From NCBI GenBank assembly GCA_964036045.1, contig OZ038379.1, positions 14,570,001 to 14,634,000 on the forward strand: a stretch of 64,000 nucleotides of DNA. The letters are read 5' to 3'. This document shows positions 1-64,000 of the stretch, in pieces (the first letter of the stretch is position 1; each line of letters begins with the position of its first letter). The DNA is from Eutreptiella sp. 'Long Island Sound 2002' (taxonomy: Eukaryota; Protista; Euglenida). A program made the translations under genes and the position numbers. The notes under the pieces are model-generated. The model was given only the letters and a program-made list of their open reading frames with translations, ran no database searches and was not told where the DNA came from.

Positions 1-1976
1 TCTAATGCCGCGAACTCTGCAATCTGCTGATTGCACAACACCTCATGTACGACCCCTGCCCTTCCGCCCATCGTGTATCCCCACAACGCCATCCTCCAGG
101 TTCTCCCATCGCAGGCTCCATCAAAAAAAATGTACTCAGCCCAATCGCGCGGCCTCTTAAAAAAAACCAACGGCCTCCAAGCCATCAGTCCCCATGGAAG
201 CAAGCCAGCGAGGGTGTGCAACAAACGCAAGGGGGCGTCCGCCAACCACTGAGGCTGCCACAGTATATGCGCCCACACCGGCGCCACGAACGGCAGCACT
301 CCCCAATTTGGGCGCACAAACCACAGCAACCTGCCCAAAAAGCGTAGCAAACGGCGCCGTGTACAAGGGCCTACAGCCAGTTGCCACCAGCGCGCCATCA
401 AAGCTTGCCAATTTCCGCGCGCCGTGGACACAGTGGCAGCCTGGAAATCGAAAAACTTTCCAATCCATGCCAAACCAACGGCGGCCTCCAAGGTGCTTTT
501 CGGACTGACAATGGCCCCTTCCTCCCTCAGGCGTGAAGCAACAACACCCGCCTGCATACTAACCCACTTCCTGCCATACCCAATGACAAACACATCGTCC
601 AGGTAGACAAGCACCAAGACCCCCTCCACCCCCGCGCTCTGCACCAGCCTGACCATCACGGCCTGGCAAATGGCTGGACCGTGGGTCCACCCGAACGGGA
701 GACAATCAAAACTATACAATATTCCATCCACTGAAACTCGAAAGGCATCAGTAAATTCAACAGGGGTCTTCAGAGACCAAAAACAATTACTAAGATGGAT
801 ATGACATGCACACAAAACAGGTTCTTCCCCCACACAGGGCGGGTCAGCTTTCAGCGACGCCATCTGGTGAAGAAGAAAAATGACATTATCCCCCACCACC
901 CCCGCACAACCGGCTGGAACGAAATCCAACTGTATATTCCAATGCACAATCTGTAAAAAAGCGACAAGCTCAACGCTGGGCAATCACAAGGGGGGGCTGT
1001 CGCACCCCTGGGCCTTGTTGAAAAGGACCATGTTGCAAATACAGCTTGCCTTTTCGCTGTTTTTCGGGATAGCGAAAAGGGACCCATTGGGGCCCAAACC
1101 GTCCGCAAGACAGGGGCGCAACACCCCTTGCTGAACCAATGCCCTGGCCAGGACCGCAGACTGGCCCGTTACAGGCGCCATAGAAGAAAAAGACCGCCTG
1201 CTCACCTCGCCAAAGTTACCCGGCACCAATGCCGTCCAAATATCGGGGGGGATGCGGACATTACCCACAGGTCCCACCCCCCTTTCTAAAATGGTCGTAG
1301 TTAATGGCACCACAATTAACTTTGGGGAAGTGGAGTCTCGCAACCAGATCAGCCACGCGTCCCTCGTGAGCTGCACAAAAAACTGACCGATATGTACCCA
1401 AGGGTGCGGTATCCCTCACTCTGATGAATGCCTCCACATCCTGAGCACCAGCACTAGCAGCCGTCCCAGGACCCAGCCATCATCGCCTCCGCTGCTTGGC
1501 GGGAGGTCGATCACTTCCCGCAGCTTGCTGCACCACTCCCGAACCGCTCCGTCCCGTACTCGCTGCAGGATCCACTCGGCCAACTCGGGGCCCCAGGGCT
1601 GCCGATGCCACGGGGCTGGCACTGCCATGTCTACGCACCTTAACGGTGCGGCGCACCGGGACTCCAGGTCGCTGAGGCGTGTCATCATCCGACAGTACAA
1701 TGCACGCTCGCTTGGACCCAACGTCAGGCTGCTGCTCCACAATTTGCTGTCCGTCCCGAAATAACTCCAAAATCGCTGCAGGCCAGAAGTCGTGCCCTCG
1801 CACCGTGCGCTTAACGAACCTGGAGGGTCCCTCTGGCCATGGTAGGCTGATAGAGGTCCAGATTTTATACTCTTCAGGTGGCTGTGCGTAGTCCTCTGCC
1901 ACCCTCCGTGATTTCCATCGTCCCCACCATTGCCGGATCTCCGCAGGGAGGGCGAGGTACTTCTGCAGGGCGGCAC
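1..1976 (-). pseudogene. pol ORF: reverse transcriptase + RNase H, interrupted by TGA at 1416-1418 and 984-986
   Basis: My translation is one frame with no frameshift: FAIPKNSEKASCICNMVLFN, HLSNCFWSL, YSFDCLPFGWTHGPAICQ, LVYLDDVFV (YLDD 594-605), WIGK, then YIFFDGA and CNQQIAEFAAL (RNase H acidic motifs). The start codon is uncertain. Confidence 0.9.
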
Positions 1977-2796
1977 CCCCGCGTTTCCAACAATGCCACC
2001 GGTGATTGGCGTACTCTGTTCCCCTTAAGCCGAATTCCAGGAATGACTCCAACCATGGCGATCCGGAAGGGCACATGATGGGCGACCTGCGACGACCTGT
2101 GGACCCATAGTCACGGAGCCACCTCGCCCATTTTGCGGAGTACGGGCCCAGTTCTCGCTGAACAACCTTGTCACCGTTCTTGTTGCATCTGAACCATATA
2201 GCCTCGTCCTCGATTCCGCGTCGTCGAACCCCGGCCGCCTCCCCCACCCGCCACAGACAGGTGAAGGAGAGGACGGCCAAGGCGAACCCGGACCACTGCT
2301 CCTTGGTTCGACAGGATTGGGCAAGTACGGACAGTGCCTCCAGTCCTCCATACGGTCGCTGCTCCTCCGTGTTTCGGATGGTGGACTTCGCCATGCGCCA
2401 ATGCCTGGCCTGGACCACCCCAGCGATCCATCCCGAGTCCTCCAGGGCCCGTACCGCGCTGATAGCCCCTCGCATGTATGACCTCGACCTGCCCTTGGCG
2501 AAGAGCGCACATAAGTATCGGTCCAGCAATTTTGACTTATCGACATCCGGCTGCGAGGCTGCGAGTGTCCCCAATGCCCGGATGTGAACGGCATAGTTGC
2601 TTCTGGTGCCAACGCTTCATGACATGGCGACAAGCGCGTTGGAATACTCTGCCGGGTCCTGTCGATTGAGTCGCTTCCACGCCGCCCACCACGATGACCA
2701 GTCTGCCGACTCTCCCAGTACTCCCTCCACCTCTCCCGACGGCGTCTCACCGACTGTCCCCCTCTCCTCCTGTTCTTCCCCCCCTTTTGGGTACCG
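1480..2796 (-). pseudogene. Tyrosine recombinase (YR) ORF with one in-frame TGA at 2617-2619
   Basis: ORF 1480-2574 contains LWRVGEA (catalytic R), NK (K), HCWKRGGA (HxxR) and WGRWKSRRVAEDY (W and Y nucleophile). The frame continues upstream past a TGA as SWWAAWKRLNRQDPAEYSNALVAMS*SVGTRSNY. Confidence 0.9.
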
Positions 2797-4523
2797 TCAC
2801 TCGTAGTATGGGCAGGCAAAAAACCAATGCTTCTTGCCCGGCGCTCCATGGCTCTTGCACGTGCGGCAACCCGTAGCCGGCGGATCCGTCATGTCGGTCC
2901 TCTGCTGATTATTGTTCTTCGGGATCCAAATCCTACGCCCGTTCTCGTACGAGAACCTGCTCCGCAGGCTAGCCAGACGGCACGGACTTCCTCCACAGGG
3001 ACCGTAGTGTCCCCAAAATTTTCTGGCGGCTCTCCCACTTCCTTTGGGGTCTCACCCCCACGCCCACCTCCGGAGTGCTGATGGTATGATTCTCCGTACG
3101 TCCCCATCGCCGATACCAGCAGGATCCACAGCCCCTCCACGTAATTGGCCACCAAGGCCGGAATCGGGGGGGTCCCCCCACCGTCCGACCCATCCATGGG
3201 GGCGGTCACGGCCTCCAGCCAAGCTCCGGAGGTCCAGACCTCTTTGTTCTGAGCCTTCTCTGGAGACATAACCAACTCTTCTTGGAGGTCAGACGATTTC
3301 CAGGCTGAGGTGCACTCCATCAGTTGGGGATCCACCTTTTGCCCGTCCAGGACGGCCTTAAAAAATACCAATAAACGGCATACCCACTGCGGTTTATGAT
3401 CCATCTCCATCAAAATGGATAGCTCCTTGTGGCTCAACTTGGGGATCTTTCTGGTGGGCTCACTCTTCCCCAGCTGCACCTCCTCCAACCGCTGCTCCAA
3501 CATCTCCAGCTTTTTCATGACCTCGCTGATACCACTCTGCGACTGCTCGTTGTTCTCCTCCACCGCCTTAGCAAAATTACCCGTATCCACGTCGAATCGC
3601 AGGTCCTCCAACAGGCAATAACACGCTATGTACTCCACCAACTCCACCGTTGTGAGCTCCAGCCCATGCGCCTTGACAGCCTTCTCCACCCACTCTTCCT
3701 TTCGATCACCCAACCTGTTAAGGTCAGTCTGGATCTCCATGCGTAGCCTCATAAAATCCTTCTGAGGCGCCACAAGGCTCCATTGGGCGTGCAGCCCCAA
3801 CTGCGAATACTCCCGGAAAGAGATCATCTTCTTTCCTTTTCCTTTATCCTTCTTCACAGCCTTGGCCCCCGACGGGGTGCCCTCCCGCGCAGTACCCTTG
3901 CGCTCCTCCTCCTCCCGCAAGGCCTCCTCGATTTCGTTTGGGGTAGCAAAACCAGGGTGCATACCCCCAACCCCACGCATACGCACCTGCACATGACTCC
4001 CGCTCTGGGGCACCTTCATGTCGTCCGCGAGGGCACGCCCCTCGCACAACATCCAAAAATCGTCGTCGCCACAGCCCCACAGCCTGACAACTGCACAGCG
4101 CAGCTGGCGTGCGCCTTCGCAGGGAACCTGCACCCAACCCCGCGGGCCTTGTAACCAAACGTGGGGGGGGGCCGGGGCGCGTGGCCGATCCGCCCGTGGC
4201 AGAACCATCACCCCGTCCCCCTGAGCTAACCCCCCTGGTTCGGCCAAAGATTGACCGTTGTGTTTGCTTGGGACACCAAGGGGGGTCGCCCAAGGTTCAA
4301 GGGATCCGGCGTCCAGATGCCGCGTCCCGGCGATCCCCGTCCCCCTCTTGCCACGGCGTAGGGCTTCACTCAGCTCAACCGATTGCCCGGCCTCTGACCC
4401 GCTGGCCGGTTTCCCCCCAACATGTGCTCCTCCGGGCTTGCCCTGTCGAGGCACCAGCCCACGGGGCAATTGGAAAGCATTCCCCATCGACATACAAAAT
4501 ATAAAAGACAACTGACCGGACAA
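2025..4523 (-). pseudogene. Gag-like ORF1 with N-terminal ubiquitin-like domain; in-frame TGA at 2889-2891
   Basis: 544-aa ORF 2889-4523 with charged coiled-coil segments (EIEEALREEEERK, MKKLEMLEQRLEEV). ORF 2025-2849 is in the same frame 13 codons later and has an Arg/Gly-rich tail (GGKNRRRGGQSVRRRRERW). The Gag call rests on position and composition. Confidence 0.65.
3963..4163 (-). other. Ubiquitin-like domain ending in di-glycine within ORF1
   Basis: HVWLQGPRGWVQV...FWMLCEGRALADDMKVPQSGSHVQVRMRGVGG|MHPG resembles the ubiquitin C-terminal half LIFAGKQLEDG...STLHLVLRLRGG. GG is at 3963-3968 and is followed directly by Met. Confidence 0.6.
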
Positions 4524-4587
4524 TCAGTGCAGACACATATACAATCTTGCACAGACCAAACTTGGGTTTGCTTATGGCAAACCTCAT

Positions 4588-4776
4588 ATTGAGAGTCCCT
4601 AACCCCAACTCAAGGGGCCACGCATCAAAGCATGGATTGCGAGTCCCTAACCCCAACTCAAGGAGCCACGCATCAAAGCGTGGATTGAGAGTCCCTAACT
4701 CCAACTCAAGGGGCCACGCAACAAAGCGTGGATTGTGAGTCCCTAACCCCAACTTAAGGGGCCACGCAACAAAGCG
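4588..4776. repeat. 48-bp tandem repeat, about 4 copies
   Basis: Unit ATTGAGAGTCCCTAACCCCAACTCAAGGGGCCACGCATCAAAGCATGG starts at 4588, 4636, 4684 and 4732; each unit contains CCCTAAC. Confidence 0.95.
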
Positions 4777-4822
4777 GGGGAGTAAAAAAAAAAGAGGAAA
4801 GAAAGTGGGAGGCAAAATTTCA

Positions 4823-5215
4823 TTCTCGGGGATCCCCAACAAAGGGGAGCAGAATCAGAAGTGGCTGCCTCACACCTGCCTTCTCGGGGGCCCAAAAACG
4901 GGCGGAAATGCTACGGCACCCCTGCATTCTCGGGGATCCCCAACATAGGGGAACAAAATCAGAAGTGGTTGCCTCCCCCCCGTGCCTTCTCAAGGGCTCA
5001 AAAGAGGGCGGAAGTGCTATGTCACCCCTGCGTTCTCGGGGGTCCCCTACATAAGGGGACGGAAACAAAAGTGGCCCACAAAAGGGCGGAAGTGCTATGT
5101 CCCCCCTAAGTTCTCGGGGGTCCCCGCAAAAGGGGACAAAGTCAAAGGTGGCCCACAAGTGGGCGGAAGTGCTATGTTACCCCTAAGTTCTCGGGGGTCC
5201 CCGAAAAGGGGTTCA
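4823..5215. repeat. Compound tandem repeat (46-78-bp units beginning TTCTCGGGG)
   Basis: About seven units start TTCTCGGGG or TTCTCAAGG; GGGCGGAAGTGCTATGT recurs near 4900, 5007, 5085 and 5161. Confidence 0.85.
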
Positions 5216-5979
5216 AAAATGGCCGGCGTCGGGCTCCTGGAAAAAATCCCATAGTGGGGGTCCTTAAGGGCGGTCCTTAGAAAAAAAAAAAGGTCCTAAA
5301 TGACCACCCTGCGCTTGGCTAGCCGCACATTGCGGGCACCAACACTATGTGTTCTAGCATGTTTGGTGTGTGTCTCACGGTGTGGTGTGTGGCCCGTGCA
5401 TCTCGCTTTGGGTCTGCGTGGGTTTCTTGATCTGTGTTAGGTGTGGCGCGCCATGCCACCAGCCTTGCGGTTTGATGTCCCGTTGTAGTTGTGTGGGCGC
5501 GACGTGTCAACACCCACAAAGATTGCGACGAAGCAATGCCCGTATAGCATTGGATTGATAGGACAATTGCATTGTTGCTGCCCTCATACGGAATGCCGTT
5601 CACGCAGTGTGCATACATTGCGGGCGTGTGTGCACAGTGCAAGCAAAGCGGACAAGAACTCATATACAACTCATATAAATGCATAACAAGGCTCATTGTT
5701 ACAGGTACTAGGCACTACTATGTAGGTTGGGCATGGTCCTGTACAAATTTTGTGCAGAGCGCGCACACAGCGCGCAAACCACCCCCATTGCACACACCGT
5801 GCAAACTTTTACATGTTGGCAACTAGGTGAACCCTAGTTTTGGCCCTTTTCTACAAGTTACCAGGTTTTTTTTTCCGGGTGTAAAGGGGGAGTGTTAGCG
5901 TGCCGGGCGCGTGCCGGGCATATTTTTGTACCATTCCACACCTGTGTTTTTTTTTCCCACCCTCACCAAATAATCTGCC

Positions 5980-6047
5980 CCCAAGAAGGCAAGGGTGATG
6001 TAGCCACTTCTAATTTGGTCCCCTTCTATGAGGTACGCCCAAGAAAA
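5980..6047 (-). repeat. Diverged inverted copy of the 4823-4889 unit
   Basis: The reverse complement reads TTCTTGGGCG...AGGGGACCAAATTAGAAGTGGCTACATCACCCTTGCCTTCTTGGGG, matching TTCTCGGGGA...AGGGGAGCAGAATCAGAAGTGGCTGCCTCACACCTGCCTTCTCGGGG. Confidence 0.7.
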
Positions 6048-6149
6048 CATGGGTTAGGTGGCCAATCCGCCCACCTATGGGCCGAAGTACGTATGCTGTG
6101 CGCTTTTGGGGACAAGTGTTAAGGAAGTACCTTCGGGGAACCCAAGGCT

Positions 6150-6703
6150 GTCCTGGCCTATGCTTCGGTGGTTTCAGTATCTACAGGGAACCTAACTGCC
6201 CTTTGTCTTCGCTTCAACTTTCCGGTGCTATAGAGGAAACCGGGCCAATTTTGCTTAACCTGTTGTGGCAAGTTTGTCATATAGTGTGGGTGTGGTCGGC
6301 AATGATGCGTGCTTTTGCAATTGTGCTTGGTCTCACATTTGTGAAACGGACTCCCTGGTCCCTTTGTGTGGTGATACAACTCCAGGGTGTCCGCCACGGG
6401 AGATCAATTTTGGCCCCCTGTGTCCTTAGACCTCTTCTCTTAGTCATCATGCATTTGAGCATTGGGGACAAGGTGTTCTACACTAGGTCAACCGGGCTTC
6501 GCGTAACTGCAAAGGTGGTTGCCCATTTGGACGATGGACATGTGGAGCTGGGGTATTACCAAGATGGTGTGCAGGTAGTCAACCATCGTTGCCACATCCA
6601 CCCCATCTCTTTCAGTATTCCCAATTTGGACCCCCCCCCCCCAACCATCCCCGTCAAAGGTCCCCAGGCCCCAGTGGAAGCGGCCCTGAAGCACCGCCAA
6701 TAG
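6150..6703 (+). mobile_element. Possible LINE ORF2 3' remnant followed by a small Tudor/SH3-like segment
   Basis: NCPL...GAIEET and LLWQVCHIVW resemble a decayed LINE C-terminus. MHLSIGDKVFYTRSTGLRVTAKVVAHLDDGHVELGY (about 6448-6560) has a beta-barrel Tudor/chromo-barrel pattern. Confidence 0.3.
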
Positions 6704-6804
6704 TCTCCCCAAACGCCCCACACCAGCAACCCTAACCCAGGTCTGTTTGCGTCTGACTTCCTCCCGCTGTATCTGGGGAAGCATGACGGCAGTGTTGGCT
6801 GGCC

Positions 6805-6806
<2 letters not shown>

Positions 6807-6853
<47 letters not shown>
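6807..6853. repeat. (GA)n microsatellite
   Basis: Perfect GA run. Confidence 0.99.
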
Positions 6854-6854
<1 letters not shown>

Positions 6855-7965
6855 AATGGTCGGTTCTCATTGACTGAATGCCCCCACCACAGGCACTTTC
6901 AGCTATTAGTCTAATGTGCCCAATATGAAGGAGGTGCAGGGGGGGGGGTGACCAAACATTGTTCGGATGGTCGAAAACTTGTGTTGCCTAGGTGTTCTGA
7001 GGCACATGACTTCCATTGCCTTGAAGTGGGAGGGGTGAACAGGGGCGTGGGCGCAGCAGCAGCCTCACCTTTCTTCACACCTCGCCGATCTGCAGGCGGG
7101 AAAAAAGCTTTAGACCCAAGAGGGGGTGGGGGGGGGGGGGGCGCCCTGGTCACCGCTTTTCACACAGTTCCCTGGAAACGGCCGTCATGGGAATTAACCC
7201 AAAAGGGTGACCCGCCGGAGTGCCACCCACATCCACATACACAAGCAAACAAGGTGCAGGGCCATGAAGCAACGGATACTCAGCTACCATATGACCCCCG
7301 TGTCACAGGCCATAGGTCACAGCTCAAACCAGTGCTGAATGTTGCCTTGAGTTCGCCCCTCAGGGCTATCGAATGTTTCATAGGCTGGCTCTCGGTTGCT
7401 TGGGCCACACATCAGGATATTCTTCAGAGCTGCCGCTGGACACACCTGACCCCCCTGAGCCGTTGGAGTCTGTATCCCATGAGTCGGGCATTTCTACCAA
7501 CCCCAGCTCTTCCCAAATGTCTGTTGCGGGCAGGGGGGGGGGGGGGTGAATCCAATTGCGAAAAATTGCGGGAAAATTGTGGAAAATAGCAGGGAAGTTG
7601 TGGCAAATTGCGGGAAAAAGGCCATACCCTAAGCAACCCACCTCAACCTTCAAGGTGCAGCAGTTCTGGACAATTGGCTCAGATTTTTTCGGTCATACAA
7701 AAGGTCCACAGGTAGCGCAATTGCAGGCGGCGCCCCTCAATATCACCATGGAATTGAAGCATGAACCGAAGGCGGTGGATGTTGTCATCCAATTTGTGCT
7801 GCCGCTTCAAAGCCGTCCCATCGTCCCATACTGTGAGGAAAAGTGGTCCACATCACCACCAGAAGTGGGCTGTGTAATCAAAAACAGCACCCTCCCTTGA
7901 GAAAGTGAAGGGGCACGTCACTGCCACCATTCCTGCAAAGCAGTAGGACCATTTATATCAACAAA

Positions 7966-7969
<4 letters not shown>

Positions 7970-8013
<44 letters not shown>
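7970..8013. repeat. (TC)n microsatellite
   Basis: Perfect TC run. Confidence 0.99.
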
Positions 8014-8015
<2 letters not shown>

Positions 8016-8329
8016 GGTCGTTGCATTTTGTGCCAACACGGAGCGTTTTCAGGGGTTGGTGCCTTTGTTGCTTCATTTGTGCCTGCTGAGTGTCCAAAGG
8101 GGGGGGGTATGTGGGGTATATTCGGAAAGCCCTTGAAAGGGGCTATTTGGAACACCCTGGGTCTGCATGCTGTACTGACGACATGTTTGAGAATTTTGTC
8201 CATTTTGGACGGTGTGTCTGCTGCCTGCTGCCTCTTTTTGTCAACAGGCAGCTACCATGTCTGCATACAAATTCACGCAACGTGCTGTTGCTTTCCCCGA
8301 TGCACCACAGAAACCTTTGGTGCACAGAA

Positions 8330-8649
8330 GGGCTCGCTCTGGGGGTGCACCTGACCCTGAAAAACTTGAGCGCCATCCTGGCTTTGTCTGGGTGAAATCA
8401 GGGTACAGTGAGGCCATTGCATGGTGCAAGGTCCAACTGACCAAACAGTGAAATGTGAACCTCGCAACAGACAGCCTCTGGGCCATGCCCTTGAACACAG
8501 GGTGGGTGCCAGTCAAGGCATGGAGGCTGCAGGATTGGGAAAAACTGAAGAAATATGTTCCCAGTCACAAGCAGGGGGACGTGTGCCCCAATGGAGTCCC
8601 AGCTCTTGTGGAGAGGGGCAAAAATGAGAACGACTCGGATTCAGAATAA
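8330..8649 (+). pseudogene. Protein-like remnant, possibly a DNA-transposase C-terminus
   Basis: ORFs 8212-8451 and 8455-8649 are in frame across one TGA (8449-8451): PDPEKLERHPGFVWVKSG...KQ*NVNL...PLNTGWVPVKAWRLQDWEKLKKYVP...NENDSDSE. LQDWEKLKKYVP recalls Sola-like transposase tails; the match is weak. Confidence 0.3.
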
Positions 8650-11600
8650 TGAGTGATCCCTGGAGCATTGCCCCATCCTGTGCGTCGTCCCTTGTACAGC
8701 TCTGTGCTCAACACTGTGACCACCTACCCCCCCCCCAACCCATACATTGCTGAAACAGCCTTTTCTCACAGATTTCAAATAGCATACACATACCCCCCCC
8801 CCCCCTACGGAACGAATTTTTGGTACACTGGACGCAAACGTGAGAAAACCGTGTAAAATTGCGAATTTACTCCGTGTTGGCACATAACGGATGTCCCCGA
8901 GAGATATAGCATTGCAACGGATGTACAGGCTCCATTGCTCTGCAATATCTGGCACGTCAGACAGGCCCAACAGTTGTGCACAATAGTATGGTTCATCATG
9001 GACAGCAAGGGGCACCAACAGGCACGTCAGATGGGCAAGTCAGAAAAATTGCAGAAGACTTGCGATAACTTAAGGAAAATTGCGCAAAATTGTGGACCTC
9101 AACCCCCCCCCCCCCCCTGCAAGGTGCAGCACATGGCCAAACTTTGGAAATCACACAGTATAAGCCGAGCCCCCAGCGGCTGAAGAAGGCCGCAGGCGTG
9201 GCCCCTCACCCAAAGGTGGGGACACAAACTGTAGGTACGCTGTAGGATCGGTCCAAGCAGAGAGTATGCAGGGCCAAGAATCCACAAGTAGCAAACACTT
9301 CGCCCTGGGTGCAGACTCTCAAAAAATGCTGTCTGACCAGGGGGCTCAAAAAGGTCAGGTGTGGACCCGCCACTGTGCTCCAGCCGCGCCTGCCTTTGCA
9401 CGGCCTTCATCGCCTTCTCAGTACATTGCATGTTCGACTGGCCAGCAAATGTTCCATTGGCCCTGGGTTCTCCTCCTGGTGTTCTTGAGATCAGGGTAGA
9501 GTCAGGGACTGCATGGTTCAGGGCTTTATCGCCGGGTCACGCTGGCGTAGGTGCTGAGTGGGTCGTGGCGTCTATTTAGTGTTCCCTGTTGGCTCATATC
9601 TGATTTGAAGGCATGCTTGCGTGTGCGGGCCCCACTTGGCCACATACCTGTCGCTCAGTTTTGCCTGGACACGGAGGGTCTGGGGGGTGCAGTAGAGTCA
9701 GGGGTCACGCGTGTTTGGCCGCTACCACCGGCTCTTGTGTGTTGGTCCTTAGGATTGAAAAACCCCAGTGGGTACAGGCGTTTTGAAGTCAGTTGTAGCA
9801 AGGACACAGAGCCATACATTTCTGACGGGGGGGGGGGTTGCACCGTGTGCACATGGTGCTACATATCAGGGGCCAACCACCGTGCTGGGTATTTCAGGCC
9901 GTGACATCATCCGCCCCCTCCCCCCGGGAGGGCACTCCGGGCACAACACAATGCCACTTGGTCGAGACCTTCGGGCCACCTCTTCCCCAGACGGCAACTG
10001 AGCCAGGATTCACGCGCCTTCTTGCCATTTTGGCATGTCAATGGCATGCGGCATGACATGTAACATGCCCCCTTGTCATTGGCCGCAGGCTGAGCCACGG
10101 CCCCTGGGGTGAGGGGGTGACATTCACAAAGCAACAGCCTACTATCTGCTGACTGTGTTTTTTGACATCTGGACCAGATATCCTTTTCCTTTTTTCAGGG
10201 CATGCTGCTGGGTGTTGATGACTGCTGTCAGGAGTCCGGAACTGATTGAACAACCTTCAAAGCGGTTCCTGCTCAACGCCTCCTAGGTGGGTGCAACTGG
10301 CCCGTATGGTCCCCAGTCATACCCAATGTTTGCACCGTGTGCGCACCGTGCTAAGATCGCCCCTCAGGAGGCAGCTGCTGGACAAGCGGGTCGTTGCAAC
10401 AAAAAAAAAAGGAGGCAGGTACAGCAGGGCATGAGGAACCGCACTGCATGTGCTGCTCAGCCCCAGACACTCTGGCACCAAAGTAGCCGTACTGCACATA
10501 AAGGTATAAAGCACAAAATATAAGGCATATAATAGCCGTAAAGGTCGAGGAGGGACGCCTGCAGTGTGGTGACCAGGCACGAAGCCCCCAAACGACAGGG
10601 CCTGCGTACTCATCCCGTTTGGGGTTGGGTAAACATGTTGTGGGCGCCAAACACTTCCACCCCCCCCCCCCAACCCTCCTCCAGTGTCAGCACTGTTGGT
10701 GCATCTGCAGGTCTTTCCCGTTGCCTGATCACCGGCCTCCCAGGGCCGGCACCAAACCAAACCAAACCAGGGAAGGAAGGAAAGCACATTCAGGGGCATA
10801 GCCCTTGGACCATTGGGTCGTTTGGCCCCTCTCGTGCTCACGGGAATTGGATGGCATGAGAGAAGCCACCCTTGATACCGACAGAGCACAAGGCTAACGC
10901 AAACCAAACCAAACCAGGTCCTCTGGGGCCAACGACCAAAATAGCCCCCCCTTACCCATTGGGGCAAGCCCAGCTCACTCATCCAAGCCTTGACCACCCT
11001 GCACAGAGTATTGTGCCCCCCAATGAGTAAAATTGTCACATTGGGTGGAATACCACAATAACAACATGGTGCTTGGCACTGCAACCCAATGCTGTTTGTT
11101 TTGATGTGACTTTTCAGCGATGGCTAATGAGAGAAACGAAAGGACGGTGCGCGTGCGGTGCACACAGTTTTGCGCGCGCTATTTTATGAAAGCACTATTT
11201 TTTCATTTGGGCACTGCGGGCTGCAAACACCACTCTCCCACAAGCATAAGTAGAGCTTGTGGGAAGGCAGCGGGATCGAAAATTTGCTGTACCCACCTCC
11301 TTCGTCAAGAGGAGGCACACTTAAAGACCGTCGCCCCTGACGGTGATGGGCGTGGAGTTGTGAGCTTCGGGCTTGTCCCTCACTTCTGCTGAGGAGGATG
11401 ATGCAGATAATGAGGAGGAGGACTCCAACTGAGTGAACATCTGGAACCTCATAGGCCGCAGCACCCTGTGGGGCACCTTACAGGAATGAGCAACCCGTGA
11501 GGTTCGAACCGTGAAACGTGTCGAAATGCCTGATCCACAGGCTTGGGAACCCTGTGGGGCACCCTCTTTGTGCCGATTGTGCTCAACCCCCCCCCCCCCC

Positions 11601-13104
11601 CCCCCGCACAGAGGCTGTGGGCAGCTACAACCACCATGACATTGGTGAGGAGGTAGAGTGGAGGCCTTCGTTGTTGTATGCCAACCCAGGAGCCCTCCAC
11701 GTCCCTGCAAAGGAGGGGGAGAGCTGACCCAGGCGGCCCATGAAACATTCGATAGCCATGTAACAGCGGAGACCTCAAGGCAACATTTGGTGCAGGCCTG
11801 CTTTGTGCTGCGAGAGCAGCAAGGCAATGAACATCGAGACTGCGTTACATTGCACAGCGGTTACGTGAATGAGCCTGGCATGAGGTTAGGATCAGAACAC
11901 ATCGCATTACCTTTTCGAGCACAAACACTGTGGTCAGAATGAATCAGAAAGACGACGGTCAGACGGGGCCGCCGTGCTTAGCCATAATCCGATGAACACG
12001 CTCAACAAACTGTAAGCACTTCATTGTCTGGCATCTATGAGTATAGCAAGGTGCTTTAGACAAGCTTTTGCTTGTGCAAGGGTGGGGTAGGGTGGGGGGG
12101 GTGGGGGGATGGTCAGCGTGGGGGTTGGTTGGTTGTGGTGCTGATGCGTTGGCAGCAGGTTAAGTAGTAACCTGGTGAAGGTCTCCAGTGGAGTGCAGGG
12201 TGGTGGCAGCAGCCAGCACTCAGTACCAAGTGCTGCTTTGCTCTGCTGCCCAGGTTTTATACAGAGGTCCTTGAGCAATAAGATGTCAGTCAGACTGGCT
12301 TCCCACTGCAGTAACCGAATATATGCATTATACCCCTTCAACCAGGCCCAATCATTGAGCAGGCGAAAGAGACTCGAGCCTGCTCGACATGCAGAAACAC
12401 GTCAGGGCATGCAAGCATGAGGAAACAGAGTTTTGGGCGCCCCAATGCTCTCAGGGTTCTTCTGCAACCTGCGGCCATGCCGAGGGGTACCCCACTGAAG
12501 TCCCATCGTGTCAATCATGTCCGTCTCGCGTACAAACCAAACCAACAAGAAAAGCAACGGATATCACTTGTTTTCTGTGGTACAGCAAAGGTTGAAGAAA
12601 GAGGCCCTCAGCCCTCCAGCATACTGGCTCTGAAATGAAGATCCTTTGGTGCAAATTGAAGCAGGTTTTAGGGCTCCTACTGAGCACTAGCACCACTCCT
12701 TTCAGCTTCAGTGTGCTGTGCTAGATCGGCCACATCTCTTAAGAGACTTCCCCGAGAGAATTGAAAGCGCCTTACAACTCAGAACTTCTGGGCTACTCCA
12801 ATGTTCAAGGAGAAGGGAGGCAGGAGAGGGAATACCCAGCTCAGAGATGGAAACCCTGAGGGGATGTTGTTGCACTGCGTGGGCACTGCTTGTGCACTGC
12901 GTGCAGTGCCCACGCTATGAAACCTAGCCTCAGAGGAAGGGAGGAAACCACCCTGCATTTATGCGGGTGTTACAAGGGTCTTCATATTCTCTGTGGTTGG
13001 TGGCCGTGGCCAAGCACAGTCTGTTATGGCGTGAGTGTTTTGGAAGATGGTGGCAGCCTTCTAGGGACATAGGCATTCTGGCGTCTAGCTGTTCACAACC
13101 GCTT

Positions 13105-13569
13105 TCCCCCCCCCCCCATGTCGCCCCCCCCCCCCCCCAGGGACGACGGTTCCCCCCCACCCCGGGGGGATAGACACCATCGCCAACGAACAAACTACCG
13201 CTGCATGCTGCGCAGAATTTATGACCGATCAGTTGCTTGTTGTACGTCGTTTGGGTGCAGGTTTGGGTGCAGGTTTGGCAACTGTTGGTGCCTCCATGAT
13301 CACCATGAGGAGAAGGGCCTTGCACAACAGCCAGCACAGGCTCCTTTGTGGAACGAACATAGCGCACAATAGTGCCTTCAGGGAACATTTTGAGAGGTCT
13401 GAGGAGTGCAATGGGTTAGCACAAAGGAGGTACGCATAAGCTCTAACAACGAGCTCTCATAATTATGCAATCCTGTGCAATATGACATTGTTGCAATTTT
13501 TTTTGGAACCAGCCGGTGACCCCCCCCCCCCGGGGGGGGGGGATGGACACGTGGGAGGGGGGGGAAGGT
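13105..13569. mobile_element. 465-bp insertion with imperfect C-tract/G-tract inverted termini
   Basis: Absent from the paralogous site, where CCGCTT|ACATG is contiguous at 15657-15667. It begins TCCCCCCCCCCCCCCATGTC and ends GACACGTGGGAGGGGGGGGAAGGT. Confidence 0.65.
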
Positions 13570-13687
13570 ACATGCAGTAAGGGACCGCAGGACAGCCTCG
13601 TAGGACTGTTTTGCTAGGAAGTACCTAGCCGAACAGGCCGTATGTGCAGGATCACAGGGCCATACCTAGTCAAACAGGTTGTGCAGA

Positions 13688-15044
13688 CACCCCCCCCCCT
13701 TGTCCAAGCAACGGTAAATGACCAGAAATTGACGGAACCAACCTGAGTGTTGCTTGGCCATAGAACAGTGGAAAGTTCAGCGATAGGTCCCCACCAACAG
13801 ACCTACGCCCTCACTCATCAAGTATCACGCGGCGGAGCCGCGGCACACATTGTCCCATCTGTCCAGCAAGGCGCCGTTAGGCGCCGTCACACATAGTTCA
13901 AAGGAGTCCGAGAGCGCCACTGGTGCCCTCTCTCGCTGGGTACGTTCTGGCCTCTTTACCCAACCCCCCCTCCCTTCGGCGCCTCTTTCTACTGTCACTG
14001 ACATCCGTACTAAACTCGTCACTGTCACTCCCCATGGCCCTGCCCAACCGCGTATCACTGACGTCGGTATTGTATTGCTCCTCACCGTCCGAGCCAGACA
14101 GGGACTCCCCAATTTCCGAAGATGAGGAGCTTGTCGTGTCACTACTGGACCCCCCCCCCTGAGTCCACCTCTGGACCCGCTTCCCGGTCTGACGTCTCCG
14201 CCATGGGCTCCAGGCCCAGGGCATCCCACTCCGTTACTCGACGTCTCTTGGACAGGGGCAGCAGGTTATTCGGGTGCATCTCCCTGCCCTTCCCTGCCAG
14301 TTCGTCTGCCGCCTCGTTACCCTCCACACCGAGTGTTGCTTGGACAAGGGTGTTGCATACGTGCCACAACTTGCGTGATACACCTGTAGACCATCCTCAG
14401 GGGGTTTGAAGCGGAGATGGTGGTACACAAGCAAAAGGTTGACATGTGCCACAAAACACTTATGAGCAGTGATCATTGGAGACCAAAAACTGGCACATGC
14501 AGGTTAAAACATTGAACATTACGGGTCCACGGGCTCGGAAATGAAGCCCTTCTTGGTTAAGCTATAACGCATCGTGAACTGTTGGACATGCTTCTTCTTC
14601 TTGCCTTGTGCATCACCTCTTGCTAGAGGTTTCGGTGCAGGTTTTGGGGCTTGTTTTGGGAAGAAATTTGGGGCACAAACTGCAGCCACCATGTTTTGCA
14701 AACTCCTCATAGTCTGGGCAAGGGATGGGACTCTTGTCGGTCGGTTTCCGCTCATCGGCTTTGTCACTAATCCATCCACAATATTGTTGCGACATCCACC
14801 TTTCGAAGTTACCACCTATCTCAACCTTATCACAAGCGGCAGCCCTCCTGGCCAACAGAGCTGCCTTGACACAAAATATGAACAACGTGCATCTCAAAAC
14901 CAAGGTATCGGGAAGCACACATGGCACACAGTAGAACGAATTGAAAAACGCACGGCCAAAATTAACGGTGCAAAAATTGACGGAACCAACGCCTAGTCTT
15001 GCTTGAACATAGGCGTTGCTTGGACAAGGGGGAGGGGGGGAATT
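13688..15044. mobile_element. About 1.35-kb insertion with inverted termini (C)nCTTGTCCAAGCAACG ... CGTTGCTTGGACAAG(G)n
   Basis: 15-bp perfect inverted match at 13699-13713 and 15014-15028, flanked by C and G tracts. The empty site GTGCAGA-TATG-ATCATGACC is at 15774-15793. Confidence 0.7.
14142..14369 (-). pseudogene. RNase H C-terminal fragment (retroelement-type)
   Basis: GVEGNEAADELAGKG (about 14290-14331) matches the H-x-G-x-x-GNE-x-AD-x-LA motif of RNase H1-type domains in non-LTR elements. An acidic Ser-rich tail follows. Confidence 0.65.
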
Positions 15045-17339
15045 ATCATGACCAGTCGGATAGGCGGTGTATGTACGATGGCGCAAAGCCTGGTCACACA
15101 GGCGGTGGATGTATGATCAGGGCAATACCTGGTCAAATAGCTAGGGGCACTCCGATCGCATGGGCGATTTACAACCCCCCTCCAAAATTGGCGAACCTGC
15201 GGGCATGCCGAGGGGTACCCCACTGAAGTCCCATCGTGTCAATCATGTCCGTCTTGCATACAAACCAAACCAACAAGAAAAGCAACGGATATCACTTGTT
15301 TTCTGTGGTACAGCAAAGGTTGAAGAAAGAGGCCCTCAGCCCTCCAGCATACTGGCTCTGAAATGAAGATCCTTTGGTGCAAATTGAAGCAGGTTTTAGG
15401 GCTCCTACTGAGCACTAGCACCACTCCTTTCAGCTTCAGTGTGCTGTGCTAGATCGGCCACATCTCTTAAGAGACTTCCCCGAGAGAATTGAAAGCGCCT
15501 TACAACTCAGAACTTCTGGGCTACTCCAATGTTCAAGGAGAAGGGAGGCAGGAGAGGGAATACTCAGCTCAGAGATAGAAACCCTGAGTCTCATCCCTCC
15601 CAATTTGTATTCTGTGCTTTTGTTTGATGGCTGATATAGCGTCTATCTGTTCACAACCGCTTACATGCAGTAAGGGAATGCAGGACGGCCTCGCAGGACT
15701 GTTTTGCTGGGGAGTACCTGGCCGAACAGGCCGTATGTGCAGGATCACAGGGCCATACCTAGTCAAACAGGTTGTGCAGATATGATCATGACCAGTCGGA
15801 TAGGCGGTGTATATACGATGGTGCAAAGCCTGGTCACACAGGCGGTGGTTGTATGATCACAGGGCAATACCCGGTCAAACAGCCAGAGGCACTCCGATCG
15901 CATGGGCCACCCTCCAAAATCGGCGCAGAAATCCCAACAAATCGGCAGAACAAATCGGCGGACCGATTTTTCGGCAAAAAAACAGCTTCCCAGTGACCTG
16001 GATCTCGGTCCAAGGACCCAGACACATGTTCCTTTTGATTGCCATGTGGTTCAAGTCATGTGGAAACCCAAAATGTCTCTCAATTTTCGGAAAACAAAAT
16101 TTCATACCTCAGTCTGTACATGGTCCTTGAGCAGTAGTATGCCAGCTGCAGTCATTACTCTGGTGGTAAGCACAGTGTGTTGGTTTGCTCAGAATGCTGG
16201 TTTTATTCTCACTGTAAAATTTTGTCATCCTGCAGCAGTCAATGTGATGAAAAAATTGCTTTTTGATGCACAAACAAAGGCTGCCACAAGAAGACAAAGG
16301 CATGTGCAGCCCAGAAACCAACGAGTGGGGGGCTGATGACGAGACGCCTGAAGAACGGTGGCCGAAGAACCAACTGAGGTGTACAGAGCGAAGACACAAG
16401 TCGCAAACTGCACCTTGACCAGCATCAGGGTACTTGTCCCGCAGGAGAGTTTGACCAGTGGGGGGACAACGAATCCCAGGGGAGCAGAGGCACGTGTCAA
16501 TCTGAAACAACAGATGTGAAAGGATATGACGTATCCAGTGTCACAAAGGAAATGATGCACGTCTCAGAGTGACGCCTCCTGCGAGTGAAGCATGAGTCAG
16601 GTGTCCAAGAATCCCAGAAACACGGCGGGGGCGATTCCTCGGGTTTGGACGCCAACAACCCCCCCACTAACCATTGGCCGGAGGCCCCTTGCGGGGGGGG
16701 GGGGGGGGTATGGGAGGGTCGGTTGGGGGGGGGGGGTCCAGGTGGGGGGATTTGGGGGGTACATGCCCCCGCAGGCCAAGCGTTGGTCAATCACAGGCTC
16801 CCCTTACGTCCCCTTGCCCTCCCTCTAACCATACCACCATCCTAAACCTAACCCTAACCTTTGCAGCGAGCTGGTCCGGCCATGCCAGCCATGTTGATTA
16901 GGCTGAGCAAAATCACTTTGGGGGGGGGGGGGGTAGTTGGCGTCCTAGGACCCGCGAATTCCCCCCCCCCCCGGGCCCAGAAACCCCAACGAATCGGCAG
17001 AACGAATCGGCAAAATCTCAGAAACCCAACGAATCGGCAGAACAAATTGGTGAAGTCGGCCGAGTTCGGCCGCCGGTTTTGGGGGCATCAAGCAACGGAT
17101 ATTTAGCTCCCGAAAGGCCCCCGTGACACACACCAAACGGTCATTCAGCTTTCATTGTCCAAGAGTACTGCCCGTTGCAATGTTTTGACACCACACCAAT
17201 TTGTTTGTTTCTCCTCAGGCGGGTTGAGCTCAAGGATAGGGTAAGCCCAAGCGAGGCCCAACCCCCAAACCCCCACACCCGTCGGTAATAGGTTGGCCCT
17301 TGCCAACACCCAATTTTGGGGGGAGGGGGGGGTTGGATA

Positions 17340-17548
17340 TATGGTCAAACAGGCCATTTCAGAGGGGTGTACCTGCTCCAACAGGTTGTGCAGGTATGAT
17401 CACAGGACACGCCCTGGTCAGATAAGCGGTGGATGTACGATAACACGGCAATGTTCGGTCAAGAAGGCAGAGTATGTCTGGTTACGGCAAAGCCTGACCA
17501 AACAGGCGGTGGATGTATGATCACAGGGCAATACTTGGCTTAACAGGC
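17340..17548. repeat. Degenerate 41-bp-unit repeat family; also in 13570-13687, 15045-15166 and 15663-15906
   Basis: The unit CCTGGTCAAACAGGCGGTGGATGTATGATCACAGGGCAATA recurs in tandem with about 40-41 nt spacing. Confidence 0.75.
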
Positions 17549-19537
17549 ACAATATGCATGTCCCAGGAGGTCGACCGTGCCCAGGACACGCAAATGGCGC
17601 TCGCAGGCAAAAGCATAGGGAAATGTACAGCCGTGGTTTTGGGACCATTAGCTTCGTGCATTTGAGGCGCGCCCACCGGAGTGGACATTCCTGGAACATC
17701 AGTTGATCAGACTGTATCACGTATGCAGCTGCGGCAACCACGGCCAGACAAACCAACCAAAGAGGGACTCAAGGTTGAGAAAGCGAAAAACAGGGAGAAC
17801 AGGAGAGAGGACCGTCGTGTTAGGCACATCTACGGAGATGGTGAGCCTGTCAGCTGGGCGGCATCGGAACCATCCAGCAAGCTGGGGGACACAAGGGTAG
17901 TCCGGTGGAGCTACAGCCGACGCACAGTGCACCGCGGGAAGGCCAGACGGGTGCTTTTCAATAGACCCGTGCTACTGCGTCCACTGACCGGCAGAGAAGT
18001 TCGGGGAAGAATAACGAGTGAATTTCTCCAGTTTACAGAGTACAACTGCACTGCTGTACATACGGTGTGACGGGCTTTCCTTTCACCTGAATCCGTCCCT
18101 TGTGATGCTCTGTGCCTCCATGATTCATTACATGAATATGCGTTTGTGGTCATGTCCACGGCATGCCAGTACCGCCGAGCAAAATTCCAGGACACACTAT
18201 CTGATTAGGTGCACGGCACGGAGGTGTGGGAGAGGAAAGCAGACTTGCAACAAGAAGGATGTTTTTTGTTTGTGGCTGTCCTGCCTTTGTGCCCAAGGCA
18301 TAGATCACTCCATCTGTGCATGGTGCATGGGTGGGAACCGTTCAACATACCACCTATTTTGTGCAGATTGTGTGCAGGTTGTGCGCAGATTGCACACATG
18401 GCCTCCATCCCCAATGCAATACCTGTCTGTACAGCATGTAGGGGCCGCTGTTGGCCCGCTGCCAATATGGCTGAGTAGCATCAGCCCTGCAGCAAGAGTT
18501 GTTGGACCTTTATCAGATTTTGAAGGTTTGATGTCAACTATTCACGTCTGTCTTCAAGAGTGAAAGCGCTGCGCAAGCTGCACCCCCTGCTGACCAGTAA
18601 TACACATGCTTCCTCCACACAGTCACCACTATCTGCCGAGGTCCCCCTGCAGATTGTGCTTTGTGCTTCATCCTACAGTCCTGGACTGCAGGGAGTCACA
18701 TTTGATTTCGACACAGGTTTGTAGCCCTTCATGACACCGTCAACTCTTGTTCGTTGAGAGTCAGTATCATCGGGAGCAATGCGACTCAAAATTGGGGAGG
18801 CTTTTCTTTGGGTGATTGCGACAACAAGGTGGAGGCCACCAGCACCATCGAAAAGCTGCATGTTTGAGAGCATTCATTGTGATTCTATGAGTTTGAAGCA
18901 GTTAAGATGAATGAACGTTAGTTCAAAATGTGTGGGCCACTGCAGAACGCACTGTGATCACACCAAGTGTAGCATCGAAAGTGCCCCTCAGAGACGGTAC
19001 ACTGATGACTTGAGCGCCTGGAGCCAGTAGTATTGTTGGGCCCATGAAGACGCTGACACCCCGCTCAATGATCTACGATACGATGTACATGAGGCTGTAG
19101 CTCAGGACCTTCAATAAATTGGCACTCAGGGGCTGAAGCCATTTTCTGAGAGTTTGGAGGGTCTGAGAGTTTGGAGAGTGTTTCGGGTGTTGGTACGCCC
19201 GTGACAGGACGATGAATCTCCAGAGGGAGAGTCCACGGCTCATCATATCTTATATGAGGGCTAAGACTGGAACTTCGTCTCATGGGTGCAGACAACAAGA
19301 GGGGAAGCCACGACCTACACGGAATGGCAGTTGTGCCCTTGGTCTGCTTGGCAAAAAATCGGGTTACCCCGAAGTATTGGTTTTCTTTTCTTTTTTCTTT
19401 CAGCCTCTCCTGATGACTGTTCTGAGCTGATGCAGGTTAGGGTTACGCACCCGGAGGACTACAAAGCGGTATGTCTGATGAGGAGTTGGAATAAGCTCAT
19501 GAAAGGGCTCATGTGTGGTCGAGGGAGAGTGCGACAA

Positions 19538-22500
19538 TCATTGACCGCAGGCGAGCGCGAGCTGTGCTGCACAAAAGCCAGCCTCCTTCAATTTCGTAGT
19601 AGCAAAACCCACTTCCTTGAGCTGCCAGGCATAAAAACCAGCCTCCTTGAGCTCCCAAGCGTTGAAGCCCGCCTGCTTCAATTGCTTGCAACCAAACCCA
19701 GCCCCCGTCAGCTGTGCAGCATCATAGCATGCAATCTTTAGCAGTGCCGCACTAAATCCGGCATCTTTCAACTCCGCCGCATCAAAGCCTGCCTCTTTCA
19801 GCTGCAGTGCATCATAGCCAGCCAAGCGGAGCTTCACGGCATTGAAGCCAGCTTCCTTCAACTGTGTGGCATCAAAGCCGGCCTCTTTGAGCCTATCCAC
19901 ATCGTGGCCAGCCCACGCGAGCTGCGCAGCGTGGCAGCCAGCTTCCTTTAACTGCACGGCACTGAAGCCAGCCTCCGTCAGCTGGACAGCATCATGCCCC
20001 ACAGTCTTGAGTTGCATAGCATTGAACCCGGCGTCCTTCAACTGTGCGGCATCAAAGGCAGCCTCTTTGAGTTGGCTGGCGTTAAACCCACCCTCCTTCA
20101 ACTGCACAGCATTGAAGCCCACCATCTTGAGCTGCATAGCATGAAAGCCTGCCTTCTTCATCTCTGCAGTGCTGAGGCCAGCCGCCTTCAGCTGCTTAGC
20201 AGTATAGCCAGCCATCTTGAGCTGCACGGCACAAAAGCCAGCCATGCTCAAGTGCGTGGCATCAAACCCAGCCCGCTTCAGCTGTGTGGCATTGTAGCCG
20301 GCCTCCTGCAGCTGTTCAGCAGTGAAACCGGCGGCAGCAAGCTGCGCGGCACTGAAGAGCCCCTTCAAATCTGTGGCAGCAAATCCAGCCTCCTTCAGCT
20401 GCACTGCAGCATAGCCAAGCGTACGGAGCTGTGCAACGTCGAAGTCAGCGTTCTTCAGCTCGGTAGCATCAAAGCCAGCGTCGTTGAGTTGCACTGCATA
20501 ATAGCCAGCCACTTTGAGCTGTGCAGCATTAAACCCGATCTCCTTCAACTCTGCAGCATCGAAGCCAACCTCCTTGAGTTGCACAGCGTCGTAGCCGACC
20601 AATTTGAGCTGCGCAGCGCTGAACCCAGCCTCCTTCAACTCTGTGACACAAAAGCCTTCGTTTCTTAGCTGCTCAGCAGAATAGCCAGCTAACTTGAGAT
20701 CCCAAGCGCTGAACCCTGCCTCCTTCAACTGCGTGGCATCTAAGCCTCCCTCCTTCAACTGTGCAGCAGTATAGCCAGTCAACCTGAGCTGTGTACTTTC
20801 GAAGCCAGCCTCCTTCAGCTGTGTGGCATCAAAACCAGCTTCCTTCAACTGCCAGGCATAAAACCCCACCTCCTTCAGCTGTCTGGCATCAACTCCAGCT
20901 TCCTTAAAATGTTTGGCGCCGAAGCCTGCCTCCACGAGCTGCGCAACATCATAACCAGCCAACCTAAGCTGCGCAAAAGTGAAGCCTGCGTCGGCCAACT
21001 CCGCAGCATAATGGCCAACCTCTTTCAGCTGGGCAGCATCATGACCTCCCGACTTGAGCTCAACAACGCTGAAGCCTGCCTTTTTCAGTTGCGCAACATC
21101 AAAGCCAACATTCCTCAGCTGTTCAGCACTGTACCCAGCCAACTTGAGCTGCATGGCGTCAAAGCCAGCCTCCACCAGCTGCGTGAAGTTCAAGCCAGCC
21201 TCCTTGAGCTCAGTTGCTTCAAAGCCTGCCTCCTTGAGCTGAGTGGCATCAAGGCCAATCTCCTTTAACTGCACAGCATTATAGCCAGCCTGCTGGAGCT
21301 GCGCGGTGCTGAAACCAGCCTTCTTCAACTGCGCGGCACCAAAGCCAGCCTCTTTCAGCTGCGCAACAGCAAAGCCAACCTTCGCAAGCTGCACAGCGTC
21401 AAATCCTGCCCCCTTCAGTTTTGCAGCATCAAAGCCAGACTCCTTCAGCTCTGCAGCATCAAATCCAATCAACATCAGCTGTGCAGCATCAAAGCCAGCA
21501 TCCTTCAACTGTGCTACACCAAAGCCAGCCTCTTTCAGTTGGGTGGCATCAAACCAAGCTTCCTGCAGCTGCACAGCGCTGTAGCCAACCATCTTGAGCT
21601 GCACGGCGTCAAAGCCAGCCTGCCTCATCTGCGGGGCATGGAAGCCAGCCTCCTTTAGCAGTGCAGCATCATAACCAGCCAACTTGAGATTCATGGCATT
21701 GCAGCCGGCGGCTTTCAGCTCTATGGCATCAAAACCTGCCTGCTTCAACTCTGTGGCGCTATAGCCAGCGTCCTTCAGCGGTATGGCTGCAAACCCCCCC
21801 GTCTGCAACTGCGCGGCGCTAAAGCCAGCCCTCTTCAACTGTGTTGCATCAAAACCAGCCTCCTTCAGCTGCGCAGCGTCACAACCAAGCGTTTTGAGCT
21901 GCATTGCGCTGAACCCAGCCTCCTTCAACTCCGTGGCACTCGTGGCATCAAGGAAGCTGGACTCGTCTGTATCCCTGTTCGACTGGGAAGCCCCAAGGCC
22001 AGCCTCGTGCAATTCCATGGCGTTGGCAGCCAACATCAGCTGTGCAACATGGAAACTGGACTGCTTCACCTGTGTGGCATCAAAGCCTGCCTCCTCGAGC
22101 TGTGCGACCTTAAGCCCAGCCAATCTCAGCTGTACAGCGTCGAAGCCAGCCTCCTTCAGTTGTGTGGCATCAAAGCCTTCTTCCTGGAGCTGGGCCGCCT
22201 GAAACCCAGCCAATCTCAGCTGTACAACATCGAAGCCAGCCTCCTTCAGTTGTGTGGCATCAAAGCCTTCCTCCTTCAGCTGTTCCGCCTTAAACCCAGC
22301 CAATCTCAGCTGTACAGCGTCAAAGCCAGCCTCCTTCAGCTGCCAAGAATCAAACCCAACCTCTTTCAGCTGCCAGGCGTGAAATCCAGCCTCCTTTAGC
22401 TCCCATGCATGAAACCCAGCATCCTTCAACTGCCTGCAACCAACGCCTGCCTCCGTTAGCGGTGCAACACCATAACCAGCCACCCTTAGTTGCGCTGTGC

Positions 22501-25500
22501 TGAACCCAGCCTGCCTCAACTGGGTGATGGCAAAGCCTGCCTCCTTCAGGTGTGCAGCATAATAACCCGCGGCCTTGAGCTGCACAGCATTAAAGCCTGC
22601 ATCCTTCAGCTGAGTGGCATCAAAGCCTGCCTCCTTCAGCTTGGGAGCTTGAAACCAGAGTTTGAGCTGGATAGCATCAAAGCCAGCCTCCTTTAGTTGC
22701 ACAGCAGTATAGCCAACCATCTTGAGAACCGCGGTACCAAAACCAGCCTCCTTCAACTGTGTGGCATCAAAGCCAGCCTCCTTCAACTGTGTGGCAACAA
22801 AGCCTGCCTCCTTCAACTGTGTGGCATCAAAGCCAGCCTCCTTCAATTGTGTGGCGTCAACGCCTGCCTCCTTCAGCTGTATGACATCAAAGCCTGCCTC
22901 CTTCAACTGGACAGTATCAAAGCCAGCGTCCACCAGGAGTGCAGCAGCATAGCCAACCAGCTTGAGATGCACTGCACTAAAGCCTACCTCCTTCAATTGT
23001 GTGGCATCAAAGCCTGCCTCCTCCAACTGTGTGCACTCAAAACCAGCCTCCTTCAGCTGTGTGGCATCAAAGCCTTCCTCCTTCAGCTGTGCCGCCTTAA
23101 ACCCAGCCGATCTCAGCTGTACAGCGTCAAAGCCAGCCTCCTTCAGCTCCCATGCATGAAACCCAGCATCCTTCAACTGCCTGCAACCAACGCCTGCCTC
23201 CGTTAGCGGTGCAACACCATAACCAGCCACCCTTAGTTGCGCTGTGCTGAACCCAGCCTGCCTCAACTGGGTGATGGCAAAGCCTGCCTCCTTCAGGTGT
23301 GCAGCAAAATAACCCGCGGCCTTGAGCTGCACAGCATTAAAGCCTGCATCCTTCAGCTGAGTGGCATCAAAGCCTGCCTCCTTCAGCTTGGGAGCTTGAA
23401 ACCAGAGTTTGAGCTGGATAGCATCAAAGCCAGCCTCCTTTAGTTGCACAGCAGTATAGCCAACCATCTTGAGAACCGCGGTACCAAAACCAGCCTCCTT
23501 CAACTGTGTGGCATCAAAGCCAGCCTCCTTCAACTGTGTGGCAACAAAGCCTGCCTCCTTCAACTGTGTGGCATCAAAGCCAGCCTCCTTCAATTGTGTG
23601 GCGTCAACGCCTGCCTCCTTCAGCTGTATGACATCAAAGCCTGCCTCCTTCAACTGGACAGCATCAAAGCCAGCGTCCACCAGGAGTGCAGCAGCATAGC
23701 CAACCAGCTTGAGATGCGCTGCACTAAAGCCTACCTCCTTCAATTGTGTGGCATCAAAGCCTGCCTCCTCCAACTGTGTGCACTCAAAACCAGCCTCCTT
23801 CAGCTGTGTGGCATCAAAGCCTTCCTCCTTCAGCTGTGCCGCCTTAAACCCAGCCAATCTCAGCTGTACAGCGTCAAAGCCAGCCTCCTTCAGCTCCCAT
23901 GCATGAAACCCAGCATCCTTCAACTGCCTGCAACCAACGCCTGCCTCCGTTAGCGGTGCAACACCATAACCAGCCACCCTTAGTTGCGCTGTGCTGAACC
24001 CAGCCTGCCTCAACTGGGTGATGGCAAAGCCTGCCTCCTTCAGGTGTGCAGCATAATAACCCGCGGCCTTGAGCTGCACAGCATTAAAGCCTGCCTCCTT
24101 CAAGTGTGTGGCATCAAAGCCTGCCTCCTTCAACTGAGTGGCATCAAAGCCTGCCTCCTTCAACTGAGTTCCGTCAAAGCCTGCCTCCTTCAATTGTATG
24201 GCGTCAAAGCCTGCCTCCTTCAACGGAGTGGCATCAAAGCCTGCCTCCTTCAACTGAGTGGCATCAACGCCTGCATCCTTCAGCTGTGCGGGATCAAAGC
24301 CTGCCTCCTTCAGGTGCATGACATCAGAGCCTGCCTCCTTCAAATGTGTGGCATCAAAGCCTGCATCCTTCGACTGTATGGCATGAAAACCAGCCTCCTT
24401 GAACTGAGTGGCATCAAAGCCTGCCTCCTTCAACTGTGGGACATTGAACCCAGCCTCCTGCAGCTCAGCAGCCTCCAAACCCGCCTCCTTCAGCTGTGTA
24501 GCATCATGGCAAACCAACTGAAGCTGCATGGCGGAAACGCGCTCCTCCTTTAACTGTGTGGCATCAAAGCCTGGCAGCTTAATTCGCATGTTGTCAACGC
24601 CTGCCTCCTCCAGCTGCGTGGCATCAAAGCCTGCTTCTTTGAACTGTGTGGCATGAAAGCCTGCCTCCTTCAGCTGTGCGGCACCAAAGCCTGCCAGCAC
24701 TAATTGCGTGGCCTCAACGCCTGCCTCCTTCAGCTGCCTGGCATCAAAGCCTGCCTCCTTCAGCTGTGCGGCACCAAAGCCTGCCAGCACTAATTGCGTG
24801 GCCTCAACGCCTGCCTTGTTCAGCTGCGTGGCATCAAAGCCAGCTGTCTTCAGCTGCACGCCGCTGAAGCCTGCCTCCTTCAACTCCATAGCATCAAAGC
24901 CGGCCTTCTTCAGCTCCGCAGCTTGATACCCAGCCGTCTTGAACTGTGTAGCGCAGAAACCCATCTTTTTAAGCTGCGTGGTCTCAAAGCCAGCGGACTG
25001 CAGTTGTGTGATACCATAGCCGGCATCCCTGATTGCTGACAGAGTGTTAAAGTGGGTCAGGTCCAGCGCCATGCCGTGAAAGCCAGCATCCTTCAGCTGC
25101 CCCACATTGAAGCCAGCCTCTTTCAGATGCCAGATATTAAAACCAGCCGCCTTAATTAGCATGGCGCTCAAACCAGCGTGCTTGAACTGATGTGCACGAA
25201 ACCCAACAGCCTGGAGATCAGCAGCGGAGAAGCCAGCATGCAGCAATTGGGGAATGTCGAACTCTTGGGCCTTCAGCTCTTCGGCCGAAGCGCCCAAAGC
25301 CCTCCGCCGGCACGCCTCCGAGTACCGCAATGCTTCGGCACGCCGTGCGTGAAGGATATCCGTCGCACCTTCGAATGCTTCCGGCCAATCGAAAGTGCCC
25401 CGGGTAACCTCATGATGCAACTGCATGAAACGCTTTTCGTCCTCCAAGCGTCTGGGTATCAGCTGTTGCTCAACCACGATGCCACTGGCAGGCCCCATGG

Positions 25501-28042
25501 ATAACTTCAGCCAAGCCTTCACACCTCTGTGGCCCGTGGCATCTGCTGTGCTGCTGCGGTTGAACCCATTTTCCATGCGCACCATCTCTACCCCGGCGGA
25601 TGCATCGCGCAACCGTTGCAGAACAGCCCGCAGCTCCGCCATGTCGTTCACCACCAAGGCGCACCCATTGATATCAAGCACATATGACGCCGCTTGCCGC
25701 AAAAGCGCGCGCGCCGCTGTTGCTGCCCCATTCGCACCGGCGACACGGAACTCCTTGCCAAACGCTTCCCATACTGCTGACACCCTGTCCCGAATCCAAG
25801 CGGGATCTTTGGCATTGCTCCACACATGAAAGTTCTCGGCTGAAGCGCTCGGCCCTAAAACGTCTCGAACTCGACGGTACACTTCTTCCTCCTGCAGCCG
25901 GCAGACTCCACACAGCCAAGCACCAAGCCACTGGGCACAGCCGCGATCGCCCTCATTCACGGCGGAATCCGAGCCATCCGAAGCGGCCAACTGCAAGAAA
26001 TCGGTGACCGTGCCCATCCCCCGGTCCACGACGGCCCCCACCCTCTGCAGATCTCGAAACGTCTCGCCCATATCACAGCGGTGGAGCCATCCCGGGGCTT
26101 CCACGCCACACCGCACGCCTCCGTTGGGCAGCCGTTCCGAGAGCACGCCCGCTTCTGCGTGCAGGTCCTGCACGGCCGCGTCCTGGGCCACGAAATCCGG
26201 CTCCTCCTTCGCCCACTCCGCATCCTCCCCGGCCAACTCCTCACAGAACTGGGCCGCTCGGCCCGCGCTCATCGCCTCGGCCACGCACGCCACACGGAAC
26301 AGGGGGGTCCGGTAGGGCCCCCGGGGGTCGAGCCCGGGGCAGCGAGGCCCCTTCGTGGCCGACAGCAACTCCCGCAGCACCTCCGGGGCCATGGGCTCGC
26401 GGGCCTCCGCCGCCCGGAACGCCCGGTGCAGGGCCCGCCACACCACCGACAGCCGCTGCTGAGAGCGCTTCGTGTGGCCGCCCCGCGCCCACACGCGGTC
26501 CTCCCCGAAGCAGTGGAACGCCACCAGCTCCTTCCAGAGCCCCGGCGGCGCCACACGCTGCAGCGCGGCCCAGGCGTCGCCCAGGGTCTCCTGCTCCAGC
26601 GCGGTCTGCAGCGCCGTCCACGAGGCCATGTGCCCTTCGACGAGGATCGCAAACCCCTTGCGGCCGCTGAGGCGCATGGCCGCGCTGACCCCGTCGCCGT
26701 CGAGCCGCAGGATCGAGGCCACGTCCAGCCGCTCCGCCTGCAGGAGCAGCCGCAGGAGCCGGTACGCCTCCGCCGCGTTGTGCCGCGCCAGGGCGTTGAG
26801 GGGGACCTGCCGCGCGGAGTTCGCCACGGCCTGGGCCTCGGGGGCCCGCCGCAGCAGCAGCTCGGCGCACCGCGCGTCCGCCGCGTGATGCGCGGCCACG
26901 TTCCCGGCCCCGTCCCGCTGCAGGAACGCCCGGCGCGGCAGCGCGTCCAGGCGCTGCGGCTGGAGAGCGGAAACGTCGGCCCGTTTGGCGGCGGCAAAGA
27001 GGCTGCTGACCTCCCCCATCAGGGCCCCGGCCGTCGTGCCCAGGACCACCTCGAGCTCGAAAACGGCCCCGGCTTCGACGGAGACCTCTTGGAAATGCGC
27101 GTTGCGCAGCAACGCCTCCTTCTCCGGCTGCGGCATCACATCCAATTCCGCCAACGATCGGAACCCGAGCAAAGACCGCAGCTCGAAGCGCGCGCGCGAC
27201 CGGCCAAGCTGCCGTTGCCCCACCGCCCGGGCCGTATCGTCGTCGATCTCGAACGCCAGGCGGCATTCCACCCCTTCGCTGCGGGCGAAGTGGAGCGCGT
27301 CGACCATAGCACTGACGTCGGCCCGCGCCCGGTTGCACCCCACGAGCCTCCATCCCCTTTGGATCTGAACAAAGGCTTTGCCTGCCTCGTCGGTCTCTAC
27401 CATGACTCGTGGACCTTCGCAGACCTCGACTACGATGCCACTCGCACCGTCAAGGCGAAAGCCCAGATGCTCCGACGGCAGGTACACCTCGATCAGATTG
27501 CACCTGCGGTCACTGAGGCCACGGGCGGACAGTTGCCCATCACAAAGGCACGGGGCAGGGTCACGGAAAGCCTCCCCCGCGGCTGGGGCAGCGATGTTGT
27601 CCGAACTCACTGACGGCCCGGTATCCAGTAGAAGTTCTGATAACGCTCGGACTACGTTCGGGTTTTCAGGGTCGTGGGCCGCCCGCAGTGCCAGGGAATC
27701 CTGACGGGTCGCTTGGCCTCCAAGGGAGCCGATTTGCGAGCCCTGCCGTGATGGAGGGAGCAGGGAGGGGGCAAGCAGTGATGAAGTGGCTAGGAATGAG
27801 GACTGGGTGCTGGAGTGGGACTCTACCAATACTGCGGATAAGGGGCGCGGAAACTTGTAGTTCCCGAGCACTGTCCCGAGCACTCCGGCCGCTTGCATGC
27901 ATTCGGATGGCGGGGCAAGGTGTGGCAACAGGGAGCGCCAAAGGCAGCCGCTGGGCTGGGCTGTGTGCGAGCCCTCTGGGTCGATGAAGCAGTCTGGAGC
28001 GCGTGACTGCAGTGCAATCTCAGGGGCTGACTGGTACCTCAT
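19538..28042 (-). CDS. 2834-aa intron-free protein: PDZ-like, ankyrin-like and RelA/SpoT-like NTase regions, then about 190 decapeptide repeats
   Basis: 8.5-kb frame without a stop. PDZ-like LIEVYLPSEHLGFRL...VQIQRGWRLVGCN (about 27250-27500). Ankyrin-like RDGAGNVAAHHA...ANSARQVPLNALA (about 26740-26930). RelA/SpoT-like AKDPAWIRDRV / LDINGC / VRMENGF / GHRG / VVEQQL / HHEVTRG (about 25400-25830). The true start codon and any upstream exons are unknown. Confidence 0.88.
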   Translation of the reverse strand: MRYQSAPEIALQSRAPDCFIDPEGSHTAQPSGCLWRSLLPHLAPPSECMQAAGVLGTVLGNYKFPRPLSAVLVESHSSTQSSFLATSSLLAPSLLPPSRQGSQIGSLGGQATRQDSLALRAAHDPENPNVVRALSELLLDTGPSVSSDNIAAPAAGEAFRDPAPCLCDGQLSARGLSDRRCNLIEVYLPSEHLGFRLDGASGIVVEVCEGPRVMVETDEAGKAFVQIQRGWRLVGCNRARADVSAMVDALHFARSEGVECRLAFEIDDDTARAVGQRQLGRSRARFELRSLLGFRSLAELDVMPQPEKEALLRNAHFQEVSVEAGAVFELEVVLGTTAGALMGEVSSLFAAAKRADVSALQPQRLDALPRRAFLQRDGAGNVAAHHAADARCAELLLRRAPEAQAVANSARQVPLNALARHNAAEAYRLLRLLLQAERLDVASILRLDGDGVSAAMRLSGRKGFAILVEGHMASWTALQTALEQETLGDAWAALQRVAPPGLWKELVAFHCFGEDRVWARGGHTKRSQQRLSVVWRALHRAFRAAEAREPMAPEVLRELLSATKGPRCPGLDPRGPYRTPLFRVACVAEAMSAGRAAQFCEELAGEDAEWAKEEPDFVAQDAAVQDLHAEAGVLSERLPNGGVRCGVEAPGWLHRCDMGETFRDLQRVGAVVDRGMGTVTDFLQLAASDGSDSAVNEGDRGCAQWLGAWLCGVCRLQEEEVYRRVRDVLGPSASAENFHVWSNAKDPAWIRDRVSAVWEAFGKEFRVAGANGAATAARALLRQAASYVLDINGCALVVNDMAELRAVLQRLRDASAGVEMVRMENGFNRSSTADATGHRGVKAWLKLSMGPASGIVVEQQLIPRRLEDEKRFMQLHHEVTRGTFDWPEAFEGATDILHARRAEALRYSEACRRRALGASAEELKAQEFDIPQLLHAGFSAADLQAVGFRAHQFKHAGLSAMLIKAAGFNIWHLKEAGFNVGQLKDAGFHGMALDLTHFNTLSAIRDAGYGITQLQSAGFETTQLKKMGFCATQFKTAGYQAAELKKAGFDAMELKEAGFSGVQLKTAGFDATQLNKAGVEATQLVLAGFGAAQLKEAGFDARQLKEAGVEATQLVLAGFGAAQLKEAGFHATQFKEAGFDATQLEEAGVDNMRIKLPGFDATQLKEERVSAMQLQLVCHDATQLKEAGLEAAELQEAGFNVPQLKEAGFDATQFKEAGFHAIQSKDAGFDATHLKEAGSDVMHLKEAGFDPAQLKDAGVDATQLKEAGFDATPLKEAGFDAIQLKEAGFDGTQLKEAGFDATQLKEAGFDATHLKEAGFNAVQLKAAGYYAAHLKEAGFAITQLRQAGFSTAQLRVAGYGVAPLTEAGVGCRQLKDAGFHAWELKEAGFDAVQLRLAGFKAAQLKEEGFDATQLKEAGFECTQLEEAGFDATQLKEVGFSAAHLKLVGYAAALLVDAGFDAVQLKEAGFDVIQLKEAGVDATQLKEAGFDATQLKEAGFVATQLKEAGFDATQLKEAGFGTAVLKMVGYTAVQLKEAGFDAIQLKLWFQAPKLKEAGFDATQLKDAGFNAVQLKAAGYFAAHLKEAGFAITQLRQAGFSTAQLRVAGYGVAPLTEAGVGCRQLKDAGFHAWELKEAGFDAVQLRSAGFKAAQLKEEGFDATQLKEAGFECTQLEEAGFDATQLKEVGFSAVHLKLVGYAAALLVDAGFDTVQLKEAGFDVIQLKEAGVDATQLKEAGFDATQLKEAGFVATQLKEAGFDATQLKEAGFGTAVLKMVGYTAVQLKEAGFDAIQLKLWFQAPKLKEAGFDATQLKDAGFNAVQLKAAGYYAAHLKEAGFAITQLRQAGFSTAQLRVAGYGVAPLTEAGVGCRQLKDAGFHAWELKEAGFHAWQLKEVGFDSWQLKEAGFDAVQLRLAGFKAEQLKEEGFDATQLKEAGFDVVQLRLAGFQAAQLQEEGFDATQLKEAGFDAVQLRLAGLKVAQLEEAGFDATQVKQSSFHVAQLMLAANAMELHEAGLGASQSNRDTDESSFLDATSATELKEAGFSAMQLKTLGCDAAQLKEAGFDATQLKRAGFSAAQLQTGGFAAIPLKDAGYSATELKQAGFDAIELKAAGCNAMNLKLAGYDAALLKEAGFHAPQMRQAGFDAVQLKMVGYSAVQLQEAWFDATQLKEAGFGVAQLKDAGFDAAQLMLIGFDAAELKESGFDAAKLKGAGFDAVQLAKVGFAVAQLKEAGFGAAQLKKAGFSTAQLQQAGYNAVQLKEIGLDATQLKEAGFEATELKEAGLNFTQLVEAGFDAMQLKLAGYSAEQLRNVGFDVAQLKKAGFSVVELKSGGHDAAQLKEVGHYAAELADAGFTFAQLRLAGYDVAQLVEAGFGAKHFKEAGVDARQLKEVGFYAWQLKEAGFDATQLKEAGFESTQLRLTGYTAAQLKEGGLDATQLKEAGFSAWDLKLAGYSAEQLRNEGFCVTELKEAGFSAAQLKLVGYDAVQLKEVGFDAAELKEIGFNAAQLKVAGYYAVQLNDAGFDATELKNADFDVAQLRTLGYAAVQLKEAGFAATDLKGLFSAAQLAAAGFTAEQLQEAGYNATQLKRAGFDATHLSMAGFCAVQLKMAGYTAKQLKAAGLSTAEMKKAGFHAMQLKMVGFNAVQLKEGGFNASQLKEAAFDAAQLKDAGFNAMQLKTVGHDAVQLTEAGFSAVQLKEAGCHAAQLAWAGHDVDRLKEAGFDATQLKEAGFNAVKLRLAGYDALQLKEAGFDAAELKDAGFSAALLKIACYDAAQLTGAGFGCKQLKQAGFNAWELKEAGFYAWQLKEVGFATTKLKEAGFCAAQLALACGQ
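19541..25290 (-). repeat. Coding 30-bp (10-aa) tandem array, consensus QLKEAGFDAT, about 190 units
   Basis: Continuous L-x-x-A-G-(F/Y) periodicity with one short break (ASQSNRDTDESSFL, about 21950-22000). Confidence 0.95.
22385..24095 (-). repeat. Higher-order 747-bp (249-aa) duplication within the decapeptide array, about 2.3 copies
   Basis: Near-identical sequence at 22490, 23237 and 23984 (offset 747). The diagnostic 9-aa unit QLKLWFQAPK is present in both full copies. Confidence 0.92.
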
Positions 28043-28822
28043 GTGCAGTCAGCCACAATCTGGTGTGCACCAGAATCAAGAGCTCTCCATACGGCCTACA
28101 AAAGGACAATCAACACAGGAAATTCGGAAACAAGCCACCAGGCACCCTGATTCAAAACATCAAACCCACAGGGTTTCAACTTGGGGTGGGGTTGAGCCGC
28201 ATGCAGGTCAACAAGGCGCTCTACACATGCACGTCCCGGTGTGCACATGCAGCAATGTTTGGCAGTTCTTCCTTCCCATATGTCACTCGAGAGCTCATGA
28301 CTGTATGTGCAGTTAATCCACCTGTGTCTTCCTGATTGTTTCTTTGGTCGACCAAAACAACTAGCCTACATGTCACAATACATGTCCTTTTTTTTGTGTT
28401 CCGGCGCTAGGCCTGTACAGCAGCCCCTCAAGGGGTCCGCGAATGGATATTGGGTCCAGAACCATGTACAGCCTCCATCTTGGGACCGGCGGTTTCACAC
28501 ATATGAGGTTTGTCCCCAAGAAGGACACCACAGGTGGCAAGACTTGGGTGTAGACTGTCACATCTATGCAGCCGCGGCTACCACAATCCCAGTTGAAGAA
28601 CCTAGATCAACACTACTTTCATGAGAGTCCGTTGCCTACTTGAAACCGTTGTGCGTCATCGCTGTTGTCACCACGACACCAGAGTGAAAACCCCTGGTCG
28701 TTCCACTAGTAGCCAAAGTCACAGTCCTACATGCAACGTGTGCCTGCAATCGCTATTGTGCTATCTACAACTGCGCTGTGCGTCAAGGACGGGGACACAT
28801 GTGTGATCTAGGCTAAGTGTTT

Positions 28823-29304
28823 GCACTGCGTGCGCACTGCGTGCATATTGCGCACGCAGAGGCTAGGATACTCACCCAAGAATACCTGTCACCTGTTTAC
28901 TAGGGGGAAGACTGAAAGGTGTCAATACCATAGGGTTGGCCAGGTGTGCATCGAAACTTCTGGTTGTAGTTATAACCAACAGCATCGTCGAAGAAGAACT
29001 GTCCGGTCTTGGTGTCGACTCACCACCATCGAGTATCGGCGATTGAGAGCCTTCGAGCGACGATAACCACGTTGAATTCTTTGCAGTTGTGGACGTGGCC
29101 ATACCGATCAATGATCTTGAGCATCTCGGTTTGAGAATCACCTTGAAGTCGACCAAGGTTTTGGTGCAGGTACTATCTGACGGGAAGAGTACTCTGCAGG
29201 GCGAATCGAACCGCCTCTACAGAGGCTTGTGAAAAGGGGCCAAAACTAGGGTTCGAGTATTTGCCGACATCCAAAACTTCGCACTGCGTGCGCACTGCGT
29301 GCAT
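28823..29304 (-). other. Orphan coding-like fragment between 24-bp perfect direct repeats
   Basis: GCACTGCGTGCGCACTGCGTGCAT at 28823-28846 and 29281-29304. The interior minus frame reads YLHQNLGRLQGDSQTEMLKIIDRYGHVHNCKEFNVVIV...WW*VDTKTGQFFFDDAVGYNYNQKFRC. Confidence 0.4.
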
Positions 29305-30779
29305 GGCATTCCCCTAGATCATGCTGGACACATTCTAGCATGTTTTGGGCGCACGGTGAAGGGAGATACACAGCCTGTTGCGTATGCATTGGTGGCACAA
29401 CCACCGTCCTGCGGGTTTTGTGATTCCTGCCCTCACCTGCCCTGCACGACTGTCAATTCACAATCAGCTTCTTACTGTCAAACGTCTCGGGACAGTCCAT
29501 GTACAGCTCTTCCCAAGAAAAACAAGTATGCACTGTGGACAAAACGTATGTTTTTGGCAAAACATCGGTTCTGTCTGCTGCGACGCGCCGCATCACCGTC
29601 ATGGGCTGCCGGTGAGATGTACGGCATCTTGAGGGTGCCCTGCGGATTGCCGGGTGAGGCTTTTGTCAGCTCGATGTAGCACGGCGACTCCGGCATGGCC
29701 ACGCAACGCCGTGGGCCGTTTCCCCTTCTTTGACATGCGGAGGACTGCCTGATGTGCCGCTTCCAAGAGGCTCCGTGGTCTGACCAATGCGCACGCGGGA
29801 ACTCGCCACTATTTGACCAGATGCGACAGTGAGAGGCAGGCTGTTCAGCGCGGAGGAAGGCGGAAGCGGCTCGGTGATACACCTCAAACGCCTCGGTCCG
29901 TGGTCTCCGCGGCGCGTGCGTGGTGTTCCCCTGCATTCCCTGATGTGCCCGGCACGCATGTCACGCAGGAGTAGAGCACAAACGCCTTGAGATGCAAGGG
30001 ACAGGGAGATATCTTACCCGGCATGCCACCCCCGCCCGCCCTACTCCGACGCACGGAACTTCCAGAACTGCGGAACTACAGTGCATGGAAGCTGCCATCC
30101 ATGAGAGTCTAGTACGGTAGTAGGGCAACATTGCCGCCCACGTCTCAAAGGGTTGGAAGGCAATTTGCAGGTTGTGCAAAGCCAAGTTGCCGAGGGATGA
30201 TATCAGCCGCCTGTGGTCACCATAGCAGTCGGCTGCACGGCAAGCCCACGGAGCGAAGTACCCCCCCCCCCCACTTGTCGTTCCCCACCCCAGGGAAGAC
30301 GGTCCCCCACCACCCCCTAGGGGACAGTTGCCAAGTGACGGGGTGGGGGTGGTCCCCCACCCCCCCACGTGGGGGACCACACCACCACCGTACACGCACA
30401 TTTGCAGGCACAAAAATTGCAGCAAAAAAAGAAAAGCATTCAGCATAGGGTGCAATGTACGGAGACCTACTCCTTGCATGCTCTCCACTTTCCACTGGAA
30501 TGCTTTGGGCAGCACTCTTGGGTGGTGGTTTTGCCTTCTTGGTAGGAGGCTTGGCAGGCACAAGCAGATTTGTGGGTACCCATTTCCCTTCGGGAATGTC
30601 CCTTGTCAAATACAACTTGTTCCCAAAACTGTGTCCCACACCCCATACACCACGGGCACTCTTCACCCATGAACATCACATTTGTCCTAGGGGGAAACAT
30701 GGTTGTGCTGTCAAGTTCCATTTCAGCAAAAGTGAGCAAAATGTCATGCCATGAGTGCAAGGGATACAAGTGGCAGTGC

Positions 30780-32450
30780 CCCACACCATAGTCACCCACA
30801 CAACAACACAATGAGCTGCAACGAAACATTTTGGGTTGACCAAGTGACGTGTGATGGGTAGGAAGGAATCATAGAAGGGAAGTCCCCCGCATAGCAGAGA
30901 GTTTCGCATGGACCAATGTGTTGCTTGCGCCATCCAAGTCGTGATGCCTAGCGGCTAAGAGAAGGAAAGGTGCAGTGGTAGGGTGCGGACTAAGTATGTG
31001 CTGGAGCCCTTGTCAACAGGGTGCCAGCATTTGTCCAGTGTGTCAAAAATCAGCAGATGGAAATTACAGTGGTAGAGTGCATGGTCGAAGGACTCTAAGA
31101 CGCCACATACTAGACAATAAGACACACGCGTCCAAGAGGACAAGCATTCTGCTACTTTGACTTTACGCCAAAGACATTGGTGGACAAAATCGGTGACAAA
31201 CGGGGGAGCCGGGCTTTCCAAAAGGCCTTCCACACCAGTGGTGACCTCCAAGATGTGGTGTGCAGGTGTGGTGCTAGGCGGCGGAGGGTTGCCGCTTTTG
31301 CCCATGCCTCACTCCACACGGAGGGTTTTGACCAATCGGTCGCTGGTACGGACGGGAAATTCTGTATGGACCTCCAGGTGGGTCCCACTTTGGCAAGCAG
31401 ATCTGGTCGGGGCTGATGTTGCTGGTCGAACATGTGACCCACTTTTGTGATACCTTTTGCGATCGGCGCAGGGCACTAATACGTGAGGTGCTTATCTAAC
31501 TTAAAAATCACTGAATGCCACAGGGGGATCTCAGAGAGGGCCTCATGGTTGCTGAGTCCATCAATTATGTAGCGCCGTGCAATAGAGAGAGCCTTTAAAC
31601 TGTACGCTACAAAAGAAAAGGTCTTGTACGGTACTGGGCCTAATTGGAGGTAGGGCAGTAGGGCTTTTTTTTGGGGGGGGGGTCCCAAACAAATTTCCAC
31701 ACAGTGATTGCCCTTGTTGACCCACAACAACATATGTCTAATCACCAGAACAACAGGACTCAAAGAAATTTGGTGTGCTTTGATAGGCTCTAGGAAATGT
31801 CACGAAAGGTGATCTCAGGTGCAAGCACAGGCCAACTGCTCCGCAAATGCAAGCACACCAAACCAATCACGAATCTCTTGAAATTTCTGACCACATGGCC
31901 ATATGACTTCACTGCATATGGCTTAGTTCAACGGCGGTGGCCATGTCAAGGGATAGGGATAGTGCGCCAATGGCTTCCTCGCTCGATTCTCCCAAATGGA
32001 ACAATATGAGCGTGCCATGGATATAATTCAGGTAAATGGAACCATTGAAAGGTTTTGCCAGTTGTGTAGCAGGCAAATCTACCGGTGGTGACCTACTATA
32101 CGTGACTTGGTGAGGTTGATGGTTACAAGTAGCGATTGGGTTACAGAGAAAACCAGCCTCATGGCAGACCAGGTTTGTGTCATCAAATACAGAAGCTCTT
32201 GGCTCCATTGCAAGCAATGAAATTACACTTGAGACAGATTACAGCCTGGTGGGTGGCTGGCTGGTAGCCATGGGAAGGCAACTGGCAATCAAAAGATCAA
32301 CAGCAGTTGGAGGTCTATTAACAGAAACTGGGCGAGACATGTTTTCTTCTTCGTGAGGAAAAGCCCAAGGGTGAGTGTAAGACCAGGGATCAGGGTTAGC
32401 GCCAGCGCCTCCTGCCACCACTCTTCCCCTTGACAACAATGCCAATGCGG
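30780..32450 (-). mobile_element. Degenerate L1/Tx1-like LINE ORF2 remnant (RT end + zf-RVT)
   Basis: PGCNLSQV..AMEP and FDDT (about 32170-32260, like GCPLSPLLF..AMEPL and ADD), YLNYIHG (about 32020-32040), CLVCGVLESFDHALYHCNF (about 31060-31120), and WMAQATHWSMRN (about 30900-30935). Many stops, frameshifts and deletions. Confidence 0.7.
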
Positions 32451-34710
32451 TTGAATCGACTGACTAAAATATATGTTATAGTGTCATGGGCAGATTGCAA
32501 TCACTGAATGATGGGTGGGCACCAGTCTAAAAGCCGACCATGGGCTTGCTGAGAAAGGCAGGGTTTGGGCTGCAGTGCATGGAGTAATTAGAATTAAGTT
32601 TTGTCACCAGACGGACACACACAACGTGGACAGAGATGCACACAGCGCATCCAGCTAAGTGCCTCTACACCGATTCTGATGGACCAGAGCACAATTAATG
32701 ACGTATGTTGTATCGGCACTGGGCTGATGGTCTCACCACTCTACGTCAGCTATGCGACTCACGGCTCAACCCACTACAGGGAGCCTGTGCTGACACGGCT
32801 CATTACCATCACGTGAGCCCATGTTGTGGCACTGGGTTCATGCTACGCATCCTGTCCGTGAGCAGACAGGTTATTATGGCCTCCAGGGGGCAGGGATAAT
32901 GGTCAATGATTGTGCAGCTGCGAAACCAATCTTAGATAGCCACCAGTCAAAATACCAGAAATACCAAAGCACGGGAAATCAACCGACTGCAGCCGAGTAA
33001 CTGAGAGCAACAAAGAACCGACAGTTTGAATGCAAAATGCAAAGCGAACACTGTAGCATCCTTCCAAAAACAGATCATCCACTTCATCTTAAATGACCAC
33101 CGACACCAATGGGACGGAGATCACGGCAGCCCAGGGGCCAGGTAATAAACACAGGACGTGTACCCTCGTGTGGGGTCCAGTACCCCGACTCCAACAAAGG
33201 ATCACGAAAAAGGGGCACTTGATGAAAGTTGTCGGTGCCTGCGCTCCAGCAAGAAGAAAACTGAAGGCAGTCCTCCAGTGCCCCTCGTTTGTTGCAGGAT
33301 TAATGCGGATTAATGCTGTCCTGAAGTGGGGTTTCAGCAGAAACGGCTACAATCTCGTGCAGGGCGGTTGAGGGCCGAGTGCTAACACATCAATCTGTGC
33401 AACAGGGGTTAATGTTGTCGCCCTGAAACCTCCTCCGTCAGCCTCTGGTCAGCACATAGACCGATGAAGCGCCTTTTGTGAGATGGCCAGGCCAAACTGC
33501 TGTCAGTGATGCGATTTCTGAATCCATCATCATGACTCACAGAAGGTCCAAACGGCAACAGCGACACACTACACCCATGCAATGTGTTGCGGATATAAAG
33601 CAGCCCCCGCCCTGAGTGTAGTCCCCCAAAAATGCGCAACTTCATCCCCTGCCCCCGGGGGGAACTGTCACAAAATGACGGTGTTCCCCCTTCCCCGGGG
33701 ACTATGCACCAGGATCCACAACGTGCTTCTAGATGCTGGCGCGTAATTGGTGGAGGCTTCTGGGGGGCTTGCCACTTTTGGGGGGGAACTATCTCTCAGC
33801 CTCATTAAGAATGTGCCAACTTTGTGCGTTTTGCCACTTTTGGGGACTTTTTACAAGTTTCGCTTCGATGTGTGGAAGCAAGGACACCGCCACCCCAATA
33901 TTGAAGGTGGGTAACTCAAAAAAACATGTTTTGGAAAGTATTTATTGAGATGGGTGGGGGTGGGTTTTGGGGCCTAGTAAGGGGTTGGAAGGGCGAAAAA
34001 TAGGGCATGACATCATCCAATGCAGATTGCGAAAAATAGGCAACTTAGGGACAAAATTGGTGACGTGAGCCATTATTCACCCCTAAAAGTGACTGTGAAT
34101 GATGAAAATGAGCAAAAGGGAAGAGAGCGCTTTCAACTTCCATGGCATCAGGGGGCTAAAGGGTAGGGATGGGCTATTTTTGGGGGCAAAACGGCTATTT
34201 TTTACCACTCTGGGAAAGATCCTATCAACAGTGATGTCCTACACCATTTTTTTTCATAATTTTGCCCTTGTACAGCTCTCCCACTGTCCCAACCTTCTCC
34301 GAAACATGAGTTTTGAGTTTCCACCCCAAAAATAAGGGGGGAGGGGGCGACCGCCCAAAAGGGCACCCAGTAATGGGGGTAGGCGTGCAGTGCAGCGTGT
34401 CTGAAACCTGGCCAGAACAGGCAAAAACAACCCAAACCGTCAACGGTACCGGCCAATTTTCGAAAATAATATGGTTCTGGACCCCCGCCCCCCAGCCCAT
34501 ACATCTCCAAAAAGCCCTTTTCAAGGGCTTTCTGAATATACCCCACATACCCCGACCTACGGGACACTGAGTGGACACAAATGAGGCAACAAGGGCTGCA
34601 ACCCCCTAAAACGCACAAAGTTGGCACAGTCAATACTGATGCCGGGAGATATGCAAGTGACAGTGCCCCCTCCCCCCCCCTCCCCCCGGAACTGCGCGGG
34701 GGGGGGGGGG

Positions 34711-34765
34711 GGTTGGCACAAGGCCTTGGTGGTTGGCTCTGTTAGCCTGTGGCGGCGCCTATTGG
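34711..34765 (+). repeat. Dispersed short repeat family (SINE/MITE-like), copy 1
   Basis: G-tract + TTGGCACAAGGCCTTGGT...TGGCGGCGCCTATTGG; also at 42116-42180 and 61121-61180. Confidence 0.75.
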
Positions 34766-37033
34766 TGCGGGGGGGCAGTGCAGTACGACAACCCACTTGC
34801 CCTCCCCTCCCTCCCCCAGTGTTGATCTCAATTCCTTTCTGTACGAGCAGTGCCGAATGTTCGAGGTCAGGGAAGTTTCTCAGGTCAGGGAAGAAGGGGT
34901 TGCGCCCCGTGTCTAGGGCGTTGGCTGAAAGCAAAGCTGTGCTCTGCAAGTACTCCAGTGCCCCGAGCTGGAGGTGCGGTTGTTGCGGCGGGTGATGTGT
35001 ATCCCTGTGGCCACGCAGCGCATGCTCATTGGCAAAGGGTTCAGGTTCGGGTGACCCCTCAAAACAGCTGATACCCACTTCACGTTGCCAAACCCCAAGC
35101 TCTGATCAGAAAAGGTGCGCAAAAAAGATGGGGGGCGGGGTTTTGAGCAGAGATGACATCAAGGGACACCAGAATGACGACGACACACTATGACACACAT
35201 CGGCGGTCTTATCCGTGCATTTCACAGCACCAGAAACCATTGGCACTGTCAAATATCCGGGGCCCACACATTGCGATGTGCTGCTCTCTCATGCGGACCC
35301 CTGTGGGTACAAAAGTGACGATGTGCGGCGCACACCACTGCCTCTCCTGCAGGCACCCGACAGGGCTTCTCTGGGACCAGGCATCGAGGTGCCTTTGCCT
35401 TTACCTTTGCAGCCGATGGGCGATCTGCGGCAAACAAGGACGGGGGTCCGGCATCGATGGTGTGCACACACGAACCCACAGAACTGAGCATGTCTTCACA
35501 CGCACTGTTCCGGTTCCATTTGGCGGTCTCTTTTAATAGCCGCAGCGGAGGGGGGGGCGGGTGGGGTGGGGGGGGGGGGGGGGGCGTTGGGGGGCTCTTA
35601 CCAGACTTGCCATAATACCATCCGCCAGGGCAGCGTGGTCAGCAGGAGCTGGGCCCCGCTGACTCGGATACGGGGCACAGCAGGTTCCCACTCAGTTCCG
35701 CTAACGACATCAGCAGATACTACTGACTGGCACATGCCACGTGGTCGATTCCTGCCGAAAGTCGGCCCCCCCTGCTGGGCCCTCGTGGCACGTCGCTCTC
35801 ACCCAGCGGTGTGCGCGCGCCTTGCATGCTGGCCACCCCCAAAGAGTGCCCGGCGCCAGCGTGCCGCCCTCCGGTGGCTGCCCATCGATGGGTGTAGGTT
35901 CTCACGTCGTCATTGTCCTGCGCTATGTCTGAAACAAACATTTGCCCTGGCTCTCCCACTCGCCGAGGAGGTGGCAAAAAGCATAGCCGGATACAAGCAT
36001 CGTAAGGAAGTGGGCCAGGGCAAACAGGGGTCCGGAGCAGACTCAAGAATATGCCATCGTGAGGGCATGATGTCGACCGGTGGTTCAAGCGGGGCTGACT
36101 GCAATGGGGCATCGGATTTCATGGACTTATCCATTGGGGCCTGGGCATGGCTTCGGCGCAGACGGCCGCATGCCCTACCCACAGGAAGCTTGAACCAACG
36201 CGTGATGTAACCTGGTGATCCTACTGGGTGGTAGGAAGGCCTCTATTGGGGGGGGTGGGGGCACTGGGAAAGCCAAAGCTTGCAGTCAGAGACCACCTCG
36301 GGAGAATGAAGGACGGCGGGGTTGAGGGGGTGGGGGTGATAGGCTTGGGAAGAAATCATAGTGTGTGTCGTGGTGACGGTTAGAGCGAGTGCTGGAGCGA
36401 GGGCTCCGATGGTGTGAAATGATAGAGAACGTCGGTGATGGGGCGCGGGTCCCAGCAGCCGGAGCGCCAGGAACGGGTGCATGCTACGATGGCATTCGTG
36501 GGTTAGAGGGGCTTGATGAATGGTTGAAGGGAGGTTGCAACGAGGCTGTAGCACTTATTGCGGCGAGGATGATGTCAAGATCGGGGCATGGGTCGTAGAC
36601 GCGGCTTCAAGCTTGTGCATAGACGTCGGGACTCTGGTCCCTTGGCTTTAAATCAAAACCGCCTTGACTAAACCCACAGCTGTCTCCCCAGGTCTATCCA
36701 TGGGGCAACCTGCAGTCCCGCAACACCCGATTACCAAAAGCCTTCGGGGGTTGCACGGGGACGACGTGCGACATCCTAGCGGGCCTCACCTTCGGAAACA
36801 TTGCGACAACTGTTTTAGAGCAGGGAATGGGTCATCATGGAATCAGCGGCACGGTGCGATATACTGGTCGTTAAACACGCCGTTGCATGCAAATATTCCA
36901 TGCCCCAGTCCGAGACCAAAGAGTGGCCAAAGCAAACGCCCCGACGTACAACGGGACATATGTGTCAGCAGCACCGGCAAGCAGAGAATGCTGGACTGAA
37001 AACAAAGAGCATGCACACACCTACTCTCTCTTG

Positions 37034-37036
<3 letters not shown>

Positions 37037-37087
<51 letters not shown>
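37037..37087. repeat. (TC)n microsatellite
   Basis: Perfect TC run. Confidence 0.99.
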
Positions 37088-37090
<3 letters not shown>

Positions 37091-40000
37091 CTCTCACATG
37101 GCACTGTGCAAAGCACCGGACAAAAACTGAAAGAAACATGCTTGTCAGGCCCAGTCGCGAAACAAGAGTGGCGGTTGGGTGCATTTCTGTAAGACAATGA
37201 GAAGTGCAGCGGAATGAGCTACTGTTCCACAGCACAAACAAACACGCGAGAAGGGGGTTGCAAAGGCAGAACAAAACAGCAGACACACGCGCGCGCGCGT
37301 GCGGACAGCGGACACAGCAAAAATGAGCACCAAAACACACAGATTGAGGCGTTGCGTCCACTACCCGGCCCATGACTTGGCGTCTGTGAATACACCCCAT
37401 GTCCCCACCAAGGGTTCTCGAGACGTATGCACTTGAGGACGGAGCTTTGGGGGGCACGCTGATGGCACACACGCGCGCGGATGCACACCGAGAGGACGAC
37501 ACAGGGCCACGTGCGGAGACGTGACGTGAGAGACGAGCTTGTCACGAGCAGATGTGCCAATCGTCAGATCAGGCGTGATCAGAAGAAGCAGGGTCCCACT
37601 GAGTCCGAGCTGGTTACTGCTGCCCTCTGGGTGCAACAGGAGCGGGCATGAGTCAGGGTTTGATTCTTGACGAAACTCCGTTCCCTGGCCTCACACGAAT
37701 GGCATGCCTGGTGACAGGGTGGCAGCGACTGCCTTGAAGACGATTGCTTGAAAAAAATCAATTCTGAGGTCGACTACTGACCACCTTTTGTACGCCATGA
37801 TCTCTAATCTAATATAAAACATGTGCAGGCTTCAAGCTCCGACAGCTGCTGCACACAGACTAATAGACAGCCTGCGACTGGGGCATCAATGGGCGACAGC
37901 CACACAGGTGGGTATGCAATGACAGTGGCGCCTACTCTCAAGAAAACAGCGTCCCTCAAATACGCTCACACGCTGGACAATATCGTTGTCTTCGCACAGG
38001 TCCAGAACAATTCCAAAGCGACAAGTATCGAGGCGGGATGGGTGCCACTTCAGGTCCCCATGTATCATCAGGGCTACCGGCGAAAGCCTTGGGGAGCTGT
38101 TCGAAAGGACACGGTGTTGTTGGACACCATGCACGCGGCCGACGGTGAATGCCTAGCGATGCGACGCTTGTGGGTGTGTGACGCACTCAGCTCAGCGATT
38201 GTCCATCGCCAGAGATGGCTGTGACAGGGAGTCTGCTCGCCCCAATTGCATATCATCACATAATTATGGTGATATACTCGCTTTGTCTCAATGTGCATGG
38301 CATACTGTGTCATCTGACGTGGTATGACCCTCCTCCCGGAGAAATCCCAAGCCTGCCGCACAGTGGCGATTGCTCTTCCGTCGTTGACTTTCCATTCAGC
38401 GACACAAATACGACCTCACAACCCCCCGACCCGGACAGAAATTGAGGGCAAGAATGTCTTTGGGAGATTCAACAATAGATACTCTGGACATCCTCAGATA
38501 AACTGCAATCCATTACCTTTTCCACACAGAAACAGGGCATGAACAACAGCGAACTACGATACTCCAGACGAAGGGCTGAACGCCATCATTCACACTGTAT
38601 TGCCAATCTCTGCCGGCGTACATCTTATGCACCCCTTCACTCACTCAAGGGCGCACATGGCTGCGAACTCAGATCCGCGTAAACAAGGTTCCTTCGCATT
38701 CAGCCAAAAAATCCACACACCGCCCTTGGCGATGACAACAACGGCGTCGCCAGCACCAGGAACGGGATGAGATGGAATGGCCCGGTCCTTGTTATCAAAC
38801 CCCGGAAAGGCTCAGTGCCGGTGGCACATTGAGCGCCATTACTTGCTTTTGCCGGCAGGCGATGATGGGAGCGAAAAAGCGACGTTGTGGCGTTTTCTCA
38901 TCAATAGCACACGCCGACTGCCTGCAGTTGTGGTCCTGTCTTCTTATCGACGGCACGCATGCAACGACATGCAGCCGTGGTCGCTGCTGATCGGCAGCAC
39001 ATGCAGTTGCATGCAAACATTCACAAAACCATACAAGTTCACACCGCCGCACGCAGGTGCATCCAGTGCGCGCATGCATACAACGGGAAGGCATGAGTCA
39101 TCAGGAGAGTGTCAGCACATCGCTCTCCTTCTGTACCAGCAGCGAGGCACCACAATGGGGACAATCTGCAGATGAGAAATGCGGGTACCAGGATGCAGCA
39201 AGTGATGGGGCGATGATCAGAGGTGCGATCGCGGTCTGTGGTATTTGCATCCAAAAGCTTCATCAACGGAACGGACATTGATTTTGTGGAAATCAAAATC
39301 AGATCGTGTGTCGCACGGGAGGAGTGCTGACCGATAGTGTGTATACGGGAGGGGAAACGAATCGCATGCGGATCGAATCCGATGAATCCGCCTGATCCCA
39401 ATGACCACCCCTGATGCCATACTAACCCTCAAGGCCAGGGGGACATTGCTCCAGGGAGAGCCTGCCAGGGCCTGTTTTACCAAACTTCCCCAGGCTCTCC
39501 CGTCGGAGGCCCGAATTTGCTTGGGTTTGATGGCGGGCCCTTTTTCATCCGACCTCTGTGTCAGGTTCTCCCGCCAGAATACAAATTGTGGTGGTATTTT
39601 GGTTTCAAGACACGTTGGTTCTCAGTCAATTCCCGCTGTTTGCTCCAAATGCACCCCACCTCGGCCTCCCGTTGCCACATATCGCGAAGTCCGTGTGACT
39701 CCAAGTCAGAAGTTGAGTCTGAGTTGGAGCTGCATGCAGTGGAGCCTGAGTTGCTGTAAGAGATTGAATCAGAGTCACTGACTGAATTCCGGCTCCAGGT
39801 AGAACTGGAGCTAGAGCTACAGACTGACTTAGAGCTCGTGCTACTGTCAGCAGTCATGTGACATGGGACATAACTGCAGATTGCGGTGCAAAATACGGCA
39901 TCACACAACACCCTCTGGCATCACAACACAATGTGCCCACACCGCGGCCCTGCTTGAATTTGTGGCAGCATACGACACGGCAATAATGTGCGTTGCGGAA

Positions 40001-40579
40001 GACCGCGGTCACTGATGCGTCGCCACGGGAAGTTTTATCCAAATGTGCAGAAAAATGGGGTGGAAAACTTGCAAGACCACTTGAAAAATGAAGTTCCCCG
40101 ACGGTGCCTTATGAAAGCTATTTTGTGGGCTGGCATTTTTTCGAACGCCAAAAATGTCCCGAGGTGCAATTAAAATGGTGTCTTTTGCACCTCACAACTA
40201 CCAAAACAGACTCTGTATTTCCACTGTGCCCGATTTGGGGAGTATCGAAATTGTCGTCGCCAACACAGACCAGCACCGGAACGCCCCCCCCCCCCCCCTT
40301 CTCCATTAGCACATGGGCCGAGTGCAGCACGACGGCTGGTGTGGACAAAAGGTAAAACAGTCCAGCGGCTTGCATGGATGCCACGTCACCCTTTGTCCTG
40401 GCTACCGCCACAGTCCTCACCCAGCCCTGACACTGTGACCCCACCCTTGAACTAACGCCCCGCCTGCCCTTGTCCACACCCTCATCACCGCTGACCCGAA
40501 CGTCCAGCAAACTTTCCTCGGCCTCGCTTTCCGCCCGCCCCACCCACCCACCCACCTTCAACACAGCAACAGACAATAC

Positions 40580-63728
<23,149 letters not shown>

Positions 63729-64000
63729 CTGCAGATGGGAGACAACGCTACGTGCATGAGCATGTGGGGCAGAGACTGTGCCATGGGATCTCTGTTGGGG
63801 GCACACCCGCCGGCTGAGGCAAAGATGAAGGAGCAACATTACCACTCTTTACCGACAAACTAGTTCTAAAGCACAACGAAAGTACATAGCCCTGGAAGCA
63901 GACGGCTTGTGGGTCTGGGAACACAACACAGCACGCCACACCACACGGCACAGCACAGCACAGCACAGGAGGAGGAGGAGGAGGAGGAGATGCGGTCCCC

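Follow-up and report, generated by a model that had tools for sequence, protein, structure and literature searches.

RelA/SpoT-type synthetases occur in bacteria and in plant and algal plastids, and certain fungal NLRs carry one as their N-terminal domain. The Ca2+-activated form of plants and algae, CRSH, is a canonical RSH that is targeted to the plastid, has its EF-hands at the C-terminus and contains an HD domain that is degenerate. The gene described here, located in a 64-kb stretch of protist DNA (the window), encodes a nucleotidyltransferase (NTase) domain that has the same alpha/beta fold as RelQ and RelP (SAS1/SAS2; 5DED, 6EX0, 6EWZ) and as the synthetase domain of long RSH proteins (against RelQ: Z 13.7, rmsd 2.8 over 147 of 189 residues). 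The Asp of DxxG (D790), the G-Y-R-x-L motif and E-x-Q (E858, Q860) are shared with RelQ/RelP, although identity to them is 11-15% (below Pfam detection), the whole family lacks the Arg of DxxGxR, and in the window copy the acceptor-stacking Tyr and a number of basic residues are missing as well. Moreover, the HD hydrolase, TGS and ACT domains of RelA/SpoT homologues are missing here, and the NTase lies within a eukaryotic ankyrin/helical core that continues into a repeat rod. With CRSH the family shares the pairing of a RelA/SpoT-type synthetase with EF-hands, the latter found here in relatives; unlike in CRSH, these EF-hands are N-terminal, there is no HD domain and the synthetase is far more divergent, while the window protein itself has neither EF-hand nor HD domain in Pfam. 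A RelA/SpoT-like head fused to a C-terminal non-catalytic region also recalls CapRel/toxSAS (Z 10.4), but the tail of CapRel is a small antitoxin/sensor domain, whereas that of the window protein is a repeat rod. Pfam scans of the window protein and of 85 relatives detected no STAND NTPase (NACHT/NB-ARC); unlike NLR/STAND receptors, the window protein lacks such a region between head and repeats.

The tail itself resembles pentapeptide proteins (Np275/Np276, 2J8K; beta1 designs; the SV2 luminal domain), the decapeptide being divisible into AGFDA and TQLKE, pentapeptides that have Phe or Leu at position i and a small residue at i-2; it differs from them by its strict ten-residue super-period and its length (about 385 pentapeptides). 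In Legionella DotG/IcmE (7MUC chain sequence) the unit reads ELKDAGFSAx, as compared to QLKEAGFDAx here (E 6.5e-93 for 300 aa). DotG, however, belongs to the core of the bacterial type IVB secretion machinery; it carries a VirB10/TrbI domain at its C-terminus, and its repeats amount to a few hundred residues (matches span ~190-740), whereas the window protein is eukaryotic, with ~1,900 repeat residues and an N-terminal enzymatic head. The repeat copy number of DotG differs among Legionella species and strains, and copy-number variation in its homologue CagY has been attributed to intragenic recombination (PMC6761968); the variation in DotG may be compared with a 747-nt duplication in the array of the window gene. 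The initial annotation had recognised no described protein with this domain order, and our literature search agrees, in that it found no paper describing such an architecture; the protein family is undescribed.

An uninterrupted 8.5-kb gene

The stop-free frame of 2834 aa reported by the initial annotation was borne out (Table 1), as was its intron-free character: the frame starts with an ATG (in-frame TGA 9 nt upstream), no intron was seen, and the 735-aa core is collinear with transcript-derived proteins of other species. The remaining five frames are closed (they contain 21-137 stops in the array and 9-18 in the N-terminal region), and the non-repetitive 2.7-kb 5' part has one open frame only. 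Variation among the repeats is concentrated at the third codon position (entropy 1.27, as compared to 0.93 and 0.88 at the first and second) and the irregular segments of the array are all whole codons in length, which argues that the array is coding and not merely propagated open by repetition. Contigs assembled from DNA of the same organism showed zero differences to the ORF, and an Rfam scan of the 64-kb window gave no match. Taken together, these observations confirm the 8.5-kb uninterrupted gene as real; its product is probably cytosolic.

Table 1. Features of the gene (positions in the 64-kb window) and the evidence for each
Feature	Residues (aa)	Position (nt)	Strand	Evidence or remarks
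Whole ORF (~303 kDa, pI 5.4)	1-2834	19538..28042	minus	stop codon 19538-19540 included
N-terminal extension	1-175	27518..28042	minus	poor conservation even among three paralogues; no family match
Small beta domain	182-266	27245..27499	minus	five strands, one long helix, final strand (model); PDZ-like, not established
Helical linker	268-335	27038..27241	minus	conserved motif AVFELEVLLG
Ankyrin-repeat domain, ~four repeats	~338-515	26498..27031	minus	motif QRDGAGNVAxHH
Family-specific helical middle domain	516-699	25946..26497	minus	HCFGE, GxHTxxS, LLxATKGP, DPRxPYR, AAWLRGxC
RelA/SpoT-type (alarmone-synthetase fold) nucleotidyltransferase	700-888	25379..25945	minus	profile, Foldseek, VIA, motifs
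Decapeptide (double pentapeptide) array	911-2834	19541..25312	minus	Pfam, unit count, PDB matches
Two tandem 747-nt copies within array	1319-1567 and 1568-1816	22595..24088	minus	4-nt difference
Partial third copy of the 747-nt block		22373-22594	minus	

Transcription across the ORF, on which the initial annotation had made its proposal depend, is supported in part. Two estuary metatranscriptomes contain short contigs that are 100% identical to the gene, one of them extending 61 nt upstream of the ATG, while on unique intergenic stretches such contigs are absent or almost so (one bin at depth 0.41); this support consists of contigs only, is patchy, with a depth of 2-3.5, and may include DNA carry-over. 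Two further runs, X5 (12x) and X7 (37x), were considered as expression data and set aside as such, since they cover genes and unique intergenic sequence evenly and so look like DNA; they do confirm the assembly. A dinoflagellate identity of the genome itself was likewise set aside: no spliced-leader relic was detected in the window, exact 21-mers number 0 in the 2.28-Gb genome, and the few 16-mer matches in the genome are not leader genes.

Domains of the core and the decapeptide array

The 735-aa core is predicted to fold into one compact body made up of PDZ-like, ankyrin, helical and RelA/SpoT-type parts, the model of the whole core computed from the family alignment reaching a pLDDT of 93.1 and a pTM of 0.91. 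By itself, the window protein gave no Pfam match over residues 176-910 at E<=1 (neither PDZ nor Ank nor PF04607), and phmmer with its N-terminal 900 aa found nothing in the PDB; read literally, the Pfam check set by the initial annotation therefore fails for this protein, and the matches to the proposed domains appear only at the level of family profiles and structures. Those for ankyrin (predicted for aa 370-440 and confirmed over a longer region) come from a family profile (A8) searched against the PDB (E 9.5e-24) and from structure comparison by VIA (model residues 163-340: Z 13.3, rmsd 2.7 over 125 residues). The PDZ-like assignment of aa 180-270 is plausible: 17 of 19 PDB profile matches of the small beta domain are PDZ (though at E 0.09-1) and its ESM language-model features match, at 0.95, a cluster with 31% PDZ, whereas Pfam PDZ models matched none of 21 domain pieces of the family, so that the resemblance is only suggestive. 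The middle helical domain produced no PDB profile match, no recurrent Pfam family across 34 pieces and no language-model look-alike; the whole-core structure searches were filled by ankyrin and NTase matches and do not speak for a new fold.

The RelA/SpoT-like NTase, placed at aa 735-885 by the initial annotation, was confirmed by several approaches. Among the Foldseek matches of its AF2 model (pLDDT 89.9) listed at E<=0.001, all 31 are RelA/SpoT synthetases, the best being RelP and RelQ (E 4.8e-6), and in VIA the best 21 matches were likewise all RelA/SpoT synthetases, the next family being TdT/Pol mu (Z<=8.9). Furthermore, the best four PDB matches of the family profile A6 are GTP pyrophosphokinases (RelP at E 3e-4, a value that holds at the family level only), with DIAGIRV, GYRSLH and EIQI of RelP aligned to DINGxxV, GYRDLK and VExQL of the family. 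The only Pfam family that recurs among the NTase pieces is PF04607 (7 of 53, weak, best E 8.2e-5).

The solenoid of about 190 units foreseen by the initial annotation is present, with a slightly different count: ~182 in-register ten-residue units and 7 irregular segments, with the consensus QLKEAGFDA[T/A] and TRF periods of 30, 60 and 90 nt. The repeat type is already known, as the array matches the Pfam families Decapeptide (PF25296: 1993 bits, cut-off 45) and Pentapeptide (PF13599: 453.6 bits, cut-off 38) and, among PDB sequences, the Legionella DotG repeats, the Np275/276 pentapeptide proteins and the designed beta1. A right-handed quadrilateral beta-helix is predicted as its fold; if each coil takes up 20 residues and 4.8 Å, as known from pentapeptide-repeat proteins, the ~185 units would form roughly 96 coils, that is, a rod of ~46 nm, which would serve the enzymatic head as spacer, scaffold or surface for binding. 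The most variable positions of the unit are the 4th, 8th and 10th, two of which would face outward, and at the core positions strong conservation goes together with synonymous variation, the repeats being under purifying selection. A role of the rod as a DNA mimic was set aside, the array being only mildly acidic (net charge -55 over 1924 aa).

Family, paralogues and residue states of the nucleotidyltransferase

At least 86 cluster representatives, 32 of them at E<=1e-30, make up the family that the core defines, and all of its named members come from dinoflagellate transcriptomes (Polykrikos, Gymnodinium, dinoflagellate MGD). Most members keep the Syn1 Lys, the Syn2 Asp, the Syn3 K-N-G-F and G-Y-R-D-L-K, the Syn4 E-x-Q and the Syn5 H-x-x-Y, and many relatives possess N-terminal EF-hand pairs (P0005, P0012, P0016, P0026), which in P0005 and P0016 are combined with both the core and the Decapeptide tail. 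As the alarmone-synthetase motifs are kept in most members and EF-hand pairs are present in many, we argue for an intracellular-signalling role of the family, with the EF-hands pointing to regulation by Ca2+. The ancestral task would most likely have been to move pyrophosphate from ATP onto a nucleotide or an RNA, under the control of Ca2+ or of a partner.

The window copy departs from this pattern. It keeps K745, D790 (aligned to RelP D107), N825, R839, K842, E858 and Q860 (the last two aligned to RelP E174 and Q176), while the family-conserved R741, R749, K824, Y838, D840, H874 and Y877 are replaced: both Arg by Trp, the Lys by Glu824, the acceptor-stacking Tyr by His838, and the His and Tyr of the last motif by Gln874 and His877. 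Within the basic ATP-binding motif (RxKxxxSxxxK), K745 is accompanied by the two Trp (741 and 749) and by R753 in place of Lys, and the acceptor motif reads GHRGVK instead of the consensus GYRDLK, the Tyr of which is found in 92% of members; the Arg of DxxGxR that is missing throughout the family is the adenine-stacking one. Altogether 27 of 40 family-conserved NTase positions are retained, as compared to 32-39 in typical members and to 34-36 of 39-40 in the decapeptide-tailed P0005, P0006 and P0016. Since the metal-binding D790 and E858 are kept and several residues of the ATP and acceptor sites are substituted, the window copy may, judging from its residues, be an altered (with changed substrate preference), weakly active or inactive enzyme.

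The search for paralogues suggested by the initial annotation recovered from the organism's own genome (2.28 Gb) only three close paralogues, plus six loci that are more divergent, numbers that represent a lower bound. Word-index protein searches gave nothing in the length range of 495-1575 aa and, in the range of 1559-4960 aa, a sole match to the genome's own C25 paralogue, in which the catalytic-type Glu is changed to Gln and the Syn1 Lys is lost. In the phylogenetic tree three paralogues form one clade inside the decapeptide-tailed subclade, on a long common stem branch (0.76), and the residue losses within this three-gene clade fit relaxed selection on catalysis. Their cores (NTase domain included) are ~53% identical and free of stops, which indicates that the NTase domain is still under constraint. 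The arrays, on the other hand, measure about 185, 95 and 12 units, and the decapeptide tail, common to the closest relatives, has been lengthened to ~185 units in the window gene by recent tandem duplication. The two 747-nt duplicates differ by 4 non-synonymous and 0 synonymous substitutions, too few to interpret, and between the paralogues, at about 50% amino-acid identity, the synonymous sites are saturated.

Competing readings and biological meaning

We favour, at a probability of about 0.5, the reading of the gene product as a multidomain protist protein in which a RelA/SpoT-type pyrophosphokinase head, of signalling ancestry but by now altered or weak, is joined to a decapeptide rod. The substitutions described above would also suit a pseudoenzyme, in which the NTase catalyses nothing and the 46-nm rod, together with the ankyrin/PDZ-like binding head, serves as a scaffold (e.g. 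of a cytoskeletal, cortical or chromatin assembly). The loss of 13 of the 40 conserved positions in the window copy and of more in both paralogues, the Glu to Gln change in C25, the long stem branch and an expanding rod all lean this way; nevertheless, the seven residues retained in the window copy (K745, D790, N825, R839, K842, E858 and Q860), the constraint visible across the paralogous cores and the large share of conserved positions kept by P0005, P0006 and P0016 lead us to regard this scaffold as possible, and to hold it only tentatively. That the frame is non-functional (kept open by its repeats, or belonging to a recently dead or unexpressed copy) appears highly improbable: a stop-free tandem repeat does propagate an open frame, and the transcript support is limited to short, low-depth metatranscriptome contigs, yet these contigs are 100% identical, the non-repetitive 5' part has a single open frame and aligns over its whole length with expressed homologues (core pLDDT 93), and the repeats show the third-position excess of variation.

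The initial annotation had proposed a sensor-effector of immunity or conflict, in which a diversifying array would bind a pathogen or viral molecule and thereby switch on a toxic RelA/SpoT-like effector in the manner of CapRel/toxSAS. The NTase does resemble the toxic Tas1 (Z 10.7) and FaRel2 (Z 8.3) in addition to CapRel, array length differs greatly among paralogues and changes by recent duplication, and the variable unit positions include two that would face outward. This proposal is, however, not supported by the remaining observations and we consider it improbable: the repeat is a known one whose core is strongly conserved with synonymous variation, the duplicated blocks hold too few differences to show positive selection, the paralogues are few (taken as a lower bound), Pfam revealed no STAND NTPase, TIR, death-fold or other immune hallmark, and a core that is fixed across species, often with EF-hands, is what would be expected of housekeeping signalling.

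The finding adds to the RelA/SpoT-type synthetases a well-conserved and expressed family of eukaryotic multidomain proteins, in which a strongly diverged form of the fold is accompanied by ankyrin repeats, a family-specific helical domain, EF-hands and pentapeptide rods. That the repeat unit is nearly identical to that of DotG raises the question of gene-fragment exchange, Legionella being a parasite of protists. Owing to its degenerate substrate-site residues, the window copy is a less attractive entry point to the family than its motif-intact relatives, such as P0026 and P0033 with 38-39 of the 40 conserved positions. If any member is active, one would have to ask whether major marine protists make alarmone-like nucleotides, or pyrophosphorylate RNA, in their cytosol. 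A bolder reading, which we consider doubtful, is that dinoflagellate-type protists possess a novel pathway outside the plastid, for nucleotide second messengers or for RNA modification, and that the members are its enzymes, switched by Ca2+ (in the EF-hand members) or by ligands of the rod (in this gene); were it true, the family would represent a eukaryotic cytosolic counterpart of bacterial alarmone/toxSAS signalling.

Coding evidence for the 2834-codon frame and its possible transcription

The initial annotation rested on an uninterrupted frame of 2834 aa, which is borne out by translation (Table), and an in-frame TGA located 9 nt upstream of its ATG means that the frame has no 5' extension within the same exon. 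A stop-free frame over a tandem repeat is by itself weak evidence, because a stop-free unit propagates itself. Stronger evidence comes from the non-repetitive 2.7-kb 5' part, in which a single frame only is open (stops in the other five frames: 9-18 over this part, 21-137 over the repeat part), from third-position variation across the 182 in-register units (entropy 1.27 at third positions vs 0.93 at first and 0.88 at second; 0.31/0.26/1.39 at positions 1/2/3 of the repeat unit's Gly codon), and from the preservation of the frame by every irregular segment of the array. Taken together, these observations establish the ORF as a real gene. Furthermore, its core (aa 176-910) aligns collinearly with transcript-derived relatives, which argues against hidden introns in this part. 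Long antisense frames (510 aa at window 26081-27613, plus strand, over the core-coding part, with 69.5% GC at 26-28 kb; 1032 aa at 2753-5851, minus strand, of the extracted locus L008, opposite the C20 paralogue) are most likely by-products of GC-rich codon usage and no genes.

Sequencing runs were identified with the gene's 5' part as query. Two of them (X5 and X7) behave as DNA: they cover genic and unique intergenic sequence evenly (12x and 37x), reach 10^4-10^5 on high-copy repeats, and match the assembly without a single difference over 25300-28225, thereby confirming it. Upstream of the gene, 3 kb of sequence (28058-31012) are built from repeats of very high copy number (in the DNA runs, contig depths sum to 10^3-10^5, vs 12-37 on unique sequence), with several joints and variant letters of the kind that marks dispersed repeat families. 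In two estuary metatranscriptome runs (X1 and X2), short contigs match at 100% identity within 25300-28103 (depth 2-3.5); one extends 61 nt upstream of the ATG, and none or next to none fall on unique intergenic bins (29634-30027, 31013-31200; one bin, depth 0.41). These contigs, which show neither ends nor strand and could reflect DNA carry-over, are consistent with transcription and lend it thin support.

Table. Features of the window protein, substitutions at family-conserved NTase positions, and architectures of paralogues and relatives
Feature	Position	Description	Basis
ORF	window 19538-28042, minus strand	2834 codons, ATG start, stop-free	frame translation
Beta domain	aa 182-266	five strands, long helix, last strand	core model
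Helical linker	aa 268-335		core model
Ankyrin repeats	aa ~338-515	about four	profile and structure comparison
Helical middle domain	aa 516-699	near-invariant motifs HCFGE, GxHTxxS, LLxATKGP, DPRxPYR, AAWLRGxC	
NTase domain	aa 700-888	RelA/SpoT type	Foldseek, VIA, family profile
Tandem 747-nt copies	aa 1319-1567 and 1568-1816	two, inside the array, differing at only 4 nt	
Syn1 region, conserved Arg	741	Arg to Trp	
Syn1 region, conserved Arg	749	Arg to Trp	
Syn3, Lys of RxKNGF	824	Lys to Glu	
Acceptor site, stacking Tyr of GYRDLK	838	Tyr to His	
Syn3	840	Asp to Gly	
Last motif, His of HLPYE	874	His to Gln	
Last motif, Tyr of HLPYE	877	Tyr to His	
C25 paralogue		1900/1907-aa ORF, ~95 units	
C20 paralogue		1048-aa ORF, ~12 units	
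Relative P0005		EF-hand pair, core, Decapeptide	Pfam scan
Relative P0016		EF-hands, core, 8 Decapeptide matches	Pfam scan
Relative P0006		core, Decapeptide	Pfam scan
Relative P0012		EF-hand, core	Pfam scan
Relative P0026		EF-hand, core, extra ankyrin repeats	Pfam scan

The conserved core and its family

As a single sequence, the N-terminal 900 residues matched nothing in Pfam at E<=1 and nothing in the PDB, and a word-index protein search recovered nothing beyond the C25 copy (from an ENA assembly). Two paralogues (on contigs C25 and C20 of the same genome), both open, share 51-53% identity with the window protein over aa ~176-910. An exhaustive profile search with the alignment of the three paralogues as query yielded 86 cluster representatives with E<=0.001, of which 32 reach E<=1e-30; all members bearing an organism name trace to projects on dinoflagellate transcriptomes (Polykrikos kofoidii, Gymnodinium catenatum, Dinoflagellata sp. 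MGD), the remainder being MMETSP transcripts or ~3-kb contigs. As members come from transcriptomes, the family is expressed in several species. Judged by these profile matches, the N-terminal part belongs to a conserved, undescribed family and is no orphan. In a quick maximum-likelihood tree (SH-aLRT support) the three paralogues group together with full support on a long stem branch, nested in a subclade with P0003 of Polykrikos and the decapeptide-tailed MGD proteins P0005 and P0006. The assembly (2.28 Gb, chromosome-scale pieces >170 Mb) contains no exact 21-nt copy of the canonical dinoflagellate spliced leader, and none of its few 16-mer matches are leader genes.

At least six further, more distant loci of the genome carry an NTase-like domain. 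More distant loci with the RelA/SpoT-like domain of the family lie at C21:1894201, C1:174049987, C24:4720518, C26:15829541 and C4:6179224 (E 1.6e-18 to 3.4e-4). Some of them have open frames (645-1102 aa), and they may represent this organism's motif-intact members of the family. An isolated 42-aa stretch with 64% identity to aa 635-676 (L004, C4:44597986-44598111) may represent either a fragment of a gene or one exon of another relative.

Modelled from a 40-sequence alignment of aa 176-910, the 735-aa core reached a mean pLDDT of 93.1 and a pTM of 0.91, which indicates one compact body. The ankyrin-like region proposed in the initial annotation is confirmed as ankyrin repeats (family profile vs PDB E 9.5e-24; Z 13.3, rmsd 2.7 over 125 residues to ankyrin structures). 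Its PDZ-like call is plausible for the beta domain, where 17 of 19 PDB matches of the family profile are PDZ domains (at E 0.09-1) and language-model features score 0.95 against a cluster with 31% PDZ members and also point to further PDZ clusters; Pfam PDZ models matched 0 of 21 beta-domain pieces. For the middle domain, comparisons with PDB profiles, Pfam and language-model features revealed no relative. Around this constant core the appendages vary (of 49 members scanned with Pfam, 10 have Ank_2, nine EF-hand and eight Decapeptide hits), a pattern also seen among regulated signalling enzymes. EF-hands are absent from the window protein, in which the first 175 residues are weakly conserved.

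A RelA/SpoT-type domain with altered substrate sites

Folded alone, the NTase domain reached a pLDDT of 89.9. Its model retrieved 31 Foldseek matches at E<=0.001, and among the matches listed at this threshold all were RelA/SpoT-family synthetases (RelP, RelQ, exported SAS, CapRel), followed by Rel, SpoT, RelA and FaRel2 (E 1.3e-3 to 3.3e-3). In the VIA comparison RelQ 5DED scored Z 13.7 (rmsd 2.8 over 147 residues); the first 21 rows held the RelA/SpoT family only, well ahead of TdT/Pol mu, the next family, at Z<=8.9. The four best PDB matches of the family NTase profile were GTP pyrophosphokinases (RelP E 3e-4) with catalytic motifs in register, and PF04607 was the sole recurrent Pfam family among domain pieces (7/53, best E 8.2e-5). 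The RelA/SpoT assignment of the initial annotation thus stands by fold and family profile; the window protein on its own gives no Pfam match at E<=1 and so falls outside the superfamily by the Pfam test.

The active site was read from the RelP alignment and a conservation table of 40 family-conserved positions. D790 (counterpart of the metal-binding RelP D107) and E858/Q860 (counterparts of the ExQ Glu, RelP E174, and Gln) occupy nearly invariant sites and are retained, as are K745, N825, R839 and K842; the RelA/SpoT-type fold of the model thus comes with the two acidic catalytic-type residues. The window copy keeps 27 of the 40 positions (substitutions in the Table) and its paralogues 23 and 21, vs 32-39 in typical members; in the C25 paralogue, Gln replaces the catalytic-type Glu and Thr the Syn1 Lys. 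Motif retention in typical members makes the family as a whole look like active enzymes, and in these alignments the three-gene clade appears to show relaxed or redirected constraint at substrate sites.

The predicted decapeptide rod and the proposed function

The initial annotation put the array at about 190 units, correctly so: we counted 182 regular units and seven irregular segments (consensus QLKEAGFDA[T/A]; TRF periods 30, 60 and 90 nt). The repeat is of a known type, since aa ~911-2834 match PF25296 "Decapeptide repeat region" (1993 bits, cut-off 45), PF13599 Pentapeptide_4 (454 bits) and the pentapeptide-built SV2 luminal domain. Each unit divides into the pentapeptides AGFDA and TQLKE, in which the residue at i-2 is small and that at i is Phe or Leu, in keeping with the rule for quadrilateral beta-helices. 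At 20 residues and 4.8 Å per coil, the geometry of pentapeptide beta-helices, the ~1,924 array residues would form ~96 coils and a rod of ~46 nm, mildly acidic (net charge -55). The near-identity of the tandem 747-nt copies, of which a partial third is also present, indicates recent growth. Decapeptide arrays occur at further loci (C19, C11, C1339, C1995), and the genome repeatedly encodes giant repeat rods. Clusters of other decapeptide/pentapeptide-array frames (~530 to 3513 aa) lie at C19:13.33 and 13.51 Mb, at C11:44.91-44.94 Mb, and on C1339 and C1995.

By its predicted fold, the window protein is structurally, and in its predicted activity works like, a member of the RelA/SpoT synthetase superfamily; it differs in lacking the acceptor Tyr, one defining motif, and, from canonical RSH and plant-type CRSH, in having no HD domain. 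We favour, at a probability of about 0.5, a family of regulated pyrophosphokinases that would respond to Ca2+ via EF-hands and to partners via the ankyrin and PDZ-like parts, in which the head of the window protein would be an altered or weak enzyme riding on a very long predicted beta-helical rod that may act as scaffold or binding surface. A pure pseudoenzyme scaffold, for which the substituted substrate sites speak and against which the retained D790 and E858 do, is a less probable though serious contender. The immune-like sensor-effector originally proposed, with the array as its binding surface, seems improbable; the protein differs from NLRs in having neither their central NTPase nor a STAND module. 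A non-functional ORF, set beside the coding evidence, is very improbable indeed.

We found no paper describing this architecture within the limited literature covered, and regard the window protein as a divergent eukaryotic offshoot of a known enzyme superfamily, placed in a new domain context and fused to a known repeat at extreme length. The closest chain of solved structure by sequence (300 aa of array vs PDB) is Legionella DotG/IcmE (E 6.5e-93), whose central repeats (ELKDAGFSAx in 7MUC_AG, compared by sequence, vs QLKEAGFDAx) have an almost identical unit; designed pentapeptide proteins and Nostoc Np275/276 come next. Copy number varies in the DotG repeat region, and in its homologue CagY such variation is ascribed to intragenic recombination (PMC6761968). 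Legionella resides inside protists, and this life, together with the DotG-like unit, means that an exchange of repeats between host-type eukaryotes and Legionellales deserves testing.
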